The notes beneath the pieces are model-generated. The model was given only the letters and a program-made list of their open reading frames with translations. It was not told the DNA's origin and made no database searches. From positions 450,172 through 514,171 of the forward strand of contig OY970358.1 of the NCBI GenBank assembly GCA_963718575.1: a stretch of 64,000 nucleotides of DNA, given 5' to 3'. This stretch comes from an uncultured bacterium. Lineage in GTDB: Bacteria; Patescibacteriota; Minisyncoccia; UBA6257; 2-01-FULL-56-20. Positions 1 through 64,000 of this stretch are shown here, piece after piece (within the stretch, counting starts at the first letter, position 1; every line of letters begins with the position of its first letter). The position numbers and the translations under genes were made by a program.

Positions 1-400
1 ACTCTCCCAAATATTTCGAATGTCCATATATATTTGGCGGATTGGGAATATCGCTCTCGGTGTATGCTCCTTTTTTCTCGCCATCAAAAACTCCTGCGGT
101 TGAAACATAGATAAAACGGGCGCCACCCTCCCGGGCCGCAAGTGCGAGATTGTATGTTCCCACCGCGTTGGCCATATAAGCATACGCAGGATCCGCCTCG
201 CACTTACCCATGTCCGTGGCCGCAGCAAGGTGTAAAATCGCCCGGGGCTGAACTTCCTTAAAAACCTTGCGTACAGCTGCTAAATCAGTAATATCGAGCG
301 AATGATGGTCCTTTTTTATCCCAAAATCGGCGTATCCGGCCAACGCTCCACCGGCTCCGGTAATAAGCGTATTTTCCAATATATCATCAGCCATAGCCAT
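1..400 (-). CDS. rfbD: dTDP-4-dehydrorhamnose reductase (RmlD), N-terminal portion; gene runs off the window start
   Basis: Reverse-strand translation from ATG (cat at 398-400) reads MAMADDILENTLITGAGGALAGYADFG...LHLAAATDMGKCEADPAYAYMANAVGTYNLALAAREGGARFIYVSTAGVFDGEKKGAYTESDIPNPPNIYGHSKYLGE. This shows the Rossmann GAGG motif and the YxxxK short-chain reductase motif typical of RmlD. It is absent from the ORF track because there is no stop codon inside the window. Confidence 0.75.
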   Translation of the reverse strand, partial: MAMADDILENTLITGAGGALAGYADFGIKKDHHSLDITDLAAVRKVFKEVQPRAILHLAAATDMGKCEADPAYAYMANAVGTYNLALAAREGGARFIYVSTAGVFDGEKKGAYTESDIPNPPNIYGHSKYLGE

Positions 401-458
401 GATAATACCCCATTTTACAGTTCTTGTTAAAAGCCCTATCATAAGAAGACTTGAGATT

Positions 459-1233
459 ATGGAAGAGTCATTCATCGGAAAATCGGCGCGCATTATACAA
501 CAACAAGGGGTGGGGGTGTTTATAAAGAAAGGGTGGCACGCCTTTTTGCGCCAGCTCGAACCGTTCCGCATCGTTTTCTATCCTTATGCGCGGTGGGACC
601 TCCCCCGACAGACTGAAAAGTCCTATACCGCAGAGACTGCAATTGATTTTGTAAATAAAAAATATGGGGGCTATATAAGGCCTTCTCAGGTTAGGTGGGA
701 GATTGTCAGCCTTGCAAAACTCGTGGAAGATATGCACCCGAAAAATATCCTCGAGATCGGCACATCAAGGGGCGGCACATTATTCGTTCTGGTCGCGCCT
801 CGCCGCAAAAGATGCACACATCATAAGCATCGATATGCCGGGGGGCGAGAATAATTGGGCGTTCCCGCGTTGGAAAGAACCTTTCTATAAAACCTTTGCA
901 TCAAAAGGGCAACATATTGACTTCCTCCGTGGTGATTCCCATGGCGAAGAGATGGTGATCCTGTTTAAAACGGCGATCGGTGACGAAAAGCTAGATTTTC
1001 TTTTTATTGATGGCGATCATTCCTATGAGGGGGTCAGGAACGATTATGTAATGTATTCACCATTTGTGCGGCCGGGCGGAATTATCGCTTTTCATGACGT
1101 GGCACTCCACCCCCCAGTCACCGGATCTGAGGTCCATGTTTTTTGGAATGAATTAAAACAGGGGAAAACCTATCGGGAATTCATCGAGCGTGGGGATCAG
1201 GGATGGGGTGGCATCGGGATAATTTTTGTTTAA
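459..1233 (+). CDS. Class I SAM-dependent methyltransferase (CmcI/cephalosporin-hydroxylase-like fold), split by a single frameshift near 795-805
   Basis: Frame of ORF 399..854 carries the N-terminal part with SAM motif I (NILEIGTSRGGTLFVL). Frame of ORF 703..1233 carries motif II (AKDAHIISIDM) and the C-terminal part (LDFLFIDGDHSYEGVRNDY...GGIIAFHD). The two frames overlap and would join by a 1-nt indel. Start at 459 (MEESF) or 399 is uncertain. Confidence 0.55.
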
Positions 1234-1238
1234 AGGGA

Positions 1239-1267
1239 TTGACATAAACGGTTCGAGATAGTATGTT
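1239..1267 (+). promoter_or_regulatory. Sigma70-like promoter candidate (TTGACA -17- TATGTT) upstream of the small ORF at 1306
   Basis: Perfect -35 TTGACA at 1239-1244, 17-nt spacer, TATGTT at 1262-1267. A hairpin tcccgc-caa-gcggga (1281-1295) sits immediately before a GGAGG Shine-Dalgarno. Confidence 0.4.
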
Positions 1268-1305
1268 CTATTCAGTGACCTCCCGCCAAGCGGGAAGGAG
1301 GATCT

Positions 1306-1536
1306 ATGGAGAGAAATATTGTTGATCTCGCTGTAGTGAGGGAATGGTTTACATCCGCGAAGGCAGGCGACAGTCAGGAATTCCATTTCAACGAAGAAAT
1401 TTCCCAGGAAGTGGCATCCAAATTCGCTCTCGCCATCAACACTGAGGGAGCCCCCAGGAATATTTGGATCACGGTCATAGAAACTTTCCCCAAGCCAAAC
1501 CCCAGAACAAGACTCCAGGCAAGATGTTCTCATTAA
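1306..1536 (+). CDS. Hypothetical small protein (76 aa)
   Basis: ORF preceded by strong RBS GGAAGGAGGATCT-ATG. No recognisable motif. Confidence 0.4.
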   Translation: MERNIVDLAVVREWFTSAKAGDSQEFHFNEEISQEVASKFALAINTEGAPRNIWITVIETFPKPNPRTRLQARCSH

Positions 1537-1592
1537 CACTGCCGAAATATCAATAAAGCGCTGAGCCTCCCCATCCCGAGATCCAGCGCTTT

Positions 1593-2321
1593 TTATTTAT
1601 TTTGCCCACGCTTTTCCGCCGCCCATCCTGCGGTTCTATATAAGGAATCGAATGTCCCAGCATCCGACCAATACCCCCCCACCTCGTCGTAATATAATTT
1701 ATTCTCCTGAATATACATATTGTGTACGTCGGTGATTTCAAGCTCATTCCTTGACGAAGGCGCCAATCTTCCGATTTTCTCGAACACCGTCGAATCGTAA
1801 ATATAAAAACCGACGGTCGCAAGATCCGATTTTGGCTCCTTGGGCTTCTCGATAATATTCTTTATCTTTCCGTTCAATACTTCGGCGACGCCAAAACGCC
1901 ACGGATCAGGAACCTTCTTTAGAAAGACCATTGCACCGCCGGTAGTATTGGCTTCAAACCCCGAAATACTCCCTGAAAAATCGTTCTCAAAGATATTGTC
2001 GCCGAGGATTACCGCAACCTTATCGCCGTTCACAAACTCTTTTGCAAGGTTCAGCGCATCGGCGATGCCACCGGATCCGTGCTGTAGGGCGTATGAAAGT
2101 TTTACTCCATACTCCTTTCCTGAACCCAAAAAATTCATAAAGTGTCCCCCGTGCTCCTTCCCGCATACGATCATAATCTGATCGATCCCCGAGCGCTTCA
2201 GGGTATCGAGCGGATATAAGATCATCGGCTTATCATATATGGGTAAAAGGTGCTTATTCGTAATGAGCGTAAGCGGTGCCAAACGCGTACCCAACCCCCC
2301 AGCCAAAATTACACCTTTCAT
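1593..2321 (-). CDS. rfbA: Glucose-1-phosphate thymidylyltransferase (RmlA, short form)
   Basis: MKGVILAGGLGTRLAPLT...LPIYDKPMI: canonical nucleotidyltransferase signature G(G)xGTRLxP. 242 aa. Confidence 0.9.
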   Translation of the reverse strand: MKGVILAGGLGTRLAPLTLITNKHLLPIYDKPMILYPLDTLKRSGIDQIMIVCGKEHGGHFMNFLGSGKEYGVKLSYALQHGSGGIADALNLAKEFVNGDKVAVILGDNIFENDFSGSISGFEANTTGGAMVFLKKVPDPWRFGVAEVLNGKIKNIIEKPKEPKSDLATVGFYIYDSTVFEKIGRLAPSSRNELEITDVHNMYIQENKLYYDEVGGYWSDAGTFDSLYRTAGWAAEKRGQNK

Positions 2322-2327
2322 AAGAAT

Positions 2328-3362
2328 CTATTTTATCTTGTGCCCCTTCCAAAGGTCAATATGCGGATTGAAAACGCCGGTTCTCTCCCTCACCCGCTTG
2401 ATCCATCGTGGATTTTTCACGTACCAGGTGATCGTTTCGTCGAGAGCGGAAATAAAAGAATATTTCGGACGCCATCCCAGTTCCCGCCGTATCTTCGACG
2501 CATCGATGGCATAGCGAAGATCATGGCCTGGACGGTCCGCCACGAAAACGATCCTGCTCCCACTCTCTTTGAATCGGGCGATGATCCGTTCTGCAATCTC
2601 GAGGTTGGTTCTCTCGTTATCGGCGCCGATATTATAAACCTCGCCGGGTTTTCCTTTGAGCAATATAAGTCGCAACGCTTCGCAATGATCGAGAACATGC
2701 AACCAATCGCGGACATTCCTGCCATTCCCGTAGAGCGGTAATGGTTTTCCCTCAATGGCCTGCGTGATAAAAAACGGGATTAACTTTTCCGGATACTGGT
2801 ATGGACCGTAATTATTTGAGGCGTGCGTGACGGTGACGGGAACCTTGAAGGTCTGAAAATAGGCGCGGCACAACATATCCCCTCCCGCTTTGGTCGCCGA
2901 ATACGGGATGTTTGGAGCGAACGGGGTCTCCTCGGTAAACAACTTTTTTGATGTTAACGGAAGGCTTCCATAGACCTCATCAGTTGATACCTGTAGATAG
3001 TTTTTAATATAGGAATTCGCCTTTACGAGTTCCAAAAAATTAAAAACACCCATGACATTCGTATCGATAAACTCCTTAGCTCCGACATGGATACTCCTAT
3101 CAACGTGCGTTTCCGCGGCAAAATTAATGATAAAATCTGGCTTGAACTTATTTACCGTGAGCGTGAGCTTTTTGTTATTGGTAATATCCCCCCGAACAAA
3201 AAGGTAATTTTTTTTCTTTTCGAGGCCGCGAAGATTATCCAAGTTTCCCGAATAGGTCAATTTGTCATAATTCAGGATCTTTATCTTCGGATCAGCCAGA
3301 AGAAGATGCCTGATAAAGTTCGACCCGATGAAACCTGCCCCGCCTGCGACGAATATTTTCAT
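2328..3362 (-). CDS. rfbB: dTDP-glucose 4,6-dehydratase (RmlB)
   Basis: MKIFVAGGAGFIGSNFIRHLL...YDKLTYSGNL, TDEVYG, YSATKAG: extended SDR dehydratase motifs. The ORF track extends the start to 3419, but MKIFV at 3362 fits the family N-terminus and avoids a 16-nt overlap with the upstream gene. Confidence 0.9.
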   Translation of the reverse strand: MKIFVAGGAGFIGSNFIRHLLLADPKIKILNYDKLTYSGNLDNLRGLEKKKNYLFVRGDITNNKKLTLTVNKFKPDFIINFAAETHVDRSIHVGAKEFIDTNVMGVFNFLELVKANSYIKNYLQVSTDEVYGSLPLTSKKLFTEETPFAPNIPYSATKAGGDMLCRAYFQTFKVPVTVTHASNNYGPYQYPEKLIPFFITQAIEGKPLPLYGNGRNVRDWLHVLDHCEALRLILLKGKPGEVYNIGADNERTNLEIAERIIARFKESGSRIVFVADRPGHDLRYAIDASKIRRELGWRPKYSFISALDETITWYVKNPRWIKRVRERTGVFNPHIDLWKGHKIK

Positions 3363-3403
3363 ACCATGTGAGTATAGCGCACTTACAGAAGTAGTGGAAT
3401 AGC

Positions 3404-4300
3404 TTATATCCGCTTCCACCCGGAGGGAATTATATCATCCTCGCCCGGGCGTCCTCCCATATGCCATATTGCCGGGGCGATCACAATTTTTTCGGGATTC
3501 CGGTTAAGCCATGCTCCCCACCACGAAAAAGTGCTATTTGCGATGATATTATGCTTACAGAGCGACATAAGCTGTAGGTGGTAATTTGCTTTCGGCCCTT
3601 CCGAGTTGCGTTCCATATATTCTGTTGAAAATGCAGGTTTGATATGTTCCTTACACCACGCAATATCATCAGAAAATATGTAGAATTTCGGATCCTTTAC
3701 CTTGTCAGCAATGTTCTTGATTGCGGTTTCATAATAAGAAAGATTGGTCTTTCCGTAGGTCTTTTTATATTTTGCTGTTATGTAATCTGCTCGACGGACG
3801 TGAAGTGCGATGGCGTTGCTGTTTTTTATATCCTCCGCGATTGCGGCAGCCTCTCCTTTAAGCGGATATCTGAAGCGAAATGCCTGAAGCAGCTCATCCT
3901 TTATCCCCTCAAAATATTTCGGCGTCTGCCAAAACCCCCAAAGAAAAAGTTCTTTCTTGCCGCTTACCACTTCGGGATTAAAAATAAAATTTCTCTTTTC
4001 TCTTAGAACCTTCCGTCCGCCAAGCGCACCTCTTAATGTCGCGATAGTAAGATCTATACCAAGCCACACTCCCGGTATAGGAAGGGATTTGGAGATCCTC
4101 GAGAGGGGGGTCATGGCAGGTTGAAGGCAAAAGATATCCAAGTCGTAGGTGCGCGGACTAAAGGCGGGACGCGGAAAACGATCATTCAGATATACAGTAT
4201 CCAAGACCAGCGCCACACCGCCTGCGCGAGCGGCTGCCAGTCCCGCCGCATACTGAAACATCTGATTACCCAATCCGCCACGCAAAGCCACAACAACCAT
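3404..4300 (-). CDS. Alpha-1,2-fucosyltransferase, glycosyltransferase family 11
   Basis: N-terminal GGLGNQMFQYAAG motif, diagnostic of GT11 fucosyltransferases. 298 aa. Confidence 0.85.
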   Translation of the reverse strand: MVVVALRGGLGNQMFQYAAGLAAARAGGVALVLDTVYLNDRFPRPAFSPRTYDLDIFCLQPAMTPLSRISKSLPIPGVWLGIDLTIATLRGALGGRKVLREKRNFIFNPEVVSGKKELFLWGFWQTPKYFEGIKDELLQAFRFRYPLKGEAAAIAEDIKNSNAIALHVRRADYITAKYKKTYGKTNLSYYETAIKNIADKVKDPKFYIFSDDIAWCKEHIKPAFSTEYMERNSEGPKANYHLQLMSLCKHNIIANSTFSWWGAWLNRNPEKIVIAPAIWHMGGRPGEDDIIPSGWKRI

Positions 4301-4302
4301 TG

Positions 4303-6232
<1,930 letters not shown>

Positions 6233-6271
6233 CATATTATCACTTACTGTGTGCTGTCCCCTCGGCACCTC

Positions 6272-6913
6272 TTACTTTTTCGCCGCCGTGCTTGAAGCCA
6301 AGTACATCGCCATGGCCTGCTGGATGGTCGTATCCGTCGGCCAATTCCTCAAAATAGTAGTGCCGACTGCGATCGTATCCGTCGTATCACCCTCGGCGCG
6401 ATAGACATCAAAGAGACCGTAGAGCGATTGCGGGCGGTTGGGGCCGAGCGCGACGCCTTCCTGATACCAATGCTGCGCGGCCGCCAAGTACGTCGGATCA
6501 CCGGTGCCGGCAAACGCGATCTCGTTGATCGCTCCCTCAAGATACAGATCCTGACCAAAGCTCATACCCTTTCCCTGGTTGAGAATCGGATCGTAGTAGC
6601 TATTCAAGAAACCAATGAGCGCGGCAGTGGAGCTCGGATTGCCTCCCTGTTGCACGAACGAGAGCACGCTGTTTGCCATATTACGCACGAGCTCCTCCTG
6701 CCCGATCGGCGAAGGATAGTTGAGCGGCACCGAAAGCTTATTCTCAAGATCCTGCAACGACGTCGCCTGACCCTGCGGAGTCTGGAGGCCCTGCAAGGTT
6801 GCGATGAACATCTGCGCTTTTCGCATCGGCAGGTACGAACCGTAAATGGCGATGCCGAAGATAGCCGCTACGATGATAATTGCTATAACTCTCTGATACG
6901 TTCGATCTTCCAT
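6272..6913 (-). CDS. Hypothetical membrane-anchored protein (N-terminal TM helix, extracytoplasmic domain)
   Basis: Single N-terminal hydrophobic helix VIAIIIVAAIFGIAIYG. No catalytic motif. Sits inside the glycan gene cluster. Confidence 0.5.
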   Translation of the reverse strand: MEDRTYQRVIAIIIVAAIFGIAIYGSYLPMRKAQMFIATLQGLQTPQGQATSLQDLENKLSVPLNYPSPIGQEELVRNMANSVLSFVQQGGNPSSTAALIGFLNSYYDPILNQGKGMSFGQDLYLEGAINEIAFAGTGDPTYLAAAQHWYQEGVALGPNRPQSLYGLFDVYRAEGDTTDTIAVGTTILRNWPTDTTIQQAMAMYLASSTAAKK

Positions 6914-6924
6914 GGGTGTAATGG

Positions 6925-8376
6925 TTATGCTTGAGCTTTTTTATGTACGGAGAAATAGTACGCCGCGAACGCGAGGAAGCTGAACAGGCTTATATACATC
7001 GGGAACACGTCGAAGATCGCAACCCCTTGCACAAGGTAGGCGATAGGAACGGCCAGGATGAGCCCTTTTTGTAATTGGGAAGTCGCGTGCTTGTTCGCTT
7101 TCTTGAAAAACTCCCAATAGAACATAAAGAATATTCCGAGATAGCTAAGAAGTCCGAGCGCGCCCGTCTCTGAAAGATAATCAAAGAACACGCTATGCGC
7201 CCGATCGAACCAGGTTTCGTTGTTTTGCCCAGGAACATAAAAGTTGGGATTAAAGAATTTGTCGAATACTGGCGTAAAGTTTTCCGGACCCCAGCCGAGC
7301 ACCGGCCGTTCCAAAAATCCTTGCCATGCTTCTCCCCAGACCCAGAAACGGGTTTGCGCCGTTGTATCTGAAAAACTGATCTGAAGCAATCTTCCTTCTG
7401 GAAGGTTTTGTACCGTGGGACTATTCCTGACCGCGTAGAGGCTAAGCCCGAGAACAACCAAAATGCCAAGAGTAATCGCACCCCATTTCCGTACGGAACC
7501 CCTACTAGAGAAGATCATGTACAAAACCAATACAAACACTCCTGCAATGAGCCCCAAGAATGCGCCGCGCGTCTGGCCAAGAATAAAGAAAACGAACAAT
7601 ACTGCAAGAAAAACACCATACCCCCATGACTTCAGTGCAGTAAGCTTGCTTTCGAGCTTGCTTGAAAGCCAAAGATACGCGACAAAGAACATTGAGAATA
7701 TGAGATAAGGATCTACATACGCAGGATTTCCGAGAGACCCCTCGAAGCGTCCTTGGATGAGGATATTCCACCAGCCGGTCGGGGCAGCGCTGCCCGCGTA
7801 CGGGCCAATGAAGCCCGGCACGGAATAATTCCCAGCAAGGCCGTAAAGAATCATACCCGCCGCCGAGATCAGCGAGAACCGGAAGAGATTCTTCCAATCC
7901 TTCTCATCATTAAAAATCAGCACGAGGAGCAGGAAAAATAAATAGTAGTGAAGCATCTGGAAACCGCCTTCGCCGCGCTCATAGTTTGACCAGAATGCCG
8001 CGTGAAAATCGTAGGCAAATATGCACGCAAGCTCAAATATCGCCGCAAACACGCTCACTGCGATCACGAGTGGCTTATGGAAAAGCGAAGAAATACGCTT
8101 CTTCGCATCGCCTTTCTTCGCTTCGAACGCCCACCAAAGCACCATGCACGCGAGCGCAAGTTCGGTAGTAAACCTAAAGAAAAAATCCTTTCCTCCGATA
8201 AAAGGGAAAAAGATGGAGTTCATCACGATAAGAACGGAAAAAACAGAAATATAGAGATACCATTTGGCGATACGCTCGAACGAGAATTTCATCAGCTTGC
8301 CAATGACTCCTACGAGTAAAAGTCCTGCGATGACGGCTGCGCTAACGGGATGGCTAAAAATGGTATCGGTAATCAT
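6925..8376 (-). CDS. O-antigen ligase/polymerase-like polytopic membrane protein (Wzy/WaaL family)
   Basis: 483 aa with about 10-12 predicted TM helices and a large periplasmic loop. Lies beside the nucleotide-sugar and fucosyltransferase genes. Family assignment is by architecture and context. Confidence 0.55.
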   Translation of the reverse strand: MITDTIFSHPVSAAVIAGLLLVGVIGKLMKFSFERIAKWYLYISVFSVLIVMNSIFFPFIGGKDFFFRFTTELALACMVLWWAFEAKKGDAKKRISSLFHKPLVIAVSVFAAIFELACIFAYDFHAAFWSNYERGEGGFQMLHYYLFFLLLVLIFNDEKDWKNLFRFSLISAAGMILYGLAGNYSVPGFIGPYAGSAAPTGWWNILIQGRFEGSLGNPAYVDPYLIFSMFFVAYLWLSSKLESKLTALKSWGYGVFLAVLFVFFILGQTRGAFLGLIAGVFVLVLYMIFSSRGSVRKWGAITLGILVVLGLSLYAVRNSPTVQNLPEGRLLQISFSDTTAQTRFWVWGEAWQGFLERPVLGWGPENFTPVFDKFFNPNFYVPGQNNETWFDRAHSVFFDYLSETGALGLLSYLGIFFMFYWEFFKKANKHATSQLQKGLILAVPIAYLVQGVAIFDVFPMYISLFSFLAFAAYYFSVHKKAQA

Positions 8377-8428
8377 ATGGGTTTTATTGTATCACAATCA
8401 GATTTTTTTGGTATGCGCATAGGGGCTA

Positions 8429-9925
8429 CTATCGGGCGTATTCCACCGCGCGCATCTCGCGGATCACATTTACTTTGATCTCACCAGGATATTTTAACTC
8501 TGATTGTATTTTATTTGCAATCTCCCGCGCAAGCTCAAGCGCGCGGAAGTCATCCACTTTTTCAGGGGTGACGAAGACGCGGAGTTCGCGGCCGGCGGCA
8601 ATCGCATAGGCGCTTTTTACGCCACTGAACTCGCCCGCGATTTTTTCAAGGTCGGCGAGGCGCTTTACGTAATTTTCAAGCGTACCGCGACGGGCGCCCG
8701 GGCGTGCCGCCGAGAGCACATCGGCGGCGGTCACCACATATGCTTCGGGCCGTGCGTACGGATAATCGTCGTGATGCGACTGCATTGCCTCGACGACCCG
8801 CTCATCTATATTATATTTGCGGAGCAGCTTCATGCCGAGCTCCACGTGCGTCCCCTCCACTTCGTGATCGATCGCTTTGCCGATGTCGTGAAGCAATGCA
8901 CCCTTCTTTGCCACTTCGGCGTTCAAGCCAAGCTCTCGCGCCATCATCTCGGCGATGTATGCCATCTCGGTCGAGTGCACCAGCACGTTCTGGCCGTAGC
9001 TCGTACGGAAGTGCAGGCGGCCGATCATCTGTAAAAGCTCCTTCGGAAGATCGAATACGCCAAGATCCTGCGCGGCGGCTTCGCCGATCTCCTGGGTGCG
9101 TTTCTGAAGGTCGGCCTTCGCCGTCTCCACGCTCTCTTCGATCTTCGCCGGCTGGATACGGCCGTCCTTCACGAGCCGTTCAAGCGCAAGGCGCGCCACT
9201 TCGCGGCGGAACGGGTCGAATGAGGAAATAATGATGCCGTCCGGTGCCTCGTCTATAATAAACTCCACGCCAGTGGCGCGCTCAAGCGCACGGATATTGC
9301 GACCCTCGCGGCCGATAATCTTGCCTTTCAACTCTTCGTCTTCCAAGTGAAAGATCGTCGTCGTCATTTCCGCAACATGCGAGCGCGCATAGCGTTGGAG
9401 TGCGATCGTGATGATGTCATTGGCCCGCTTCTCCACTTCTTCGCGATTCTCGCGATCGATCTTCTGGATCGATTGCGCAAGGTCATTTGAACGGTCCTCC
9501 TTTGCGCGGCGGAGGATCTCCTCTTTTGCCTCGGCGACAGAAAGGCTCCCTATCTTTTCAATGCGCGACTCGATTTCGTTCTCTTTTTTGGAAACCGTCT
9601 CTTCTTTTGCCTTTGCCGCGTCTTCGCGCGCGCGAAGCCTCGCCTCTTCTGAGGAAAGGTCGGTCAGTTTTTTATCCAGCGTCTCCTCGCGATGCAGCAC
9701 CCGCGCCTCAAGTGCATCGATCTCCTTGCGACGATCCTTCTCTTCGTTCTTTAACTCGACCAAAAGCGAGGCAGACTTCTCCTTTGCCTCTAAAATGATT
9801 TCTTTTGCTTTCGTCTCCGCTTCGGCGAGCTTATTTGCCCCCGAGTATCTGCGCGTGAGATATCCCACGGCTCCCCCGATCACCAAAAACACCACTGCGC
9901 TGAGCGCTATATAGGTTATTTCCAT
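8429..9925 (-). CDS. rny: Ribonuclease Y
   Basis: N-terminal TM helix, long coiled-coil (KEKSASLLVELKNEEKDRRKE...), KH domain (IIGREGRNIRALE) and HD domain (LLHDIGKAIDHEVEGTHVELG). 498 aa. Confidence 0.9.
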   Translation of the reverse strand: MEITYIALSAVVFLVIGGAVGYLTRRYSGANKLAEAETKAKEIILEAKEKSASLLVELKNEEKDRRKEIDALEARVLHREETLDKKLTDLSSEEARLRAREDAAKAKEETVSKKENEIESRIEKIGSLSVAEAKEEILRRAKEDRSNDLAQSIQKIDRENREEVEKRANDIITIALQRYARSHVAEMTTTIFHLEDEELKGKIIGREGRNIRALERATGVEFIIDEAPDGIIISSFDPFRREVARLALERLVKDGRIQPAKIEESVETAKADLQKRTQEIGEAAAQDLGVFDLPKELLQMIGRLHFRTSYGQNVLVHSTEMAYIAEMMARELGLNAEVAKKGALLHDIGKAIDHEVEGTHVELGMKLLRKYNIDERVVEAMQSHHDDYPYARPEAYVVTAADVLSAARPGARRGTLENYVKRLADLEKIAGEFSGVKSAYAIAAGRELRVFVTPEKVDDFRALELAREIANKIQSELKYPGEIKVNVIREMRAVEYAR

Positions 9926-10182
9926 AATAATTGTTAGTTCCCGAAAGTTTCATTGGTTGATTTAATGACTCTTTAATCGTCTTTATGATAGCGCAAAACA
10001 GGCGCTTTGGTCAAGGAAAAACGTGCGACGAGTTTAGATAGTTTTAATGCACTATTTTATAAACTCTCTGCGGGGGTGGCATAGTGCTGAATCTGGACTG
10101 ATAACCGAGATTCACGGGGCGCAAGTCTCCGCACCCCCGCATAAAAATGACAAATGGATATTAAATAAAGATTAAAAACTTT

Positions 10183-10210
10183 TTGACAGACTTTTCTGAA
10201 CTGTTATTAT
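10183..10210 (+). promoter_or_regulatory. Near-consensus sigma70 promoter (TTGACA -16- TATTAT)
   Basis: TTGACA 10183-10188, TATTAT 10205-10210. No protein ORF downstream before the terminator at 10258-10285. Confidence 0.5.
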
Positions 10211-10216
10211 AGTTAA

Positions 10217-10285
10217 GGTTGTCAGTCCAGATCATTCAGCGTTATGTTTGAATCGCAAAGAACCCGGCAACGGGTTTTTTGTTTT
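10217..10285 (+). ncRNA. Candidate small RNA (~70 nt) between a consensus promoter and an intrinsic terminator
   Basis: Predicted transcript gttgtcagtccagatcattcagcg... ends in hairpin aacccg-gcaa-cgggtt plus TTTTTTGTTTT. Segment 10222-10241 is complementary to 10093-10108 on the same strand. An upstream hairpin gcgggggtg/cacccccgc (10071-10143) suggests a longer structured region 10060-10285. Confidence 0.35.
10258..10285 (+). terminator. Rho-independent terminator (possibly bidirectional; A-tract upstream, T-tract downstream)
   Basis: aacccggcaacggg tttttt gtttt. Also lies 3' of the minus-strand ORF 10302..10619. Confidence 0.6.
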
Positions 10286-10301
10286 CTGGACGAGACTCGA
10301 A

Positions 10302-10619
10302 CTACTTTAGCTCTTCGTGATGAGATTTAGACTTTATGAAGTCAATCGTCATAAACCATACGAAGCCAACAATATTGAAAAGCGCGATAAATACGGCCAC
10401 ATCAAAAATTAAAGTCAGGGAACCAGGAATACACGATGCCCTATATACGAGATCCGAACAGGGATATCCTGGCGTGCATGATGGACTTGCTTCGCAGTAT
10501 TGTAAGAATGAAGAATTAGCGACATACGGCAAACTTGCACCCCAATAACCTATTGCCCCAATGACTAAGAGAGCTCCTTCAACCCATAGAAAACGCTTCC
10601 ATGAATGCCATACTTTCAT
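10302..10619 (-). CDS. Hypothetical small Cys-rich membrane protein
   Basis: 105 aa, two hydrophobic segments, AT-rich codon usage unlike its neighbours. Confidence 0.4.
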   Translation of the reverse strand: MKVWHSWKRFLWVEGALLVIGAIGYWGASLPYVANSSFLQYCEASPSCTPGYPCSDLVYRASCIPGSLTLIFDVAVFIALFNIVGFVWFMTIDFIKSKSHHEELK

Positions 10620-10712
10620 AAGTAGACTATAACATAATTAATCTTGTGCTCAGGACAGAATTTGGATTGATAAAAAGATTCCTTGCCCTCGTTTTTTAAA
10701 GAATACCCGGAG

Positions 10713-10833
10713 TTTGGCATAGCCATGCATCGTTTTGAAAGGTGTCTCGGAAGCGCGAAGGCGCTGAGAGCCAAGGCAGCTGGTCAGCAGACCAGAACGC
10801 CGTCCTTTCAAAACGATGCATGGCTATGCCAAA
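10713..10833. repeat. Hairpin element E1: perfect 30-bp inverted repeat (10713-10742 / 10804-10833) around a 61-nt loop carrying the motif TCTCGGAAGCGCGAAGGCGCTGAGAG
   Basis: Arms tttggcatagccatgcatcgttttgaaagg / cctttcaaaacgatgcatggctatgccaaa are exact reverse complements. The loop holds sub-hairpins gcgc-GAAG-gcgc and ctggtc-AGCA-gaccag. Located 27 nt upstream of gpmI. Confidence 0.8.
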
Positions 10834-10859
10834 CGCATCGTTTCATCTAAAATAAAGCA

Positions 10860-12395
10860 ATGGCAAAGAAAATGGCGATTCTCGTGGTGCTGGACGGATG
10901 GGGTATCGGCAAGGACTCATACATTAACCCCGTCTTCGTGGCAAAGCCGCCGACATTCCAATGGCTCGCCGAGAACTATCCCCTCACGAGCCTCCAGGCA
11001 TCGGGCATCTCCGTCGGGCTTCCGTGGGGCGAGACCGGCAACAGCGAGGTCGGCCACCTCACGCTCGGCGCCGGCAAGGTCGTCTATCAATATTATCCAA
11101 AGATCATGATGGCGATCCAAGACGGCACGTTCTTCGAAAATCCAGTGCTGAAAGCCGCCTTCGCGCACGCGCGCGATAATAATTCCGCGATCAACTTTGC
11201 GGGACTGCTCACCAAGGCGAATGTGCACGCATCGCTCGATCATCTCCACGCGCTTTTAAAAATGGCGCAGATGGAGAAGGTCACAAGAATAAATCTCCAT
11301 CTTTTCGCAGACGGAGAGGACAGTCCTCCGCATACTGTCGGCGACTTTCTTAAAGAGATCCCGAAGGAATATTTGGCGAGTCTCACAGGCCGCTATTATG
11401 CGATGGATCGCGAGGGCAATTGGCGCCTCACGCAGACCGCGTACGAAGCGATCCTCGGCAAGAGCGGCACGATCGTGGGCGACCCGACGGCGGCGATCGA
11501 GGCCACCTATAAGCACGATGCGACAGAGGAGTATCTTCCTGCACTCCGCTTTTCGGAGGATAAACACCTGAACGACGGCGACGCGCTCGTGTTCTTCAAT
11601 TATCGCGAAGACAGCATCCGCCAGCTGGCGTCCGCGTTCATCAAAAAAGATTTCTCTGAATTCCCCATCGTCCCATTCAACAATCTCTACGTCGCAACGC
11701 TCACCCACTACGATGACACATTCGATGCGCCGTTCGCATTCGCCGCCGACGGGGTCGAGCATCCGCTGGGACGAGTGATAAGCGATGCCGGCCTCACCCA
11801 GCTCCGCCTGGCCGAGACATATAAATATGCGCACGTCACCTACTTCTTCAACGGATTCCGCGAGGCGCCATTCAAAGGAGAATACCGCACGCTCGTGCCG
11901 TCCGCGTCCGGCCCGCATCCCGAAGAACATCCCGAGATGATGGCCGTCGCGATCACCGACCGCCTGATCGAAGCGATCGACAGCCGCGGATTCGATTTCA
12001 TCCTCGTCAACTATTCGAACGCCGACACGATGGGACACAGCGCCAACTTCAAAGCCGCGCTCGAAGCGATCAACGTGCTCGACACGCAGATCGCGCGCGT
12101 CATCAAAGCGGCGGACAATCCCGACACGCTCCTCTTCATCACCGCCGATCACGGCAACGTGGAAGAGATGATCAATGAACGTACCGGCGAACCCGAAAGC
12201 CAGCACGACCCCAACCCCGTGCCGTTCCACCTCGTCGTGCAGGAATATAAGGGAAGAAAGTTCATCAACGCCGACCGCCTCACCACCGAAACGCTCGGCT
12301 CCCTCGCCGACGTCGCCCCCACCATCCTCGCGCTCATGGGCATCCAAAAACCCGACGAGATGATCGGCACAAGTCTGTTGAATGGCCTGATATAG
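10860..12395 (+). CDS. gpmI: 2,3-bisphosphoglycerate-independent phosphoglycerate mutase
   Basis: MAKKMAILVVLDGWGIG...GLPWGETGNSEVGHLTLGAG...ITADHGN: iPGM metalloenzyme motifs. 511 aa. Confidence 0.9.
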   Translation: MAKKMAILVVLDGWGIGKDSYINPVFVAKPPTFQWLAENYPLTSLQASGISVGLPWGETGNSEVGHLTLGAGKVVYQYYPKIMMAIQDGTFFENPVLKAAFAHARDNNSAINFAGLLTKANVHASLDHLHALLKMAQMEKVTRINLHLFADGEDSPPHTVGDFLKEIPKEYLASLTGRYYAMDREGNWRLTQTAYEAILGKSGTIVGDPTAAIEATYKHDATEEYLPALRFSEDKHLNDGDALVFFNYREDSIRQLASAFIKKDFSEFPIVPFNNLYVATLTHYDDTFDAPFAFAADGVEHPLGRVISDAGLTQLRLAETYKYAHVTYFFNGFREAPFKGEYRTLVPSASGPHPEEHPEMMAVAITDRLIEAIDSRGFDFILVNYSNADTMGHSANFKAALEAINVLDTQIARVIKAADNPDTLLFITADHGNVEEMINERTGEPESQHDPNPVPFHLVVQEYKGRKFINADRLTTETLGSLADVAPTILALMGIQKPDEMIGTSLLNGLI

Positions 12396-12514
12396 GAGGA
12401 GAATAGGTAGTGTCTTTGGATGTGCCCACTGTCCCGGACAGCGAACGAAATTCGAATCTGGTTTATGAGTAAAACCTGAACGATTGATTTTTAAACTGCT
12501 TAAATAAAAACTTT

Positions 12515-13090
12515 TTAATAAATTTCGCTCTTAGTATCTCCATGAATCAATTCTTGATTTTTAAAAATTTCCTCTTGTACCACTTGCAATGCTTGTTCAG
12601 TTTTAAAAGATCCACTTGACCCAGAAGGAAAGTCCGGGTCGCTACCGAAGACATCGACGCCTATCTCAGCATTGACAATCATGTAATGTACCATTTCTTC
12701 GTTGGTAATAGAATTCCGAAAGCTTATACGAATACAATAATAGAGATTCGACGTATCAGCCGTTAAGGAATTCTGCCAATTTTCTATTTTAAAATCGGGT
12801 TTCAGATCGACTCTCAAACTAGCTCCCGGATTCAAAGCCACAAATGAAGATCCATTCCCGCCAGGGGCGTTATATAGACCCATTGGATTGCTGGTGCTTA
12901 TTGGAGAATTAATTACATATGCTGACACCCGTATATATCCATTGTTAATCGGAACTAAGCCTAAATTCTTTATGGTTAAAATCTTTGATGTTGGATCTAC
13001 TGCCATATCCAGCACTACCCTTGAGTTAAGCTGACTCGACAGGGATTGTTGAATAATAAATATCAATATAAAAATAGCTAAGCTTTCCAT
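12515..13090 (-). CDS. Hypothetical secreted protein in an AT-rich segment
   Basis: 191 aa, N-terminal hydrophobic signal-like segment. Local GC is much lower than the flanks (12400-13340). Confidence 0.45.
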   Translation of the reverse strand: MESLAIFILIFIIQQSLSSQLNSRVVLDMAVDPTSKILTIKNLGLVPINNGYIRVSAYVINSPISTSNPMGLYNAPGGNGSSFVALNPGASLRVDLKPDFKIENWQNSLTADTSNLYYCIRISFRNSITNEEMVHYMIVNAEIGVDVFGSDPDFPSGSSGSFKTEQALQVVQEEIFKNQELIHGDTKSEIY

Positions 13091-13363
13091 AAAGAATCCC
13101 CAGAACGAACATGGTATATATATATTATTTTTTTCTCATATTTTTGTAATATTTTTCCAAAAGAAAAAATTAAAATCGCAACCATTCCGGAAGCCCAAAA
13201 CCACCAAGGAATAATTTCTAAATGCATAGAAAAGCGAGAATTAATCTCTTTGTCAGAAAAAGCATTCTATAAATCTTAACAGAATTTCCGCCCTTTCTAT
13301 ATATTTACCATACTTACCCTCTGTGTCCTGGGCAGAATTTGAGCCCAATCTCCTTATCACTCC

Positions 13364-13497
13364 CTTCGCTTTTGCAAGGGTGTGTCCTGAGGTTTTCGGG
13401 GCATTCCGGAGGTGCGAAGGCGCCGAGGCTTAGCGATTTTCCAGCAGGAAAATACGCGGCCCCGAAAACCTCAGGACACACCCTTGCAAAAGCGAAG
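13364..13497. repeat. Hairpin element E2: perfect 38-bp inverted repeat (13364-13401 / 13460-13497) around a 58-nt loop carrying TTCCGGAGGTGCGAAGGCGCCGAGGC
   Basis: Arms cttcgcttttgcaagggtgtgtcctgaggttttcgggg / reverse complement. The loop holds ggtgc-GAAG-gcgcc and ttttcc-AGCA-ggaaaa. Same architecture and loop motif as E1, with completely different stem sequences. Confidence 0.8.
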
Positions 13498-13511
13498 ATT
13501 GCTGATATAAT
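13484..13511 (+). promoter_or_regulatory. Strong sigma70-like promoter (TTGCAA -16- TATAAT) ending 7 nt before the rpsA ATG: predicted leaderless transcript
   Basis: TTGCAA 13484-13489 lies inside the right arm of E2. TATAAT 13506-13511. ATG at 13519 has no Shine-Dalgarno. Confidence 0.5.
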
Positions 13512-13518
13512 CATCCTC

Positions 13519-14613
13519 ATGCCACAAACAGAAGATCCGAAGGCGACCACCATCGCACAGGCGCTGAAAACCGAGATATCGACCACCGACTGGCCAAAGG
13601 AGGGCAGCGTTGTTGAAGTCACGCTTTTAAAGCGCCTCCCCCGCAAAGCCTACTTTGATATGGGCCGCTTTGGCACCGGCATCGTGTTCGGTGCAGAGAT
13701 CGCGAATGCGCGCGAAGCGTTGCGCACCCTAAAGCCCGGCGATTCGCTCCAGGCGAAGATCGTCGTCCTCGACGGCGAGGAAGGACACATCGAGCTCTCG
13801 CTCTCCGAAGCCGGCAAGCAAAAACTCTGGGCGCTCGCCAAGGATTATGCGGAATCGGGCGAAGTGATCAAGGCAAAGATCGTTGCCGCGAACGCGGGCG
13901 GGCTCATGACCGTCGTCGCGGATGACCTCAAGGCGTTCCTTCCCGTGTCTCAGCTTTCACTTGAACACTATCCGAAGGTTCCGGACGGCGACCGCATCAA
14001 GATCGCGGAAGAGTTGAAAAAGTTCGTCGGCCAGGAATTGAACGTCAAGATCATCGACGTCAACCCTCGCACGAATAAAGTGATCGTCTCCGAGCGCGAA
14101 GTGCTTTCCGCAAACGTCAAAGAATTGCTCGCCGCATACACGATCGGCCAGGTCATTGACGTGATGGTCTCCGGCACCGCCGACTTCGGCGTGTTCGTCC
14201 GCTTCACCGACAATCCGCAGATCGAGGGCATGATCCACATCTCCGAGCTGGATTACAAGTTGATCGACAACCCTAAGGAGCTCGTCAAAGTGAACGATCC
14301 GTTGAAAGCAAAAATTATTGATATCAAAGAAGGCCGCGTCTTCCTTTCGCTCAAAGCGCTCAAGGAAGATCCGTGGGTCAAAGCCGGCGACAAGTTCAAA
14401 CCGGGCGAGACCGTCCAGGGCAAAGTCTATAAGTTCAATCCGTTCGGCGCGGTCGTCGCGCTCGACGGCGACCTCCAAGGCATGGTGCACATCTCCGAAT
14501 TCGGCGGCCAGGACGAGATGAAGAAAGCGCTCACCGTCGGCGAGACCTATCCGTTCGTCATTGACACCGTAAAGCAGGAAGAGAAGCGGATCACGTTGAA
14601 GACGAAGAAATAA
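13519..14613 (+). CDS. rpsA: 30S ribosomal protein S1-like protein (four S1 domains, short form)
   Basis: Repeated S1 OB-fold units (GSVVEVTLLK...; GEVIKAKIVAANAGGLMTVV; GQVIDVMVSGTADFGVFVRF; GETVQGKVYKFNPFGAVVAL). The ORF track's start at 13339 would read through the E2 hairpin. MPQTED at 13519 is the likely start. Confidence 0.8.
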   Translation: MPQTEDPKATTIAQALKTEISTTDWPKEGSVVEVTLLKRLPRKAYFDMGRFGTGIVFGAEIANAREALRTLKPGDSLQAKIVVLDGEEGHIELSLSEAGKQKLWALAKDYAESGEVIKAKIVAANAGGLMTVVADDLKAFLPVSQLSLEHYPKVPDGDRIKIAEELKKFVGQELNVKIIDVNPRTNKVIVSEREVLSANVKELLAAYTIGQVIDVMVSGTADFGVFVRFTDNPQIEGMIHISELDYKLIDNPKELVKVNDPLKAKIIDIKEGRVFLSLKALKEDPWVKAGDKFKPGETVQGKVYKFNPFGAVVALDGDLQGMVHISEFGGQDEMKKALTVGETYPFVIDTVKQEEKRITLKTKK

Positions 14614-14631
14614 AAATGGCCCTTTGGGGCT

Positions 14632-14662
14632 ATTTTTTTATCTTTACTTTCGGGTGGAAATC
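14632..14662 (+). terminator. Weak intrinsic terminator candidate after rpsA
   Basis: gccc-tttg-gggc followed by TATTTTTTTAT. Short stem. Confidence 0.35.
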
Positions 14663-14692
14663 CGATATTCTAAGACCTGAATTCAGCACTAT

Positions 14693-14763
14693 GCCGCGAT
14701 AGCTCAATGGTAGAGCACTCGCCTGAAGAGCGAGCTAAGTGAGTTCGATTCTCTCTCGCGGCA
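14693..14763 (+). tRNA. tRNA-Phe (anticodon GAA)
   Basis: Cloverleaf: acceptor GCCGCGA/TCGCGGC, D-arm GCTC-AATGGTA-GAGC, anticodon arm CTCGC-CTGAAGA-GCGAG, T-loop TTCGATT (one T.T mismatch in the T-stem), discriminator A, no encoded CCA. Confidence 0.8.
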
Positions 14764-16276
14764 CAAGAGTAGAAACTAGATTTTTTTCAGAAAAATTTTT
14801 GCGCGATGCGCACAGCGCATCGTTAGGTGGGGTGGGGGTAACGACGAGAGAACGGGAAGAAAGAAAGAGGGTCGAGCCGAAGAATTTTTTTGCCGAGAGT
14901 TTTTTCTGCGTGAGGGTGGGGGCAAGAGCGGTTTCCGTCAGATTTTCTGCGTCTTTTATCCACTCTCTTAGGGGTTCGAGCCAAGCGACCTGTCCTTTTT
15001 GCAAAGAGGCCATTTCTTCCTCCAGCCCCTTCTTGCGGAGAAGAAGCACCGACCTCTGTTCTTGGTATTGCTCTTTGCCGATGCTCTCCTCCAACCGGAC
15101 TTCGAGCAGGATGCTTAGCTTCTTCTCAATGGCCGATATTTCGCCTCTCGTCGCTTGGCTCGCGGCGGCGGACGACTGGATGGCCTCCTGTTCGTCCTTG
15201 TCCGCCATCCTGTTCAATTCCGCCGCCCAATCATGGGGCAAGGCGTATTGGGTCATAATATCTGAAAGCTCGGCTGACAACGCTTCCTCTCGGATGAAGG
15301 GTTGGGAGCAAGTGCCCTTCTTCTTCGTGCATCGGTAGTAGGTGTAGGTATGGACGTTCCCGTTCTTCTGATGCTTGGTCTTTGTTTCGGCCGTGATGCT
15401 CATGCCGCACTCGCCGCAACGCAACAGGCCGCAAAGAGGGCTTGCGTTATTCTCCGGCTCATGGCGCGGTCGGCTTCGCTCTTTCAAAACCTCCTGTACT
15501 TTATCAAAAAGTTTCTTCGAGATGAGCGGCGGATGCTTGCCCTCATATAACTCTCCGGCGTAGCGGAACATACCGATATAGAAGGGGTTGGTGAGAATGG
15601 CTTTCACTTGGTCGCGCTTCAACGGCTTGCCGCCTCCGCCACTCCATCGCTTCGTTGCTCTCGTCTTGATGCCGTGGTTGAAAAGAAACATCGACAAATC
15701 CTCCAAGTGGGATTTGTTCTCGGCGGTAAGTTCAAACAGCTTTACCAAAACAGGAGCTTCGCGCCTGTCCCTTACGACGAGTTTGCGGGCTACATCGTTC
15801 ATATATCCGGGCGGGGCAACCGAAGGATACTCGCCCCGTTTGGCTTTCTCGTGTAGGCCGCGCTTGGTATTCGCGCTCAAGTCGCGGACATATTGGGTAG
15901 CCGCCGCGAACTCAACCGACATGAGAAGCCCGTTGTCCTCGGACTGATAGTCGTGCTCATAGGTGCGGACTTGCTGTATCGTGCCGATTTGGTGAAGCCA
16001 TCGTATTTTCCCGTCGTCCCACGGATTGCGGGCTAACCTGTCGAGTTTCCAACATAAAATACCCTGCGCCTCGCCCCGTTCAATCCTCTCTATCATCTGA
16101 TTGAAGACGGGGCGGCCGGGTTTCTTCGCCGTCTCCTTCTCGGTGAACTCGTGAATGATGCTAAGTCCTTCTTGCTTGGCTAAGGCTCGCAACACGGAAA
16201 GTTGGTCTTCGATAGAGCGTATCTGCCTGTCTTCGGCTTCGGATGATTTGCGGGCGTAGAGGAAATATGAGGTCAT
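14735..16276 (-). CDS. Large serine recombinase (resolvase/invertase catalytic domain + recombinase domain + zinc ribbon)
   Basis: MTSYFLYARKSSEAEDRQIRSIEDQ (catalytic Ser region), ...KLDRLARN..., a Cys-rich CGLLRCGECG...YYRCTKKKGTC zinc ribbon and a C-terminal coiled coil. The 3' end overlaps the tRNA-Phe 3' end. Start taken at MTSYF (16276); ORF track start 16348. Confidence 0.85.
   Translation of the reverse strand: MTSYFLYARKSSEAEDRQIRSIEDQLSVLRALAKQEGLSIIHEFTEKETAKKPGRPVFNQMIERIERGEAQGILCWKLDRLARNPWDDGKIRWLHQIGTIQQVRTYEHDYQSEDNGLLMSVEFAAATQYVRDLSANTKRGLHEKAKRGEYPSVAPPGYMNDVARKLVVRDRREAPVLVKLFELTAENKSHLEDLSMFLFNHGIKTRATKRWSGGGGKPLKRDQVKAILTNPFYIGMFRYAGELYEGKHPPLISKKLFDKVQEVLKERSRPRHEPENNASPLCGLLRCGECGMSITAETKTKHQKNGNVHTYTYYRCTKKKGTCSQPFIREEALSAELSDIMTQYALPHDWAAELNRMADKDEQEAIQSSAAASQATRGEISAIEKKLSILLEVRLEESIGKEQYQEQRSVLLLRKKGLEEEMASLQKGQVAWLEPLREWIKDAENLTETALAPTLTQKKLSAKKFFGSTLFLSSRSLVVTPTPPNDALCASRKNFSEKNLVSTLVPRERIELT
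14762..14935. repeat. IR1-left: 174-bp arm, exact reverse complement of 19343-19516
   Basis: Checked base by base at both ends and in the middle. Begins 2 nt inside the 3' end of tRNA-Phe and contains the last ~57 codons of the serine recombinase. Confidence 0.9.
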
Positions 16277-16333
16277 GCAATAAGTGTATCCCATCTTGGG
16301 ATATGCCGCAAGAGGATATACGATTAAGTTGAA

Positions 16334-16546
16334 ATGACGAACGTTCAAGCAAAAGACTATAGGGATTTTCTAAAACGTCTCCGTAAAGCCCGTGAAGAAG
16401 TTGGGCTACTACAATCCGATGTCGCCAAGAAGCTTGGAAAACCACAATCTTATATTTCAAAAGTGGAATCGGGAGAACGGCGTATTGATTTCATAGAGTT
16501 GAAAAAACTTTCGATGATTTACAAGAAAAAACTAGATTTTTTCTAA
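16334..16546 (+). CDS. XRE-family helix-turn-helix transcriptional regulator (Cro/CI-like)
   Basis: 70 aa; LLQSDVAKKLGKPQSYISKVESGERRIDFIELKKL is a classic HTH_XRE. Divergent from the recombinase gene with a 57-bp shared control region. Confidence 0.8.
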   Translation: MTNVQAKDYRDFLKRLRKAREEVGLLQSDVAKKLGKPQSYISKVESGERRIDFIELKKLSMIYKKKLDFF

Positions 16547-16555
16547 AACCAATTC

Positions 16556-17386
16556 CTATACTCTTGCTCCCGTTAGGTTTGCGCTTTCGTATCGCCGCAC
16601 ACCCTTTCGCAAAACCCAAAGCGCGACGAAAAACCATGCCGCCGCCAACGCCCAGATTAAAGCGACTTCTGCGACGTTGATATTTTTAACTGCTTCTATA
16701 GGTAAGCCGCCAACGGCTATGCTTGGGATAATAAAAATAAAAATAAAACGAATTACTCCTTGGTACACCCCCGAAGGGTAAAGACTTGGGCCGACCAGTA
16801 TATCAAAGGCGTCGTCCGAAAGTTGCGCGGAATCGGGGAGATAAAACGAGATACAGGAAGCCATCAGTGCAAAATTTATAAATATCGTCGTTGCGGGGAT
16901 GATAAGTGAAATTAGCAAAATAATCTGCACAAGCGATGCGTGCGTTATGTAGGTATATATGGCAAAAAGAATAATACCAAATATCGTGTCCCCGATGGCA
17001 CTTGTCATTGTCGTTGTCGTCAAAATTCGCAAATAGAGATTTTTCGGCGTAAGAAGAATTGAGTCAAAAGTTCCATTATTAACAAAAGAATCCAAGTTGT
17101 TTGCGCCGTAACAAAACGAGAACGCAAGTCCGAAAGTTATTGCAACAAAACCTTGCAATCCTATAACCTCTACGCCCGACCAGCCGTTAATAGTCCCAAA
17201 GGCCTTAAAGAACAACAACCAAACCACCACGAACGCAAAATTATTTACAACCATTCCAACGACCTGCATGAGAAAGGAAAACCGAAGTTCCGCCGCCGCC
17301 ATGAGATTTATTTTAATATAGCGACCAGCAACGGAAAGCTCGGAAATAAATTTCTGAAAGGTCGTTTTTTTGGCAAATTTTCTCAT
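16556..17386 (-). CDS. ABC-2 family transporter permease
   Basis: 276 aa, six predicted TM helices, second of two paralogous permeases downstream of the ATPase. Confidence 0.7.
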   Translation of the reverse strand: MRKFAKKTTFQKFISELSVAGRYIKINLMAAAELRFSFLMQVVGMVVNNFAFVVVWLLFFKAFGTINGWSGVEVIGLQGFVAITFGLAFSFCYGANNLDSFVNNGTFDSILLTPKNLYLRILTTTTMTSAIGDTIFGIILFAIYTYITHASLVQIILLISLIIPATTIFINFALMASCISFYLPDSAQLSDDAFDILVGPSLYPSGVYQGVIRFIFIFIIPSIAVGGLPIEAVKNINVAEVALIWALAAAWFFVALWVLRKGVRRYESANLTGARV

Positions 17387-17390
17387 GGCA

Positions 17391-18221
17391 TTATCCTCCG
17401 TTTATCGACAATTTCCTTTGCGCCCTTTGGAAAACAATCTTGATGAGTATGAAAAAGAAAATTACCCAAAAAAGTTGGGCGACAAGCAATAACGGCCATT
17501 GCGACAAAAAGGTGGGGTTGAACATCTGCGTTGCAAACATTGGTGCACCAAAAGGGGTGAAATTAGCAAAAGTTTGAAAAGAAGACGGGAGAAGTGCGAG
17601 CGGAACATATGCTCCTCCAAAAATGAGAATCGCTTTATCAACAATCCAAAAAAACGGTCGGGAATCGTTAATCCACAAAGAAGGTAGTGCAATCAAAATA
17701 TAAAGCCCTGCCGACACCATCGTTCCGGCGGCCGCAAGGAGTAAGGCATATAAAAGACGCGGGAACGAGGCCGAGCTTGGAAAGCCGTGCGTAAAAAGTA
17801 ACAAAATCGGTATGACAACAGCCGCACTCACCAGAAAACTTAGTAACCCCTTGCCAAACTGTTCCCAAAATTTATAAGCGACATACGAATAAGGTTTGTT
17901 GATTTGCAATTCTAGCGTACCTTTCCGCGCTTCTTCGTCAATGGTTTTGAAAACACCTCTGAATTGCATATATAGGAGCAGGTGATAAACCGCGATACTC
18001 CAAACCGCTATCGCCGCATCAACGCCGTTTATGTCTTGGCCGATGTAATGGAAGGCGTAGGTATATATAGCAAGCAATATAAGAATACGAAACGGAACGA
18101 GAATAGCACTCGTTTGAAGTTTCTTGGGATAGTACAAGGTCTCCTTTATGGAAAGGCGATATATAAAAAGATATTTTGAGGCCTGACTAAGCCAGCTACG
18201 ATTAGCTATCCTTATGTTCAT
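17391..18221 (-). CDS. ABC-2 family transporter permease
   Basis: 276 aa, six predicted TM helices. Overlaps the ATPase gene end by 20 nt (translational coupling). Confidence 0.7.
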   Translation of the reverse strand: MNIRIANRSWLSQASKYLFIYRLSIKETLYYPKKLQTSAILVPFRILILLAIYTYAFHYIGQDINGVDAAIAVWSIAVYHLLLYMQFRGVFKTIDEEARKGTLELQINKPYSYVAYKFWEQFGKGLLSFLVSAAVVIPILLLFTHGFPSSASFPRLLYALLLAAAGTMVSAGLYILIALPSLWINDSRPFFWIVDKAILIFGGAYVPLALLPSSFQTFANFTPFGAPMFATQMFNPTFLSQWPLLLVAQLFWVIFFFILIKIVFQRAQRKLSINGG

Positions 18222-19194
18222 AAATTTTTCCGATAACCTCCTCTAGCGGCGGGTCTTCGATGGTAATGTCTTGAATATCCTTGCCGTGAATTACGTCTTT
18301 GAGCACCTCGTCTATCGAAGTGATGCTGGTATCAACAGTAAATTTGACTCCGCCACCTTTATTTTTGAGGATGTCGATGCCAGCAGGCATCTCTTTCACG
18401 TCAAGCTTATCTTTTTCCCCGAGAGCAATACGGACTACTTTCTTATTGAGATATTTTCTCTTGAGATTAGATGTCTTGTCATCGAAAATTATCTTGCCTT
18501 GATTGACGATGATTGTTCTGTCGCACAGCGTTTCAATATCGCCAGCGTCATGCGAAGTCAAAAAAATGGTGGTCTTGAGGTTTTTGTTTATGGATTTCAA
18601 ATTCTCTCGCAACTTTCGTTTTGCTACAATATCAAGCCCGATGGTCGGCTCATCAAGAAATACAATCGGCGGTTCGTGGATGAGTGCCACGGCGATTTCC
18701 GCCCTCATCCGTTGTCCCAACGATAACTTTCGCACGGGTTGGTCAAAAATCTCTGCAAGGTCAAAAAGCTCAATGAGTTTCTCTCGCTGTGTCGTATATT
18801 GTGTTGTTTCAACTTCGTATACCTTGGCGAACAAATCAAATGAATCCCTAATGGGGAGATTAAAAATCAACTGCGAACGCTGACCGAATACCGTACCGAT
18901 GTTAAGTGCTAATTCTTTTCTATCTTTTTGAGGATTGAGTCCAAGAACTGATGCGTTGCCGGAAGTTGGCGACAGTATACCCGTAAGCATCTTTATAGTC
19001 GTTGATTTACCCGCTCCATTCGGGCCGATAAATGCCAGCGACTCGCCTTCAAAAGCAGAGAATGAAATGTCATCAACTGCGGTTATAGAACGGGTTTGCG
19101 GCGAAAAAAGATTTTTAAGAAAACCACTCTTTTGGTCTTTCACGGGAAACACAAAAACTTTTGTAAGATGCCGCACTTCAACAGCTTTTTCCAT
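18202..19194 (-). CDS. ABC transporter ATP-binding protein
   Basis: Walker A GPNGAGKST, signature LSLGQRMR, Walker B IVFLDEPTIGLD, H-loop. 330 aa. Confidence 0.85.
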   Translation of the reverse strand: MEKAVEVRHLTKVFVFPVKDQKSGFLKNLFSPQTRSITAVDDISFSAFEGESLAFIGPNGAGKSTTIKMLTGILSPTSGNASVLGLNPQKDRKELALNIGTVFGQRSQLIFNLPIRDSFDLFAKVYEVETTQYTTQREKLIELFDLAEIFDQPVRKLSLGQRMRAEIAVALIHEPPIVFLDEPTIGLDIVAKRKLRENLKSINKNLKTTIFLTSHDAGDIETLCDRTIIVNQGKIIFDDKTSNLKRKYLNKKVVRIALGEKDKLDVKEMPAGIDILKNKGGGVKFTVDTSITSIDEVLKDVIHGKDIQDITIEDPPLEEVIGKIYEHKDS

Positions 19195-19342
19195 ATCCCA
19201 TAATTGTATGGCTTTTTATCGCTTCTTGCCACCTTCAAAGTTCTTCAAGGGAGTTTGCCGACGCTTCGTCGGCAAAAAATAAGATTGTTCAATACTGCGC
19301 GCGCGGTTTGGGTGGGGAAGCAGTATTGTCCGCTAGTAAATC

Positions 19343-19516
19343 GAAACCGCTCTTGCCCCCACCCTCACGCAGAAAAAACTCTCGGCAAAAAAATTCTTCG
19401 GCTCGACCCTCTTTCTTTCTTCCCGTTCTCTCGTCGTTACCCCCACCCCACCTAACGATGCGCTGTGCGCATCGCGCAAAAATTTTTCTGAAAAAAATCT
19501 AGTTTCTACTCTTGTG
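19343..19516. repeat. IR1-right (partner of 14762-14935)
   Basis: Exact reverse complement of IR1-left. Confidence 0.9.
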
Positions 19517-19698
19517 AGTTTGTATCAGTCGGCTCGCAACCATTTTAGCCGAAATCAATGAGTTTTGACACCCCGCAGGGTAGTCGTTAGGGGGGTCGTT
19601 ACGCAACGACTACCCCTACCCACCCGAAGGGCTGATGGATACTGACTTTCTTCCTTCTCGCCGCCTCATTTTGGTTGCTGACATATATGACTTTTCGC
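19514..19698. repeat. IR2-left: ~185-bp arm, exact reverse complement of 20206-20389; abuts IR1-right with a 3-nt overlap (GTG)
   Basis: Boundaries and interior verified. Contains the internal palindrome gggtagtcgtt...aacgactaccc. Confidence 0.85.
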
Positions 19699-19937
19699 CA
19701 TGCAAAACCTTTCATCCATTTCCCTTACCCCTCCGTCCCTCGGAAGACCTCGGGACTTCGGGGGCGGCCGTGCTCGGCCGCATCAGGCCCTCGGCTTCCC
19801 GCTCTCCGTGCCGCAGTCGGTTTTGTATACGCGCTGGGGGGATAAAAAGATTATCGAAGATACAATAAATAAGACAAGCTCATGGCCGCATGGCCGAGGA
19901 GCGCGTCAGCCGCGAAAAATGGGCTTGCATAATTTGG

Positions 19938-20228
19938 TCAGGCAAACCATTTTTCGATTTTGGTTTCCACTTCTAATCTTGGTTGCGCGAAACGCTCTCG
20001 TGATACCCGTATGACATTCTCCATTGTTGCCTCGTCGCCGTTCAAGGCGATGGGCGGGAGCGTTTCCGCCGTGAATGGCTTGCTCCGCTTCCCGTCTATC
20101 ATCAATTTTGTATAAAATTGGTAGTTCTCCGTATGCCCCATGTCCTCGCTCCCGAACTCCGGCTTGAACTCCTCCGCAAGCTCTTTGGCGTCCAACGAGC
20201 CGACCCGAAAAGTCATATATGTCAGCAA
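19938..20228 (-). CDS. Hypothetical protein (96 aa) in the ~0.5-kb unique core between the IR2 arms
   Basis: ORF mostly in unique sequence 19699-20205. No motif recognised. ORFs 19635..19868(+) and 19906..20268(-) start with the same residues because they start inside the two IR2 arms. Confidence 0.3.
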   Translation of the reverse strand: MLTYMTFRVGSLDAKELAEEFKPEFGSEDMGHTENYQFYTKLMIDGKRSKPFTAETLPPIALNGDEATMENVIRVSRERFAQPRLEVETKIEKWFA

Positions 20229-20389
20229 CCAAAATGAGGCGGCGAGAAGGAAGAAAGTCAGTATCCATCAGCCCTTCGGGTGGGTAGGGGTAGTCGTTGC
20301 GTAACGACCCCCCTAACGACTACCCTGCGGGGTGTCAAAACTCATTGATTTCGGCTAAAATGGTTGCGAGCCGACTGATACAAACTCAC
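20206..20389. repeat. IR2-right (partner of 19514-19698)
   Basis: Exact reverse complement of IR2-left. Confidence 0.85.
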
Positions 20390-20805
20390 CACCGTAATAA
20401 TCTTCGGTATAATTAAAAATGGAAATTCTGGATAAAACGATAGGAGCGGAATGGATCGAAGCCATGATTGGTTATATAAAGACCCATCGGTCAAAGTAAG
20501 AGTTCATTGACGTTCTTGGAGCTCCGCAAAACTCTCTCGAAGCAACGAACGTCGAGTTAAAACCAAAGAATCCTGCCATCAATTCGATCGTCCTCTCATC
20601 GAACGCGATCACCCTCAATATGATCCCGAAAAAATTTCACCGGGGAGAAAACGCTTCGAACCAAGATAACCGCATCACCGCTTATCGCACGGAAGTTGAG
20701 GACGTCACCATTCAATCGATCATACACCTTGGGATTTTCCCTCCGAGCGGTTTCGTTGACGAAGTGGATATCCTCTTTTATTAGCCGAACATTTATTTTT
20801 TTGTG

Positions 20806-20877
20806 TGCCCCGGGCAGGAATCGAACCCGCATCAAAGCCTTAGAAGAGCTCTGCTTTATCCATTAAGCTACCAGGGC
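20806..20877 (-). tRNA. tRNA-Arg (anticodon TCT)
   Basis: Reverse complement folds as acceptor GCCCTGG/CCGGGGC (one G.T), D-arm GCTT-AATGGATA-AAGC, anticodon arm GAGCT-CTTCTAA-GGCTT, T-loop TTCGATT. Confidence 0.75.
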
Positions 20878-20977
20878 AATTTCTTGTTGAGTTTAATGTA
20901 AAAATAAGGAAAATGGAAGTATTAAAAATATATTAAAATTTTTTTACTGAATAGAGATTTTTAACGATAATGATTTT

Positions 20978-21382
20978 ATGGATCAAGAAGCGAGAAAAAT
21001 CGCCGGTTTAATTATATGGTGGACGGAGGGAACTAAAGCCTATAAAAAGAAGAGTGGAAACTGGGTTAAAAATGTGGACGTCACCAACACAAATCCGGGA
21101 ATTATTATGGCTTTTTTAGGCTTTTTAAGATATGATGTTGGTGTTGATGAGGAGAGGCTGAGAATACAACTTCAGATACATAAAGGGGACGATCAGGATG
21201 ATTTAGAATCTTTTTGGTCTACAACGACCAATATCCCGCGAGAGCGGTTCACAAAAACTATAATTCGCCCTCGGGGAAATAAAATTGGTAAAAACAGAGG
21301 CACTTGTAAGGTTAGATACTCCGACAGACTAACCTACGAAAAGCTTGAAAAGCAGCTAAAAGAGGTTTTAAATAAGTCATAA
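20978..21382 (+). CDS. Hypothetical protein (134 aa), AT-rich gene between tRNAs
   Basis: ORF with no recognisable motif. Low-GC local composition. Confidence 0.4.
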   Translation: MDQEARKIAGLIIWWTEGTKAYKKKSGNWVKNVDVTNTNPGIIMAFLGFLRYDVGVDEERLRIQLQIHKGDDQDDLESFWSTTTNIPRERFTKTIIRPRGNKIGKNRGTCKVRYSDRLTYEKLEKQLKEVLNKS

Positions 21383-21387
21383 TTCTT

Positions 21388-21458
21388 CGGGATGTCGTAT
21401 ACCGGTAGTACGATTGCTTTGGGAGCAATTAGACAGGGTTCAATTCCCTGCATCCCGA
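21388..21458 (+). tRNA. tRNA-Pro (anticodon TGG)
   Basis: Acceptor CGGGATG/CATCCCG, anticodon arm ATTGC-TTTGGGA-GCAAT (G37), T-arm CAGGG-TTCAATT-CCCTG. The D-arm is slightly irregular. Confidence 0.6.
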
Positions 21459-21878
21459 CAAAAAGAGAAAAGTGCGAGCCCCGAAAGAATCGGGGCTCAA
21501 AAAAGATTGATGGCGAGACATCAATCAATGTGGCGCTTGTGAACATTGAAATCAATGAATCTACGCCACAGGCCCTGAGGGCAACGGCGACCGAAGCGCG
21601 GTCGACGTGGCTTGTCTCTGTCCGCAAAATTCCGGACAGCTCTTCGTGCTGACGCTTTCATATCATCTGGCTTCGACCCATCTTTCGGCCATTCTGGATC
21701 CCACCATTGAAACGCCGCTGCGCTCATCGGTATTACCTCCGTGGATAAAAATTTCGCTACTGATTTTAGTATAACGCACCCCCTCTGGAAAACATGTGCA
21801 TAACTCGCACTCTTCTATAAAATAGAGGCAATGATGGATTGCAAAATGCCCGCGTTTTCGTTACCATTCTCCTCAATG

Positions 21879-21953
21879 GCGCGCTTAGCTCAGCGGTAGA
21901 GCAACTCGTTTACACCGAGTGGGCCGGGGGTTCAACTCCCTCAGCGCGCACCA
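21879..21953 (+). tRNA. tRNA-Val (anticodon TAC), CCA encoded
   Basis: Acceptor GCGCGCT/AGCGCGC, D-arm GCTC-AGCGGTA-GAGC, anticodon arm ACTCG-TTTACAC-CGAGT, T-loop TTCAACT, discriminator A followed by CCA. Confidence 0.85.
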
Positions 21954-22783
21954 CTATTCAGCGTATAAAAATTCTCGAACAGCTTTGCCGTTACAATCCT
22001 CCCTGGGCCGCTTGGTGCCTGCGAATATTTAATATTCTTTTTTTCTGCACCGGCAGAATCAAAATCACCGGCCATCTTCCCATTTTTATCGTTACTAAAA
22101 CCAAAGTCTATCACAATCGTTTCCTCTTTTAAGTGTTCTGCGCTAAAAAGCCCCACATGCCCGGCGCCGGCGATCACGATGTCCGCATCGCCCAGCTTCT
22201 CGTGGATGTTCTTAACGCTCGCATCGAGCACGACAAGCTCCGCCACGCGGTTCTGCAGCCAGAAGCCCACCGGCTTGCCGATCAAGAATCCTGCGCCGAT
22301 GACGACCGCTTTCAATCCGCGCAATGCGCTTGGATTGCCAACAAGGTCGCCGCACTCGCGCGCTAATATTTCTTCCACGGTTGCTACTGCTGGCGGAACG
22401 ATCTTGCCGCGCTCAGTGTAGAACGCGCCGAGCGCCGCCTCGCTGAGGCAGTCGACATCTTTTTCCTTCGGGATCGCATTCAACGCGTAGTAACGATTGA
22501 TGGCGGCCGGCAACGGCAGCTGCACGATGAACGCCCCGCACGTCTTCGGCTCGGCGAGCCGGCCGATCTCGGCGCGGAGCGCGTCGGTCGTGGTGCCAAG
22601 CGGAAGTTGGTGCAGCCGAAACTCGATGCCGAGCTCGCGCGCGACGCGCTCTTTTTGCTTCAAAAAATTGAGCGATGCCGGATCGTCACCCACGAGCGCC
22701 GCGCCGAAGAACTTCTCCGGCTTCGGCTGTGAGCGCAAGCGCTCAACAATATTCTCCGCAATGATTTTTCCGTCGATGATCAT
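21941..22783 (-). CDS. folD: Bifunctional methylenetetrahydrofolate dehydrogenase/cyclohydrolase
   Basis: MIIDGKIIAENI...GAALVGDDPASLNFLKQKERVARELGI...VQLPLP...VVIGAGFLIGKPV...DIVIAGAG: FolD motifs. Stop codon is TGA, so TGA is a true stop in this genome. Confidence 0.85.
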   Translation of the reverse strand: MIIDGKIIAENIVERLRSQPKPEKFFGAALVGDDPASLNFLKQKERVARELGIEFRLHQLPLGTTTDALRAEIGRLAEPKTCGAFIVQLPLPAAINRYYALNAIPKEKDVDCLSEAALGAFYTERGKIVPPAVATVEEILARECGDLVGNPSALRGLKAVVIGAGFLIGKPVGFWLQNRVAELVVLDASVKNIHEKLGDADIVIAGAGHVGLFSAEHLKEETIVIDFGFSNDKNGKMAGDFDSAGAEKKNIKYSQAPSGPGRIVTAKLFENFYTLNSGAR

Positions 22784-22811
22784 GTATGTTTTATGATGTT
22801 AACGTCTCGTG

Positions 22812-23423
22812 TTATTTATTATCCAGGCTTGCCCACAGATATCGCGATCCAAGACTGCGATACGGTTTCCACTTTGCCGTGATCTTCTCCGCCTGCGCGG
22901 GCGTCGGCGCCTTCCTCAACTTATATATCTTTTTGAGGGCATTTCGCAAGCCGAGGTCGCCGTATGAGAACACGTCATCGCGCTGCAACGAGAAGATCAA
23001 AAACATTTCCGCAGTCCATCGCCCGATCCCCTTCACGCCGGTCAGGTGGCCTATCACTTCTTCATCAGTCATCACATCCATATGCTTGAAGTCGAGCGTG
23101 CCATCGAGCGTCTTCTTGGCAAGATCCTTGATAAAGCTCACCTTCATGCGCGACAAGCCGCATTTGCGCATCTTGGCGGCCGGCATCTTCATGATCTCGC
23201 GCGGCGTGGGAAATTTGCGGCCCGGCGTGAGCGCCACGAATCAATTGAAGATCGTGTCGGCAGCCTTGATCGAAAGTTGCTGGCTCACGATCGCCTCGAC
23301 AAGCGCCTCGAACGGCCCGCGCGTGACGGTAAGCTCCCGCAGGACAACTCCCTCCATGAGAGTCCTCAAGGCGGGGTCACTCTTTTTCAAGTGGGCGATC
23401 TTTTTGCGATGCGAAGTTGCCAT
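22812..23423 (-). CDS. HhH-GPD superfamily DNA glycosylase (3-methyladenine glycosylase / endonuclease-III-like), interrupted by one in-frame TGA at 23241-23243
   Basis: ORF 23241..23423 (MATSHRKK...LVEAIVSQQLSIKAADTIFN) and ORF 22812..23237 (...GIGRWTAEMFLIFSL, helix-hairpin-helix GIG plus conserved Asp) are in the same frame, separated by a single TGA (...TIFN-TGA-FVALTPGRK...). Combined length ~202 aa is normal for the family. Confidence 0.55.
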
Positions 23424-23425
23424 GA

Positions 23426-24712
23426 TTACTCGATCCCCGGAACCGGAAATCGCAATGAGAATTTTTTAACTTTTTCTTTGATCGCGCCGAGCGCTGTCTC
23501 GTCCTCGCGGTGCGCGAGCGTCTCGTCGATCAAGTCCGCCACCGTCTTCATGTCAGCCGCGCCGCATCCGCGCGTGGTGAGCGCGGGCGTCCCGAGGCGC
23601 ACCCCCGACGGATCGAGCGGCTTGCGCGGATCGAACGGGATCATATTTTTGTTGATCGAGATGCCCACTTTTTCCAAAGCCTTCTCCGCTTCCTTGCCGG
23701 TGATACCCTTACTGCCGAATACGTCGACGAGCATCAGATGGTTGTCCGTGCCGCCGGAGATGATGCGATAGCCCTTCTCTTGCAACGCCGCCGCGAGCGC
23801 CCGCGCGTTCGCGATCACCGCCTTGGAATACTCCGCGAATTCCGGCTTGAGCGCCTCGCCGTACGCGATCGCTTTCGCCGCATTGATATGATCGTGGGGA
23901 CCGCCCTGCACGCCGGGGAACACCGCCTTGTCGATCGCGGACGCGAACTGCTCGCGGCACATGATCATCGCACCGCGCGGCCCGCGCAACGTCTTGTGGG
24001 TGGTCGTCGAAACGACATCGCAGAACGGGATCGGGTTCTCGAGCTGCTTCCCGGCCACGAGCCCTGCAATGTGCGCGATGTCGGCAAACAAATACGCGCC
24101 GCACTTGTCCGCGATCGCGCGGAAGCGCGCCCAGTCCATCGAACGCGAGTATGCGGAAAATCCCGCGAGGATCATCTTCGGCTTCTCGCGCATCGCGATC
24201 GCCTCCACTTCGTCCATGTCGATGATCTCCGTCTCGCGGTTCACAAAGTACGGAATAATAGCGTAAAGCTTTCCGGAAAAATTCAGCGGATGCCCGTGTG
24301 AAAGATGTCCACCTTGGTCGAGAGAAAATCCCAATACTTTATCACCCGGCTGCAATAGTGCCATGTAGACCGCCAGGTTCGCCGGCGAACCGGAAAGCGG
24401 TTGTACGTTCACATGCTCCGCGCCAAACAGTTCCTTCGCGCGCTCGATCGCGAGTGTTTCTGCCTGGTCGATGATCTCATTGCCGCCGTAGTAACGCTTT
24501 CCCGGATACCCTTCGCTGTATTTATTGGTAAGGATCGAACCCATCGCGGTGAGCACCGCGGTCGAAACGTAGTTCTCGCTCGCGATCAGCTCGATACCCT
24601 CTTTCTGCCGCTGTTCCTCGCGCTTGACGATCTCATACACCTGCGGGTCTTCTTTTTGTATCGCTGAGTAATTCATTGGAGTGTGTAAAATTAACCGGTT
24701 AATATGGCCCAA
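23426..24712 (-). CDS. glyA: Serine hydroxymethyltransferase
   Basis: ...IELIASENYVS..., PLP-lysine region TTTHKTLRGPRG. Probable true start MNYSAIQKEDP at 24676. Confidence 0.9.
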   Translation of the reverse strand: MGHINRLILHTPMNYSAIQKEDPQVYEIVKREEQRQKEGIELIASENYVSTAVLTAMGSILTNKYSEGYPGKRYYGGNEIIDQAETLAIERAKELFGAEHVNVQPLSGSPANLAVYMALLQPGDKVLGFSLDQGGHLSHGHPLNFSGKLYAIIPYFVNRETEIIDMDEVEAIAMREKPKMILAGFSAYSRSMDWARFRAIADKCGAYLFADIAHIAGLVAGKQLENPIPFCDVVSTTTHKTLRGPRGAMIMCREQFASAIDKAVFPGVQGGPHDHINAAKAIAYGEALKPEFAEYSKAVIANARALAAALQEKGYRIISGGTDNHLMLVDVFGSKGITGKEAEKALEKVGISINKNMIPFDPRKPLDPSGVRLGTPALTTRGCGAADMKTVADLIDETLAHREDETALGAIKEKVKKFSLRFPVPGIE

Positions 24713-24819
24713 GGTATCCGTAAGAAGTGTTACACCATGCCATAATCATACTCCCAAAATGTTGAAAAATCAGCCAAAGCCGTGTACATTAAGGATGCGG
24801 ACGAGCCGCAGTTAATGAT

Positions 24820-24891
24820 GGTGCCTATAGCTTAATGGTAAAGCTCCGCTCTGTGGCAGCGGCAATACGGGTTCAATTCCCGTTAGGCACC
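24820..24891 (+). tRNA. tRNA-His (anticodon GTG) with genome-encoded G-1
   Basis: Extra 5' G pairs with discriminator C73, which is unique to tRNA-His. Acceptor GTGCCTA/TAGGCAC, anticodon arm CCGCT-CTGTGGC-AGCGG, T-loop TTCAATT. Confidence 0.85.
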
Positions 24892-25104
24892 CGGCGATTT
24901 TTAGATAGATTTTATAGGAGTATTGCAGAACCTATATAGTTTTTGCAAGTCCGCACAAACGACTGAGGAGCCGTCATGGTGAAACTAATGAAAAACACCG
25001 GCCGAAGGTGACCGAACTAACGCGCTCTACGATGACAAGAACAAGGCATATCTCGGCGACCGCAGGGTGATCGTAAAATAACGACCGATCTCAACCGAGC
25101 CCTC

Positions 25105-25662
25105 CTACCAGACGAACGGAATCAGTGCCTTCGTCCGTTTTTTATATTCCGCATACTGGTCGGGGAAAAGTTGCATCATATACCGCTCCTCCACCGGGAT
25201 CCGGTAGAAAAAGTTTGCGGTGAATATCATGAATACGGCGAGCCAGATGACGCCGGCCACGAGCGCGGATCCGAAGAGCGCGAGCAACATGCCGGTATAG
25301 ATCGGGTGGCGCACAAGATGATACGGCCCGGAGGTCACAAGTTCGTGTCCTTCCTTTATGGACGGCATTCCGCTCCAATTTTTCCCCAAATGTACGCGCG
25401 CCCAGATCGCACAAGCGAGACCCATAGCGCAAAGGACGACGCCGATCGCCTGCACGCTTATAGGGAATTGATAACTGAAGATCCGCCAGAACTCGCTTAA
25501 TTGCAGCAGGATGACCACGATAATGATAAGAAATATTCTAATACCCGCATCGCGGCGCCATTCATCCGTGCGGACATTTTTCTTGACCCCGATCGCAGAA
25601 ATAATCCAATAAAGGATGAACACCGCCCAGAAGGCGAAGATAAGATGGTCAAGGAATAGCAT
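25105..25662 (-). CDS. Isoprenylcysteine carboxyl methyltransferase (ICMT)/phospholipid methyltransferase family membrane protein
   Basis: Four or five TM helices and the C-terminal motif HELVTSGPYHLVRHPIYTG...E shared by ICMT-family enzymes. Confidence 0.7.
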   Translation of the reverse strand: MLFLDHLIFAFWAVFILYWIISAIGVKKNVRTDEWRRDAGIRIFLIIIVVILLQLSEFWRIFSYQFPISVQAIGVVLCAMGLACAIWARVHLGKNWSGMPSIKEGHELVTSGPYHLVRHPIYTGMLLALFGSALVAGVIWLAVFMIFTANFFYRIPVEERYMMQLFPDQYAEYKKRTKALIPFVW

Positions 25663-25710
25663 GTCCGCATCTTACCATGAAAGTGTGCGCGATGTTACAC
25701 TACAGGTATC

Positions 25711-26787
25711 ATGTCCGGTATTTTCTGGAAGTTTTACGTGCGCTCCGCGGATGCATGGGAAGCCATGCTTGCCGACTGCGCCGCGGCGCGCGAATGCATA
25801 GATATAGAGCAATATATTTTTGAAGACGATGCCGTCGGACAAAAATTTTTTGAAGTCTTGAAGAAGAAGAGCGGCGAGGGTATAAAAGTAAGGATATTTT
25901 GCGACGCGGTGGGGAGTTTCAGCCTGCTCAATTCAAAGAGCGCCAAGGCGCTTATGGCAGCCGGCATCGCAATAAAATTCTTCAATCCCATCCAGCCATG
26001 GCGCGTCGGCAATGTGTTCTCGTGGTTCTTGCGCGATCACCGGAAGCTTTTATTGGTGGACAGAGCGATCGTGCACACCGGCGGCGCGGCGATCGACGGG
26101 CGCATGGCGGAGTGGCGCGACACGAACGTGCGGATGACCGGCCCGGTCGTGGCCGAAGCACAGGCGAGCTTCGATCAGATGTGGATCGCCGCGCCGCGGC
26201 ATAAATTCTTCAGATTCAAGCCGACGTTCCACGCCGGAGAGGATTTTTCCTTCCTCGCCAACTCGCCGCGCCTCCACGGCCGCTATATCTACCACGACCT
26301 GCGCCGCACCATACGCAAAGCAAGGCACTCTATATATCTCACCACGCCATACTTCGTACCGAGCATAAAAATATTCACCTCGCTCACGAAAGCCGCTCGA
26401 CGCGGCGTCGACGTCCGGATACTCCTGCCCGGATTATCCGATGTCCGCATCGCAAATATCGCCACCGGCTCCACCTTTGTCCTGGCATTGAATGCCGGCA
26501 TTAAACTCTACTTTTATGACGATAGAACGATCCTACATGCAAAGACGGGCGTCATCGACGATGTTTGGGGAAGCATTGGCAGTGCAAACATCGATAACCT
26601 CAGCCTCCTTCTTAACTATGAAGGCAATATAAGAAGCTCCGACCCGGATTTCATCGCCGAACTGAAGCGGCAATTTTTGGAAGATCTCGCGCGAGCAAAG
26701 GAAGTAAAGAAAGAAGACTGGGTGCGCCGCCCATTTTCTCTGAAAGTACTGGAAGTGCTCACCTGGCCGCTTCACGGGATTCTGTAG
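25711..26787 (+). CDS. Phospholipase D family protein / cardiolipin-synthase-like (two HKD motifs)
   Basis: HRKLLLVD... and HAKTGVIDDVWGSIGSANID: the duplicated HxKx4Dx6GSxN motifs. 358 aa. Confidence 0.8.
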   Translation: MSGIFWKFYVRSADAWEAMLADCAAARECIDIEQYIFEDDAVGQKFFEVLKKKSGEGIKVRIFCDAVGSFSLLNSKSAKALMAAGIAIKFFNPIQPWRVGNVFSWFLRDHRKLLLVDRAIVHTGGAAIDGRMAEWRDTNVRMTGPVVAEAQASFDQMWIAAPRHKFFRFKPTFHAGEDFSFLANSPRLHGRYIYHDLRRTIRKARHSIYLTTPYFVPSIKIFTSLTKAARRGVDVRILLPGLSDVRIANIATGSTFVLALNAGIKLYFYDDRTILHAKTGVIDDVWGSIGSANIDNLSLLLNYEGNIRSSDPDFIAELKRQFLEDLARAKEVKKEDWVRRPFSLKVLEVLTWPLHGIL

Positions 26788-26813
26788 TCTCCGCAAAGCC
26801 CCGTTCGCGATAC

Positions 26814-26841
26814 TTGACAATTTATAGCTATATGCTATAGT
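26814..26841 (+). promoter_or_regulatory. Sigma70-like promoter (TTGACA -16- TATAGT) for the small secreted-protein gene
   Basis: TTGACA 26814-26819, TATAGT 26836-26841; RBS AGGAG ~10 nt before the ATG at 26893. Confidence 0.5.
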
Positions 26842-26892
26842 ACTTACAGCAGATTTAAGGCGGAAAGCTTTGAATCCATAGGAGAAAGACCG

Positions 26893-27201
26893 ATGAAGTT
26901 TTCGAACGTAATGATGTTGGTCGTTGCCTTCTCTACGGCGATATTTGCCCAAGCGCAGAATAAACCGCAAGTAATGAGCGTGGCATCACAGCTGCAACAA
27001 CGGCCCGCGAACCTCTATTACGCCGGAATGAAAACCTGGAGCGTGGCAGGGGAGTTTCAGCCGCAGCCCGCCGACCTCTATTACGCCGGCGCAACAGCAG
27101 AACGGCCGTCGAACCATGTTACCGATCCAGTAGACGGAACAACCCGCACTGCACCAGTGAAGGCATCCTTCATCCCCGCGCTGGTCGCTCCGAAAAAGTA
27201 A
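26893..27201 (+). CDS. Small secreted protein with duplicated (A/P)(N/D)LYYAG motif
   Basis: Signal peptide MKFSNVMMLVVAFSTAIFAQA; internal repeat PANLYYAGMKTWSVAGEFQPQPADLYYAG. Confidence 0.5.
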   Translation: MKFSNVMMLVVAFSTAIFAQAQNKPQVMSVASQLQQRPANLYYAGMKTWSVAGEFQPQPADLYYAGATAERPSNHVTDPVDGTTRTAPVKASFIPALVAPKK

Positions 27202-27233
27202 CCGGCCCCTCTTTCATAACCTGATTCCATACA

Positions 27234-27270
27234 CGCCCCTGCCGAGATTCTTCGGTGGGGGCGTTTTTAT
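27234..27270 (+). terminator. Intrinsic terminator after the small secreted-protein gene
   Basis: cgcccc...ggggcg stem followed by TTTTTATTTCTT. Confidence 0.5.
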
Positions 27271-27284
27271 TTCTTATTCGTTTT

Positions 27285-27313
27285 TTGACCATGAAGCAAA
27301 TTCTTTATATAAT
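27285..27313 (+). promoter_or_regulatory. Sigma70-like promoter (TTGACC -17- TATAAT) upstream of ftsH
   Basis: TTGACC 27285-27290, TATAAT 27308-27313, about 26 nt before the ftsH ATG. Confidence 0.55.
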
Positions 27314-27339
27314 TGTATTACATTAATTAACTCTCACCC

Positions 27340-29170
27340 ATGTCCAACCTCACCAAGAATATCATCTGGGGAATCATCACCCTGATCATCGTCGCGCTTA
27401 TCTTTTCGTATTTCGTCGGGCCGCAAACCCAGCCGACCACGCTCAACCTCAACCAGGTCGTTGCGGACATCAACGCCGGAACCATCAAGCAGATAAAAGT
27501 GAACGGCGACGAGCTTGATATCATGATGACCAATGGCAGCGCGGCAGTCGCGCAGAAAGAAGATGAGTCGGGCGTGACGGAAACCCTGAACAACCTCGGA
27601 GTGAACCAGCAGGCCATGCAAAAAGTGGACCTCGAGGTAGTGAACCAGTCAGGCTGGGAATATTGGCTGGGCCTTCTCGCTCCGGATCTGCTCACGCTCC
27701 TCGCGATCGGATTCATCTTCTGGCTCATGTTCCGCCAGGCCAAGACCGGCGTCAACCAGGCATTCCAATTCGGCCGGTCAAACCTTAAGCTTTCAACCGT
27801 CAAAGATAAGGTGATGTTCAAGGATGTCGCCGGATTGAAGGAAGCGAAAGAAGAATTGATAGAGGTCGTCGATTTCTTAAAAAATCCTCAAAAATTCCTT
27901 GACCTCGGCGCACGCATCCCACGCGGTATTCTCTTGATGGGACCTCCGGGCACGGGCAAAACGCTCGTCGCACGCGCGGTCGCGGGCGAAAGCAATGTCC
28001 CCTTCTTCTATATATCAGCGTCGGAGTTCGTGGAAATGTTCGTCGGCGTCGGCGCCTCGCGCACGCGCGACGCCTTTATGCAGGCCAAGCGCGCCTCGCC
28101 CGCCATCCTGTTCATTGATGAGATCGACGCCGTCGGCCGCCAGCGCGGCGCGGGCATGGGCGGCGGCAGCGACGAGCGCGAACAGACGCTGAACCAGATC
28201 CTCGTCGAGATGGACGGCTTTGACCGCGACACGCGCGTGATAGTGCTGGCGGCCACCAATCGTCCTGACATCCTTGACCCCGCGCTCCTCCGTCCCGGCC
28301 GCTTCGACCGCCGCGTCATCCTCGACCTCCCCGACATGAACGACCGCGAATCGATCCTCCGCATCCATTCCGACGGGAAGACCCTCGAAAAGAACGTCGA
28401 CCTGCGCCGCGTCGCGGCCCGCACGCCGGGATTCTCCGGTGCCGATCTTGCAAACTTGATGAACGAGGCCGCGATCGCCTCCGCACGACAGAATAAAAAA
28501 GTCGATCGGCCAGGCAGAACTGCTCGAGGCCGCCGAGAAAGTGATCATGGGACCGGAGCGCAAGAGCCGCGTCATCTCGCAGAAAGAAAAAGAGATCACG
28601 GCGTATCACGAAGGCGGCCACGCGCTCGTCGCCGCGTCCGTCAAAGACGCCGACCCGGTGCAAAAAGTTTCGATCATCTCCCGCGGCTTTGCCGGCGGCT
28701 ACACGATGAAACTGCCGAACGAGGATCAGCACCTTAAGACCCGCAACCAGTTCCTCGCCGACCTCTCGATGATGATGGGCGGCTACGTCTCGGAGAAGCT
28801 CACCTTCGGCGATGTCTCGACCGGCGCATCAAGCGATCTTAAAGAAGCATCCGAGCTCGCGCGGCGGATGGTCGTCAAATACGGCATGAGCGACCTCGGC
28901 CCGATCGTCTTCGGCAAGAGCGAACAGATGATGTTCCTCGGCCAGGAGATCTCGAACGACAAGAACTATTCCGAGCGCGTCGCGTCGGAGATCGACGAAC
29001 AGATCCGCAAGCTCCTCATTCATGCCCAGGACATCGCGGAAAAAATATTGAAGACGCACAAAACGGCGCTTAAAAAGATCGCGGACACGCTGATGGAAAA
29101 AGAGGTCCTCGAGCAGGATGATTTCAACGCAGTACTGAAGCCGTTCAGGATCAAACCGATCGCCGCATAA
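27340..29170 (+). CDS. ftsH: ATP-dependent zinc metalloprotease FtsH; reading frame shifts by +1 inside an A6 run at 28495-28500
   Basis: ORF 27340..28737 carries the N-terminal TM helices plus the AAA module ([31 protein letters not shown] region). ORF 28541..29170 carries the peptidase domain with HEGGHAL. Removing one A from AATAAAAAAGTC gives the canonical ...[30 protein letters not shown]... junction. Confidence 0.85.
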
Positions 29171-29197
29171 GGTAAGATTGCGCGGGATAAAAAAGAA

Positions 29198-29237
29198 GGT
29201 GTGCAGAGAAAATCCTCTGCACACCTTTTATATTTTT
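29198..29237. terminator. Bidirectional intrinsic terminator between ftsH (+) and the MFS gene (-)
   Basis: ggtgtgcagag-aaaatc-ctctgcacacc flanked by an A-tract upstream and TTTTATATTTTT downstream. Confidence 0.7.
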
Positions 29238-30483
29238 ATCCTTTGACGAACGCGGGGTATCGTTTATTCCTTACTGCAACGATAACCGCTAGAATGAGCA
29301 ATACCATCCCAAAACATCCCATTGCAGGGAATACGCCGATCACTTTTGAAACAGAGCCGAGGGCCAGATAGCCGAATGCGCTCCCCATAAAGAAGATAGA
29401 CGCTCCACACCCCATAACCCTCCCAATCATCACCGGATTGCTCTGCTTAGTAATGATTGAGGTGGCAGACTGGACGGTAAGCACAACAAGATCAAGCCCA
29501 AATCCTGCTATCCCAAGGAGCACCATTCCCGCAACGAAATTTCTCAGAAAGAAAAATGTCACGAGTGTCCCGGCGAGCGAGGATATTCCGAGCAGGAGAA
29601 ATCTCCTGACCGGAAGTGCTTGCGTCGATCGTGAAACCACCGCAGCGGCAACCAGCGTACCGATCCCCGGAGCTGCCGATAGCCATCCAAATCCAACCGG
29701 ACCCAGATGGAGATACTCAGCGACCGCAGGAAGCATTCCCCGGTATGAAAATCCGAAAAATGTCGCGGCTCCCAGGAGTAAAATAAGTGGCCGTATTGCT
29801 CCATCGCTTACGCATAGACGGAATCCGTCGATGACGTCTTTGATGATGCCCGAAACACTTATAGCTCCACCTCTTGCCCTCGCCTTCGGCTTTATTACCT
29901 TTATTATGAAGATCAGCATCGGGATGAAACTTATGGCGTTCAGAAAAAACGCCATGCCAACGCCCCAATGCGCAACGACGATACCGCCAACACTGGGGCC
30001 GAGGATAAATCCAAGGCCAACCAGCGTGCCGTTTAAGGCCATTGCCGATGGCACCAGACTGGGATCGGAATCGACGATCTCCTTGATACAGACGAATCGC
30101 GCGGGAGTTTCAAGTCCATTGATAATCCCCCACGCGAGTGCCATACCGCAGATGCCTGCCGGTGATAAATGACCGCTGACAAACGCTCCATAGAACAGCG
30201 ACGCCTGCAAGATCCCAAGGATGCTCGTCGTTACCAGCATAAAGCGAGCTGACGTTTTATCGACGATCGCTCCCGCGAGGGGGGCGATCACGACAACAGG
30301 AATGACGGCCAAAAAATTCACCAGTCCCATTGAAAAAGCGGAACCGGTAAGTTGGAACATCAACCATCCCTGCACGACGACCTGCATCCACGTTCCAATG
30401 AACGAGATGCTTTGGCCGAGGAAGTAAAGGCGAAAGTCGCGGCTCCGAAAAGCCGGATATGTCTTTAGAAGCTGATTGAACAC
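29236..30483 (-). CDS. MFS transporter
   Basis: 415 aa with 12 predicted TM helices and the usual two-fold repeat organisation. Confidence 0.8.
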   Translation of the reverse strand: MFNQLLKTYPAFRSRDFRLYFLGQSISFIGTWMQVVVQGWLMFQLTGSAFSMGLVNFLAVIPVVVIAPLAGAIVDKTSARFMLVTTSILGILQASLFYGAFVSGHLSPAGICGMALAWGIINGLETPARFVCIKEIVDSDPSLVPSAMALNGTLVGLGFILGPSVGGIVVAHWGVGMAFFLNAISFIPMLIFIIKVIKPKARARGGAISVSGIIKDVIDGFRLCVSDGAIRPLILLLGAATFFGFSYRGMLPAVAEYLHLGPVGFGWLSAAPGIGTLVAAAVVSRSTQALPVRRFLLLGISSLAGTLVTFFFLRNFVAGMVLLGIAGFGLDLVVLTVQSATSIITKQSNPVMIGRVMGCGASIFFMGSAFGYLALGSVSKVIGVFPAMGCFGMVLLILAVIVAVRNKRYPAFVKG

Positions 30484-30585
30484 AAAGCACCTCTTTTACG
30501 CACAGAGAATAAATGACAAAGAACGTTCCCCTATTATATATAATATATAAGATTAAGTCAACTTTGCGTTCGGCCAGTGGCCGTT

Positions 30586-31722
30586 CTACCCCGTCCAATA
30601 ATAGAGCATAATGCTCAGATCCTGAAGGTCTACCTTGCTGCCGCCATCGAACTCGGCGGGCGGATAGTTCGTCCCCCAATAATAGAGGAGTATGGAGAAG
30701 TCGGCGAGATTGACCTTGCCGTCACCGTTAAGATCGGCGAGGTAGCTTTTGCTCGCGCTTCCGGCACCGACAAAGAACGAGACCGACTGACTGACCTCGC
30801 TCCGGGCGGAGGCGCCGTTCGCGGTGGTCACAAAATCCGCATCCACCGTATGAAGTTCGTTGTTTTGAAGCGGCGAGGTGTCGAATAATATCTTCCAATT
30901 CCCGCCGGTATCGGTACTCGTCGTGACGACGATATTATTACCCGAATGGATATGCGTCTCGACCGTCACCGAAGGCGCGGACTGGCCCGAAATAGTGAGA
31001 GTGTCCCCCTTCTGTAATTGCCGCTTATCGATAGTGATCGTCGGTGGCAGATATTCCCCCGATATGGTGGTCGCGGCATTCGCAGTGATCGTCACGGTCG
31101 TCGTGAGCGCGATCGATTTCAGCCCGTCGGAATCCTGTGCCCAAAATCCGAATGTCGCCACGCCCGGCGATACGTTCGTGGTGGAAAAATAAAAATCTCC
31201 GCTCGAGTCCGCCTTGACGAGACCGATCGTGGCGCCGTCGTCCAAAATGTTCACGCTCGATTCCGGATATGCCGTCCCCTCGATGATGACTTCCGTGGGA
31301 TTGGGAGGGGTATATGCTCCCGGCGAATAGCTCCCGCCACCGGAGGGCGACGTACCCGGACCCGGCAATGGCGCCGTTGATACTATCTGGCATGTGGCGG
31401 AACATCCGTCGCCCGGCGTGCCATTCAACGCACCGTCATCGCATTGTTCGCCATATGCTTCCTGCAATATCCCATCGCCGCAATACGGACCATATCCGCT
31501 GCAATCCGGAAGGCAGTTTTTTCCTGCCGACGATGTCGCATATTGTCCGTTGTCGGTGCCGTCATCGCAGACTTCTCCGGGGTCGACAATGCCATTCCCG
31601 CAGATGCTCACATACACCGTCGTTGTCGCGATGTATTGCGCATGCGCGATGCGTGAAAAGGGCAGCGCTAAAAATACTCCGAGAAATAATGCAAAGAGAA
31701 GCGATTTATATCCATGCCACAT
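30586..31722 (-). CDS. Secreted protein with N-terminal Cys-rich repeats (CxxGxxDxGExCDDGxxNG) and a C-terminal type-I dockerin pair
   Basis: Signal peptide. Repeated CGNGIVDPGEVCDDGTDNG / CGDGILQEAYGEQCDDGALNG units. C-terminus DLNGDGKVNLADFSILLYYWG...DGGSKVDLQDLSIMLYYWTG is a duplicated Ca-binding dockerin motif. Confidence 0.7.
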   Translation of the reverse strand: MWHGYKSLLFALFLGVFLALPFSRIAHAQYIATTTVYVSICGNGIVDPGEVCDDGTDNGQYATSSAGKNCLPDCSGYGPYCGDGILQEAYGEQCDDGALNGTPGDGCSATCQIVSTAPLPGPGTSPSGGGSYSPGAYTPPNPTEVIIEGTAYPESSVNILDDGATIGLVKADSSGDFYFSTTNVSPGVATFGFWAQDSDGLKSIALTTTVTITANAATTISGEYLPPTITIDKRQLQKGDTLTISGQSAPSVTVETHIHSGNNIVVTTSTDTGGNWKILFDTSPLQNNELHTVDADFVTTANGASARSEVSQSVSFFVGAGSASKSYLADLNGDGKVNLADFSILLYYWGTNYPPAEFDGGSKVDLQDLSIMLYYWTG

Positions 31723-31751
31723 GATCCTTCATCTGTTGTTTTTTTTGACGA

Positions 31752-32771
31752 TCACCGATAATCCGGAGGGGGCGGAGGGGGCATTGTTCTACCACGGCCT
31801 CTGTGGCGCCATTTCCCTGCCATTTTACGAGCGCCCCAGAAGATCAAGTAAAGCAGGGCTAAAATAAGGATGATAACGCCGAACGTCATGAATTTTTCGC
31901 TCCATCGAAGCCCCCAGAAACCATATCCAACATATCCAAGGAGCGTTCCCGGCGGCAGGATCGCGAGATCCAGCGTCCCTTGTCCGATGACGTTCGCACT
32001 ATCCGCTCCGTAGATCTGATAGAAGACCCGGTAGCTTCCCTGCGGCAGATATGTCGGCATTTCTGCCGTCACCGTCTTTGCTTCGAACGGCTGGACGGAA
32101 TCAAGTCCGTTGGTATTTTGCTCCGTTTCGAGGACGTTTCCCGTAAGATATTCCTGATATTGGAAGACCACCTTGCCCGGCGTGCCTGCAATGTTCCCGG
32201 TATTGTCCAGATCCATGGCAAAAAGGATCTTTCCGGGGAAGTGCATCCACCAAAGCGTATGGCCGACTTCGGTGTTCGTCATCGTGACGCGTTTGACCGA
32301 GAGATTCGCCATCTTGCCGCTCACCACCTGAAGGCTTACGTCGATCTGCGCACCGATCGTGATGCCGACCGTTCCCTTTGCCGGACCGCCGAGCGGCGAA
32401 ACGACCACCTGAATGTTCCCGGTATAACTTCCGAGCTTTGCGTCACTCGGAACGTTCACGCTTACCGTCATCGGCTCCTGCTGAGTTCCGGCAGGCATGA
32501 TGAACTGCGTCCCCCTGTCTATCAATATCCAGCTATCCGCTCCGGGAACATTGATCGTCACATTCGTCTGAAGGTCCTCGGTGGGATCGCTCCGCACAAG
32601 CGTGATCACCTGTTCGTAATGCGAATTTTGCGTAAGCTGCGCGTTCGTCACATATGGCGGCGTGATGCCGAATCCGTCCGCATGAGCTTGAAGAACCGGC
32701 GGCAATCCCGCCGCTGTCATTCCCGCCGCAGCGAGCAATACCGCAATAATGGAAAATATTTTTTTCATCAC
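31752..32771 (-). CDS. Membrane-anchored surface protein, CARDB/DUF916-DUF3324-like (same family as 47868, 51603, 52648)
   Basis: Signal peptide, beta-rich ectodomain (...NTGNIAGTPGKVVFQYQEYLTGNVL...GSYRVFYQIYGAD...), C-terminal TM helix and a short basic/Pro-rich tail. Confidence 0.45.
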   Translation of the reverse strand: MMKKIFSIIAVLLAAAGMTAAGLPPVLQAHADGFGITPPYVTNAQLTQNSHYEQVITLVRSDPTEDLQTNVTINVPGADSWILIDRGTQFIMPAGTQQEPMTVSVNVPSDAKLGSYTGNIQVVVSPLGGPAKGTVGITIGAQIDVSLQVVSGKMANLSVKRVTMTNTEVGHTLWWMHFPGKILFAMDLDNTGNIAGTPGKVVFQYQEYLTGNVLETEQNTNGLDSVQPFEAKTVTAEMPTYLPQGSYRVFYQIYGADSANVIGQGTLDLAILPPGTLLGYVGYGFWGLRWSEKFMTFGVIILILALLYLIFWGARKMAGKWRHRGRGRTMPPPPPPDYR

Positions 32772-32886
32772 GACATCTCCCCAAAAATAAATTCGCGAGC
32801 CTGTGCGCGAATCCCAACGCTTCTCATAATAATACCACAGGCGAAGACGCTTATGATAAGCACTGGGGAAATCCCGTGGATAAGGA

Positions 32887-34689
32887 TTACCAGGTCGAAG
32901 GCGCGCTTCTCACGGCGACGAACGTGTTCTGTCCGGTATAGGCGCCGGACAACTGAATCGTTGAGGGGATCGAGATACCCCAGAATGTAGTTCCGAGCGA
33001 TGAGGTCGCCGTCGAGGTGGATTTTGGTATCTGTATCGAGAATAGGGTTCCGGGATTGACCGCCAATGTGAATCCGGATCCGTACGCGACAACCGAACTC
33101 GCGAACACAAGCTGGTTGACGGGGATGGTTGATGTCGTGGAGACCGGACAACCCGGGTAATTGGAACACATGCTCGTTCCATAAAGCTGTTCATTCAGGC
33201 CTACGTTGCCGAGCTCGGAAAGGGTCGTCGTCGCAGAAGTGGTAGGGGTCGTCGATCCCGGAGCCAACGCCCCGAAGCTGATGCCCGGCGTATTCAACTG
33301 CGAAGCAAGGAAACTCATTACGGTATTGGTGCTCGCACTCTGAGTGGTCACTCCCGCAGAACCAAGATAGTTCGTCGCCTGAGCCGCAGCGGCCCATGCC
33401 TGATTATAATATTGCGTGCTCGTTGCCGTGCCATCGGTCGGATCTGCCATGTACCACAGCGGGAATGTGCATGTCCACTGCGAAGTGATGGAACTTGAGC
33501 CAGCGCACGATCCGCCATTCTGAGAACAGCTGTAAGCCCACGTGCTCGTTCCTACCGCTGCAGGATAGCAATTATTCGCATTGTAATTTCCCGAGGACGA
33601 ACAGTTCGAAAGGCCGATGCCCGTCCGGAACACATCGATGCTTGCGGTTGCCACCTCCTGTCCGCCAACGGAGTTCAAACAACTATTGTTATCGGTCGCC
33701 GTGAATGTAACCTGGAATCCCGATGTCTGTCCGCCGGGATTGGTGAGAGAGAGCGGGGTGCTTGATCCGCCGACGTTCAAAAGATTGATGCTCGAAGAAG
33801 CGATGGTCGGTGCAACCGCACTCACCGTCTCCGTCGCGTCAGTTGCTTCGGCGCCGCCCGCCGCTGCGAACTGGTGGTTATCAATGATATATCCGTAGGA
33901 AGCATATCCCTGATCCTGGGTCGGGATCGCGATAGTGGACGTGCAGCTCGGATTTGCAAGCGACGCAGCCGAGGAACAATAGGTGCCCGCAGGGCCGCAC
34001 GCGGTGCCGGTGAAGTCGGTTGCCTTACACACAAAAAGTTGTACGGTGTCGGTCGCACCGGTGAAGTTGTCGGTGTCGGACGCATTGGTCGACCACGTCA
34101 CCGTGGCGCCCGGGATCGCCGGAGAGTTATTGGTAAAACTACTGAAATTCGGCCGATGGTTGACAACAAACGTACCCGTATACGACGTTGTATTGCATTT
34201 GGCCCCGCCCGCATTGCCATCGCAGATCCAGGCGTAGTAGGTGTTTATCTGCGCGTCGGCTGCGGATGTCGTGTAAAATGCGGTAGAGGTTGCCGCGCTC
34301 GTCGTCGAGGTCGAGACGGTCCATTGTCCGCCGTTGCAGTTCGGGGCTGCCGAATTGTTCGCCGTCGGCGTGCTGCTCGTCTTGCAAAGCAAAAGGTAAT
34401 AATTGTCACTGTTCGGATCCGTGCCGATCGCGTACCACGTCACTGCATTTCCCGCATTGGTAGGGGAAGAGGTTGCGGAGACCGGATTCTCATACGCGAT
34501 CACCGTCCACAGCGGCGGGGTGTTCAGAACGTTCACCGTTGTCGTCGCCGTGCTTTGTGCGATGGCGAACCGGGCATGCTGTATAGAATCGGTCGCAAAA
34601 AAATAGGTCACCAAGATGACCACGGCCACCAAACACCCGGAGACCAGAACGGAGATACCGATTTTTTTTCTCGAATCAGAGGAGTTCAT
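32887..34689 (-). CDS. Large Thr/Ser/Ala-rich secreted protein (600 aa)
   Basis: N-terminal signal anchor, low-complexity Thr/Ser-rich sequence throughout, many Cys pairs. Confidence 0.5.
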   Translation of the reverse strand: MNSSDSRKKIGISVLVSGCLVAVVILVTYFFATDSIQHARFAIAQSTATTTVNVLNTPPLWTVIAYENPVSATSSPTNAGNAVTWYAIGTDPNSDNYYLLLCKTSSTPTANNSAAPNCNGGQWTVSTSTTSAATSTAFYTTSAADAQINTYYAWICDGNAGGAKCNTTSYTGTFVVNHRPNFSSFTNNSPAIPGATVTWSTNASDTDNFTGATDTVQLFVCKATDFTGTACGPAGTYCSSAASLANPSCTSTIAIPTQDQGYASYGYIIDNHQFAAAGGAEATDATETVSAVAPTIASSSINLLNVGGSSTPLSLTNPGGQTSGFQVTFTATDNNSCLNSVGGQEVATASIDVFRTGIGLSNCSSSGNYNANNCYPAAVGTSTWAYSCSQNGGSCAGSSSITSQWTCTFPLWYMADPTDGTATSTQYYNQAWAAAAQATNYLGSAGVTTQSASTNTVMSFLASQLNTPGISFGALAPGSTTPTTSATTTLSELGNVGLNEQLYGTSMCSNYPGCPVSTTSTIPVNQLVFASSVVAYGSGFTLAVNPGTLFSIQIPKSTSTATSSLGTTFWGISIPSTIQLSGAYTGQNTFVAVRSAPSTW

Positions 34690-34780
34690 CGGTCATTCAT
34701 CAATATCATGCTTACCATCAGTATACCGTCAAACCTTCCATAGAAAAAGGAAAGTTATCCACAGCCCTCGCATAAAAATA

Positions 34781-35989
34781 TTATTTATAACGGATGGCTT
34801 CGAGAGGGCTGATCGATGATGCGCGCTTTGCAGGGAAAATGCCGGTGATAAATCCCACAATCGCCGAAAAGAACGTGATGAATCCCAAAAATGCTCCCGG
34901 GAAGGCAAAGAGCGCTACGGCAGCTCCGCCGAAATGGGCCGCAACAAGGTTCAGTGCGTAATTAATGATGAGACCTCCGGCGATGCCCATTGCCATGCCG
35001 GTCATGCCGCCTAAAAATCCGACCACGACCGCCTCCGAAAGGAACAATATCTGGATATCCCGCGGCGAAGCGCCGAGCGTGCGCATGACACCGATTTCGT
35101 TTGTACGTTCGAGTAGGGTCACGGTCATGGTGTTGAACATGCCGATCGCCGAAACGACGAGTGCGATGCCTCCGAAGCCGGCAAGGAGCACTTGGACGCC
35201 GCTGAATATCTGGTTTGCCTGAGCGACCGTCTGGGAAAGGGCCGAGACGATGAACCCCTGCCCGACGATCGCGGCCTGGACCGCGCTCAAAAAATTGCTC
35301 GCCGAAACGCGGACCTGCACCTTGCTGTACGAGGTGATGCCAACCTGTGAAGAAAGCGTTGCAAGCGGGATCATCGCATAGATGGCCGCCGTATCGTTCG
35401 ACACGCCGACCACCGTGAAGGTCCCGTTCAGAGGAACCTCGTCGGTGGCGCCCGTCGCCGATCCGGCCGACGGAGCGACCACGCTGAAGGACACCGGCTT
35501 TCCCAATATCTGGCTCGGATCGGTCACGCCGAAAAGTTGCAATGCGGCGCTCGAGAGAACGATGTCGTTGCCGTCTCCCTGGGCGTCGGTGAACGACTGC
35601 CCCGCCGCCATCGCGATGCCCGCATATTTAAAATATGACGCTTTGACGCCCTGCAGGTCGGTGTTTGCGGAAAGTCCGTTGAACGTGACGACCGACGAGA
35701 GGTCCGCGAGCGGCGATACGTCGATCACGTTCGGCATCGCTTTGAACGACGCGAGCGTCGCGTCGGTCAGCACCACCGCGTTCGACGGAGGGTTGGTGAC
35801 GGTGAGACTGAGGAGTGTATCGCCGAACACGATCTTCTCGAGAAGAATATTCTGCAATCCGAATCCGAGCCCGACGAGCATGACGACCGCCGATGTCCCC
35901 ACGCCCATGCCAAGGATCGTAAGCCATGTCCTTGCAGGATTGGTCTTGAACATTCTTGTTGAAAGTTTAAGTGCGTCCCTTGCTCTCAT
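34781..35989 (-). CDS. ABC transporter permease, FtsX/MacB-like
   Basis: 402 aa: N-terminal TM helix, large extracytoplasmic domain, three C-terminal TM helices (FtsX fold). Paired with the ATPase immediately upstream. Confidence 0.75.
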   Translation of the reverse strand: MRARDALKLSTRMFKTNPARTWLTILGMGVGTSAVVMLVGLGFGLQNILLEKIVFGDTLLSLTVTNPPSNAVVLTDATLASFKAMPNVIDVSPLADLSSVVTFNGLSANTDLQGVKASYFKYAGIAMAAGQSFTDAQGDGNDIVLSSAALQLFGVTDPSQILGKPVSFSVVAPSAGSATGATDEVPLNGTFTVVGVSNDTAAIYAMIPLATLSSQVGITSYSKVQVRVSASNFLSAVQAAIVGQGFIVSALSQTVAQANQIFSGVQVLLAGFGGIALVVSAIGMFNTMTVTLLERTNEIGVMRTLGASPRDIQILFLSEAVVVGFLGGMTGMAMGIAGGLIINYALNLVAAHFGGAAVALFAFPGAFLGFITFFSAIVGFITGIFPAKRASSISPLEAIRYK

Positions 35990-36007
35990 GAGAATAATTT
36001 ATCCATG

Positions 36008-37363
36008 TTACAGATACATCCCCTGCCCCAATAATTTTTCCAGGTAGCGCGAGACCTCGCGCGCACCGTCCGAATCGATGCCGATCCCGTCATTATCAAA
36101 ACTCGCTTCCAGCCGGCGGCGCATGTCTTCCTGCTGGATGAATCCGCGGATCCGGAATTTCAGAAGTTCATCCATCCGCGCGGTCTGCTCCGGGCTGAGC
36201 GAGAAATGACATTCGCGCATAAGGTCGTCGCGCACCTCGGCGATCCGGTCCGCCTGCCGGGGCGAGGCGACCCGTGCCTTGAAGTTATCGCGGTAAACCC
36301 TGATCTCTCGAGCCTCCTTTAGGATAGTGTTTATCCGGCCGGAGAACAAATTCGCCTGCTCCGCGCTGATCTCGGGGCCTCCCGCCTCCAGTTTCTTCGT
36401 GAGCATACTCACGAAACTGCTGTCGTTGTATTTCCCGTTGATGTACATGCCAACGCACTTCTCGAGGCGTTCAATCTGATCGAACCCGATGTCCTGCGTC
36501 AAGAAATTGACGATGCTCTTGACCCGCAATTCCTCGGCTGACGCATACGGATAGATGCGCGCCAGCTTTTCGATCTCCGAAAGGATCGATGTGCCGGGAT
36601 CCGTCTGCTTGATCTGTTTTTTTTCGGGGTTGATCACTTCGCGCTCCACCTGGCCGTCGCGCAAATAATAGACGCGGTGCGCATACGGCAACAGCTTCGC
36701 GTCGTGCGTGACGAGAATGACGGTCTTCTTGTCCTTCATGTTGATCTCCTCCAGCGTGCCCATAACCTGATCGGACGATAACGAGTCGAGGTTGCCGACC
36801 GGTTCATCGGCGAATAATATTTCCGGATCGTTCACGAGTGAGCGCGCGACCGCCACGCGCTGTGATTGTCCTCCGGAAAGATTTGTGGAAAGTTTGTACG
36901 CCTGCTGGTCCACGCCGAATCTTTTCAAAAGCACCATCGCGCGGCGATCGCGCTCCGCTTTCGGAATTCCGGCAAAGATAAGCGGCAGTGCCACGTTATC
37001 AATGACGGTGAGCGACGGGATCAGGTTGAACGATTGATAGATGATACCCACGACCGAACGCTGGAACCGAACCATGTCTTTCACGTTGTACTTGTACGGA
37101 TTCTCGTTCTTCACGAGCACCTCCCCGGAGCTCGGCGGAAGAATGCCGAGCAATGAATAGAGCAGCGTCGATTTTCCGCAGCCGGACGGCCCGAAGAGAA
37201 TGATGTATTCGTTCGGATAGATCTCAAGGCTTTCGTCGCGCAACGCATAATATTCGTTCGCCTTCCCTTCGTTGTAGACGATCTTGATGTTCTTGACGCG
37301 GATGATGGGTTCGATCATGGTTGCTCTTATTATTTCTTCGCGCCGCCGACGCCGTTCAGCCAA
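36008..37363 (-). CDS. ABC transporter ATP-binding protein (MacB/LolD-like) with a ~200-aa C-terminal extension
   Basis: Walker A GPSGCGKST, signature LSGGQSQRVAVAR, Walker B ILFADEPVGNLD. Long C-terminal domain of unknown function. Possible start MIEPIIRVKN at 37318. Confidence 0.85.
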   Translation of the reverse strand: MAERRRRREEIIRATMIEPIIRVKNIKIVYNEGKANEYYALRDESLEIYPNEYIILFGPSGCGKSTLLYSLLGILPPSSGEVLVKNENPYKYNVKDMVRFQRSVVGIIYQSFNLIPSLTVIDNVALPLIFAGIPKAERDRRAMVLLKRFGVDQQAYKLSTNLSGGQSQRVAVARSLVNDPEILFADEPVGNLDSLSSDQVMGTLEEINMKDKKTVILVTHDAKLLPYAHRVYYLRDGQVEREVINPEKKQIKQTDPGTSILSEIEKLARIYPYASAEELRVKSIVNFLTQDIGFDQIERLEKCVGMYINGKYNDSSFVSMLTKKLEAGGPEISAEQANLFSGRINTILKEAREIRVYRDNFKARVASPRQADRIAEVRDDLMRECHFSLSPEQTARMDELLKFRIRGFIQQEDMRRRLEASFDNDGIGIDSDGAREVSRYLEKLLGQGMYL

Positions 37364-38814
37364 CCGAAAGTACCCTGGAAATTTTCGATAATGATATCAA
37401 TGATGCTCTTCTGTTGTTGTGGCGTAAGCAGGACGAAATCCTGCGAGCTCGTCGTGTTGCCGTCAGCATCCGTGCAGGTCACCCAATATTTATACACCGT
37501 CGCCGGCTGGAAGTTCGTCACCACGCTTACGTGCTTTGTCAGGAATGCCGTTTCCATCGTGGACGATTCCACGCCGGATCCGGCCGCCGACACGCCGCTC
37601 ACATATGACATGTTGCACTCGGACGGCTCATCGGTCTGCCACGATACGACGGTCTGCACCGTGGTGTCCTGCCCCGGATACAACGTCGAGTCGTCATTCA
37701 CCTGCGAGATCGTCGGCGGAATATTGTTTTTTGTCGTCACAAAATAGAGCGGCGTGCTCGTCACGATGTCCCCCGCCTGATTCGTCGCCTGGATCGTGAG
37801 GGAGTATCTGGTTTCAAAGACAAGGTTGGTAAGCTGCACGATGTGAGTGACGAGGAACGCCGGGTCGCCGGCCGAGAGCGATTGCCTTGAGTCGAGGTCC
37901 TCATACGTCACCGTCCCCGCCGATGGCAATGGCGTTCCCCAGCTCACCGTCGCATCATGTTCGTCCACCTTCACGAGATGCGGGTTCAGGATAGTGGGCA
38001 GTACCGCTTTTGTCGTGAACGTGAGATCCTGGCTCGTCCCCGCATCACCAAGCGATCCCTGCGACGATACTTTGTAATGATATTCAGTTTCCGGAGTGAG
38101 TCCGTATACGACGACCGAGTGGGTTTGCGTACTATTATTAGTATCCTGCTCCTGGCGCGGATAGGGATTCGCGGATCCCGGATTATATTCCGCATCGGAA
38201 GCGATATAGACCACTCCGTTCGAATCCTGGTCGGTGTTCCACGTGAACGACGCCTGGTCGGTGCCGATATCGATCTGCGGATTCCCTAAAATCTTCGGCG
38301 GCCCGACCACCTGGCTTGCCTGGCTATTGAGCGCCTGCTGAACGGCGCTGAGCGCCTGGGCGCTCGTGATATTCTGTATCGCCGCTACCGCATCCGACGC
38401 CAATGCCTGTTGCTGCGGACTGGCGATCGAGCTCAGATTGGCGGCACCGGGAGTGCTCGTCGTCGTAAAATTATAATTCCCCGAGAGCGCCTGATTTCCA
38501 TCCTGATCGGTCGCGCTGATACGGAAGAAATAAGACGTGTCGGGAGTAAGATTCGGAATGACCACCGAATGCTGGGTGCTGAGACTCCCTGTATTTCTGA
38601 CCCCGCAATAATTCGTATCCTGACTGAAATTTACAAAACTGTCCGTGCCTTCATTGGTCGTCCACGTGACCGTGGTCGATGTGGCTCCGACGCTGGCGAC
38701 GGAAACATCCGAAATGACGGGGGAGGTGTTCGCCGAAGCATGCCGGACGACGCCTATCGCGACGACGACCCCCGACACCAGGATGATCCCCCCTATAAAA
38801 TCACGCAGACGCAT
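37330..38814 (-). CDS. Secreted protein with fibronectin type III-like repeats
   Basis: Signal peptide; repeats such as ISDVSVASVGATSTTVTWTTNEGTDSFVNF...LTPDTSYFFRISATDQDGN resemble FN3 (purple-acid-phosphatase N-terminal type) domains. Confidence 0.55.
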   Translation of the reverse strand: MRLRDFIGGIILVSGVVVAIGVVRHASANTSPVISDVSVASVGATSTTVTWTTNEGTDSFVNFSQDTNYCGVRNTGSLSTQHSVVIPNLTPDTSYFFRISATDQDGNQALSGNYNFTTTSTPGAANLSSIASPQQQALASDAVAAIQNITSAQALSAVQQALNSQASQVVGPPKILGNPQIDIGTDQASFTWNTDQDSNGVVYIASDAEYNPGSANPYPRQEQDTNNSTQTHSVVVYGLTPETEYHYKVSSQGSLGDAGTSQDLTFTTKAVLPTILNPHLVKVDEHDATVSWGTPLPSAGTVTYEDLDSRQSLSAGDPAFLVTHIVQLTNLVFETRYSLTIQATNQAGDIVTSTPLYFVTTKNNIPPTISQVNDDSTLYPGQDTTVQTVVSWQTDEPSECNMSYVSGVSAAGSGVESSTMETAFLTKHVSVVTNFQPATVYKYWVTCTDADGNTTSSQDFVLLTPQQQKSIIDIIIENFQGTFGWLNGVGGAKK

Positions 38815-38839
38815 TGTTCTTTCATTTTAGCACGCTCCC

Positions 38840-41386
38840 TTACGGCCACGGTAATGGATTTTCCACGCCGATAAAAGTGTTCACGCCGGTAAAGTTTCCC
38901 GACGGCTGGGGATCGGGAACGGAAAGCCCCCAATCGAGCGTCTCGCTCGCCGGAATCGTTGATGTCGTCTTCGGGATCGCGAGCATGACGGTCGTCCCGG
39001 GATTGGCGAGCAGCGTGGTGCCCGATGAAAAAGACAGCACCGACGTCGCATAGCTCTGGTCCCCGACCGGAATGCTATTCGCCCCGTTCGTCATATTGGT
39101 GCCATAGATGGTCGCGTTCATGGAAACATTTCCGACGGAAGTGATGGTGACGGGGGTATTCAATGAGGCCGTCGTCGATCCCGGACTCAACGAACCATAG
39201 TTTATAGATGAAGCGACCTGGATGCCAAGGAGAGAAAGAAGTTCCACGCTCGTACTCGTGGCGGTGCCTGTCGCATTCTCAAAATCCGAGACGTTCATCG
39301 CCGCGGACCACGTGTCCGATGCCCACGGCGAACCCGCGTCGGTGGGCTGCGCAAAATACCATATATTGGCATTGCATGTGGCGGTGCATGAGGTCCCGAA
39401 GCATAAACTCAATGAGCACGACGGCACTATGTAGCAGTCATTGTTATTGGCCGTGCAGCTCGTTCCCGAACTCGTACGGAAAATGACCGCCGACGTCGTT
39501 GCGATATCCGTGTATCCGTTTCCATCGCTTACCGTGGCCGTCGCCTGAACGAGCGTCGTCGTCCCGATGATCAGGGATATATTACTATTCCCGTTGAGCG
39601 TCACTCCGGAGACGGTGGGCGCAACATTTCCGATAACGACCGTCGGGTACACTCCATAGGAAGAGAACGCGGTGCCGCTCGCGGTGACCGCGCGAAAGCA
39701 ATAGGTTTCACCTACCTTTGCGCCGCTGTCCGTAAGCGCAAAATCCCATTTTCCGTCCGCGCCGGCCGCGATCGCACCCTGGGAATCGGTGAACGGATTC
39801 GATTGATCATACGTTTCATTGACGACCGTACTCGTCCCGTCCACCGGATCGGTGCTCGTCGGCACAAGGGCGCCCCCGTCGGTAATCCCGTCGTTCAAAT
39901 ACTGGAACAGGCCGGTCGAAGTGGAAATGTTCGTGTAGCTCGCAGGATTTCCGCCCGACGGAGACCCGCAATTTCCTGTTCCGGCATCGACATACTGGAG
40001 GTTGAATGATTGCGAACTCGAGTTGACCTGGCTCCCCGTCACCCGGATAAGCATGCGCAAGCGGAACGTGGAACTGCTCACGAGCTGTGCGGTCGTCGTC
40101 GTGTTCTGCGCGGCGAGCGGCGCTCCGACGGAGCTTGAAGCGATGTTCGTGAACCATCGGTATGCGGATTGCGTGAACGCCGGCGGCGTTTCCTGCGCCG
40201 CCACCGTTATGAACGTCAAAGGGGATTTTTCGTTGTTGTACTCCGTGGCGATCCAGGCGAACGGACGGACGATCTTCGAGATGCGCAGCTCGTCGATCCC
40301 TCCGGTATAGTATGCGTTCCATGCCGGATGGTACCCGATCGTCGTACTCGCAAGGCCCGTGAGCGGCGACGTGTCCGTGCCGGTATTGCCGGATGTTGCG
40401 TTGACAATATTTGCGCCATCAAGATAAACATGGAACTGGCTCGGCGCTATGGCAACCCCCGACGTCGCCGCCCACGTGCCCACAATATAATGCCATGTGC
40501 CATCGCTCGTCTTCGTGGTGCTCGCTTCCTCGCCGATCCAAATATTCGCGGAGTCATCACCGAACATCACCTTGCCGGTAGGGCTGGGAACGCTTCCCAA
40601 CGTTCCTCCGCAACTCGTGCTTCCGCACGCAAGATCCCCGTCGAGTGCGAGCGTAAGGGAATGCCCTGCGCCCGATCCTCTGTTTTGCACGACGACCGCC
40701 ACGTTCGTCGTCGAGCTCGGCACATTCACCCAGGCCTCGTACGTGACCGCGGTGGACGACTGCTGAAGATAGGTGTTCGAAATATATTGGCTCGTACCGT
40801 TGAAATTTCCCGCGCCGTCGACCTGTCCCGCCGTGCTCGTCGCGCCGCCGGTGATCACGCCGTTATTCCCATTCACGGTCGAATCCTTGGTGTTGATCGT
40901 TGTCGACCCGTTCACGCTCGCCATGTGCCAGACGCCGAGGTAATTGCTGTCCCACGTATTGGTCGCGCTTTGAAGGCTCGTCGTCGCGGAGGGATTTCCG
41001 TAATACATATAGAGAGGCGTATTGGTGGATGTCGCGATGGTCGGCATTTTTACCCACGCCTCAAGCTCTCCCGTACTGCTCACATAGCGCTCCATTTCAA
41101 AATTCAAAAGGTTTGCGCCGGTGCCGTCGGTAAAAAGAATATCGGTACCGCTCGCCTGCGCTCCGGCCTTGAGCTGGCTGCTTGAAGAAAAGCTGACGAG
41201 TACGGTGAAATTGGTATACGTGGAAGAAGTGACGCTCGAGGTCGATACCTGCGACGCGTTGATGGTGAGAAGATTCCGATACCCCCACGCCGTGTTATAC
41301 CACGTTGCCGCCCGGGCGTGCGGGACAAAAAAAGCAGCTCCGACCACGGCCATTATTATGGCGAGAACTAAAAAAAAGCGGTTCAT
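38840..41386 (-). CDS. Large secreted protein (848 aa) with concanavalin/LamG-like lectin domain(s)
   Basis: Signal peptide MNRFFLVLAIIMAVVGAAFFVPHARA. Segment GTSQYISNTYLQQSSTAVTYEAWVNVPSS...LDGDLACG...ELRISKIVRPFAWIATEYNN matches the LamG jelly-roll pattern. Otherwise Thr/Ser-rich. Confidence 0.55.
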   Translation of the reverse strand: MNRFFLVLAIIMAVVGAAFFVPHARAATWYNTAWGYRNLLTINASQVSTSSVTSSTYTNFTVLVSFSSSSQLKAGAQASGTDILFTDGTGANLLNFEMERYVSSTGELEAWVKMPTIATSTNTPLYMYYGNPSATTSLQSATNTWDSNYLGVWHMASVNGSTTINTKDSTVNGNNGVITGGATSTAGQVDGAGNFNGTSQYISNTYLQQSSTAVTYEAWVNVPSSTTNVAVVVQNRGSGAGHSLTLALDGDLACGSTSCGGTLGSVPSPTGKVMFGDDSANIWIGEEASTTKTSDGTWHYIVGTWAATSGVAIAPSQFHVYLDGANIVNATSGNTGTDTSPLTGLASTTIGYHPAWNAYYTGGIDELRISKIVRPFAWIATEYNNEKSPLTFITVAAQETPPAFTQSAYRWFTNIASSSVGAPLAAQNTTTTAQLVSSSTFRLRMLIRVTGSQVNSSSQSFNLQYVDAGTGNCGSPSGGNPASYTNISTSTGLFQYLNDGITDGGALVPTSTDPVDGTSTVVNETYDQSNPFTDSQGAIAAGADGKWDFALTDSGAKVGETYCFRAVTASGTAFSSYGVYPTVVIGNVAPTVSGVTLNGNSNISLIIGTTTLVQATATVSDGNGYTDIATTSAVIFRTSSGTSCTANNNDCYIVPSCSLSLCFGTSCTATCNANIWYFAQPTDAGSPWASDTWSAAMNVSDFENATGTATSTSVELLSLLGIQVASSINYGSLSPGSTTASLNTPVTITSVGNVSMNATIYGTNMTNGANSIPVGDQSYATSVLSFSSGTTLLANPGTTVMLAIPKTTSTIPASETLDWGLSVPDPQPSGNFTGVNTFIGVENPLPWP

Positions 41387-41430
41387 GAAACGGTATTACC
41401 TAATAATTCTATCACACAAAAAATGTGTCC

Positions 41431-43200
41431 TCAGAAGGAAACCGGGGTCACCACCAGATTGAATTGGCAAAAATTTGGCGCAACGGTTCCGTCGTGCTGC
41501 CGCTCTTTGTAGACAACGACCGCATTGTAAGAACCCGGAGCGACGGTCGCCGCAGCAGTGACTCCGATCGTGTCCATTCCCGGACCTTCCGGAATGACCG
41601 TCGCAGATATGCCGGTCGGCAACGATCCGACCGAAGCATCATAGAGAAAAGGAGTTTTTACATTATGGACGGGAGAACTACCAGCGGACGAGGTGCTGTC
41701 GGCCGGCGGCGTCAGCGTGAGAAGGAATGATCCGCCGCCGCCCGCGGCGATCGATTCAGAAAACGGCGTGACGGAACATTCTTGTCCGGCAAAAGGATCG
41801 AACACCTGCTTGAAGGCCTGTACCGGCGGAAGTTCCGCGGGAGGAGGCGGTGCGGCGACCGCAGGCGCGGGTGTGACGTCCTCGGTGGTATCCGACGCGA
41901 CGACATCCGGCTGTGGTTGTGGCGCATCCGCATAACTCACCTCAACGCCCGCGGCATCAAGAAATATCTGCGGAGAACTCGACGCCCCAAGCCCGATGAA
42001 CGCGACCTGAAGATGCTCCAGCTCGGCCCAGGAATCTATTGGGATCGGATACCGCTCTTCCTGCCAGTTCGCGCTGTCGATATTCACCAGCGGCTGCCAT
42101 GTGACGCCGTCCGTCGAGTAGACGACCGAGAGCACCGCATCGCCCGTGCTCGACGGCACGGCGATATTTTGAAACGCCGCCGTATCCACGCTGATGGGCG
42201 CCGATTCCGGAATGCTGGAGGTTCCTACCTGTATATATGAGGTTCCCGTCGGCGTGTCGGACGAATCGTCGCCGGACGTGCTCGTGTCGATCGCCATCGA
42301 CGATGTTTCATCCGCGTATGCAACCCCCACGAGAGCGTGAAGCCATGACGTTGGCGAGGATGCGTCGGAATCCGACGGGTCGCTCACGGGAGCAGGGGCG
42401 GGGGGTTGAACATCGGTATCGTCCGTATTGTTATCCGAACTATTATCTGCTGGCGCACTTTGCGGGACGACGCTTGATGCATCCTCGGTCGGCGCGGGAG
42501 AAGCTTGCGTGGGCGGCGAACTCGAAGCATCGAAAGAGGTATCATCTGATGACGTTGATACGATCGGTACCGGGGCGATGGCGGAACTCGAGGCGTCGGA
42601 AGAAGTATCACTTGCCATGCTCGTACTCGCATCCGCGTCATCCGCAGCAGTTGATGATGCGCTGATAACATCGCCTCCTTCGTCCGAGGAGGAAACATCC
42701 TGAGTTGATGTCGTCACCGATGGGGATGTGGACGAAGATGAGGCAATCACGTCACTGCTACTACTGTCGACATCGCCACCATCATCACCGCCACCACCGC
42801 CGTCGCCCGATGTGATTATGCTCGTGGAAGCGTCTCCCGGAAATATGAACGCCCACGAGACCACAAGGTCGGCGCTCTGAAACGATTCTCCGGTAAGCGT
42901 ATTGATATCCGTATCGCCGGAAAAATTTCCGCAGAACATTTGCGCGGTGCTCGTTCCCATCACTGCGGAATTGAACGTGTTGAATGCCGATACGTCGGCC
43001 CCGGGAGGAAGGTCGGGCTTGCCGAGCGCGTTCTGGACATTCTCCCAATTTCCAAGGCACGATGACGGATAGAAATCCGCAGTGCTCGCAAATCCGACGA
43101 GGACGTACCGCGTCACGGCGCCGGCAACGAGCACCGCGAGCACGGCGACCAGCGCTATCTTATGCCGCCCCCAAAAACGCTTCATCCCCTCCGCGCTCAT
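41431..43200 (-). CDS. Membrane-anchored hyper-acidic Ser/Asp/Thr-rich surface protein
   Basis: Signal anchor IALVAVLAVLVAGAV followed by ~250 aa of S/D/T/A low complexity (SSSDVIASSSSTSPSV...DDADASTSMASDTSSDASSS...). The ORF track start at 43569 adds an Arg-rich 123-aa extension, probably spurious. ATG at 43200 has AGGAAG/GGAAGA upstream. Confidence 0.5.
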   Translation of the reverse strand: MSAEGMKRFWGRHKIALVAVLAVLVAGAVTRYVLVGFASTADFYPSSCLGNWENVQNALGKPDLPPGADVSAFNTFNSAVMGTSTAQMFCGNFSGDTDINTLTGESFQSADLVVSWAFIFPGDASTSIITSGDGGGGGDDGGDVDSSSSDVIASSSSTSPSVTTSTQDVSSSDEGGDVISASSTAADDADASTSMASDTSSDASSSAIAPVPIVSTSSDDTSFDASSSPPTQASPAPTEDASSVVPQSAPADNSSDNNTDDTDVQPPAPAPVSDPSDSDASSPTSWLHALVGVAYADETSSMAIDTSTSGDDSSDTPTGTSYIQVGTSSIPESAPISVDTAAFQNIAVPSSTGDAVLSVVYSTDGVTWQPLVNIDSANWQEERYPIPIDSWAELEHLQVAFIGLGASSSPQIFLDAAGVEVSYADAPQPQPDVVASDTTEDVTPAPAVAAPPPPAELPPVQAFKQVFDPFAGQECSVTPFSESIAAGGGGSFLLTLTPPADSTSSAGSSPVHNVKTPFLYDASVGSLPTGISATVIPEGPGMDTIGVTAAATVAPGSYNAVVVYKERQHDGTVAPNFCQFNLVVTPVSF

Positions 43201-43291
43201 CTCGATCTTCCACGCTTCCTTTTTTTTCAGTACGAGCGTGTGCGGTTCCGTCCCCGGCCTAAAGTCACTCGTCTTTCTTTCCGGCGCACGC

Positions 43292-45115
43292 TTATTCTTC
43301 ATTGAGAGCCTTATCCACATCTTCAATCTCTTTCTGAATGGTGGTCTCCGAAATGACGAGCGCGTTGCGTACCGCATCAAGCACGTTCTCCGGCTCAAGC
43401 TTTGCCTCCCCTTGCGCCTGCGCCGCCCCGCCTTCCATATGGCTGATCTTCTCATCCACCTCTTCGCGCAACGCTTCGAACACCACCTTGGTCCTTTCCC
43501 GCGCCTCATCGTTCTCGCGTTTCGCAAGCTGGAGCTGTAGGGTGTGGATTTTTTTCTTATAGAAGCCATAGGTGGCCATGCCGCTGATACATGCCAGCAA
43601 AAGGATGATCAGTATCCATCCAAACCGGTCGAGGAACGGCGCCGAGATGACATCAATGGAATATTTGTCGGTGGACGATGCGACCGCCCCCTGCGTCGTC
43701 ACCATAGTGGCGACGAGCGCATATTTTCCATCCGAGAGTCCGCCCTCCACCGCATACAACCAGTGTCCCGTCTGGTCGGCCACCATTTTCCCCTCAGAGA
43801 CCGTCTTCCCGTCGCTGTCATTGATATCCACGGTAACATTCGCGCCGCTATCGGCAGTGCCTTCGAGCACGATCGGCGAATGCTCAATCACTGTTTCCGG
43901 GAAATTCGTGATCTCCGGCATCCCCACGCCCGAGATGGAGAACTGGACGTTTTCGCTGGTATAATTCCCCGCCTTATCGAACGCCGATATCTGTACGATG
44001 TGATCTCCCGGAAGGAGCGGCGGAGCGGTGTACACCCCATTCTGCAGATCAGAAAGCGCGACGGTCGAGGAATTCACGCCGTCGAACGTTGCAACATAAT
44101 GATCGATGCCGGAGACGGTGTCGGTCGCGTTGAACATAAGGTTGGTCCGTCCGCTGATGCCCTCTCCCGGAGCGGCGGTCACCGTGAATGGCAATGGCGC
44201 CGAGGTGTCGATATTGACCTGGAAGTTCACCGGGTCGCTCCAGTCGCCGACGGAATCTTCGAACCGAGCATGGAAGTACCACGTGCCGTCGGCTACGTTT
44301 GAATATTGTTTCGAGGACAACAGGCCTGCCGATGTCCGCTTCGGATACGTATCGGGGTTCTGGTCGAATGCGACGCTTACCCCGGCGACATCCGGCGTGA
44401 GCGTCCATGTGAAGCTCGGGCTGTTGTTGTTATACCATTGCGTGGGGTCGGGATCCGTCGGGGACGAGATGGTGATCGTCACCGTGTACGGAGTTTGTGA
44501 TGAGGTATCGGCGGATGCCTGAGACTGCGCCGCGCTATTGTCCGCAGAGGCCGCAGGGGGATTCACTGCGGGAGCGGAAGCCGCCGCTCCGCCGATCGTA
44601 AAGGTCGCCCCGGTATTACTGCCGAGCACATTCGTCCCCTGCCCGTCCGCCGCAAGCACGGACGCGGAAGAGAATTTTATCGACGTCGATCCCGCGCTCA
44701 ATGCTTGAAATGTCACATCAACGACATCCCCAGCACTGCCCGTATACGCGTTATTGCTGCCGCCACTATAATCGACGGTTCCCGCAGTGTTCGAGAATGA
44801 AGGATTGCTGGTCCAAAGATTGAAAACTGAATTGTCCTTCGAAACGCTTTGCACGGCGAGCATCGTCGGATCAAAGCTCAACTCCCCGTCCGCGGCATTC
44901 ACTCCCACTCCTCCGCCGCTGTTCACCATCACGCTTACCGTGAACGTTCCGCCCGTGGCATAGGAACCGCTTGCGGGAGAAAGAGAAAGGCTCGCGCCCC
45001 CCGTCGACTGGGCGCGAACGATCGGGATGATCCCCGCGCTAACCGCAAGACAGCCGAGCGCGAAAACGAAGAGTGCCCGGCAGACAGCGACCGTTCGATG
45101 ATGGTGCTTTCTCAT
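43292..45115 (-). CDS. Cohesin-like domain surface protein with Ig-like repeats, C-terminal TM helix and coiled-coil tail
   Basis: After the signal peptide: SLSLSPASGSYATGGTFTVSVMVNSGGGVGVNAADGELSFDPTMLAVQSVSKDNSVFNLW...GDVVDVTFQALSAGSTSIKFSSASVLAADG follows the cohesin pattern (Gd.vtV.V...g..a.d..lsyDp..L.v.sv.k). C-terminal helix WILIILLLACISGMATYGF then a KRENDEARERTK... coiled coil. Confidence 0.5.
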   Translation of the reverse strand: MRKHHHRTVAVCRALFVFALGCLAVSAGIIPIVRAQSTGGASLSLSPASGSYATGGTFTVSVMVNSGGGVGVNAADGELSFDPTMLAVQSVSKDNSVFNLWTSNPSFSNTAGTVDYSGGSNNAYTGSAGDVVDVTFQALSAGSTSIKFSSASVLAADGQGTNVLGSNTGATFTIGGAAASAPAVNPPAASADNSAAQSQASADTSSQTPYTVTITISSPTDPDPTQWYNNNSPSFTWTLTPDVAGVSVAFDQNPDTYPKRTSAGLLSSKQYSNVADGTWYFHARFEDSVGDWSDPVNFQVNIDTSAPLPFTVTAAPGEGISGRTNLMFNATDTVSGIDHYVATFDGVNSSTVALSDLQNGVYTAPPLLPGDHIVQISAFDKAGNYTSENVQFSISGVGMPEITNFPETVIEHSPIVLEGTADSGANVTVDINDSDGKTVSEGKMVADQTGHWLYAVEGGLSDGKYALVATMVTTQGAVASSTDKYSIDVISAPFLDRFGWILIILLLACISGMATYGFYKKKIHTLQLQLAKRENDEARERTKVVFEALREEVDEKISHMEGGAAQAQGEAKLEPENVLDAVRNALVISETTIQKEIEDVDKALNEE

Positions 45116-45687
45116 TTCTTATTTTCATCCTGTCGGACCTCCTGAACGATAAGTTTCTTGCCCACTCCCGGATGTTTTGCCGGGAGGGTCACCACAAGAA
45201 CGCCGTTCCCGAGGGTCGCCGTGGCGGCACCGCCGTCGAACGATGCGGGAAGATATATCTTACGATACAGCGCTTTCCATTTTATCTCCTGCTTCACGTA
45301 TATTCCTTTTTCCGGAGGATTGCCGTCCTTCGGAACGGCAATCGCGGGAAGTTCCGGCCTCTTTTGGGTCGCCTCAACGACGAGCGTGTTTGATTCCTCG
45401 CTGATCGTTATATCAAAACCGCCGGCGGGAATCCCGCTCGCCTTCAGAAAAACGACCATCCGCGAATCGGATTGAAAAAGATCCACATCGATCGGATCCG
45501 TGCCATCGGGCGCCTTCTCCACCGCCGGCGTCATCACCTGCGCGGGATCATCCTTTTTTATGGAAACAGCCTTGTTGCCGGTGGCGGTATAGGTAACGCT
45601 CTTTGGCGGAGCGACCGCCTTCTCGTCCCCTCCGGCATCATCGTCACCCTGAAGCCTCATCGACAATTTTTCATAAAAGGAACTCAT
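45112..45687 (-). CDS. Hsp20/alpha-crystallin family small heat-shock protein
   Basis: Alpha-crystallin domain: VDLFQSDSRMVVFLKASGI...DITISEESNTLVVEA...GVLVVTLPK. Confidence 0.8.
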   Translation of the reverse strand: MSSFYEKLSMRLQGDDDAGGDEKAVAPPKSVTYTATGNKAVSIKKDDPAQVMTPAVEKAPDGTDPIDVDLFQSDSRMVVFLKASGIPAGGFDITISEESNTLVVEATQKRPELPAIAVPKDGNPPEKGIYVKQEIKWKALYRKIYLPASFDGGAATATLGNGVLVVTLPAKHPGVGKKLIVQEVRQDENKK

Positions 45688-45738
45688 GCGTATTATATAA
45701 GTCAGTATACCAAATCGAACTCGCCGTTTCCATGAAAA

Positions 45739-47427
45739 TTATCCCGTCCAGTGCGCAAGCATGATGCTCAAATCCGGAAGGTCGACTTTCCCATCGCCGT
45801 TCAGGTCCGCGGGAGCATAATCGGTGCCCCAGTGCGCAAGCATGATGGAAAAATCAACGAGGTTCACCTTTCCGTCGCCATTCAGATCCCCGATCTTCAG
45901 ATTTGCCGCCGCCTCTCCCACTCCGAGAAACGAAGGAGAGGAAAAACTGCTCTCGGCAAGCGACTGCACCAACGAGCGGGCCTTCACTTGATAGGTTCCC
46001 ATCGGAAGTCCGACGGTGGAAAGAGGATATGACCAGACGCCGTTCGGATCCGCGGTCGTCGTCGCCTCGAGCGGAACTCCTCCGTTCGCCTGACTCGTCA
46101 CGAGGATGTCAACCGTGGACGAAGGCTCGCCAAGCCCCGATACAAAGAATGGCTTCCCGAGCGCGACCGTGCTTGTGACAAAGCCGATCGAAGGAGGAAG
46201 AACGACGCCGGTAATATTGTTCGTTGTCCCCGAGATCAAGGTTATCGTCGTGGTGTAAAAAGAGATCGGGGTGGGGCTGCCGTCCGTCACCTCTATCGTA
46301 AATGAATAGGTTCCCTGCGGCAGCGAAGGGATGCTGACGGAAAAATTTCCATAGCTATCCGTCGATGCCGTGGTCGGAATCTGCGACCCGTCCTGAAGTA
46401 CGGCAATGGTCGCGTCGGGCATAGCGATCCCGCTGATCACAAGAGAGGGCGATGGCGGCAACGCCGCGTACGGCGCTCCACCCCCCCCGCCTCCTCCGCC
46501 GCTACTGCCGGACCCGGGAGCTCCTCCCCCGGTCCCTGTTCCCGTCGGGTTGCCGGCGTAAAAAGATATTATGTAATCCGTCGTGTTTTTATTGCCGGCA
46601 TAATCACTGCAACGCGCATAGAAGGTGTACGTGTTTCCCAAGACGATATTCCCGACAATGAACGTATGGAACAAGTCGGATGACTGGTCATCGGTAACAC
46701 CGGCCATCGCATCGTAAGAAACACCGGAGGACGTCGCATATCTACAGGTGGCATATATATTCGTATCAAAGGAGACGAGAACATTTCCGGCGTTGGAAGG
46801 AATCGTGCCCGACGGGAGGCCGTCCGAAAGCACCGGCACGCTTCCATTCGTATTCGCATCGACACCGACCGCCGGAATGATCGCCACCATCGCCGCTCCA
46901 TAGTCGAGCGGAGCGCTCATCGCAGTATAGGTATCGATGAATATCCGGTACGATGCCGGCGCGGAGGGATTGGTGATCTGATAGACGCCGGCCGGAGCGT
47001 TGGTGCCGAGCAAGACGCGCACATACGATCCTGCCGGGATGCCCGAGCCGGACGAGAGCGTGATCGTGATCGGACCCGTCACCGGCGACACCGCGACGCC
47101 GTCATCCGTCCCGTCGGGAATCGCCGCGAGCGTACGTTCGGTGGCGTCGGAAAGAGAGGAGCTTGTCGAAACGGCGAGATCCATATCGGTATAACTGAAA
47201 AGCGGGTCGATGGAGAAGGGGGTGTTCTCAAAAGAGATGACGATCTGTCCCGATGCCGGGATGCCGCTCGTCGTCCTGAAAACGATCGCGTGATTGACTG
47301 AGACCGACGGGCGGGAATCGCTTATCGTATCGCTTACATAGCTCAATTGTGTTTGCGCCTGCGCGGCGCGCGCGACCGGCATCCAAGCAAAAGAAAAAGC
47401 AGCCAAAAACAATAAGGCTGCACTCAT
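45739..47427 (-). CDS. Dockerin-containing surface protein; N-terminal module shared with the 49081/50406 paralogs, Gly-rich linker
   Basis: C-terminus DLNGDGKVNLVDFSIMLAHWGTDYAPADLNGDGKVDLPDLSIMLAHWTG is a type-I dockerin duplicate. N-terminal module LSYVSDTISDSRPSVSVNHAIVFRTTSG... parallels LTNVSDTLSDARPGYPANHTIVFTNPSS. Start taken at MSAALLFLAAF (47427); ORF track start 47580. Confidence 0.65.
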   Translation of the reverse strand: MSAALLFLAAFSFAWMPVARAAQAQTQLSYVSDTISDSRPSVSVNHAIVFRTTSGIPASGQIVISFENTPFSIDPLFSYTDMDLAVSTSSSLSDATERTLAAIPDGTDDGVAVSPVTGPITITLSSGSGIPAGSYVRVLLGTNAPAGVYQITNPSAPASYRIFIDTYTAMSAPLDYGAAMVAIIPAVGVDANTNGSVPVLSDGLPSGTIPSNAGNVLVSFDTNIYATCRYATSSGVSYDAMAGVTDDQSSDLFHTFIVGNIVLGNTYTFYARCSDYAGNKNTTDYIISFYAGNPTGTGTGGGAPGSGSSGGGGGGGGAPYAALPPSPSLVISGIAMPDATIAVLQDGSQIPTTASTDSYGNFSVSIPSLPQGTYSFTIEVTDGSPTPISFYTTTITLISGTTNNITGVVLPPSIGFVTSTVALGKPFFVSGLGEPSSTVDILVTSQANGGVPLEATTTADPNGVWSYPLSTVGLPMGTYQVKARSLVQSLAESSFSSPSFLGVGEAAANLKIGDLNGDGKVNLVDFSIMLAHWGTDYAPADLNGDGKVDLPDLSIMLAHWTG

Positions 47428-47479
47428 GATATAAATGGATCGATGCCTCACCCCTCTATTATATAGGATAGAGAAAAAA

Positions 47480-47860
47480 TTATTCTTCCGGAGGACCCTT
47501 CGGAGTGCGGCGGAAATATTGCCACTCGAAGTAGAAGTTGAGAAAAACAAGGATACCGATGATGGCGATCGCAATGGCAAGATACCAGATCACGGGAGAC
47601 TCCGCAGCGGTAGCCGCCCCGGTGCTGCTCGCGAACGCCGCCTCGCGCGCGGCGAGATCCGCCGCCTGCTGGTTCAGCTCGGTCTGTTGCTGTTGCAATT
47701 GCTCGTTCAGCGTATTGTAAGGGTTCGGCGCGATGCCGACCGCAATGCCGATTTGTGCCAACAACCTCGAAGGAGCCGCCACCCTTCCGCCGGAAAAAAG
47801 GAGGAGGGATGAAATGGCTCCGAGAAGCATTATCAGAAACCAGACCGTCCGTTTATTCAT
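47480..47860 (-). CDS. Small membrane protein with Gln-rich coiled-coil segment
   Basis: Two hydrophobic helices flank LNEQLQQQQTELNQQAADLAAREAAF. Confidence 0.4.
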   Translation of the reverse strand: MNKRTVWFLIMLLGAISSLLLFSGGRVAAPSRLLAQIGIAVGIAPNPYNTLNEQLQQQQTELNQQAADLAAREAAFASSTGAATAAESPVIWYLAIAIAIIGILVFLNFYFEWQYFRRTPKGPPEE

Positions 47861-47867
47861 GCGGCCT

Positions 47868-48992
47868 CTATCCAAAGAAGAACAAGAGGATGAGAAGGAA
47901 GACGAGGGCGAACACCGCCGTCGCGATCACAATAAAGACAAGCCGTGAGAGCGGGAGTCCTCCGCCCGAAAGCAATTTTTCCTCTTCTGATGCGGAAGAA
48001 CGAACTTCTTTGCCGGATTCGCCGATCATGGCACTCACGCGCTTGCGAACGTACGCCTTGACCGCCCAGACGAATATCAGGATGAAGAAAATGATGCTTC
48101 CGAGTACGGCGGCGATCGGAACGACCGGGATGACCCAGAACGTCGCCGATGCGGAAACGGTTTTGTTCTCCGTATCTCCATAATTCAATGTGGTGATGGC
48201 AGTGAATTGCCCGAACGCAAAACCATTGCCTCCCCACGATGCAGTGAATGATCGCTGGGTGCCGGGGAATATTGAGGCTGCCTGATCGTTTACGATCACC
48301 GTCCCCACCTTCTGACCGAACATATTAGTGATATCAATCGGGCCGCGCGGCTGGATCAGTACGTTGCCTTCGTTCGCGATCGATGCGGTAAACGTGACGC
48401 TCGGCGTCTGATAGAGCGATTTGTCGGTCGAGAACTCCTTGATCTCCGCCTGTTCCGTGGCATTACCCGCAATGCGAAGCTCGATGAGCGCGCCAACATT
48501 ATATCCAAGCCCCGATCCGTTGGATGTCGGCCTACTCGCGCCGGACGAAATGAAGATCGCGCCGTAATGTCCTCCGGGTCCGGCGTTCTTCGGAACCGTG
48601 ATCGTGAAAGGGACGGTGACGTTGCCTCCTGCCGGAATCGATATCTCCGTCTCGCCGAGCGAGACCCACGAGCTCAGGCCGTATTCCGGAACTGAAGAAG
48701 TGGTGAAGATCGGTTCGCCGGATCCCTGCATTCCCGAGATATCCTGGACGCCGACCGAGAATTGATGGGCAACGGTATCCGGATTGCTGATGGTTATCGA
48801 GGTCGAAAACTGATCGCCGGGGTTCACGGTCTGCTCAAAAAGGGCGGGCGCCACTTTTATGTTCAGTCCGATTCCGGCAGTCTGCGCGCGAGAAACACCC
48901 CCGAAAAGGACAACTCCCGCCAAGAGAACAAAGCCGGCTCCGGCCGCTAAAGCGATTCGACGCCCCACCCCCCTTTTTGATGTATCCATCAT
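47868..48992 (-). CDS. Membrane-anchored surface protein, CARDB/DUF916-DUF3324-like (family A, member 1)
   Basis: Signal peptide; PALFEQTVNPGDQFSTSITISNPDTVAHQFSVGV (the YFxLxVxPGxxxxxxIxVxN pattern); second beta domain; C-terminal TM helix; cytoplasmic tail. Confidence 0.5.
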   Translation of the reverse strand: MMDTSKRGVGRRIALAAGAGFVLLAGVVLFGGVSRAQTAGIGLNIKVAPALFEQTVNPGDQFSTSITISNPDTVAHQFSVGVQDISGMQGSGEPIFTTSSVPEYGLSSWVSLGETEISIPAGGNVTVPFTITVPKNAGPGGHYGAIFISSGASRPTSNGSGLGYNVGALIELRIAGNATEQAEIKEFSTDKSLYQTPSVTFTASIANEGNVLIQPRGPIDITNMFGQKVGTVIVNDQAASIFPGTQRSFTASWGGNGFAFGQFTAITTLNYGDTENKTVSASATFWVIPVVPIAAVLGSIIFFILIFVWAVKAYVRKRVSAMIGESGKEVRSSASEEEKLLSGGGLPLSRLVFIVIATAVFALVFLLILLFFFG

Positions 48993-49080
48993 TGTTTCGG
49001 CCTGGTTAATAGTTTGAGTCTAGCATATCAGTGCCACCCCGCAAATATCATTTTTCAAGAAGGACGTCCGAGATAATTCC

Positions 49081-50220
49081 CTAGAAGATCGGCGTCGCCA
49101 CGTAAATCTGGTTGTTCACGTAGTCGTTCGCGGCTGCCTGCAGAGGACCGATCTCGATGCGCGTCGTTACCTTCGCGGCGCCAACGTTCTGCGTTGTTCC
49201 ATCCGCAGGGCCAGTCCATCCGAAGACGATGAGCGTGGAGGTCGGATTGAAGCTTCCCGCATAGAGCGGAGTGCTGCTTCCAAAGAACGGACCTCCCACT
49301 GCCGTACTGCTCGTATCGTCGCTCGTGATGCCGACATGTCCGTAGGTATTCGGATTGTTGATGACATTCGTAGGCGATGTCCACGGGGAAGGCGTTGATG
49401 TCGCGTTGGCATTGGAAAACAAGTGGATGATATTGCCTTTGTTGCTCGTAAGATCCTGATCCTCATGCACGGTGACGGCAAATCCGTTCGACGCATTCGT
49501 CGTCACGTTGAGCTGAAGGCCCAATTCGTTATGGGTGGCCGGGGCGATCGTGCCGAACGGAAGGCTTGAGGAGGTATCCGTGCCGGTCGTCGTTGCATTA
49601 TTCCCAAGCGTGGTAGAGGTCGAGAGCGGAGAGATCGTAAAGGTGAAGGTGGTCGCAATGGCGGCGGTGACGTTGACGCCGTTTATGATAGCAATTCTCG
49701 TATCCGCCGAGCTCGGCTGTGTGCCTCCGATGCGGATGATGTATGAACCGGTGCTCGTCGGGTTCGTGATCGTATTGCCCAGGATCTTGAGGGATATCGT
49801 CCCCGAAGCGATCGTGTTGCTCGGGCAAACGGTAAAGGTGAGCACATTATATGAGGTCGTCGCCATCTGAACATTGTTTCCGCTGCCGGGGCAGGTCGAT
49901 GTGGCGATCGTCATCCCCGTCGAGGTCACGTTGGCGATCGAGGTTGAAGTGACACTGCCGAATGCGCTCGTATTGGGATCGAACGTGTACGTGATGCTCT
50001 GACCGGCGGTCGTCGATGAAGGGTTAGTGAACACGATCGTGTGGTTCGCGGGATATCCCGGACGGGCATCGCTCAGCGTATCGCTTACATTCGTCAAACT
50101 TGCCGCGTGAGCAAGCTGAAGGATGCGGAATCCGACCGTCCATGCGAGGAGGCTTATGACCAACCCGATGGTGATTGCGACTATAATATCTTTTTTTACT
50201 ATCTGATGTTCGGTAAACAT
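49081..50220 (-). CDS. Surface protein family B, member 1 (N-terminal signal anchor, Thr/Ser/Asn-rich beta-rich ectodomain, conserved C-terminal ...NDYVNNQIYVATPIF)
   Basis: 379 aa. Tandem paralog of 50406..51536 (~90% nucleotide identity with identical blocks). The C-terminal tail motif is shared with 53670..55022. Confidence 0.5.
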   Translation of the reverse strand: MFTEHQIVKKDIIVAITIGLVISLLAWTVGFRILQLAHAASLTNVSDTLSDARPGYPANHTIVFTNPSSTTAGQSITYTFDPNTSAFGSVTSTSIANVTSTGMTIATSTCPGSGNNVQMATTSYNVLTFTVCPSNTIASGTISLKILGNTITNPTSTGSYIIRIGGTQPSSADTRIAIINGVNVTAAIATTFTFTISPLSTSTTLGNNATTTGTDTSSSLPFGTIAPATHNELGLQLNVTTNASNGFAVTVHEDQDLTSNKGNIIHLFSNANATSTPSPWTSPTNVINNPNTYGHVGITSDDTSSTAVGGPFFGSSTPLYAGSFNPTSTLIVFGWTGPADGTTQNVGAAKVTTRIEIGPLQAAANDYVNNQIYVATPIF

Positions 50221-50405
50221 TTATCTAATCTGAGTTATTTATTTGTAGGCAACTAAAAGTATGGCGACCTTTTTAATTAATTTTTATTATTTGGAAATCA
50301 TTATGATTTCTCGTTGAAATAATTGTACCATAACAAGTTGTAAACATTTCAAGGCCACTTATCCACAGGCAGTCAAGAGAACCGTCCACAGGATAGTTCG
50401 GATTA

Positions 50406-51536
50406 CTAGAACACCGGCGTCGCCACGTAAATGAGATTGTTCTGATAGTCGTTCGCGGCTGCCTGCAGAGGACCGATCTCGATGCGCACCGCTACTTTCG
50501 CGGCGCCAACGTTCTGCGTTACGCCATCCGCCGGACCGTTCCATCCAAACACCATCAGTGTCGATGTCGGATTGAAGCTTCCCGCATAGAGCGGAGTGCT
50601 GGTGCCGAAATTCTTTCCTCCGACAAGCGTACTGCTCGTATCGTCGCTCGTGATGCCGACATGTCCGTAGGTATTCGGATTGTTGATGACATTCGTAGGC
50701 GATGTCCACGGGGAAGGCGTTGATGTCGCGTTGGCATTGGAAAACAAGTGGATGATATTGCCTTTGTTGCTCGTAAGATCCTGATCCTCATGCACGGTGA
50801 CGGCAAATCCGTTCGACGCATTCGTCGTCACGTTGAGCTGAAGGCCCAATTCGTTATGGGTGGCCGGGGCGATCGTGCCGAACGGAAGGCTTGAGGAGGT
50901 ATCCGTGCCGGTCGTCGTTGCATTATTCCCAAGCGTGGTAGAGGTCGAGAGCGGAGAGATCGTAAAGGTGAAGGTGGTCGCAATGGCGGCGGTGACGTTG
51001 ACGCCGTTTAATATCACCACGCGGGTGTCAGCGGAATTTGCCTGCGTGCCTCCGATGCGGATGATGTATGAACCGGTGCTCGTCGGGTTCGTGATCGTAT
51101 TGCCCAGGATCTTGAGGGATATCGTCCCCGAAGAGATCGTGTTGCACGCGGTAAAGGTGAGCACATTATATGAGGTCGTCGCCATGGAAGCGGTGTTGAT
51201 CGCTCCTGCACAGGTTGCGACGACGGACATGCCGGTCGATGTGACGTTCGCGAGAACGGTTGAAGTGACACTGCCGAATGCGCTCGTATTGGGATCGAAC
51301 GTGTACGTGATGCTCTGACCGGCGGTCGTCGATGAAGGGTTAGTGAACACGATCGTGTGGTTCGCGGGATATCCCGGACGGGCATCGCTCAGCGTATCGC
51401 TTACATTCGTCAAACTTGCCGCGTGAGCAAGCTGAAGGATGCGGAATCCGACCGTCCATGCGAGGAGGCTTATGACCAACCCGATGGTGAGCGAGGCAGC
51501 GAGATCTTTTCTAAATGTCCTGTACTGAGAAAACAT
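50406..51536 (-). CDS. Surface protein family B, member 2 (tandem paralog)
   Basis: 376 aa, ends ...NDYQNNLIYVATPVF. Confidence 0.5.
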   Translation of the reverse strand: MFSQYRTFRKDLAASLTIGLVISLLAWTVGFRILQLAHAASLTNVSDTLSDARPGYPANHTIVFTNPSSTTAGQSITYTFDPNTSAFGSVTSTVLANVTSTGMSVVATCAGAINTASMATTSYNVLTFTACNTISSGTISLKILGNTITNPTSTGSYIIRIGGTQANSADTRVVILNGVNVTAAIATTFTFTISPLSTSTTLGNNATTTGTDTSSSLPFGTIAPATHNELGLQLNVTTNASNGFAVTVHEDQDLTSNKGNIIHLFSNANATSTPSPWTSPTNVINNPNTYGHVGITSDDTSSTLVGGKNFGTSTPLYAGSFNPTSTLMVFGWNGPADGVTQNVGAAKVAVRIEIGPLQAAANDYQNNLIYVATPVF

Positions 51537-51602
51537 TTTTTTGATTTTTATCGAGAGCCTCCTTGTAAGAGTATTTTAAAACGGACCATCTGGTTTTGTA
51601 AA

Positions 51603-52655
51603 CTATCGGTCGTGTGGATTCCTGAGATCAAGCGTCCCGTCATCATGGCGGGAAAGCGATGCTTTTCTTTTTTCCTTCGGAACATGCCCGTATCTTTGCA
51701 ATTCGTGCGCAAGCATGTTCCTCACGGCACGCCTTAAGAGATACATACAGGCCATGGCGGCGATAAGGATGCCGAATCCCACCTCTAATAACTGATCAAT
51801 GGGCAGAACCCAGAATCCGATCGTCCGGGTGATGCTTTTTGTTCCATTTTCACCATACCCGAGGCTGAGAACCGCAGTATAAGGCCCGATATCCAGCAGA
51901 CTTGGCTGGCCCTGCCACTCGACATCGAATTCCCGGCTGCTTGACGGGAGGACATACCCAAGCGTCCCCGTCCCGTTGATGGGAATCTCCCCGCGTTCCT
52001 TACCGAAGGCATTGTATATCTGGATCATGCCCGACGGACGGATATGTACATTGCCGGTATTCTGCACATTGACCGAAAAATGCACATCGGGCGTCTGATA
52101 GGAGGGATGGTCGGTCGAAAAATCATGTATCTGTGCCGACTCGATGATATTTCCCGAGACCCGGACGAAGATGAGCGCGGAAATAAAACTGCTCACGCCG
52201 ACCTGGGATTGTCCGGATGGTCCGCTTAACCCTCCTGTCCCGATGAGGATCGCGCCGTAGTGTCCGCCGGGAGATGCGTCGGCGGGCACGGAGATCGAAA
52301 AGGGAACGTCCGCCGTGCCGCCCGCCGGCACATTGACCGATGAACCCGAGACGGTGATCCAATTGGCGAGCGCATCGTCATCACCTGCGAGCGCTGAGAG
52401 CGGAATGAAACTTCCGTGTCCCAGATCGTCCGACGCTTCGAATCCCATGGCTATCGCATGGACCTGCAGGTCGGTCGCATTCGTATTCACCACCCTGATC
52501 GAACTCGACCATATATCCCCGGGATCCACATTCAATTCAAAAAACGGGGGGGTGATCGTGAGCGATGTCGAATCCGCCGTTTGCGCGCGGGATGTCATCG
52601 GCAACAATATCGCCATGGCGACGGCAATGATAAAAAGTTTGCTGATCTTATTCAT
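51603..52655 (-). CDS. Membrane-anchored surface protein, CARDB/DUF916-DUF3324-like (family A, member 2)
   Basis: Signal peptide; PPFFELNVDPGDIWSSSIRVVNTNATDLQVHAIAM; GNVHIRPSGMIQIYNAFG...GPYTAVLSLGYG; C-terminal TM helix and tail. Confidence 0.5.
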   Translation of the reverse strand: MNKISKLFIIAVAMAILLPMTSRAQTADSTSLTITPPFFELNVDPGDIWSSSIRVVNTNATDLQVHAIAMGFEASDDLGHGSFIPLSALAGDDDALANWITVSGSSVNVPAGGTADVPFSISVPADASPGGHYGAILIGTGGLSGPSGQSQVGVSSFISALIFVRVSGNIIESAQIHDFSTDHPSYQTPDVHFSVNVQNTGNVHIRPSGMIQIYNAFGKERGEIPINGTGTLGYVLPSSSREFDVEWQGQPSLLDIGPYTAVLSLGYGENGTKSITRTIGFWVLPIDQLLEVGFGILIAAMACMYLLRRAVRNMLAHELQRYGHVPKEKRKASLSRHDDGTLDLRNPHDR

Positions 52656-53670
52656 GGGGATGGCGAAGGTCTATCGTTGTTTCGAAATTTTTCCTCTTGA
52701 GAAGATTTTCGATCGCGCGGCGGCGGCGATGATGGCGCTTCTCATATTCATGATGGAGCCAGATCGCGAACGCTATTGTCAGAATGAACAACGTCGTGAA
52801 TAGCACGAGTATTTTTTTCCACGGGAGCACCCAGACAAGCGCGGTGTCCTGGAGGTCGCTGTTCTCTCCGCCGTAAGAAAGATCAAGCACCGCCCTGTAC
52901 TGGCCGAGACCCTCCTGCCCCTGCCATGGCGCGGTGAACGATTGTTTCGCGCCGGGCGCAAGTGGAATATTTTCCGGGTTCGCGTCGATCGATCCAAGTT
53001 CGTGTCCAGACCGGTCGTAGAACGTCATCTGGCCGGAAGGGGTGGAGGAAACCTGCCCGTTATTCTCTATTATATAGGTGAACACTACCGGAAACCCCGT
53101 ATAAAAGCTCTTTACTGAGGAAAAAGCGTCGATACGCAGGCTCGCGGTAAGGCCGGATGCGACGGACATATCAATGAGCGTCTGCGGAGCTCCGTTCAGA
53201 TGTTGTTCCGCATCGTCGCGCGTGCCGCCCTCGACGAACGCAATCACCGCATGATAATCCCCCGCCGCGGCGTACGGGCTGATCTGTATCTCGACGGGAG
53301 TGGTGGTCGATTGTCCGGGCTGCAGCAATATGGCTCCGCGCGAGACACCGATCCACGCCGCGAGCAATGTGGCGCGGTCGTCCTGTGAGGGATTTGCAAA
53401 CACCTGCGTACCGCTCGCGGTGAGCTCGCACACCGTGGCAAAGATATTCTCCTGGACGTTCGAAGTATTCGTGATGGTGAGCGAGTAATTCAAAATATCG
53501 TTCGGCACACCGCTGCCGTCGATCACTGCGGGGAGCACGGTGACGGTGTCGGTGTCGGCGTGCGCGACGGGGGGCGTATGCAAGCCGAAGAAAAAAAGAA
53601 TCGCCGCGGCGACGACGGCCGCCGCCATCGTTCCTTCTGTTATTTTTTCATAAAAAAAAGTTTTTTTCAT
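52648..53670 (-). CDS. Membrane-anchored surface protein, CARDB/DUF916-DUF3324-like (family A, member 3)
   Basis: Signal anchor; LNYSLTITNTSNVQENIFATV; GQMTFYDRSGHELGSI...GQYRAVLDLSYGG; C-terminal TM helix plus His/Arg-rich tail. Confidence 0.5.
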   Translation of the reverse strand: MKKTFFYEKITEGTMAAAVVAAAILFFFGLHTPPVAHADTDTVTVLPAVIDGSGVPNDILNYSLTITNTSNVQENIFATVCELTASGTQVFANPSQDDRATLLAAWIGVSRGAILLQPGQSTTTPVEIQISPYAAAGDYHAVIAFVEGGTRDDAEQHLNGAPQTLIDMSVASGLTASLRIDAFSSVKSFYTGFPVVFTYIIENNGQVSSTPSGQMTFYDRSGHELGSIDANPENIPLAPGAKQSFTAPWQGQEGLGQYRAVLDLSYGGENSDLQDTALVWVLPWKKILVLFTTLFILTIAFAIWLHHEYEKRHHRRRRAIENLLKRKNFETTIDLRHPHE

Positions 53671-55022
53671 CAGAATGAAGGGGCGACGACGTAAATAATA
53701 TTGTTCTGATATGCACCCGTGCCCTGTGTCGCCCCGATCTGTGCGCGATAGACCATATCCATCGTACTGCTTACCGCAGGAGACCCGCCATATCCGACCT
53801 CCGCGATCGTTGAAGTAAGCGCCGCGTAACTGTCATCGGCCGCGAAACGCACCGACCCTCCGGACAGCACCGGACTGCCGGCGTGATAGCCGTAACATCC
53901 CGCCGACGTGACGGTACATCCGCTCGACCATGCGACCGGACTCGCATTCGTTCCCGCAACGCCGGGCAGCTGATCGCCGCGCGCATCAGTAAGCTGCTGA
54001 TCCTGTTCGGCATATATCTCATACCCTTCCGCTGCATCCGTCGTGATCAAGAGCCGCTGCGCGGCGATCGTGCTCGTCCCGATAATAAGCGACCCGAAGG
54101 GAATGCCGGTAGCCGTCGTCGAAACGTTCGTCATGACGCCGTTCGTGCTCGTGCTCTGCGGAAGCCCGCTCACGGAAAAGGTCAGTGTCGCTCCCTGCAT
54201 GACCAGGCTCGGATAACTCGACGTGGCGCCGAGCGGGATCACCGTGCTATCGGCGGCAAGGATCGGACGGAAGAAGTAAGCGGTCCCGTTCGATGCGCCG
54301 GATGCCATGATGGTAAATTCATATTCCGTCGTCGCGCCGGCATTCTGCGTTGATGTCGACGTGCTTATGCCCGAAGTATTGTGCGTGCCGCATCCGTTGC
54401 CGACCCCTCCGCTGCACGCGTCGCTTGTCGAGAGCACCGCGGTCGAGATGACCTGATTGTCATTCCCGCCGGTGCTCGTTGCATAGCACCACGTCGAACT
54501 CGCGGTGCAAGCGCTCCCCGCTTCCGCCACAAGCCCGGGGGAAACCGTAAAATCTGACGACTGCGCAAATTGTAAACGAAACTTCAGGTTCGCGCTCCCC
54601 GTGATGCCGCTCATCTCTTTTATATTGAGCCGCAGTTTTATCACCTGCGCGTTCGCGATGTTCGAAGGCGCGACATTCTCCGCGGCAAGCGAACTGGTCG
54701 GCGTCTCGTCGTTCGCATCGCCGTACCATCGCCACGTCTGCGATACCGGTGCGAAGTCGCTCTCGTTCACCGGGCCGGTGTCGGCAGCGAAATCCGTACT
54801 TGCCGCGTTGCCGTTCATCATCGGCGCACCGCCCGAGATCACCTGGAAGTCAGTGGATGAGGCGTTCCCGCCGAACATCCCGACGAAACCATCCTGCACG
54901 ATGAAATCCGTGCTTGTCGCGGTGTCCGCAAATGAAAACACGAACGGTCCCGCGAAGAATGCGATGAGCGTTCCCGCGACCGCGGCGATGATCCATTTAT
55001 GGGGTGGTTTGATTTTGGCCAT
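53670..55022 (-). CDS. Surface protein family B, member 3 (ends ...GAYQNNIIYVVAPSF)
   Basis: 450 aa, N-terminal signal anchor, repeated ASSTDF units. The C-terminal tail matches the family-B motif. Confidence 0.5.
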   Translation of the reverse strand: MAKIKPPHKWIIAAVAGTLIAFFAGPFVFSFADTATSTDFIVQDGFVGMFGGNASSTDFQVISGGAPMMNGNAASTDFAADTGPVNESDFAPVSQTWRWYGDANDETPTSSLAAENVAPSNIANAQVIKLRLNIKEMSGITGSANLKFRLQFAQSSDFTVSPGLVAEAGSACTASSTWCYATSTGGNDNQVISTAVLSTSDACSGGVGNGCGTHNTSGISTSTSTQNAGATTEYEFTIMASGASNGTAYFFRPILAADSTVIPLGATSSYPSLVMQGATLTFSVSGLPQSTSTNGVMTNVSTTATGIPFGSLIIGTSTIAAQRLLITTDAAEGYEIYAEQDQQLTDARGDQLPGVAGTNASPVAWSSGCTVTSAGCYGYHAGSPVLSGGSVRFAADDSYAALTSTIAEVGYGGSPAVSSTMDMVYRAQIGATQGTGAYQNNIIYVVAPSF

Positions 55023-55458
55023 TGTTGATCGTCGTTACGATCGCGCTGTCGGAGCGGAGTGTTTCCCAGAAAAGCACCTGCGATATGGGGATCATCATTT
55101 CGTCGGTAGGACCATGGATCTCACTGCCGAGCTTAACCAACTTCAATGGTGACTGGTTCTGCGCGCTCAGATCCTGCCCGGGCTGTGAGAGTTCCAAATA
55201 ATAAACATCCCTCAAGGTGATGACCCCCTCGAACGGGACATCCCAAAAATGGCCGAAGTACACCTGATTGTTGGTGAGAAAGACCGCCTTCCATTGCGTT
55301 GCGCCATTCACCAGCCACCATCCGACAAGGACGATAATAATAGTGACCACCAGCCAGAGAAATATCTTTCCGCGGCGCGGACGGTATCTTTTATGCGATG
55401 CCCCGTCTGCCGATCCCTGATATTGTTCTTCCCCTTTTAAATTTATTGTTTCTCTCAT
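54997..55458 (-). CDS. Hypothetical single-pass membrane protein (153 aa)
   Basis: Basic N-terminus, TM helix IFLWLVVTIIIVLVGWWLV, small extracytoplasmic domain. Confidence 0.4.
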   Translation of the reverse strand: MRETINLKGEEQYQGSADGASHKRYRPRRGKIFLWLVVTIIIVLVGWWLVNGATQWKAVFLTNNQVYFGHFWDVPFEGVITLRDVYYLELSQPGQDLSAQNQSPLKLVKLGSEIHGPTDEMMIPISQVLFWETLRSDSAIVTTINNGQNQTTP

Positions 55459-55486
55459 TTTTTTATAGCATTATTCGCACCATTTC

Positions 55487-58264
55487 TTATTGCGTGGTCC
55501 CGGTCGAATCCGTTCCCGTCGCGTCCGTGATCACGTCTGCGGTTGTGTCCGAAGAAGAACTGTCTGTATCCGGCACGGCAATCGTTGTGTCGGTTGAGGT
55601 CGGAGCCGACACGCTACTATCAATATCGTCGGTCGTTCCGCTTGTTGCATCTGTTGAGCTGCTGTCATCATCAGAAGTCACGACCGTGGTTGTCGCTGCC
55701 CCGGTATCGGTTGTGGTTGCCGCTTGCATGTTGCCGTCAGTAGCATCACCACCTCCTCCACCGCTGGTATCTGCGGGGGGGGTATTTTGGTTCCATGAAA
55801 CATCGGCTCCTCCCACGTGATAACTTTGCACCATGACCCAGTCGAACGGGACGTCGTTCGCCTGCGGCACTGCGACACCCACGGAAAATCCGACGCCGTC
55901 CTGCTCGCTTATCACCACCAATGGTACGGCGGTGAGTGCAGTCGGCGTGATGAAAATTTTCGACGATGATGTCACTTGTGTATTGGATATGAAAACCGCC
56001 GAGGAGAGAGCGCCGAGCGTCGCAATGCCGGAAATCTGATCCGGGCCGGATGGCACTTTGATGTTTCCTCCGGGAAGTATCACCTCCGTCTTCACGAAAA
56101 GATTTTCCACGGCGATCATCGATGCCCGTATGAATGTCTGCACCGCATCGCCGATGTTCGCGAAGATGCCGAAAAAATTACGGAGGTCGTCCCCGATCGA
56201 GAAAGAAGACGAAGCGGTGCTTGTCGTACCAATAAGGTCCCCCGGTTCCCACCCGACATCCACGAATGCCAGAATGGAGCCCGTAGTGGTGCCTTCCGAC
56301 GGATCGGGGGTAAAACTTTGCATTGCGATGGCGACCACCCGGCCCGGTCCCGTCGCGCGCATGGCGATGCCGGGGATGTCCGACGACGTAAGATAGTCGC
56401 CGGCATTGATATCGCCGTTTTCGTTCGTCACATTGATGGGAACGCGGCCGGCGAGAGCAACAAGCTCCTGGACGCCCGATGGCGGATCCGAGTTGCCGAG
56501 CGTGGCACCCGGCTGCGTGGAGATGATGCCCATGAGAGTGTTGTCGTAGGGGCTTTCTGATTGCTTCACGCCGTCGCTGATAGAAGGGTCTAAACTTATC
56601 ACATCCCCCGCCGTGAGCTGCGTACCGGTCGCGGCATAATATACTTCCGCGACATCCGAACCGGCGCGGATTTCCTGCAGGGTGAGCTCCGCATAGCTAA
56701 GGTTCGAAACCGTGCCGGCGTAATCGGCACAGAGCCAGTAATTCTGCTTGGTTGTCGAGGCGGGAGCGTCCACCACGTTCAACGTCATATTGAAAATGCC
56801 CGGGATCGTGGTGCTTGCGCGATCGAACGTGCTTGTCACCACGCTGCCGACAAGGGAGGTGCATGTCGCCGTTTTATACACGCCGATGCCGACCGAACTG
56901 GTGGCCGCGGTCGTACTTGCCATGACGTTCGCCGTGATCCACACCTCCGAATTCAGGCTTGATGGCGTGATGCCTGCGGTAGTATCCGACGCCATGGCAA
57001 CCGTGAGCACTTTGTTCACGGAGGTGCTCGCGATCACGGTGAATCCCGTGCTTCCCCAGGAAAGATTGCCGTTGCCATCGGTAACAAGCGACTGCCCCGC
57101 CGTGCCGGTCGAGTTCGGTAATGTCAGCGTAAAACTTCTCGGCGTGCTCGTGCTCCCCTGAAGGGTCACGGTAGAGCTCGTGAGGGAATTATAGAAGAGG
57201 AGCTGGCCCTCCGTTGATGAGGAAACGCCCAATGCTTCCGGCCCCACCACCTGCAATTGCGTGGACGGGGAGGATGTGCCGATCCCGATATCGCCGTTGC
57301 TCATAACGGTGAAGATATTCGACGAGGTGGCAATATAAAAAAGCGAGTTTGAAATATTCGTCGTCGTGGCGATGGTCAGTTGTCCGGAAGAGGCCACCTC
57401 GAGCACCGTGGATGAATTATTTTCGAACTCCAGATAATCGCCGTTGTATGTTCCCGAGGTATTGATACCGATGAACGTCCCCGAGGCGACACCGTTCTTT
57501 ATCGGCAACTGCCCGAGCGATATGAGCGACGCGTTTGCGGATTGGGTCGGAGCCACCGCCATCTGCAACATGTTCGCCGACACCATGCCGGCGACCCGGA
57601 ACGTGGATGAAGTGATATAGTTGTTCGCCGAAAAGAATTGTATCGCACCGGTGCCGGCACCTCCCTGCAATGTCAGCGTGTTGGTGCCGGTCGCGTTGAT
57701 CTCCGGATTCACGCCCGCGAGCGTGAGCGTGTCGGACGCGATCACGGGGATCATCGTGCCCGATGCATTTGTGGAAGCGCTGTATCCATCCACGGAATAC
57801 GAATTGATCGCATACCCCGACGCGACCACCCTCTCGCGCGGAGAGAGCGTTTCGAATACCTCGCTTCCGCCCGTGCACGTCGGGTCCACGAGCGTGGCGA
57901 CCTGGACATTCAAATAGACCGTGTTGCTATCCTGAAAATCATATGTCAGCGCGTCGCCGCCCGCACTCGTATCGCCCACGCCGATATCAAAGACCCCGTT
58001 TGCCACCGTGGCGCTCATGATCAATGCGGTCGCGGCGGGCCACACCTGCGACCCCCCGGACGACGCATTGAAAAGGGAAAATCGGAAACAATAGGTCGTA
58101 CCCGCGCCGCCCAAGAGATTGCCGCTCGAGCTTAAAAGCCTTCCCTGATAACTAAGGATTCTCGGGACGCCGGCCGTTTGGGCAAAAGCAAGATGTGCCC
58201 ACGCCGCAGAAAGAAGGATGACGGCGAGGGAAAGGATAATTCCGATAGTATGCTTTAGTTTCAT
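55487..58264 (-). CDS. Giant secreted/surface protein (~925 aa) with acidic Ser/Thr/Asp-rich C-terminus
   Basis: Signal peptide MKLKHTIGIILSLAVILLSAAWAHLAFA (start 58264). Long beta-rich body. C-terminal ...TDTGAATTTVVTSDDDSSSTDATSGTTDDIDSS... low-complexity region. Confidence 0.5.
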   Translation of the reverse strand: MKLKHTIGIILSLAVILLSAAWAHLAFAQTAGVPRILSYQGRLLSSSGNLLGGAGTTYCFRFSLFNASSGGSQVWPAATALIMSATVANGVFDIGVGDTSAGGDALTYDFQDSNTVYLNVQVATLVDPTCTGGSEVFETLSPRERVVASGYAINSYSVDGYSASTNASGTMIPVIASDTLTLAGVNPEINATGTNTLTLQGGAGTGAIQFFSANNYITSSTFRVAGMVSANMLQMAVAPTQSANASLISLGQLPIKNGVASGTFIGINTSGTYNGDYLEFENNSSTVLEVASSGQLTIATTTNISNSLFYIATSSNIFTVMSNGDIGIGTSSPSTQLQVVGPEALGVSSSTEGQLLFYNSLTSSTVTLQGSTSTPRSFTLTLPNSTGTAGQSLVTDGNGNLSWGSTGFTVIASTSVNKVLTVAMASDTTAGITPSSLNSEVWITANVMASTTAATSSVGIGVYKTATCTSLVGSVVTSTFDRASTTIPGIFNMTLNVVDAPASTTKQNYWLCADYAGTVSNLSYAELTLQEIRAGSDVAEVYYAATGTQLTAGDVISLDPSISDGVKQSESPYDNTLMGIISTQPGATLGNSDPPSGVQELVALAGRVPINVTNENGDINAGDYLTSSDIPGIAMRATGPGRVVAIAMQSFTPDPSEGTTTGSILAFVDVGWEPGDLIGTTSTASSSFSIGDDLRNFFGIFANIGDAVQTFIRASMIAVENLFVKTEVILPGGNIKVPSGPDQISGIATLGALSSAVFISNTQVTSSSKIFITPTALTAVPLVVISEQDGVGFSVGVAVPQANDVPFDWVMVQSYHVGGADVSWNQNTPPADTSGGGGGDATDGNMQAATTTDTGAATTTVVTSDDDSSSTDATSGTTDDIDSSVSAPTSTDTTIAVPDTDSSSSDTTADVITDATGTDSTGTTQ

Positions 58265-58275
58265 TGCATATTCGC

Positions 58276-58650
58276 TCACTTGAGGATATTTGCGACAATG
58301 GCATATATCAGGAAGATGCACAGCATAAAAAGAAGTGCGATGGTGATATAGATGACCTTCCGCGCGAGGCGCAGGACCTCTTCTCCCGAGCTATGCGCCA
58401 TAAGCCAGCGGCGGACTTTATTCCTCATCCCCGATCCTGCGCCCGGCTTCGCGCCGCCGGATTTATTCTTTTCAAGATACTCTCCCAAAGCCTCTTCGGT
58501 CGTCACCCATGCAATATTCAAATAGATCTGCTTCCCCGAGAGCTTTCCTTTTCTGATAAGTTGCCCTAAATAATCCGGAGTATATCCGGATATTTTGGAA
58601 GCTTCCTTCAGGGTGATGTAACGAGTCCCTCCTTTTTTATTTTCGACCAT
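58276..58650 (-). CDS. Small membrane-tethered helix-turn-helix protein
   Basis: N-terminal YITLKEASKISGYTPDYLGQLIRKGKL resembles a MerR/excisionase-type HTH. C-terminal TM helix VIYITIALLFMLCIFLIYAIVANIL. Confidence 0.4.
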   Translation of the reverse strand: MVENKKGGTRYITLKEASKISGYTPDYLGQLIRKGKLSGKQIYLNIAWVTTEEALGEYLEKNKSGGAKPGAGSGMRNKVRRWLMAHSSGEEVLRLARKVIYITIALLFMLCIFLIYAIVANILK

Positions 58651-58862
58651 AATCCTTTAAAACACTGCATTTCCCGCAATCTCGGGGGGCGATATTTCCC
58701 CAAACTCGACCGCCGAGATATCTGATTTCATTATACACGACTCTGATTTGACTGCTTGTGGATAAATAGTTTTTGTAAAAACCCAAGGGAGCGCATCCGC
58801 TGAAAGTAATGCACACAATTCTTCTTGCGGGAAGAATGCTCGTGTCTTACAATGAATCGTAT

Positions 58863-59333
58863 ATGGATAATATGTCGTTTTTTAGAAGACTCGCATCCGT
58901 CAGGTCGAATATGGAAGCTCCGGATATTAATATTGATCTCGCGAAGGCCACGTTACCGATTCCGGCTCCGCCGAAATCCGCCGAGCAAGATACCGACGGA
59001 CCCGTTGGGCAGCTTACGGTGGATATCTATCATACGCCCAACGATATCGTCGTTGAATCCGCGATAGCGGGGGCGCACCCCGAAGATATCAATGTTGTCG
59101 TGGCAACCGATTCGATATCAATAAAGGGCCTCCGGAGGCGCGATCCCGAATCCCCTGAGGCTGAATATCTGCACCAGGAATGCTATTGGGGTAAATTTAC
59201 CCGCTCCATCATCCTTCCGGAAGAAGTAGACCCGGAAAACGCATCTGTTAAGTTCAAGAACGGCATTCTTTCTGTGCGAATGCCAAAAACGAATCGCAAA
59301 AAGACCCGGAAATTGGAGGTTCGAATGGATTAA
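58863..59333 (+). CDS. Hsp20/alpha-crystallin family small heat-shock protein
   Basis: TVDIYHTPNDIVVESAIAGAHPEDINVVVATDSISIKG...FKNGILSVRMPK. Start MDNMSFF (58863) or MSFF; ORF track start 58809. Confidence 0.8.
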   Translation: MDNMSFFRRLASVRSNMEAPDINIDLAKATLPIPAPPKSAEQDTDGPVGQLTVDIYHTPNDIVVESAIAGAHPEDINVVVATDSISIKGLRRRDPESPEAEYLHQECYWGKFTRSIILPEEVDPENASVKFKNGILSVRMPKTNRKKTRKLEVRMD

Positions 59334-59411
59334 GGGAAGGGAGTCTTTTCGGCGAGACAAAAAAGCGGCTTTCGAGCCGCTTTTTTACTTATCTATTTTA
59401 TCCGGCTATCG

Positions 59412-60392
59412 CTATAACAGAAAGTGGACAATAAGCTGGAAGATCGCGAGTCCGGAGATCCCTATGATGGCCAGGTACGGGAGCATCGCAGCTGCCCAAT
59501 TCTTCTGTACCGGAGCCGCCGCAGGCGCCGTCGGCGTATATTCTTCGACACGCGTGTTCCCGGCCATATCTATGGCACGCACCGCGATGACATCGTTCAG
59601 ACTTTGATCCTGAATGAGATAGGGGCTTATCGCACGGATCCAGTTCCACTGATTCTGTGGGGTGTTCAGTTGTGAAGGCGGTACTTCAGCCACTTCATAA
59701 TGATCGATCCCCGTCTGCTTATCCACCGTCGAGAAGATGGCGAACCATTGGCCGTTGAAGAGCGACGGGTCATGATACACTCCCACAGTGAAAGGTTCGG
59801 GCGGCGTCGTGTCGTTCTGGATCGCCTCCTGCATCGCGTCCACTGAAACATAACTTCCTTTCAGCATTTGAGGAGTATAGGTTGCGGTTGCGGTCTGCAG
59901 CGCCGCGGGAGTTCCCAGTCCGTCGTTCAATATCGCCTGCGTGCTGCTGAGGAAAGAAAGATGCGCAGCCTGGAACAGTGTTGAGGTTGCTAGGGGAGTG
60001 GATGAGGTCGGGAATTTGAAATATATCGTGGCAAGCTGATTGCTCAAGCTCGGATCGCCGGCCACGCGCCCGCAATATCCGCCGGGCAATCCACCTACGA
60101 AAGAAATAACTCCGTATGATGAATATATCGTAGGCTGTTTTACCCACAGCGTGAGAATCGAATCGCCGTCACTTACGCCGACCGCCTGGAGTATATTGGC
60201 AGGATAAGCAAGGTCAACCTGAGCGGCGTTGATGCACTGACCCTGGTTGTCTAAGCGGACATTAACCGCGAACGTGACCCCCGGCGGATACTTTCCCGTC
60301 GCCGGATCCAGATAGATCTGGGCGGCATGAGCAAGTAAGGGAACCGCAAATATGGAAAGTATAAAACTGAAACCAGCCAGATATTTTTTCAT
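59412..60392 (-). CDS. Cohesin-like surface protein with C-terminal TM anchor
   Basis: Signal peptide. IYLDPATGKYPPGVTFAVNVRLDNQGQCINAAQVDLAYPANILQAVGVSDGDSILTLW...LATIYFKF follows the cohesin pattern. C-terminal helix AAMLPYLAIIGISGLAIFQLIV. Confidence 0.45.
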   Translation of the reverse strand: MKKYLAGFSFILSIFAVPLLAHAAQIYLDPATGKYPPGVTFAVNVRLDNQGQCINAAQVDLAYPANILQAVGVSDGDSILTLWVKQPTIYSSYGVISFVGGLPGGYCGRVAGDPSLSNQLATIYFKFPTSSTPLATSTLFQAAHLSFLSSTQAILNDGLGTPAALQTATATYTPQMLKGSYVSVDAMQEAIQNDTTPPEPFTVGVYHDPSLFNGQWFAIFSTVDKQTGIDHYEVAEVPPSQLNTPQNQWNWIRAISPYLIQDQSLNDVIAVRAIDMAGNTRVEEYTPTAPAAAPVQKNWAAAMLPYLAIIGISGLAIFQLIVHFLL

Positions 60393-60438
60393 CTATAAAC
60401 ATAAGTATAGCACGGCAACTACGATATTTGAGAAAACG

Positions 60439-60510
60439 TCCGCCCGGTAGGATTCGAACCTACGACCAGTCGTGTATAAGACGACGGCTCTACCACTGAG
60501 CTACAGGCGG
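60439..60510 (-). tRNA. tRNA with anticodon TAT (reads AUA; tRNA-Ile(UAU))
   Basis: Reverse complement: acceptor CCGCCTG/CGGGCGG (one T.G), D-arm GCTC-AGTGGTA-GAGC, anticodon arm GTCGT-CTTATAC-ACGAC (U33, A37), T-arm GTAGG-TTCGAAT-CCTAC, discriminator A. Confidence 0.7.
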
Positions 60511-60526
60511 AAACTTATTAATCTTT

Positions 60527-60686
60527 GGAATCCAGCAGCCTGCACTGCTTTGAAGGGCGTCTCTCGGAGCCGCGAAGGCGGGTCCCGCCCAAGGGGCGGG
60601 CAAGCCAGGTTGCGCGTAAGCGCTCCGAGGCGCGAACCCCGTGGCTCAACGCCGCACCCACGAAGTAGCGCGGACTACTGATTCCC
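60527..60686. repeat. Hairpin element E3: degenerate relative of E1/E2 carrying TCTCGGAGCCGCGAAGGCGGG plus GC-rich sub-hairpins
   Basis: Shares the core TCTCGGAR..GCGAAGGCG and a CCAAGG box with E1. Outer inverted repeat only partial (ggaatccagcag... / ...ctactgattcc). Internal hairpins cccgcc-caagg-ggcggg and gcgc-GTAA-gcgc. Confidence 0.45.
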
Positions 60687-61277
60687 CTTCTCTATAGTAT
60701 CAAACTGGTCCATTGCCTGCCCAGCCTGCGCATTGAAGTTATTGATCGCATTCACGTCGGTGTTGATCTGATTCACAATTCCCGTCACCTCATCGTTTGG
60801 CACCGGCGTTCCGCTGAACCGAGATTGAAGCACGCCAAGAAGATGATCGAGGTCGTTGCTGTATGTGATGAGTTCGTTGATGACGGCAAGACGGCTCGAA
60901 ATCGATTCGAGCGCCGCTTGCTGTGCGGACGGCGAAGTGATGTCCGGAAGAGCACTCGTCATTTGGCTCACCTGCGCGGAAAGCTGGATCGCTTCGGCGC
61001 GCAACCCCGCGCTTTGGTTGATAAGGTCGGTCGTTGAAGCGAGAGCTGCCGAGTAATCGCCATCCTGATCGTCTTTATTGATTCCCTGAAGCTCGGCCGT
61101 GGACTGGTTGGAATTGTTGACGATTGTTTGGGCAATGATAGCGCCCTGCAGCCGCGCGGCAGTGAAGTCCGCCGGGACTTTGTTTTCCGCCCGCCAAAAC
61201 AGGACGAGACCATATCCCACAGCAATAAGGATGATAAAAGCCGCAATGATCTTTGTGCGACGAGAGAATGTGGGCAT
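60675..61277 (-). CDS. Membrane-anchored coiled-coil protein (200 aa)
   Basis: N-terminal TM helix IIAAFIILIAVGYGLVLFW, then a Gln/Ala/Asn-rich helical region. Confidence 0.45.
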   Translation of the reverse strand: MPTFSRRTKIIAAFIILIAVGYGLVLFWRAENKVPADFTAARLQGAIIAQTIVNNSNQSTAELQGINKDDQDGDYSAALASTTDLINQSAGLRAEAIQLSAQVSQMTSALPDITSPSAQQAALESISSRLAVINELITYSNDLDHLLGVLQSRFSGTPVPNDEVTGIVNQINTDVNAINNFNAQAGQAMDQFDTIEKGNQ

Positions 61278-61373
61278 GAATTGGATTTCCTATTTTTACC
61301 AAAAATAATTGAAAAAAGCAAGTAAGAATGGTAGATTAAATCACGCAGAGCGCGCCGGAGAACCGGCGGCACT

Positions 61374-61444
61374 GCGGGTATTGTATAACGGTATTACGTC
61401 ACCCTTCCAAGGTGAAGTCAGGGGTTCGACTCCCCTTACCCGCT
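61374..61444 (+). tRNA. tRNA-Gly (anticodon TCC)
   Basis: Acceptor GCGGGTA/TACCCGC, anticodon arm TCACC-CTTCCAA-GGTGA, T-arm AGGGG-TTCGACT-CCCCT. Confidence 0.8.
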
Positions 61445-61729
61445 CAGAACAGGAAACTTTTGCCTCATATCTACAACCGTCATAGGAATGGCGCTTGTTT
61501 CGAGAGGTTCAAACCATTCCAATTCTTTCTCAATAATTTCTCGCTTCTCTTCAATGAATTTGAATGGACGCCGAAGGGTTAATGCGATCTTTTGGGCTTT
61601 AAGGATGTGGTTGTAACCAATACAGGCGAATATCGCTTTTTTCGTTTCCAAATCGCCGTGCTTGAACCATACGCGGGCATAGCGTGCAAAGTTGAAAGTC
61701 CTCTCGCTCAGCTCAACCCAATTCTCCAA
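61436..61729 (-). CDS. Hypothetical protein (97 aa) whose 3' end overlaps tRNA-Gly
   Basis: ORF only; lower-GC segment. Confidence 0.3.
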   Translation of the reverse strand: MENWVELSERTFNFARYARVWFKHGDLETKKAIFACIGYNHILKAQKIALTLRRPFKFIEEKREIIEKELEWFEPLETSAIPMTVVDMRQKFPVLSG

Positions 61730-61823
61730 TTCCTTGCCCTGATCCGTGTTTAGGCCCTAATAAAAAAGAAAAGCGGCCCGACATTACTGCCGGACGCTGT
61801 CAAGCTGTCGGAATCATAACTAC

Positions 61824-62174
61824 CTATCTTCGCGTCATTTGATTGACGCCCTGGATGCTTTTTAAGCGATAGGGTAGTTTATGTTTCTTCAGGTGGTTAT
61901 TGATAGTCACATATTCACTCAACCAAAAGTCGTCGATTGCCCTGCTGCGCACCTTGTAGAACCCATACTCACGGATCCATTCAAGCGCTTTGCGATGATT
62001 ATACTTCCAGTCCTCCGCGGAAAGAATCGCATCCCACTCCGCATTGGTTAATGGTTCCGATGGGGAGCGGATGATTTTTATAAACGCGACGACGTGTTCG
62101 CCGGGTTTACAATACTGGCAAAGCCGTGCCTTCACGCCTTCAATCTCCCGTGCGACGATCTCATCTAAATTCAT
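61824..62174 (-). CDS. Hypothetical protein (116 aa)
   Basis: ORF with plausible codon usage; no motif. Confidence 0.35.
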   Translation of the reverse strand: MNLDEIVAREIEGVKARLCQYCKPGEHVVAFIKIIRSPSEPLTNAEWDAILSAEDWKYNHRKALEWIREYGFYKVRSRAIDDFWLSEYVTINNHLKKHKLPYRLKSIQGVNQMTRR

Positions 62175-62267
62175 TTTTCCCTCCGCTTAAAGCTGCCTGT
62201 CCGCATTCTACCGATTGACGGATAGACTGTCAAATGATATGATGCCTCCAGTCAAAAGGAGGTCTTT

Positions 62268-62654
62268 GTGCCCACTTGTAATACCGCATGGAATATCTTC
62301 CTCAGATGGAAGCGGCGCAATGAAGAGGGTGAAGACTTGCGCGGAGTTACCAACGAGATAGCGCTATCTGCCCTGGCTCACATCGCGGAATGTCCGTTGT
62401 GTCTGGTACGATGGGAGGTATTTATGCAGACATTTCGTCCGCCTAAACTCGATCCCTGGGCCTCCCTTTTGCCGTTTCTCGCTAGGGCGACGGGAATCCC
62501 ACCGGAAGAAATTTCCCGTGATACCCCTCTTGGATCTATTCAGATTGCCAACATTATTATGCTTCTCCACAGGGTTAAACGTTGCCGTGTGAAATGCTTT
62601 CCCGACAAGATGACTGTCGGTAAGCTCATTGCCCGATGGGCGACATCTTCGTAG
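62268..62654 (+). CDS. Hypothetical protein (128 aa)
   Basis: ORF; Cys pairs (CPLC, CRVKC) hint at a small metal-binding fold. Confidence 0.3.
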   Translation: MPTCNTAWNIFLRWKRRNEEGEDLRGVTNEIALSALAHIAECPLCLVRWEVFMQTFRPPKLDPWASLLPFLARATGIPPEEISRDTPLGSIQIANIIMLLHRVKRCRVKCFPDKMTVGKLIARWATSS

Positions 62655-62784
62655 AGGGAGCGAATAGAAAGCCCGTTTGTCGCGCCATGCGACGAACGGG
62701 CTCTTTTTTATTGCCGCGGTTTTCTTTAGTCAAAAATAGCTCGCGTTGCCGTGTTATACTACTCCTAAATATAGCGCTCATTGC

Positions 62785-64000
62785 ATGATTCATCTCATTA
62801 TTTATCTTATTGCGGCGTATTTGATTGTCGGGACTGTCATTTATGTCCTAGGACATCCCCTGCGTGAGCGGGTCGCAACGACTGCAGAGACGGAGCATTC
62901 TGAAGGAAAAACGAATATGTTATATCGCCACCTTGCCCATTCCGCGCAGGCAATCAATTTCTTGGTGCATTCGTCCGTCTCGGTGGTCACGCGCGAGCCG
63001 ACATCGGCGCCGATTGCGCAGTTATATGAGGAAAGCGTCCGCCGGGCGTTCGACCCTAAACACCTTTTCATCACGACCGGCGCGCCGCATTCCCGCGGCA
63101 TGTATCTGCGAAATTTTGCGTGGTTCTATCCGGATCTTCTTAGCCCGGCAACGATCATAGATGAGGCGGATCGCGAAAACCGCATCGTTTTGCTCGAGCG
63201 GAGTATTCGCACCGCGCTCGAGACGATGGGCACGCGGGCGTATACGACGACGATCATCCCGCTCACCGCGCGCCGCTTCGCCGCCGTCAATTACGTGACG
63301 CCGCCGTCCGACTCCCTGCTCGGCATTCTGGCAGGGCTCGAACAGCTCACTGACGCATCGCGCGAGACCGGCTACACCGCGACGGAGATCATCGCGCAAT
63401 ATAAAAAGAACATCGAGCGCGAGCTCGCACGCATCGCCGCACATCTCGAACCGATCATTATCAATAGAAAGAAATACCTCCTCCTCGACGCGCGGAAAAA
63501 TATGTCGAGCGCGACGGATACGCGCAACGAGCGCATGCGCTTCGTCGTGAGCGCGAACGTTTGGGCCACATTTGCAAAAGCCGAGCGCCTTGGTCTTATG
63601 GATGGAAAAGTATTCGCCGCGTTCGGCCTCGATAAGACGCAATATAAAAAAGATATTCTCGAACTCTTCGGTGCGGAAGGATACATCTGCGACTCGCTCG
63701 CTCCTTCGTTGCGTCCGGCGCGCGCCACCGACAACATCACACTCGACTTCGCGCATATCCATAACGGCTTTTGGAATTTCTCCGATCCTGACGAGCAAAT
63801 ACTTTTTAAAAATACGGTCGATCTGATATTCTCCGACCCGACCTTCCGCGACATTTCCAATAATTGTTATTTTGTCTCACGCAAAGATCCCGACTGTGAT
63901 CTTATTCACCGATACGCCACGCCGTCGTATCATGGCCGCACCGTGTGGTCGTCATTCAATGTTGAGCTCGCCGATCGCCTGCTCGACCTTGCGCACGCGG
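62785..64000 (+). CDS. Hypothetical membrane protein, 5' part (runs past the window end; not in the ORF track)
   Basis: Manual translation from ATG 62785 gives more than 405 codons without a stop (MIHLIIYLIAAYLIVGTVIYVLGHPLRERV...), with an N-terminal TM helix. The listed minus-strand ORFs 63022..63798 and 63372..63860 are its antisense shadows. Confidence 0.6.
   Translation, partial: MIHLIIYLIAAYLIVGTVIYVLGHPLRERVATTAETEHSEGKTNMLYRHLAHSAQAINFLVHSSVSVVTREPTSAPIAQLYEESVRRAFDPKHLFITTGAPHSRGMYLRNFAWFYPDLLSPATIIDEADRENRIVLLERSIRTALETMGTRAYTTTIIPLTARRFAAVNYVTPPSDSLLGILAGLEQLTDASRETGYTATEIIAQYKKNIERELARIAAHLEPIIINRKKYLLLDARKNMSSATDTRNERMRFVVSANVWATFAKAERLGLMDGKVFAAFGLDKTQYKKDILELFGAEGYICDSLAPSLRPARATDNITLDFAHIHNGFWNFSDPDEQILFKNTVDLIFSDPTFRDISNNCYFVSRKDPDCDLIHRYATPSYHGRTVWSSFNVELADRLLDLAHA

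What the first reader, a model, noticed from the sequence alone, without database searches (positions are those of the whole stretch)
10713..10833. E1: perfect 30-bp stem hairpin with conserved GCGAAGGCG loop motif directly upstream of gpmI
A 121-nt element has two perfect 30-bp arms and a 61-nt loop containing TCTCGGAAGCGCGAAGGCGCTGAGAG plus two sub-hairpins (gcgc-GAAG-gcgc and ctggtc-AGCA-gaccag). A second element (E2, 13364-13497) has the same architecture and nearly the same loop motif but completely unrelated stem sequences. Its sub-hairpin stems covary (ggtgc-GAAG-gcgcc; ttttcc-AGCA-ggaaaa). A conserved loop with covarying stems is the signature of a selected RNA or DNA structure rather than a simple repeated sequence. 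Both elements sit in the promoter/5' region of plus-strand housekeeping genes, with the right arm overlapping the -35 region.
Basis: seen in the sequence. Interest (0 to 1): 0.75.

Follow-up and report, generated by a model that had tools for sequence, protein, structure and literature searches.

The report
Capped palindrome repeat at gene boundaries
E1 and E2 are two copies of a large repeat family, absent from Rfam, found in Patescibacteria (CPR bacteria): a conserved two-hairpin "cap" on a long palindromic stem unique to each locus, sitting exactly at gene boundaries, function still unproven.

Summary
E1 has 31-bp perfect arms and a 61-nt loop. E2 has 39-bp perfect arms and a 56-nt loop. 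Both loops fold into the same two hairpins. No third copy (E3) exists in the window.

The motif is not local. Pattern scans recovered about 20 copies from Patescibacteria genomes and 118 or more metagenome loci, giving 124 unique elements. None came from 2.9 million viral contigs, and no Rfam family matches. Covariation is very strong: 99.3% of cells pair, against 72% in shuffles.

Only the cap and about 10 bp of stem base are conserved. The outer arms are specific to each locus. At orthologous loci (gpmI, S1 gene, fusA) the arms have diverged to 47-77% identity, yet each element keeps 0-2 arm mismatches. The elements are therefore old, vertically inherited and homogenised. They lack shared termini and target duplications, so they are not MITEs.

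The right arm either overlaps the 3' end of an opposite-strand gene, tRNA or 23S rRNA, or carries the -35 of a rightward, often leaderless, promoter. E1 and E2 are of the promoter type.

Best reading (confidence about 0.4): a hairpin that marks transcription-unit boundaries, with a cap bound by an unknown factor. The main rival is a selfish DNA palindrome.

The parts
10712..10742 (+). E1 left arm (P1 5' strand), 31 nt. The inner 10 nt (TTTTGAAAGG) are the family's semi-conserved stem base.
   Evidence: Perfectly complementary to 10804-10834. The outer part TTTGGCATAG is conserved in gpmI orthologs L126 and L127.
10746..10770 (+). E1 cap hairpin P2: CTC / GGA / AGCGC / GAAG loop / GCGCT / GA / GAG
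   Evidence: Folding. The invariant positions C-GGA, GAAG and GA-G, and the covarying stems, are seen in 104 distinct copies.
10775..10801 (+). E1 cap hairpin P3: GGC-AG-CTGGTC-AGCA-GACCAG-AAC-GCC
   Evidence: Folding. All 9 P3 pairs show compensatory changes across the family.
10804..10834 (+). E1 right arm (P1 3' strand). Its outer end carries the -35-like ATGCCA (10826-10831) of the gpmI promoter.
   Evidence: The segment CTATGCCAAA plus the flank up to TAAAAT-N6-ATG is conserved in L126 and L127, and the same arrangement with a diverged arm end (CTATGAGAATC) is kept in L128.
10848..10862 (+). -10 box TAAAAT (10848-10853) and the gpmI start codon (10860), 6 nt apart. This predicts a leaderless mRNA.
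   Evidence: gpmI was identified by Pfam.
13364..13402 (+). E2 left arm, 39 nt
   Evidence: 100% complementary to 13459-13497. The outer part CGCTTTTGCAAGGG is conserved in S1-gene orthologs L149, L156 and L171.
13406..13428 (+). E2 cap hairpin P2: CC / GGA / GGTGC / GAAG / GCGCC / GA / GG. It contains a U-G pair that forms only on the + strand.
   Evidence: 77 bits to model R1.
13433..13457 (+). E2 cap hairpin P3: GCG-A-TTTTCC-AGCA-GGAAAA-TA-CGC
13459..13497 (+). E2 right arm. It carries the -35 TTGCAA (13484-13489).
13504..13521 (+). Extended -10 (TGATATAAT, with the hexamer at 13506-13511) and the ATG of the S1-domain protein gene (13519), 7 nt apart.
   Evidence: The S1 domains were identified by Pfam.

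Best explanation
E1 and E2 belong to a large family of "capped palindromes" found only in Patescibacteria. Each element has three layers:
P2 carries the invariant unpaired bases C-GGA...GAAG...GA-G. P3 has a hypervariable stem, an ANYA loop and a closing ACGC.
2. A semi-conserved stem base of 8-11 bp (UUUUGARGG / CCYYUCAAAA).
3. Outer arms of 10-40 bp that are specific to the locus and (almost) perfectly complementary.

My proposal is that they act as folded-nucleic-acid markers of transcription-unit boundaries in these compact genomes. At most loci the hairpin starts right at the 3' end of the gene, tRNA or 23S rRNA on its right, and would form or protect that 3' end by termination and/or cleavage of double-stranded RNA. 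At the E1 and E2 loci the same hairpin sits directly upstream of a leaderless housekeeping promoter, with the -35 inside the right arm. There it would shield the promoter from incoming transcription or supercoiling. The cap would be the docking or nucleation module for a conserved host factor that is still unidentified.

The perfection of the arms is maintained at the DNA level, by correction of one arm against the other or by template switching. Cap segments are exchanged among copies.

Shown: the structure, covariation, distribution, orthology, positions and mode of evolution. Inferred: that the element is transcribed, that it terminates or is processed, that it insulates, and that a factor binds it.
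For: - The structure is real and selected: 99.3% of cells pair against 72% in shuffles and 32-42% in slid controls, and 14 of 17 pairs show double changes.
- The family is large and restricted in lineage. About 20 genome loci are all Patescibacteria; the remaining hits in GC-rich phyla have no stem. Metagenome loci number at least 118. Viral contigs gave none.
- The elements are old and vertically inherited. The same element sits upstream of gpmI in relatives with 74-80% protein identity, upstream of the S1 gene, and after fusA. Orthologous arms are 47-77% identical yet have 0-2 mismatches within each element. Even a synonymous change in the last fusA codon (CGC-TAA versus AGA-TAA) is mirrored in the other arm.
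- Placement at boundaries is precise. The stop codon of the right-hand minus-strand gene lies a median of about 5 nt inside the arm, for more than 25 different gene families including tuf and fusA. tRNA 3' ends lie 0-1 nt from the arm. The 23S 3' end lies 10-20 nt away, inside the 23S-5S spacer.
- An outward promoter abuts the right arm in 32 of 118 elements, against 5 in shuffles. The -10 often lies 6-7 nt before the ATG.
- At one orthologous site a canonical bidirectional terminator with a similar stem takes the element's place (L036 versus L212).
- The outer half of the 3' arm is U-rich, the polarity expected of a terminator.
- The stems are almost exclusively Watson-Crick. That is expected if the hairpin must form on both strands, that is, work in both directions.
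Against: - There is no transcript evidence at all.
- E1 and E2 lack a U-tract and are not called as terminators. They sit between divergently oriented genes, where termination is not obviously needed.
- Cap orientation relative to the direction of transcription is mixed (22 versus 17 in tandem-gene contexts). An RNA-level role for the strand-asymmetric cap is therefore hard to reconcile with one mechanism.
- G-U pairs slightly exceed A-C pairs on the cap's + strand (54 versus 28 in all). Yet in most 3'-end contexts the + strand is antisense to the gene.
- No partner protein has been identified.
- The whole element can be absent from a close relative (L174 versus L148). Identical caps also occur on unrelated arms. 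Both are typical of selfish repeats as well.
Confidence: 0.4

Rival explanations
1. A selfish palindromic repeat acting at the DNA level, comparable to REPIN or PATE elements. The roughly 80-nt cap unit spreads or converts among pre-existing hairpins at gene ends, or builds its own arms by fold-back copying of the right-hand flank. It persists because palindromes homogenise themselves. Any effect on termination or promoters is a by-product.
For: - Multi-copy, at about one per 30 kb.
- Identical 61-nt caps occur on unrelated arms at different loci, while orthologous loci carry different cap subtypes.
- P2 alleles are mosaic: L200 and L237 have the same arms but differ by two compensated pairs in P2.
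- Presence/absence differences remove the whole element (L148 versus L174). In L212 a cap sits where L036 has a plain terminator with a similar stem.
- L125 keeps a decayed half-copy.
- A one-sided geometry suggests the right flank is the master copy and the left arm a copy of it.
- Near-absence of G-U pairs points to DNA-level correction.
Against: - No target-site duplications, no shared termini, and no associated transposase next to E1 or E2.
- None in 2.9 million viral contigs.
- No two non-orthologous copies share arms.
- Retention at the same housekeeping loci across 20-25% protein divergence in streamlined genomes, and conservation of the unpaired cap bases from Saccharibacteria to Paceibacterota, argue for host-level selection.
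Confidence: 0.27
2. A cruciform promoter device that responds to supercoiling. At loci such as E1 and E2 the DNA palindrome extrudes as a cruciform under negative supercoiling. This hides the -35 (which lies in the right arm) and throttles the leaderless promoter. The cap hairpins stabilise or nucleate the extrusion.
For: - The -35 lies inside the arm, 3-9 nt from its end, and the -10 lies outside, in E1, E2 and their orthologs. The arrangement is enriched on one side only.
- Pure Watson-Crick pairing on both strands.
- E1 and E2 lie between divergently transcribed genes, where negative supercoils accumulate.
- The apex GCGAAGGC resembles very stable DNA mini-hairpins of the d(GCGAAGC) type (my own knowledge).
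Against: - Only about a quarter of elements abut a promoter. Most abut 3' ends, where positive supercoiling is expected.
- It does not explain the strand-specific conservation of the cap or its fixed orientation relative to the promoter.
- There is no experimental support.
Confidence: 0.1
3. A cis-regulatory leader RNA or trans-acting small RNA. The + strand RNA is made from its own or an upstream promoter. It either senses a ligand or protein to control gpmI or the S1 gene, or acts elsewhere with the long arms serving as guides.
For: - The unpaired cap bases are purine-rich (tandem G-A type), which is typical of RNA motifs.
- G-U exceeds A-C on the + strand.
- A promoter-like site at 13276-13305 could transcribe E2.
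- Saccharibacteria copies after rplL show alternative arm pairings like an attenuator (L023, L098, L177).
Against: - No positional promoter signal upstream of the left arm across the family (7 observed versus 6.5 in shuffles).
- E1 and E2 lie upstream of the -35 and -10 of leaderless genes.
- The flanking genes are functionally unrelated, and most are met at their 3' ends on the opposite strand.
- The arms match nothing else in the window or in viral contigs.
- No Rfam family matches.
Confidence: 0.1

Closest known systems
REP / BIME elements and REPINs of proteobacteria
   Same: Dispersed, multi-copy palindromes outside genes, lying at gene 3' ends and between genes. They evolve in concert and are compatible with roles in termination or mRNA 3'-end protection.
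   Different: In REP and REPIN elements the palindrome sequence itself is the conserved repeat, mobilised by a RAYT transposase. Here only the apical cap and about 10 bp of stem are conserved. The long arms are specific to each locus, and no RAYT link was found or tested.
MITEs such as Correia (Neisseria), RUP, ERIC
   Same: Small (100-150 bp) non-coding intergenic elements that fold into hairpins. Some of them carry or create promoter hexamers at their ends and are cut by RNase III when transcribed.
   Different: MITEs have family-wide terminal inverted repeats and target-site duplications. Both were tested here and are absent. The conserved and variable parts are reversed: here the centre is conserved and the ends vary.
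Bidirectional intrinsic terminators
   Same: They start at or just after stop codons and tRNA ends. The polarity is an A-rich 5' arm, a G/C-rich middle and a U-rich 3' arm in part of the family. One ortholog has a canonical terminator with a similar stem at the same site.
   Different: The stems are 25-50 bp instead of 5-13 bp. An 80-nt conserved three-way junction replaces the 3-8 nt loop. E1 and E2 have no U-tract. Copies in the 23S-5S spacer cannot be simple terminators.
TIGR-Tas stem-loop arrays / box C/D-like guide RNAs (PMC12045711, also found in CPR bacteria)
   Same: Units with variable but consistently palindromic flanking stems around short conserved motifs with G-A pairs. Both occur in Patescibacteria.
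   Different: Those units are tandem arrays next to a Nop-domain Tas gene, and each carries two unpaired 8-12-nt spacers between box C and box D. Here the copies are solitary and dispersed, with no Tas neighbour, no spacers and no box C or D consensus.
T-shaped terminal hairpins of parvoviruses (AAV ITR) and folded single-strand sites such as integron attC
   Same: A long stem capped by two small hairpins (a three-way junction). Recognition would be of a folded strand rather than of duplex sequence.
   Different: This is an analogy of shape only. ITRs are genome ends with conserved stems. attC sites conserve the stem base and vary at the apex, the reverse of what is seen here.

Membership tests
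Any Rfam 15 family | Match to a curated covariance model at its gathering score | tested here: not met
   At gathering thresholds the window gives only 7 tRNAs. At E<=10 the E1 and E2 region hits only generic miRNA-precursor hairpins far below their thresholds.
MITE (e.g. Correia, RUP) | Terminal inverted repeats shared by all copies of the family | tested here: not met
   Outer arms resemble each other only between orthologous loci, never between different loci. The arms of E1 and E2 are unrelated.
MITE (e.g. Correia, RUP) | Target-site duplication flanking the element | tested here: not met
   Direct repeats of 2-9 nt at the arm boundaries occur at chance level in 120 elements.
REP / REPIN | The conserved repeat is the palindrome itself (a stem with a conserved 5' tetranucleotide) | tested here: not met
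   The stems are specific to each locus. Conservation is confined to the cap and the innermost roughly 10 bp.
REP / REPIN | A cognate RAYT (Y1 transposase) gene in the genome | not tested
   Only six neighbouring ORFs were scanned (RNase Y, gpmI, S1 protein, serine recombinase and two unknowns). The whole genome was not available.
Intrinsic (Rho-independent) terminator | G/C-rich stem followed directly by a U-tract | tested here: not met
   For E1 and E2 the consensus scan calls no terminator at either element's 3' edge, and the outer 3' arm of E2 is A-rich. Across the family the result is inconclusive: the outer 3' arm has at least 6 T in 10 in 19 of 96 elements, against at least 6 A in 2.
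Riboswitch / cis-regulatory 5' leader | Lies inside the 5' UTR, in the sense orientation, of a functionally coherent set of genes | tested here: not met
   E1 and E2 lie upstream of the -35 and -10 of genes whose ATG is 6-7 nt after the -10. Most family members abut 3' ends of unrelated genes, tRNAs and 23S rRNA on the opposite strand.
TIGR-Tas stem-loop array | Tandem array next to a Nop-domain Tas gene, with units holding two 8-12-nt spacers between box C and box D | tested here: not met
   The window has two solitary copies 2.5 kb apart. The neighbours have no Nop domain. The cap is fully structured and has no spacer-like unpaired stretches. The definition is taken from PMC12045711.
Kink-turn (for hairpin P2) | Three-nucleotide bulge followed by tandem G-A / A-G pairs between a canonical and a non-canonical stem | tested here: inconclusive
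   A candidate G-A/A-G tandem and the invariant C-G closing pair are present, but the bulge is a single G (GGA opposite GA) in all 104 copies. The three-dimensional fold cannot be tested with these tools.
Integron attC site | Conserved core sites at the base of the stem with a variable apex, arranged in cassette arrays | tested here: not met
   The arrangement is the reverse: a conserved apex and a variable base. The copies are solitary and lie between housekeeping genes.

The most novel reading that the evidence does not exclude
The cap is the recognition module of a still unknown machinery shared across the CPR. This could take one of two forms:
(a) An RNA "punctuation" system, in which a cap-binding nuclease or termination factor defines the 3' ends of mRNAs, tRNAs and 23S rRNA at the foot of the stem.
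(b) A DNA element that forms palindromes: it copies the right-hand flank (gene end or -35 region) in inverted orientation onto its left side and then keeps both arms identical.
Either would be a new class of genome element, with a conserved apex and arms written by the host locus.
Probability: 0.22. Interest if true: 0.88.

Novelty: new variant of a known kind. Interest (0 to 1): 0.72.

Why it matters
Patescibacteria make up a large share of bacterial diversity. Almost nothing is known about how they terminate, process or insulate transcripts, and very few non-coding elements have been described for them.

This family offers:
- more than 100 examples with textbook covariation;
- a searchable signature;
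- fixed positions next to core genes (gpmI, rpsA-like S1 gene, fusA, tuf, tRNAs, 23S rRNA);
- an unusual mode of evolution, with perfect palindromes that drift in sequence but never in pairing.

If the cap binds a factor, it points to a lineage-specific RNA or DNA machinery. If the arms are built by fold-back copying, it is a new way for repeats to grow. Either way it improves the annotation of CPR intergenic regions, promoters and transcript ends.

Tried and rejected
- **Chance or low-complexity artefact.** Rejected: the motif occurs twice against 0.02 expected, and folding z-scores reach -14.
- **Known RNA family.** Rejected.
- **E3.** No third copy in the window. The 10067-10141 hairpin is unrelated and matches no Rfam family.
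- **Wide phylogenetic spread.** About 100 of the 120 genome hits lie in GC-rich phyla. They have no enclosing stem (arms of 9 nt or less) and low model scores, so they are chance matches.
- **Arms as guides or spacers.** They match nothing elsewhere in the window or in IMG/VR.
- **Phage-borne element.** Zero real hits in viral contigs.
- **MITE.** No target-site duplications and no shared termini.
- **Independent small-RNA gene.** No promoter enrichment or positional -10 signal upstream of the left arm.
- **tRNA-like T-arm motif (GTTCGATTC) left of several copies.** ARAGORN finds no tRNA there. It reads as the conserved C-terminus (..PPFDS..) of a protein gene.
- **Strain comparison.** L001-L003 are identical at both elements and so uninformative.
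- **Comparison with the element upstream of the holin-SecG operon in L127 and L128.** That operon is not in the window.
- **Literature.** Five searches found no description of this element. The only related concept is the TIGR-Tas stem-loop array, and it does not fit.
- **Organism name.** The cluster look-up gave no name. Assignment to Paceibacterota rests on named gpmI homologs and on the titles of the genome loci.

Full report
**1. The observation**

The sequence is as described, with small corrections.
- E1 is a perfect 31-bp inverted repeat (10712-10742 / 10804-10834) around a 61-nt loop.
- E2 is a perfect 39-bp inverted repeat (13364-13402 / 13459-13497) around a 56-nt loop.
- These are the only long perfect inverted repeats in the 64-kb window.
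- Both loops fold into the same two hairpins. P2 is NNC-GGA-RGYGC-GAAG-GCGCY-GA-GNN. P3 is GSS..stem-AGCA-stem..ACGC.
- The shared 21-nt motif occurs twice against 0.02 expected.
- A covariance model built later scores E1 at 78 bits and E2 at 77 bits. Nothing else in the window exceeds 15 bits, so there is no E3.
- Rfam has no matching family.

**2. A large family restricted to one lineage**

The window comes from an uncultured member of the Patescibacteria (CPR), probably Paceibacterota. Identical contigs occur in three JGI metagenomes, and the closest named gpmI homologs are from Candidatus Paceibacterota.

A scan of one genome per species with the P2 motif hit 120 loci. Only about 20 of these carry a long inverted repeat around the motif. 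Every one of those whose record title is listed is Patescibacteria (Paceibacterota, Parcubacteria, Kaiser- and Taylorbacteria, Saccharibacteria). The rest are chance hits in GC-rich genomes.

Two scans of 2.9 million viral contigs gave nothing real. In all I collected 124 distinct elements. Secondary copies in the fetched flanks suggest about one element per 30 kb.

**3. The structure is selected**

On a model-based alignment of 104 distinct cap sequences:
- 99.3% of cells form standard pairs, against 72% when 3' partners are shuffled and 32-42% when they are slid.
- 14 of 17 pairs show changes on both sides.
- All nine P3 pairs covary (first seen).
- The unpaired bases (C-GGA, GAAG, GA-G, the CAGCAG apex, ACGC) are nearly invariant from Saccharibacteria to Paceibacterota.

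P2 looks like a kink-turn but has a one-base bulge. I do not file it as one.

**4. What is conserved and what is not**

Only the cap and the innermost 8-11 bp of the stem (TTTTGARGG / CCYYTCAAAA) are shared. The outer arms are 10-50 nt long and perfect in 66 of 124 elements. They carry 81 mismatches in 3298 positions. They resemble each other only between orthologous loci. There are no target-site duplications. This is the reverse of a MITE or a REP element.

**5. Old residents with arms that evolve in concert**

Relatives whose gpmI is 74-80% identical keep the Wzy-RNase Y-gpmI synteny. Three of four carry the element at the same place and in the same orientation upstream of gpmI. The fourth retains only the 3' part of P3 and the right arm.

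The same holds upstream of the S1-domain gene (E2, L149, L156, L171, L187) and downstream of fusA (L229, L200, L237, L207, L178, L072).

Orthologous arms are only 47-77% identical, yet each element has 0-2 arm mismatches. Even the synonymous difference in the last fusA codon (CGC-TAA versus AGA-TAA), which lies inside the right arm, is mirrored in the left arm.

G-U pairs are rare: about 1% in arms and caps. Such perfect Watson-Crick maintenance over 30-40 bp is hard to obtain from RNA-level selection alone. It points to correction of one arm against the other at the DNA level, to a need for both strands to fold, or to both. This step is inference.

Caps evolve differently:
- They are far better conserved than the arms.
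- Identical 61-nt caps sit on unrelated arms at different loci.
- Orthologous loci can carry different cap subtypes.
- L200 and L237 have the same arms but different P2 alleles, differing by two compensated pairs.

Cap segments are therefore exchanged among copies.

**6. Position: exact and one-sided**

With every element oriented by its cap, the right arm touches a functional feature and the left arm faces an AT-rich spacer.

(a) 3'-end class. The stop codon of a minus-strand gene lies a median of about 5 nt inside the right arm. This holds for more than 25 unrelated gene families, including tuf and fusA. Plus-strand genes on the left end a median of about 12 nt before the left arm. Three tRNA genes end 0-1 nt from the right arm. 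In three loci the element lies 10-20 nt after the 23S rRNA 3' end, inside the 23S-5S spacer, so there it is very probably transcribed as the reverse complement of the cap.

(b) Promoter class. In 32 of 118 elements a sigma-70-like promoter reads rightwards out of the right arm (5 expected from shuffles). The mirror arrangement on the left is at background (9 versus 7), as are inward-facing promoters. In one subgroup the -35 lies inside the arm and the -10 lies 6-7 nt before the ATG, which predicts leaderless mRNAs. E1, E2 and their orthologs are of this kind. In another subgroup a consensus TTGACA-N16-18-TATAAT follows the arm.

In tandem-gene contexts both cap orientations occur (22 versus 17).

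**7. Gain, loss and equivalence**

L148 carries an element where its relative L174 (flanks about 87% identical) has none; both arms are missing with it. L212 carries an element where L036 has a canonical A-tract/stem/T-tract bidirectional terminator whose stem resembles the L212 arms. The outer half of the 3' arm is U-rich across the family: at least 6 T in 10 in 19 elements, against at least 6 A in 2. E1 and E2 themselves have no U-tract and are not called as terminators.

**8. Interpretation**

The best-supported reading is a structured marker of transcription-unit boundaries. In most copies it is a 3'-end hairpin acting by termination and/or cleavage of double-stranded RNA, which is compatible with the position in the rRNA spacer. 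In E1 and E2 it is a barrier fused to a leaderless promoter. The cap would be a docking or nucleation module for an unidentified conserved factor. I put this at about 0.4.

The main rival (about 0.27) is that the cap unit is a selfish DNA repeat. It would colonise or convert hairpins at gene ends, or build arms by fold-back copying of the right flank. The one-sided geometry, the mosaic caps and the presence/absence differences fit that reading. The lack of any transposition signature and the long retention next to core genes in streamlined genomes count against it.

A supercoiling-driven cruciform that hides the -35 (about 0.1) fits E1 and E2 but not most copies.

A leader RNA or small RNA (about 0.1) fits the purine-rich cap and the modest excess of G-U over A-C on the + strand (54 versus 28). 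It does not fit the positions.

**9. Comparison with known systems**

In behaviour the family is closest to REP/BIME and REPIN repeats and to bidirectional terminators. In shape it is closest to T-shaped hairpins. It fails the defining tests for MITEs, REP elements, riboswitch leaders, attC sites and the TIGR-Tas stem-loop arrays recently described in CPR bacteria (PMC12045711). Five literature searches found no description of it.

I rate it a new variant of the known kind "interspersed intergenic palindromic repeat". Its architecture, a conserved apex on arms specific to each locus, is to my knowledge unprecedented.

Noticed in passing
window 10645-10665 and 13322-13346: About 50-70 nt left of E1 and about 20-40 nt left of E2 lies a degenerate sequence (tgtgctcaggacagaatttgg / tgtgtcctgggcagaatttgagccc). 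In orthologs L126 and L128 the same place reads TGGTGC.C..GGCAGGATTCGAAC. That is the reverse complement of a tRNA 3' end (T-arm, acceptor strand and CCA) with no 5' half. ARAGORN calls no tRNA there. It may be a relic of an integrase attachment site.
   Followed up: partly
window 10067-10141: A separate structured hairpin (GCGGGGGTG ... GGGGCGCAAGTCTCC ... CACCCCCGC, with a GCAA loop) lies between the RNase Y gene and a 105-aa ORF. It has no Rfam match and is unrelated to the E1/E2 cap.
   Followed up: partly
window 14693-14763 and 14735-16348: A tRNA gene is directly followed and slightly overlapped by a large serine recombinase gene on the opposite strand (Resolvase, Recombinase and Zn_ribbon_recom domains). 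This looks like the edge of an integrated element just downstream of the S1 gene.
   Followed up: no
window 10848-10862, 13504-21; loci L127, L128, L149, L156, L171, L188: Several housekeeping genes have a -10 box 6-7 nt before the ATG and no Shine-Dalgarno sequence. Leaderless mRNAs may therefore be common in this lineage.
   Followed up: partly
L023:1-130, L098:5070-5170, L177:960-1090 (Saccharibacteria, after rplL): A short-armed variant of the element follows the rplL stop codon in the sense orientation. It has three or four alternating arm copies separated by TAAAT, and in L023 tandem units. This allows mutually exclusive hairpins, like an attenuator in the rplL-rpoB spacer.
   Followed up: partly
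L001:12580-12600 versus L002/L003 and window 13525-13535; L001:5400-9010: One of the three otherwise identical metagenome contigs has a 1-nt insertion just after the S1 gene start. In the same contig the RNase Y and Wzy genes are split into fragments. These are either strain-level pseudogenisation or assembly errors.
   Followed up: no
L065:1077-1285: A group I intron lies inside the 23S rRNA gene of a Patescibacteria contig that also carries the element in its 23S-5S spacer.
   Followed up: no
window 10258-10287: A canonical intrinsic terminator (AAAGAACCCGG-CAA-CGGGTTTTTTGTTTT) shows that ordinary short terminators coexist with the capped palindromes in this genome.
   Followed up: no

Follow-up and report, generated by a model that had tools for sequence, protein, structure and literature searches.

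A perfect hairpin at the predicted leaderless promoter of rpsA belongs to a dispersed family of palindromic repeats in a subclade of the Paceibacterota

The perfect hairpin that overlaps the rpsA promoter in the 64,000-nt stretch of DNA analysed here (the window) is one copy, named E2, of a dispersed palindromic repeat family found in a subclade of the Paceibacterota (CPR), and the promoter and leaderless geometry of rpsA are conserved independently of it. The family is apparently undescribed, and our literature searches found no earlier description of such elements in CPR. Taken as a whole, the account that we regard as fairly probable is that E2 is a copy of this dispersed repeat, that its stem is kept perfect by template switching, and that it lies as a bystander at a leaderless rpsA promoter. 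The parts of E2 and of the rpsA locus are the following.

13276 to 13305, + strand: promoter-like site upstream of E2, TTAACA-18-TATATT, a consensus match only (10/12).
13364 to 13402, + strand: left arm of E2, 39 nt, located with the repeat finder.
13403 to 13458, + strand: apical three-way-junction domain of E2, from folds, the covariance model and covariation.
13406 to 13428, + strand: P2 of E2, with CC/GG, the internal loop GGA/GA and GGTGC-GAAG-GCGCC.
13433 to 13457, + strand: P3 of E2, with GCG/CGC, a bulge and TTTTCC-AGCA-GGAAAA.
13459 to 13497, + strand: right arm of E2, 39 nt, with the native rpsA −35 hexamer inside it.
13484 to 13511, + strand: predicted rpsA promoter, with TTGCAA at 13484–13489, a 16-nt spacer, TG at 13503–13504 and TATAAT at 13506–13511.
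13519 to 14613, + strand: rpsA, 364 aa, a four-domain S1 protein; its ATG lies 7 nt past the −10 box, with no Shine–Dalgarno (SD) sequence.
14612 to 14637, + strand: rpsA terminator, a canonical short intrinsic terminator.

Direct reading of the sequence and the repeat finder showed that the two 39-nt arms of E2 are 100% complementary and separated by 56 nt. The sequence-only reading had given arms of 38 nt and a loop of 58 nt; the hairpin was indeed perfect, but it had been drawn one base pair short. As a single strand, E2 was predicted to fold with −113.4 kcal/mol as RNA (z = −12.4) and with −64.4 kcal/mol as DNA (z = −14). Its 'loop' is not unstructured but folds into two small hairpins, which meet the long stem in a three-way junction, and the covariance model R1 matched E2 from 13390 to 13472 with 66.6 bits (E=1.7e-21). 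The outer part of the left arm, CTTCGCTTTTGCAAGG, is the rpsA −35 region copied in inverted orientation, and this copy is absent from relatives without the element; the inner part, TTTTCGGGGC, is the semi-conserved inner stem of the repeat family. No second copy of the E2 arm was present within the window (chance expectation 0). The upstream block GGRCAGAATTTG was considered as a part of the element and rejected, since it is present only in the window and in the rpsA region of one relative. If active, the promoter-like site at 13276–13305 would transcribe through the E2 hairpin.

The window also carries a second full copy, E1, and a third, rearranged one.

10712 to 10834, + strand: E1, with perfect arms at 10712–10742 and 10804–10834 and the apical domain at 10743–10803.
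−35 ATGCCA at 10826–10831 (in the right arm of E1), −10 TAAAAT at 10848–10853 and ATG at 10860, + strand: gpmI promoter at E1.
60548 to 60660, + strand: third, rearranged copy beside tRNA-Ile (R1, 14.7 bits, E=0.008).

E1 had been noted for a geometry like that of E2, and this was confirmed, with perfect arms, a −35 element within the right arm and 6 nt from TAAAAT to the gpmI ATG. The loop motif said to be common to E1 and E2 corresponds to the same apical fold; their stems are unrelated. R1 scored E1 at 93.5 bits (E=3.7e-31) and, across the window, found exactly two strong copies. An orthologue of E1 was found in one relative (L139). The copy at 60548 is decayed: it retains the 5′ half of the family, TTTGAAGGGCGTCTCTCGGAGCCGCGAAGGCGG, and its 3′ end, AACGCCGCACCC, but additional hairpins separate the two and the long stem is missing. 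No Rfam family matched this copy, and Rfam searches of the odd regions at 60380–60800 and 9900–10330, at both gathering and permissive thresholds, returned nothing relevant. Over the whole window only tRNAs passed the gathering thresholds of Rfam 15, while the matches to E1 and E2 at E≤10 were noise (mir-5882, 43 bits against a gathering threshold of 95; DUF3268, 16 against 65). Resemblances to hammerhead, SRP, 5S, tRNA-like, K-turn and AAV-ITR structures were rejected, none of them showing the defining motifs; the SRP-like and 5S-like strings, which are short matches, were without Rfam support.

Among relatives and metagenomes the family comprised 135 motif instances, of which 123 had a stem on their flanks (median 31 bp, 36 perfect); the metagenomic copies were collected with a pattern built from known ones, and peat and bog samples predominate among them. 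In 816 kb from 66 relatives there were 15 R1 copies, limited to the clade with an S1 identity of about 81% or more. Each copy is built of a conserved apical domain of ~60 nt, a semi-conserved inner stem (consensus YTTTTGARRGG / CCYYTCAAAAR) and a basal stem of 15–30 bp of local sequence. In the apical domain, P2 has a 3-bp helix, an internal loop (5′-GGA/3′-GA), 5–6 bp and a GNAG loop, and P3 has GGCG/CGCC, a bulged A, 6–7 bp and an AGCA loop. In 107 distinct apices, 91.8% of the cells were paired, and double-sided changes numbered 453, compared with 128±12 after shuffling and 29–97 in slid registers. P2 and P3 together gave 1921 Watson–Crick, 18 GU and 10 AC pairs. The unpaired nucleotides of the apex are conserved and its helices covary, showing that it is under both structural and sequence constraint. 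The core subtype and inner stem segments vary between relatives that are only ~30% different at four-fold sites, which could mean that apices have turned over or been re-inserted, and not simply been inherited by descent. In viral contigs a first scan with the motif gave six matches, all of them in one phage coding sequence and without pairing, which we attribute to chance; the refined pattern gave none. Other long perfect hairpins in these genomes carry different apical modules or tRNAs at the apex, and near-perfect inverted repeats of 174 and 191 nt lie elsewhere in the window, showing a general tendency toward perfect inverted repeats.

The basal stems proved to be locus-specific: stem sharing was confined to orthologous loci (36 of 41 pairs), and on these grounds we rejected a transfer of stems between loci along with the element. 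The stem census gave 2281 Watson–Crick pairs, G·T mismatches in nearly equal numbers on the core strand (18) and the other strand (17), and eight transversion-type mismatches. Basal stems were 98% Watson–Crick, and their mismatches were strand-symmetric (18 G·T versus 17 A·C), suggesting that the perfect stems are maintained at the DNA level, most likely by template switching during replication, and not by selection for an RNA fold. There is published evidence that template switching creates and maintains perfect hairpins and expands promoter inverted repeats (PMC8794818, PMC5941160, PMC13100816). The arms have absorbed functional neighbours, with stop codons clustering from −23 to +8 relative to the stem end, and tRNA 3′ ends and −35 boxes were found inside them. 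A search for stems patched together from adjacent flank sequence came out negative (4 of 72, compared with a control of 2.3±1.4), which leaves support only for the version in which one arm is native and the other is its inverted copy; the TGTGTCCTG match near E2 is probably due to chance. From this pattern we infer that template switching during replication (quasipalindrome correction) would generate the long perfect stem, lengthen it and keep it free of mismatches, the flank without constraint being replaced by an inverted copy of the constrained flank. At rpsA constraint would fall on the −35 region, so that the −35 hexamer would lie in the right arm and an inverted copy of it in the left. 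The stem statistics would provide a clean natural case of DNA-level template switching making and keeping hairpins, and they caution that a mutational mechanism, without any selection on RNA, can by itself produce covariation.

Most copies adjoin the 3′ ends of tRNAs and genes in one orientation, while E1 and E2 are minority, promoter-proximal copies. Orientation at 3′ ends was 18:0 for tRNAs and 36:11 for coding sequences, compared with 9:11 at 5′ ends. The arms start at, or within a few nucleotides of, tRNA 3′ ends and stop codons, the neighbouring genes are housekeeping and highly expressed, and the copy density is about one per 10–30 kb. The core lay on the C-rich strand in a ratio of 26:10, so that replication direction accounts for the orientation bias just as well. 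In two relatives (L015 and L018) an element copy occupies the position of the canonical rpsA terminator, with the A and T tracts kept. A-rich/T-rich outer arms were found in 19 of 111 copies (~17%). The proposal that every copy was inserted into an existing terminator can be upheld only in part: it fits L015 and L018, but only this fraction of copies carries A and T tracts, and empty long hairpins were absent from the window. The conservation of unpaired apical nucleotides in old, diverged copies, together with the fixed orientation at 3′ ends, points to some function or propagation mechanism. The apex is probably recognised as a single strand, RNA or ssDNA, by some factor, and the places where it most often occurs suggest that it acts at the 3′ ends of transcripts; the fixed orientation beside tRNA and gene 3′ ends suggests that this factor is worth finding.

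The predicted rpsA promoter matched the consensus at 10 of 12 positions and has an extended −10 TG, and the product of the gene matched Pfam S1 (7.9e-37); an exact look-up of the S1 protein of the window returned no record. We compared 33 rpsA orthologues with S1 identities of 68–95%. The start codon that had been proposed, ATG 13519, is the start in most orthologues (364 aa, with a conserved N-terminus, MPQTE(D/E)PK). The proposed promoter was also supported: the geometry of TTGCAA-16-TGnTATAAT, 7 nt and the ATG is conserved in 32 of the 33, with a −10 box (at least 5/6 matches) ending 7–9 nt before the start and a −35 element, TTGCAA or TTGCCA, located 16–17 nt upstream of it. None of the motifs GGAG, GAGG and AGGA was present ahead of the ATG at 13519, and SD-like motifs were found upstream of rpsA in 0 of 33 orthologues. 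The hexamers, the 16-nt spacing, the −10 box 7 nt from the ATG and the lack of an SD sequence are those of a sigma-70-type promoter, and on sequence grounds the rpsA mRNA is predicted to be leaderless or near-leaderless, a geometry shared by 32 of the 33 orthologues.

That the leaderless promoter is special to S1 was not supported. Of 50 putative starts in the window, 13 are preceded by a −10 box at a distance of 6–11 nt (expected, ~1), and SD-like motifs were present at 7 of the 50, compared with a background of 8%, that is, at background level. The geometry is genome-wide, so that it does not set S1 apart, and judging from these starts it appears to be the normal gene start in this organism. 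The apparent leaderless, SD-less starts agree with the published finding that the 16S anti-SD motif is missing in a subgroup of the Parcubacteria (PMC9297842). In leaderless-dominant groups (Actinobacteria, Deinococcus–Thermus and many archaea) the −10 box likewise lies 6–9 nt before the start, without an SD sequence and across the genome, whereas for the Paceibacterota only the loss of the anti-SD, in part of the Parcubacteria, has been reported; we found no documentation in the literature of leaderless mRNA as their dominant mode. The promoter-to-ATG rule offers a concrete, testable aid for the annotation of CPR genomes.

The hairpin itself had been put forward as a possible operator, cruciform or roadblock. 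That the palindrome is such a site, specific to rpsA and controlling the leaderless S1 mRNA, now seems very improbable to us. The location of the −35 hexamer within the right arm would permit occlusion by extrusion or by protein binding, and the hairpin is also present upstream of rpsA in several relatives (L007–L011, L097, L099 and L133). Nevertheless, an identical promoter stands without it in many relatives (L016, L024, L027 and L049). In the P0003 lineage, with an S1 identity of 93%, only the right arm is left; the core and left arm have been lost and the promoter is intact, indicating that the hairpin is dispensable. The stem sequence is unconserved among relatives except at the −35 element, beyond which the arms are unalignable, and the same apex recurs at over 120 unrelated loci, which for the most part are 3′ ends of tRNAs and genes. 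From what is established on cruciform kinetics, extrusion from duplex DNA would be unfavourable with a structured spacer of 56 nt, which disfavours a cruciform. In the account that we prefer, E2 would be a promoter bystander and not a regulator: TTGCAA-16-TGnTATAAT would give rise to an rpsA mRNA with no leader or almost none, as at many other genes of this SD-poor genome, and if the hairpin acted on rpsA at all it would do so secondarily, for instance by blocking or processing read-through from 13276–13305. What looked like a special S1 regulatory hairpin dissolves into two general traits of these ultra-small bacteria, gene starts that are apparently often leaderless and SD-less and an abundant, apparently undescribed repeat family.

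Two readings of the family as a whole bear on what the apex does. A tentative possibility, which overlaps with our preferred account, is that the family functions as a structured RNA, forming the 3′ trailer hairpin of tRNAs and of mRNAs with high expression. The common orientation would be the reverse complement of the 'core' strand, the hairpin would serve in termination, in 3′-end processing (e.g. as an RNase III substrate with a protein-binding cap) or in protection from exonucleases, and E1 and E2 would be 5′-proximal copies that insulate or process transcripts entering gpmI and rpsA. The orientation, fixed at 3′ ends and absent at 5′ ends, the arms that begin at or near tRNA 3′ ends and stop codons, the highly expressed housekeeping neighbours, the copy that sits at the position of the canonical rpsA terminator in L015 and L018 with its A/T tracts kept, and the conserved unpaired nucleotides among covarying helices all agree with an RNA role; the promoter-like site at 13276–13305 could transcribe E2, which might matter more to rpsA if the function of the apex is RNA-based. 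However, a wobble signature is missing on either strand. The stem ratio of 18 to 17 is unusual for a selected RNA fold, and in the apex compensatory changes were abundant while G·U was about as rare as A·C (18 versus 10 of about 2,000). A terminator-like T tract is present in only ~17% of copies, replication direction explains the orientation equally well, and the element has no Rfam relative. We consider it unlikely that the family is a non-autonomous mobile element of the REP/REPIN or IS200/IS605-PATE kind, with a folded ssDNA apex read by a trans-acting HUH/tyrosine enzyme and insertion in hairpin loops or fork ssDNA, E2 being an insertion just upstream of the rpsA −35. Such an element would fit the high copy number, the presence, absence and decay of copies at orthologous sites, the likeness of the two small conserved hairpins to transposon-end hairpins, an orientation bias of the sort expected from strand-specific ssDNA transposition, the L015 and L018 copy within a hairpin that in relatives is an ordinary terminator, and the several other apical-module families with the same architecture. 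It is disfavoured by the lack of target-site duplications (TSDs), of a conserved terminal motif and of GTAG/TTAC signatures, and by the lack of a transposase-like cluster among 538 neighbouring ORFs. Copies within a genome are diverged and many sites are orthologous across species, which argues against recent bursts. In contrast to the terminal repeats of MITEs and the arms of REPINs, the outer inverted repeats here are specific to each locus.

That the perfect inverted repeat was produced during assembly or amplification, for instance as a fold-back chimera, is hardly credible. MDA and library chimeras can give rise to long perfect inverted repeats, and the 174-nt inverted repeat also lies in the window, but orthologous copies with different compensating stems occur in many independent NCBI, ENA and JGI assemblies, and a related locus was identical base for base in ten independent contigs. 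Going beyond the family, it is conceivable, though rather doubtful, that the Paceibacterota possess an undescribed class of modules, each a long perfect hairpin of local sequence topped by one of several conserved apical cassettes, of which the covarying three-way junction described here would be one. The modules would mark, in fixed orientation, where tRNAs and genes with high expression end. A dedicated factor would read them as RNA 3′-end/processing signals or as fork ssDNA signals, template switching would regenerate the stems, and E1 and E2 would have been captured at leaderless promoters.

Among known systems, quasipalindrome template switching (the Ripley and Lovett models; Mönttinen and Löytynoja 2022, PMC8794818) explains the Watson–Crick stems and the concerted change of arms, as well as the outward expansion of inverted repeats into flanks and promoter inverted repeats (PMC13100816). 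It is, however, a mutational mechanism and not an element family, and it leaves the conserved asymmetric apex and the orientation bias unexplained. Intrinsic terminators occupy exactly the sites at which many copies are found, but the family has stems of 25–39 bp, a structured apex of 60 nt and T tracts in only ~17% of copies; E1 and E2 lie in divergent promoter regions with nothing that needs termination, and in E2 the right arm is followed by ATTGCTGATATAAT. The T-shaped hairpins of parvovirus/AAV ITRs resemble the family in shape only, as a long stem capped by two small hairpins. Those ITRs are genome termini that are bound and nicked by Rep, whereas the family showed no sign of termini, Rep binding elements or flip/flop, and its orientation is conserved among orthologues. 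Integron attC sites are imperfect hairpins at cassette 3′ ends that terminate in R''/R' core sites (RYYYAAC ... GTTRRRY); AAC...GTT was present at the arm ends of only 7 of 81 stems, and the neighbours of the elements are housekeeping genes and not cassettes. IS200/IS605-derived PATEs have subterminal hairpins and a conserved motif of 4–5 nt, such as TTAC, for target or cleavage at the left end; TTAC was found at 3 of 81 boundaries, with no conserved boundary bases.

Bacterial MITEs (Correia/CREE, ERIC, RUP and BOX) are, like the family, short intergenic non-coding repeats with long hairpins and promoter overlap, but they have conserved terminal inverted repeats and TSDs; at the boundaries of our elements we found no TSD of at least 4 nt and no consensus. 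REP/BIME/REPIN sequences of the Proteobacteria, associated with RAYT, are also high-copy, extragenic and hairpin-forming, lie at gene 3′ ends, persist for long in many copies as motifs and have a possible role at mRNA 3′ ends. GTAG was present at the element boundaries at the level expected by chance (2 seen, ~2.2 expected), and no RAYT-like or transposase cluster was found among the 538 ORFs next to the elements, a count that covers the element loci. REP/REPIN sequences have conserved arms, a 5′ GTAG and a RAYT gene, whereas the family described here has locus-specific arms and a conserved three-way-junction apex. With its apex conserved and its stem variable, the family is the reverse of both REP elements and MITEs.

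The hairpin upstream of rpsA, the gene for ribosomal protein S1, is real and far beyond chance. The sequence and a repeat finder gave an inverted repeat (E2) with two 39-nt arms, 100% complementary and with 56 nt between them, so that the hairpin described in the sequence-only reading was recovered with arms one base pair longer than it had stated. The E2 arm occurred once in the whole window, the chance expectation being none, and the folding energy of the E2 strand was −113.4 kcal/mol when modelled as RNA (z = −12.4) and −64.4 kcal/mol when modelled as DNA (z = −14). The description of a second hairpin upstream of gpmI (E1) was borne out: its arms are perfect, the right one holds an ATGCCA −35, and TAAAAT lies 6 nt ahead of the gpmI ATG.

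Hairpin and promoter features in the window
10712-10742 and 10804-10834: perfect arms of E1
13276-13305, + strand: promoter-like site, TTAACA-18-TATATT, 10/12 consensus, upstream of E2
13364-13402 and 13459-13497, read on the + strand: arms of E2
13484-13489: rpsA −35, TTGCAA, within the E2 right arm
13503-13504 and 13506-13511: TG and TATAAT of the rpsA extended −10, 16-nt spacer from the −35
13519: rpsA ATG, 7 nt past TATAAT
60548-60660: third, weak copy of the repeat, beside tRNA-Ile

E2 belongs to an apparently undescribed family of dispersed palindromic repeats whose apex is a conserved three-way junction: no Rfam family matched the apex, and no description of such elements was found in the literature searched. 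The stems of E1 and E2 were unrelated, while their "loops" folded alike into two small hairpins each, GGTGC-GAAG-GCGCC and TTTTCC-AGCA-GGAAAA in E2 and AGCGC-GAAG-GCGCT and CTGGTC-AGCA-GACCAG in E1. When 107 distinct apices were aligned, the long stem formed P1 of the junction. P2 has a 3-bp helix and a further 5-6 bp, separated by the internal loop 5'-GGA/3'-GA and capped by a GNAG loop; P3 has GGCG/CGCC and a further 6-7 bp, separated by an invariant bulged A and capped by an AGCA loop. Paired cells amounted to 91.8%, and the count of double-sided changes was 453, as against 128±12 for shuffled data and 29-97 for slid registers, which supports the predicted three-way junction.

Motif searches found further copies in relatives' loci, 3' of rpsA, 3' of tuf and beside tRNAs, and a refined pattern found at least 118 loci in metagenome contigs, mostly from peat and bog samples; three matches in GC-rich contigs were false positives. 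The family totals at least 135 instances across relatives and metagenomes, at least 123 of them with a flanking stem (median 31 bp, 36 perfect, among the matches listed). A covariance model built from the apex alignment scored E1 at 93.5 bits and E2 at 66.6 bits, the only two strong copies in the window, and also detected, at 60548-60649, the weak one beside tRNA-Ile, which is rearranged, has extra internal hairpins, lacks the long stem and had no Rfam match. Run on 816 kb of sequence from 66 relatives, the model found 15 copies; apart from one outlier, they all fell in the subclade whose S1 identity is at least ~81%.

The rpsA promoter scored 10/12 with an extended −10 in a consensus scan. 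The ORF encodes a 364-aa protein with four S1 domains, and 5,013 S1 relatives were present in the database, most of them called at 364 aa and coming from Candidatus Paceibacterota / Minisyncoccia. Because the N-terminus MPQTE(D/E)PK was common to all relatives compared, the ATG at the listed position is the true start. From rpsA loci of 66 related genomes, we compared the promoters of 33 orthologues whose start was clear (S1 identity 68-95%). A −10 box (at least 5/6 match) ended 7-9 nt before the start codon in 32 of the 33, all with a TTGCAA, TTGCCA or TTGCTA −35 at 16-17 nt, while an SD-like motif was present in none (0/33). The sequence-only reading had suggested a comparison of this kind, and the geometry that it proposed is conserved; the promoter and the predicted leaderless start are thus well supported comparatively. 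The promoter-like site upstream of E2 could give a transcript through E2 into rpsA.

The same reading had stressed that S1, which recruits leadered mRNAs, would itself be leaderless. S1 is not alone in this geometry: a −10 box ended 6-11 nt upstream of 13 of the 50 putative starts in the window, where ~1 was expected (starts with a −10-like hexamer include 2321, 3419, 8376, 10619, 10860, 16348, 19194, 20978 and 38814), and only 7 of the 50 had an SD-like motif (background 8%). These counts suggest leaderless initiation genome-wide, and the argument from S1 loses its point because the organism appears to start many genes in this way. In a published survey, the 16S anti-SD motif was often absent in a Parcubacteria subgroup and CPR S1 proteins had 3-4 domains (PMC9297842).

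The hairpin had also been put forward as a possible operator, cruciform or roadblock. Among loci from relatives' genomes and metagenome contigs (numbered L), four (L016, L024, L027 and L049) carried an identical rpsA promoter without a hairpin. Remnants were found elsewhere: in L018 all that surrounds the rpsA −35 is a perfect 16-bp palindrome closed by a 4-nt loop (2366-2401; TGTTTTTGCAAGGGCT tgcg AGCCCTTGCAAAAACA), which is a collapsed element or else an unoccupied hairpin site, and apex fragments remained in L012, L020 and L021. In a lineage with 93% S1 identity, ten independent contigs had the right arm GTCCTTTCGAGAGCAGTGCGCCCTTGCAAAAGCGGG only, followed by the intact promoter and ATG. The relatives thus form a natural deletion series in which, by sequence comparison, the hairpin is dispensable. 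With a dispersed repeat and a promoter kept without it, the overlap of E2 with the −35 is best read as a palindrome grown into the promoter, not as S1 regulation. Turnover of the apex at this site is possible, since the inner stem and core subtype differ between the window and its nearest relatives despite only ~30% difference at rpsA four-fold sites.

Recurrent neighbours of the copies, identified from N-terminal sequences and not by a family scan, were housekeeping genes (EF-G, SSB, L11, RpoBC, AtpA, S13, S7, S4, DnaK, GyrA and RecA); tRNAs made up 17% of neighbours, and no transposase-like cluster was found among 538 ORFs near the copies. Neither target-site duplications nor GTAG, attC or TTAC motifs were found at the boundaries. 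The core strand, on which the apex is written, was antisense at CDS 3' ends (36:11, p = 3.5e-4) and tRNA 3' ends (18:0, p = 7.6e-6), with no bias at 5' ends (9:11). As the core lay on the C-rich strand in 26:10 cases, transcription and replication are not separable as the cause. Both the constant orientation beside the 3' ends of tRNAs and genes and the conserved unpaired apex nucleotides suggest that something reads the apex. The divergent promoter regions that hold E1 and E2, both in 'sense' orientation, are a minority context (~10 of roughly 100 copies). A short terminator of canonical type lies on the 3' side of rpsA in the window and in several relatives; at that position, L015 and L018 carried a nested element with the A and T tracts kept, L027 a decayed copy, and L038, L049 and L022 long hairpins with other cassettes.

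Perfect inverted repeats are a general tendency of these genomes, with 157 that have arms of at least 16 nt in 1.49 Mb. Of these, 89 bear the three-way-junction apex; the remaining 68 include six or more further cassettes that recur at the apex, as well as several tRNA genes in that position. Long, perfect, locus-specific stems with other cassettes were seen in L038 (9091-9151), L049 (9095-9155), L107 (11838-11908) and L081 (1920-1984), with further loci including L015 (9610-9678) and L117 (5756-5834). Conserved examples are the 19-nt TCCAGGCAGATGACCGTTC, which we take to resemble a stretch of E. coli 4.5S RNA, and the 17-nt GTTGTGTCTGCACGGCA. tRNA genes sat at the apex of 17-20 bp perfect repeats in L048 (13125-13228), L145 (1052-1155), L107 (5316-5452) and L076 (217-357), the arm being leader plus tRNA 5' end and the trailer its inverted copy. 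A conserved hairpin, CCGGAAAATTT-CTGCTGA-AAATTTTCCGG, lay on the far side of elements following tRNA-Arg or tRNA-Leu (L019 ~9610-9700, − strand; L020 ~2821-2900, + strand; L112, L154, L159 and L160), and after it came 13 nt repeating the tRNA T-loop region in inverted orientation (GTTCGATTCC..); ARAGORN called no tRNA in it.

Other features of the window were recorded.

14762-14935 and 19343-19516: 174-nt, 100% perfect inverted repeat, starting at the last bases of tRNA-Phe and flanking a 4.4-kb segment
14735-16348, − strand: large serine recombinase, in that segment
16556-19194, − strand: ABC-2 transporter, in that segment
19507-19697 and 20206-20396: 191-nt inverted repeat, 98%, enclosing 508 nt and adjoining the 174-nt repeat; each arm has its own hairpin (GGGTAGTCGTT...AACGACTACCC)
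10645-10670 and 13322-13347: ~25-36 nt block TGTGnnCnGGRCAGAATTTGR, upstream of E1 and E2
9926-10301: 375-nt intergenic region, RNase Y to a 105-aa ORF, with nested inverted repeats (10056-10154, 10091-10232)

Relatives run from rpsA/tRNA-Phe towards folD without the 4.4-kb segment, which could be an invertible or integrated island. Apart from these two sites, the TGTG block occurred in L010 and L097 alone, in both cases ahead of rpsA; we rejected it as part of the dispersed element, and it may be a divergent-promoter or regulator site. The intergenic region had no Rfam match and may be an unannotated RNA.

The inner 9-10 bp of the repeat's stems were semi-conserved (YTTTTGARRGG / CCYYTCAAAAR) and the outer 15-30 bp locus-specific. 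Of 41 stem pairs sharing an 11-mer, 36 were orthologous loci and the rest low-complexity or diverged orthologues, so that sharing of stems was confined to orthology. Between orthologous loci (for example L148, L190 and L138 against L177) many stem positions differed, with both arms altered together. Selection on an RNA fold would be expected to let G·U, but not A·C, persist on the transcribed strand. Of the 2,324 pairs in 81 distinct stems, 98.1% were Watson-Crick, and the mismatches were G·T in 18 cases on one strand and 17 on the other, with 8 more of transversion type; P2 and P3 showed the same pattern (1921 Watson-Crick, 18 GU, 10 AC). This strand symmetry argues that stem pairing is maintained at the DNA level. 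Arms overlapped functional sequence: stop codons clustered from −23 to +8 of the stem end (~40 of 93 cases), arms started within tRNA 3' ends, and −35 boxes lay within an arm at rpsA, gpmI, L107 and L179. One specific prediction of replication template switching, that stem segments derive from nearby flanks, was tested and not supported. At rpsA, element-free relatives have the right-arm sequence cccTTGCAAAAGCGG without its inverted copy, so copying would have run from the promoter side to the free side; the stem would be locally derived, with constrained promoter-side sequence copied inverted onto the free side. Template switching at replication is known to produce perfect stems in a single event, repair stems and expand inverted repeats at promoters (PMC8794818, PMC5941160, PMC13100816), and the same process probably makes and maintains the stems described here.

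Follow-up and report, generated by a model that had tools for sequence, protein, structure and literature searches.

A probable serine-integrase genomic island at the tRNA-Phe gene of a Patescibacteria bacterium, with a second, inverted attP inside

Results

Genes and repeats at the tRNA-Phe locus

The stretch of DNA that we analysed (hereafter, the window; 64,000 nucleotides) comes from a tiny CPR/Patescibacteria bacterium, and the island described here lies at the end of its tRNA-Phe gene. This gene, tRNA-Phe(GAA), occupies positions 14693-14764 of the forward strand according to ARAGORN and 14693-14763 according to the Rfam tRNA model (68 bits), and is intact after the insertion. Next to it, the reverse strand encodes a large serine recombinase, Int (14735-16276; 513 aa), with the Pfam domains Resolvase, Recombinase and Zn_ribbon_recom. 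Its sequence is identical to P0001, and the nearest solved structures, those of the SPbeta and A118 integrases, are distant matches. The int reading frame spans an attachment site and stops within the tRNA gene: codons 448-505 are inside the A repeat, the final eight codons run into the tRNA, and the protein tail reads ..STLV-PRERIELT*. The C-termini of Int homologues also read into tRNA T-arms.

Divergent from int is a gene for an XRE-type helix-turn-helix regulator (16334-16546, forward strand; Pfam HTH_3, E = 3e-15). The cargo is an ABC-2 transporter operon on the reverse strand (16556-19194; Pfam and NCBIfam), consisting of a DrrA-like ATPase (18202-19194) and two permeases (17391-18221 and 16556-17386). 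The cargo is AT-rich, with a GC content of 0.41-0.45 versus 0.55-0.60 in the surroundings. The initial annotation had described this gene content, the base composition and the recombinase codons lying within the repeat in the same way. Domain and family searches identified neither a directionality factor nor a replication gene within the window.

Two pairs of inverted repeats frame these genes. The A pair (arm a', 14762-14935, and the internal arm A, 19343-19516) is 100% complementary over 174 nt, as initially annotated. It starts 2-3 nt inside the tRNA gene, since the tRNA ends at 14764 or 14763 depending on the program; a start 2 nt inside had been proposed. The B pair (internal arm B, 19514-19697, and arm b', 20206-20389) is exact across 184 nt, so that the earlier description of an exact inverted repeat stands while its length of 185 nt, to position 19698, was one base too many. 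A length of 191 nt at 98% identity, returned by a repeat tool, was rejected as including a spurious 7-nt extension. The two pairs overlap by 3 nt (GTG, 19514-19516), again as first noted. There are no further copies of either arm in the 64-kb window, and repeats this long and perfect cannot have arisen by chance.

Each arm has its own features. Arm a' holds the P' half of attP, 58 arm-encoded Int codons and a terminator-like hairpin in int sense (14800-14814). Arm A is a promoterless copy of int codons 448-505 whose frame, read across the junction, ends in ..STLV-SLYQSARNHFSRNQ*; stop codons lie just upstream and an in-frame start is absent, as read from the sequence. Beside this second A copy is a spacer of ~100 nt (19241-19342), which is conserved in the related element L003. 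Arm B contains the P half-site, b', at 19514-19548; this half-site has a T-loop-like GTTGCGAGC motif. A promoter scan also found a promoter-like GTGTCA-18-TAAAAT on the minus strand of the arm (19571-19542). In arm b', the nhmmer profile of b' places the P half-site at 20355-20390.

Between the B arms lies a 508-nt core (19698-20205), which together with its arms we refer to as segment 2, the int- and cargo-bearing part between the A arms being segment 1. The 96-aa ORF noted initially in this 0.5-kb core was recovered on the reverse strand (19938-20228), with its first eight codons in arm B. It is what remains of the C-terminus (TraG-D_C region) of a TraG/VirD4-type coupling ATPase: longer homologues carry PF12696, and the stump (P0124) matches the full-length 922-aa ATPase of a related locus (L034) with E = 1e-14. 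Coupling-ATPase stumps are found at the same position in two other loci (L029 and L057), beside the A|B junction. The island copy in the window is thus degenerate, with segment 2 down to 508 nt and the coupling-ATPase gene truncated to a 96-codon stump.

Three probable attachment sites

The three repeat borders, S1, S2 and S3, have a common 3-nt core, CAC; these att borders had been missed by the initial annotation. S1, the junction of tRNA and element, has the core at 14762-14764 and reads ..TCGCGG|CAC|AAGAGTAGA. S3, the junction of element and flank, has it at 20387-20389 and reads ..CAAACT|CAC|CACCGTAAT. At S2, the A|B junction, the core appears on the forward strand as GTG (19514-19516), and the reverse complement of 19480-19550 consists of the left half of the S3 site and the right half of the S1 site. 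When the sequence left of S1 is placed directly before that right of S3, the result is ..TCGCGGCA-CCA-CCG, i.e. a tRNA-Phe with encoded CCA; the GGCACCA form is present in 17 of 46 relatives having the same tRNA 3' half. Judging from these sequences, S1, S2 and S3 behave like the attL, inverted intact attP and attR of a serine integrase, and the T-arm and acceptor 3' strand of tRNA-Phe correspond to the B half-site of the former attB. Since the three att sites share a core, each inverted-repeat pair is one attP half held twice. In other words, the two nested repeat pairs are attP present twice, in opposite orientations. The initial annotation had noted that the repeats are far longer than normal transposon TIRs or att sites; as duplicated attP halves, they are neither transposon terminal repeats nor inversion sites of excessive size.

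The same three-site pattern occurs in six relatives, whose cores measure 4-6 nt and lie at the discriminator/CCA end of tRNAs for Leu, Asn and Glu. Throughout the family, the b' half-site is conserved as TAAAAT-RR-GTTCGAGC, ~16 nt and the core, and according to the nhmmer profile it adjoins the internal A copy in ~45 loci. Its T-loop-like TCGA is 20-21 nt from the core versus 16-17 nt in the tRNA itself; a half-site offset of this kind between attP and attB is known for serine integrases.

That DNA was inserted here is suggested by a syntenic relative (L098; S1 gene 87% identical), in which tRNA-Phe and tRNA-Arg are 36 nt apart versus 6.03 kb in the window. The 415 nt between attR and tRNA-Arg (20390-20804) are also absent from this empty-site relative and may therefore be an older remnant. 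The right boundary at attR is a putative one, set by attachment-site logic. Our searches found neither a free circular form of the island nor an exact empty site of the same species.

A family of related islands

We surveyed 83 related recombinase loci. At least 60 of them adjoin a tRNA gene (~14 isotypes), and ~60 have an inverted copy of the int 3' end. The full nested layout is present in seven loci, including the complete chromosomes OY970175 and OY970354. The design is inherited throughout this large recombinase family, which is specific to Patescibacteria. In ~11 relatives having 2-7 kb of flank, an attR-type copy of b' was not detected. Segment 2 of these relatives may exceed the flank because large defence genes fill it; alternatively, attR may have been lost. 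In L003, 21 nt of tRNA replace b' at the internal site.

When the arms of one locus are compared, their outer 100 nt show 93-100% identity, with a perfect match in 10 of 15 measured loci, whereas identity over the same 100 nt is 74-92% when the closest loci are compared with each other. The arms thus evolve in concert. The internal A copies have a type-specific insertion in common, about 10 nt long (7-12 nt in 11 loci), which marks an old duplication.

Discussion

Based on these observations, we consider it probable that 14762-20389 is an integrated 5.6-kb genomic island, placed by its large serine recombinase at the extreme 3' end of tRNA-Phe and carrying a second, inverted attP inside. The anatomy suggests how this would work. 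Int would pair attP, i.e. the b' and a' half-sites around CAC, with the tRNA end serving as attB. Strand exchange at the core would generate attL (14762-14764) and attR (20387-20389) and leave the tRNA intact. After integration via one attP copy, the other would stay whole inside the island as A|GTG|B (19514-19516), its A half matching the attL arm and its B half the attR arm. The free circle would then consist of two unique segments parted by two inverted attP regions, similarly to the 2-micron plasmid. Since the arms evolve in concert, gene conversion is probably what keeps them identical. With such an arrangement each segment could invert by recombination between its arms, or the element could integrate through either attP. 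It counts against this reading that canonical serine integrases, judging by the work on phiC31, are not known to join attP to another attP, to attL or to attR.

The initial annotation had proposed an integrative or invertible element. The integrative part, tied to tRNA-Phe and the large serine recombinase, was borne out; an inverton- or shufflon-like switch, in which Int inverts the 4.4-kb segment and the 0.5-kb core by acting on all three sites and thereby turns int, the ABC operon or the small ORF on and off, seems distinctly unlikely. It is true that both segments are bordered by inverted recombinase sites, that the promoter-like site in b' is directed across the core, and that in four relatives (L060, L016, L031 and L059) the recombinase faces away from the tRNA or abuts b'. 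Contigs 100% identical to the element even show segment 1 (L148) or segment 2 (L143 and L144) flipped. However, the flipped contigs are all products of short-read assembly with k-mers (141/127) shorter than the arms (174/184 nt); the assembly graph is then identical for either orientation, so that these contigs cannot decide between the two. Among the relatives that have the repeat and come from long-read-type assemblies, int adjoins the tRNA in 10 of 10, and the conserved static arrangement that was to be looked for in relatives counts against a switch. Moreover, Int is a 513-aa integrase-type large serine recombinase rather than a Hin/Gin-type invertase, and S1, S2 and S3 are not equivalent as inversion sites because their outer halves differ. 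A flip of the recombinase segment alters only the last 8-14 int codons, and a flip of the small core brings no obvious change. The static orientation in long-read-type assemblies also agrees with a neutral relic: the attP region would have undergone an inverted duplication in an ancestor, and ordinary gene conversion would keep the copies identical although the duplication has no role in the life cycle. The internal A copy without a start codon, its frameshifting insertion in most relatives and the drop of arm identity to 74-92% in some loci fit this explanation as well. Nonetheless, we regard it as rather unlikely: the copy is kept in ~60 of 83 loci with integrases down to ~46% identity and in streamlined genomes, the b' half-site beside it is conserved family-wide, and many independent loci show a perfect match over the outer 105-115 nt.

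The locus might also be read as two independent tandem cassettes with their own terminal inverted repeats, a'..A with int and a non-autonomous B..b', each having a palindromic joint when circular. Each segment is indeed bounded by its own repeat pair, the pairs merely abut, and in many relatives only the A pair is within reach. But the internal A copy always comes with the b' half-site and is joined straight to host DNA in no locus, nor does any locus contain more than two repeat-bounded units. The required joint is palindromic whereas the cores are not, and both a DDE transposase and a direct target duplication are absent from the island. Non-canonical site pairs would be needed too. Such cassettes are therefore very improbable. 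Finally, the initial annotation had cautioned against an assembly chimera. It is well known that perfect inverted repeats exceeding k give rise to misjoins, and several short-read contigs stop in or near the arms, but a foldback or chimeric path is effectively refuted. The same layout is found in a 276-kb contig (ENA ERZ25039484 contig_32193) with 0 differences over 14600-20500, as well as in relatives, both in two complete chromosomes and in further long contigs; the arms of relatives have diverged and acquired copy-specific indels. The spacers contain real, non-palindromic genes. The same element occurs at 100% identity in five assemblies, and the S2 junction is also present in JGI 3300041431.

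Taken as an island with two inverted attP copies, the element is closest in its logic to phage-type large serine integrases (phiC31, Bxb1, A118/LI, SPbeta SprA), which convert attP x attB into attL + attR. It shares with them the resolvase, recombinase and zinc ribbon domains with a coiled-coil insert, a short common core (3-6 nt) in place of long direct repeats, a half-site motif that lies at a greater distance from the centre in attP than it does in attB, and an integrase gene adjoining attP. Int is only ~25-30% identical to any annotated integrase, and the family differs in targeting the final nucleotides of a wide range of tRNA genes, in having attP within the int 3' end, and in carrying the second, inverted attP. 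We found no natural precedent in the literature for an element with such a second site, and this layout, common to ~60 related islands, is apparently undescribed.

An attP inside the integrase gene is known from Myxococcus phage Mx8 (intP/intX) and SSV1-type fuselloviruses, which use tyrosine recombinases. There, as in the island (where the tail SLYQSARNHFSRNQ becomes PRERIELT), integration alters the end of the integrase ORF, but there is no spare inverted copy of the site. Recombinase sites held twice in long inverted repeats, with two unique flippable segments, are a feature of the yeast 2-micron plasmid (Flp/FRT within 599-bp inverted repeats) and of inc18 plasmids such as pSM19035 (beta recombinase/six sites). 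Those are autonomous replicons that use inversion for copy-number amplification or resolution, whereas the island is chromosomal, lacks a detectable replication gene, and has only putative isomers. Serine invertases (Hin, Gin, Cin, Pin) are ~190-aa proteins acting on 26-bp sites with an enhancer and Fis, and Rci of the R64 shufflon is a tyrosine recombinase. They resemble the island in having inverted recombination sites around DNA segments beside a recombinase gene, but differ from its 513-aa integrase and its attL/attP/attR hybrid sites with differing outer halves. Finally, Islander-type islands and tycheposons are likewise small cargo or defence islands that occupy tRNA 3' ends, a genome having several copies at different tRNAs. 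They mostly use tyrosine integrases (910 of 937 in the case of tycheposons) and duplicate the 3' part of the tRNA as a direct repeat, whereas in the present family the shared sequence is limited to 3-6 nt and the repeats have inverted orientation.

Probable attachment sites at tRNA-Phe

Next to tRNA-Phe(GAA), which ends at 14763/14764, two pairs of long inverted repeats adjoin each other. The A pair, consisting of the outer arm a' (14762-14935) and an internal copy A (19343-19516), is 174 nt long and 100% complementary, just as the initial annotation had it. The B pair (B, 19514-19697, and b', 20206-20389) is likewise an exact inverted repeat, but its exact match covers 184 nt and not the 185 nt claimed earlier; the 191 nt at 98% given by the repeat tool includes 7 extra, poorly matching bases. 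The internal A and B copies overlap by GTG (19514-19516), and no further copy of either arm was found within the 64-kb window.

The repeats define three borders: S1 on the left (core 14762-14764; ..TCGCGG/CAC/AAGAGTAGA.., tRNA joined to arm a'), S2 in the middle (core 19514-19516; ..TCTACTCTT/GTG/AGTTTGTATC.., arm A joined to arm B) and S3 on the right (core 20387-20389; ..ATACAAACT/CAC/CACCGTAAT.., arm b' joined to the flank). Only the short core CAC, read as GTG at S2, is common to these junctions. When the sequence left of S1 is fused to the sequence right of S3, the product reads ..TCGCGGCA-CCA-CCG and amounts to a tRNA-Phe whose gene encodes its CCA; the GGCACCA form occurs in 17 of 46 relatives with this tRNA 3' half. 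Read as its reverse complement, S2 matches exactly the left half of S3 followed by the right half of S1, and would be the attP that excision regenerates. S1 can accordingly be assigned as a putative attL, S3 as attR and S2 as an intact attP in inverted orientation, from which it follows that each long repeat would be one attP half held twice. The unoccupied site is predicted to read ..TCTCTCGCGGCAC/CACCGTAATAATC. The shared core and the flanks that rebuild tRNA-Phe with its CCA bear out the earlier proposal of an integrative element at this tRNA. The invariant 21-mer CACAAGAGTAGAAACTAGATT had no match in the genome, viral and metagenome collections, in which the source lineage is absent, and an Rfam scan returned only tRNAs.

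The b' half-site has a family-wide form, TAAAAT-RR-GTTCGAGC followed by about 16 nt and the core, which is conserved in about 45 loci; cores of 4-6 nt with the same junction logic were seen in six relatives. From the T-loop TCGA to the core there are 16-17 nt in the tRNA, whereas the TCGA-like motif of b' lies 20-21 nt away (six loci). Thus, b' appears to mimic the tRNA T-loop, 4 nt farther from the core. For serine integrases, a related half-site motif is expected at different distances from the centre in attP and attB, and in structures of the A118/LI integrases the zinc-ribbon domain reportedly binds about 5 bp farther from the centre in attP than in attB. The site anatomy would therefore fit a serine integrase. 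Each B arm also contains a promoter-like GTGTCA-18-TAAAAT (19571-19542, minus strand, and 20332-20361, plus strand) reading over the core, toward the internal A copy and ABC operon at S2 and toward the host flank at S3. In each A arm, a terminator-like hairpin in the sense of int, the recombinase gene, lies upstream of the int stop codon (14800-14814 and 19464-19478). All of these are consensus matches only, at a frequency not above that in shuffled sequence.

A search with the tRNA-Phe 3' end returned 46 loci, none of them with the exact right flank of the source species. In a syntenic relative, L098 (JGI Ga0265338_10000688; ribosomal protein S1 gene 87% and right flank 75-90% identical), a 36-nt terminator separates tRNA-Phe from tRNA-Arg, whereas in the window the same interval spans 6.03 kb, including 415 nt past S3. 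The element is best read as an insertion at tRNA-Phe. Since L098 is also without the 415 nt beyond S3, the right boundary rests on attachment-site logic and not on this comparison. The 415 nt in question (20390-20804), which separate the attR core from tRNA-Arg, may have been left behind by a previous insertion at the same tRNA. At a further locus, L135, tRNA-Phe is followed by ACAAGAGGTATAC.. resembling arm a' (1525-1568; ribosomal protein S1 gene 79% identical), with the contig ending 20 nt on; this may be another family member at tRNA-Phe. At three other loci (L096, L100 and L140) the same tRNA-Phe 3' end occurs twice in direct orientation, 1379 nt apart, which suggests that other CPR genomes have a different, direct-repeat type of island at tRNA-Phe. 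To the left of the island, the window has an AT-rich stretch (12400-13300; GC 0.36-0.39 against about 0.58 around it) with a 191-aa ORF (12515-13090, minus strand) that has no Pfam match, and this might be another foreign insert. In addition, two 39-nt sequences that are perfect inverted repeats of each other, 56 nt apart (13364-13402/13459-13497), lie at the 5' end of the gene for ribosomal protein S1, also in the other assemblies of the same strain.

The integrase and its cargo

The recombinase, Int (14735-16276, minus strand), has 513 aa and combines the resolvase catalytic N-terminal, recombinase and zinc-ribbon domains (Pfam PF00239, PF07508 and PF13408, all over cut-offs). Its PDB matches are the SPbeta and A118 integrases; it is distantly related to SPbeta SprA, A118 Int, XisF and Ccr, and shares at most 30% identity with any annotated phage or plasmid gene. 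By this domain set, it is an integrase-type large serine recombinase, with predicted attP x attB activity. The int ORF crosses the attachment site. In the integrated state it ends within the tRNA as ..STLV-PRERIELT, and the same frame across S2 ends as ..STLV-SLYQSARNHFSRNQ. With no start codon, and with stop codons immediately before it, the internal A copy is not a gene.

The remaining gene content agrees with the initial annotation: int, an XRE gene divergent from it and an ABC-2 ATPase with two permeases, in AT-rich DNA, lie in the 4.4-kb segment between the A arms (segment 1), and a 508-nt core with a 96-aa ORF lies between the B arms (segment 2). The relatives carry their cargo mainly in segment 2, with an Mrr nuclease and a TPR protein in L010, SNF2/PLD helicases in L046 and L051 (with similar large, unscanned genes in L063), NgoPII with a methylase in L067, a full-length coupling ATPase with DUF87, TrwB and TraG-D_C domains in L034, and in L036 a 909-aa gene similar to the latter, its domains unscanned. 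Taken together, island cargo includes restriction-modification systems, SNF2/PLD helicases, Mrr nucleases and transporters, and one cargo gene is possibly a reverse transcriptase, as judged from its N-terminal sequence only.

The 96-aa ORF has no Pfam or NCBIfam match, and its TraG-D_C origin is seen via homologues only: it aligns to the last ~90 residues of the coupling ATPase. Comparable stumps occupy the same place beside S2 in L029 and L057. We considered the ORF as an intact small gene or a directionality factor and rejected both on account of its alignment to the C-terminus of full-length coupling ATPases; being such a stump, it marks the window copy as a reduced derivative. In L034 the coupling-ATPase gene has the opposite orientation to that in the window, a difference to which we give no weight, the two genes being 24% identical. 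Apart from this stump, no transfer gene (coupling protein or relaxase) was found in the window. Pfam and NCBIfam searches of the window ORFs yielded no Rep/origin-type replication protein and no candidate for a recombination directionality factor, a highly diverse class.

A family of islands in Patescibacteria

Among the candidates scored, 4962 proteins belong to the recombinase family at E <= 1e-20, and the best 80 genome loci come almost only from Patescibacteria MAGs. Among the 598 pattern matches listed from 185,579 species genomes, at least 574 are recombinase loci. The family is absent from the viral catalogue IMG/VR, where a protein-profile scan gave a best match of 35% identity and no relatives. 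In at least 60 of 83 loci the 3' end of int abuts a tRNA gene encoded on the other strand (Leu, Ile, Val, Thr, Tyr, Arg, Ser, Ala, Lys, Glu, Gly, Asn, Gln or Phe), and the homologues' C-termini run into the T-arms as GIEP, GLEPT or RIELT. Moreover, in about 60 of 83 loci the last 110-190 nt of int recur in inverted orientation 1.5-7.4 kb (mostly 1.5-6.5 kb) upstream; most of the loci without this copy have too little flank. The spare inverted copy thus looks like a hallmark of the family.

The full nested layout was found in the window and in six relatives, L009, L010, L038, L039, L040 and L072, of which L010 and L072 are complete chromosomes. Its order is outer B arm, segment 2, inner B arm, inner A copy, cargo, int, outer A arm and tRNA, and in the relatives the arms overlap by cores of 4-6 nt (CCACAA, CACA, GAGCA, TCACCA). 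Within the available flank, neither blastn-short nor a repeat scan nor an nhmmer profile revealed an attR-type b' copy in relatives without the B pair. The relative L003, with a 75% identical int at tRNA-Leu, has its repeat border inside int at the same position as the window, and the 100 nt past its second copy are also conserved. Its internal site (2418-2438) has 21 nt identical to its own tRNA-Leu 3' end, with tRNA-type spacing and the usual b' missing; gene conversion across the core, or capture of DNA by an internal attP, may account for this. At least four family members were observed in one Doudnabacteria genome (MAG MFD04434.bin.1.36): L022 at Glu-TTC, L034 at Glu-CTC, L036 at Leu-CAG, and L024 (CAWINB010000004.1) with no tRNA near. 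In L024 (5098-5596, 9368-9471 and 14172-14546), b'-like sequences flank both A arms and the B-arm partner lies 4.7 kb downstream of int; it seems to be a rearranged or non-standard copy.

Stability, orientation and evolution of the repeats

Perfect inverted repeats of this length might be foldback artefacts of assembly, a concern already raised in the initial annotation. However, the exact recombinase is also present on a 276-kb contig (ENA ERZ25039484 contig_32193) colinear with window positions 4747-26261, in which all 208 differences fall in host genes and none in 14600-20500. The contig naming and the frameshifted host genes suggest that ERZ25039484 is a long-read assembly. Parts of the same element were found in four further assemblies at 99.9-100% identity. 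Given the recurrence of the layout in independent assemblies and in the two complete chromosomes of relatives, we reject the artefact. Short-read contigs of the same element end off the repeat borders (L002 at window position 18396, L148 at 16094, L144/L145 at 20304/19599), and in two contigs, each from a different sample, the end falls exactly 99 nt inside a B arm. In practical terms, such repeats systematically break or scramble short-read CPR assemblies beside tRNA genes.

An inverton or shufflon-like switch had been suggested initially as well, and several short-read contigs do show other orientations. In L148 (ERZ27250077), tRNA-Phe and a' run straight into the ATPase end of the cargo, so that segment 1 is flipped; the 508-nt core is flipped in L144 (ERZ27250077) and L143 (JGI 3300041431). 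In L060 and L016 the tRNA lies beside the fragment copy with int directed away, the host flank of L060 being syntenic with that of L075 and inverted relative to int, and in L031 and L059 the int 3' end adjoins b'. None of these seven contigs proves inversion, because the arms exceed k and the de Bruijn graph is the same both ways; only L143 carries some weight, if it was resolved with read pairs. The contigs L145, L001 and L002 have the orientation of the window. All ten long-read-type relatives with the repeat (L001, L009, L010, L022, L023, L029, L034, L036, L055 and L072) have int toward the tRNA, or in L022 toward a tRNA 3' fragment, which disfavours frequent unbiased flipping and agrees with the static arrangement that the initial annotation had weighed against its switch. 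Furthermore, int differs between the two segment-1 states only in its last 8-14 codons, the inward-reading starts of the two B arms are identical, and beyond those codons we found no promoter-gene or coding link that inversion would alter. A Hin-type invertase is rejected, the enzyme being 513 aa long with integrase-type domains and not a small serine recombinase with a C-terminal HTH or an Rci-type enzyme. A Hin-type switch therefore fails and a programmed switch is unlikely, although inversion as such is allowed by the structure. A separate observation concerns L031 (1550-7615), in which the int 3' end meets the b' half-site in an attP configuration; a 3.7-kb block that precedes int in L020 and L057 is downstream and inverted in L031.

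The concerted evolution of the arms nonetheless implies that they recombine with each other. The two A arms of one locus are 93-100% identical over their outer 100 nt, with full identity in 10 of the 15 loci measured, compared with 74-92% between the closest locus pairs. In 11 loci (L020, L030, L039, L040, L043, L046, L051, L055, L057, L062 and L066) the outer 105-115 nt are perfect, the internal copies have a conserved ~10-nt insertion (7-12 nt; TTTGAATTTT or similar) splitting GGC/TCGAACC, and beyond it the inner ~45 nt have diverged. The duplication must be old, since the internal copies have this type-specific mark in common. The att-proximal part of the arm appears to have been homogenised repeatedly, probably by gene conversion; in the window, homogenisation spans all 174 nt. 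The split motif, which lies about 105-115 nt from the core, is another T-loop-like GGTTCGAGC and marks the inner limit of perfect arm identity.

Significance and comparison with known systems

Patescibacteria (CPR) have tiny genomes, and little is known of how their genes move. The recombinase family appears to be one of the main island vehicles in this group. It is tempting to speculate that the twin inverted attP is no relic but a functional design principle, common to a large Patescibacteria island family not described before, yet we regard this as rather unlikely. If it were functional, it would provide a capacity that canonical serine-integrase elements lack: a two-module flip-flop, integration via either site, re-mobilisation without a separate directionality factor or, during natural transformation, folding back of incoming single-stranded DNA to rebuild a duplex attP. 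A functional spare attP would also bear on the control of direction and orientation in serine-integrase elements. If true, the family would show a zinc-ribbon domain reading the tRNA T-loop, explaining retargeting to about 14 isotypes. A serine integrase that recognises the T-loop, a universally conserved part of tRNAs, and has its crossover at the discriminator/CCA end would be of interest for integrase biology and genome engineering, as it would offer many natural, predictable landing sites. We found neither such a family nor an inverted or twin attP of natural origin described in the literature, our coverage of which was incomplete, and an earlier description may exist.

A DDE/TIR transposon is rejected, the serine recombinase being the sole mobility gene and no direct duplicates flanking the repeat pairs. 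As for integrative conjugative or mobilizable elements, the window copy differs from them in having no intact coupling protein or relaxase, whereas full-length coupling-type genes are present in L034 and L036. In its integrated form, the element has its target site duplicated in long inverted repeats that part two unique segments, and we infer the same twin-site, two-segment arrangement for the circular form. This geometry, with a recombinase site in inverted repeats, is also that of the 2-micron plasmid and pSM19035; the likeness is of geometry only, the element having no replicon. In its mode of working the element would resemble phage-type serine-integrase islands, from which it differs in its tRNA 3'-end target, in the attP inside the end of int and in the spare inverted attP.
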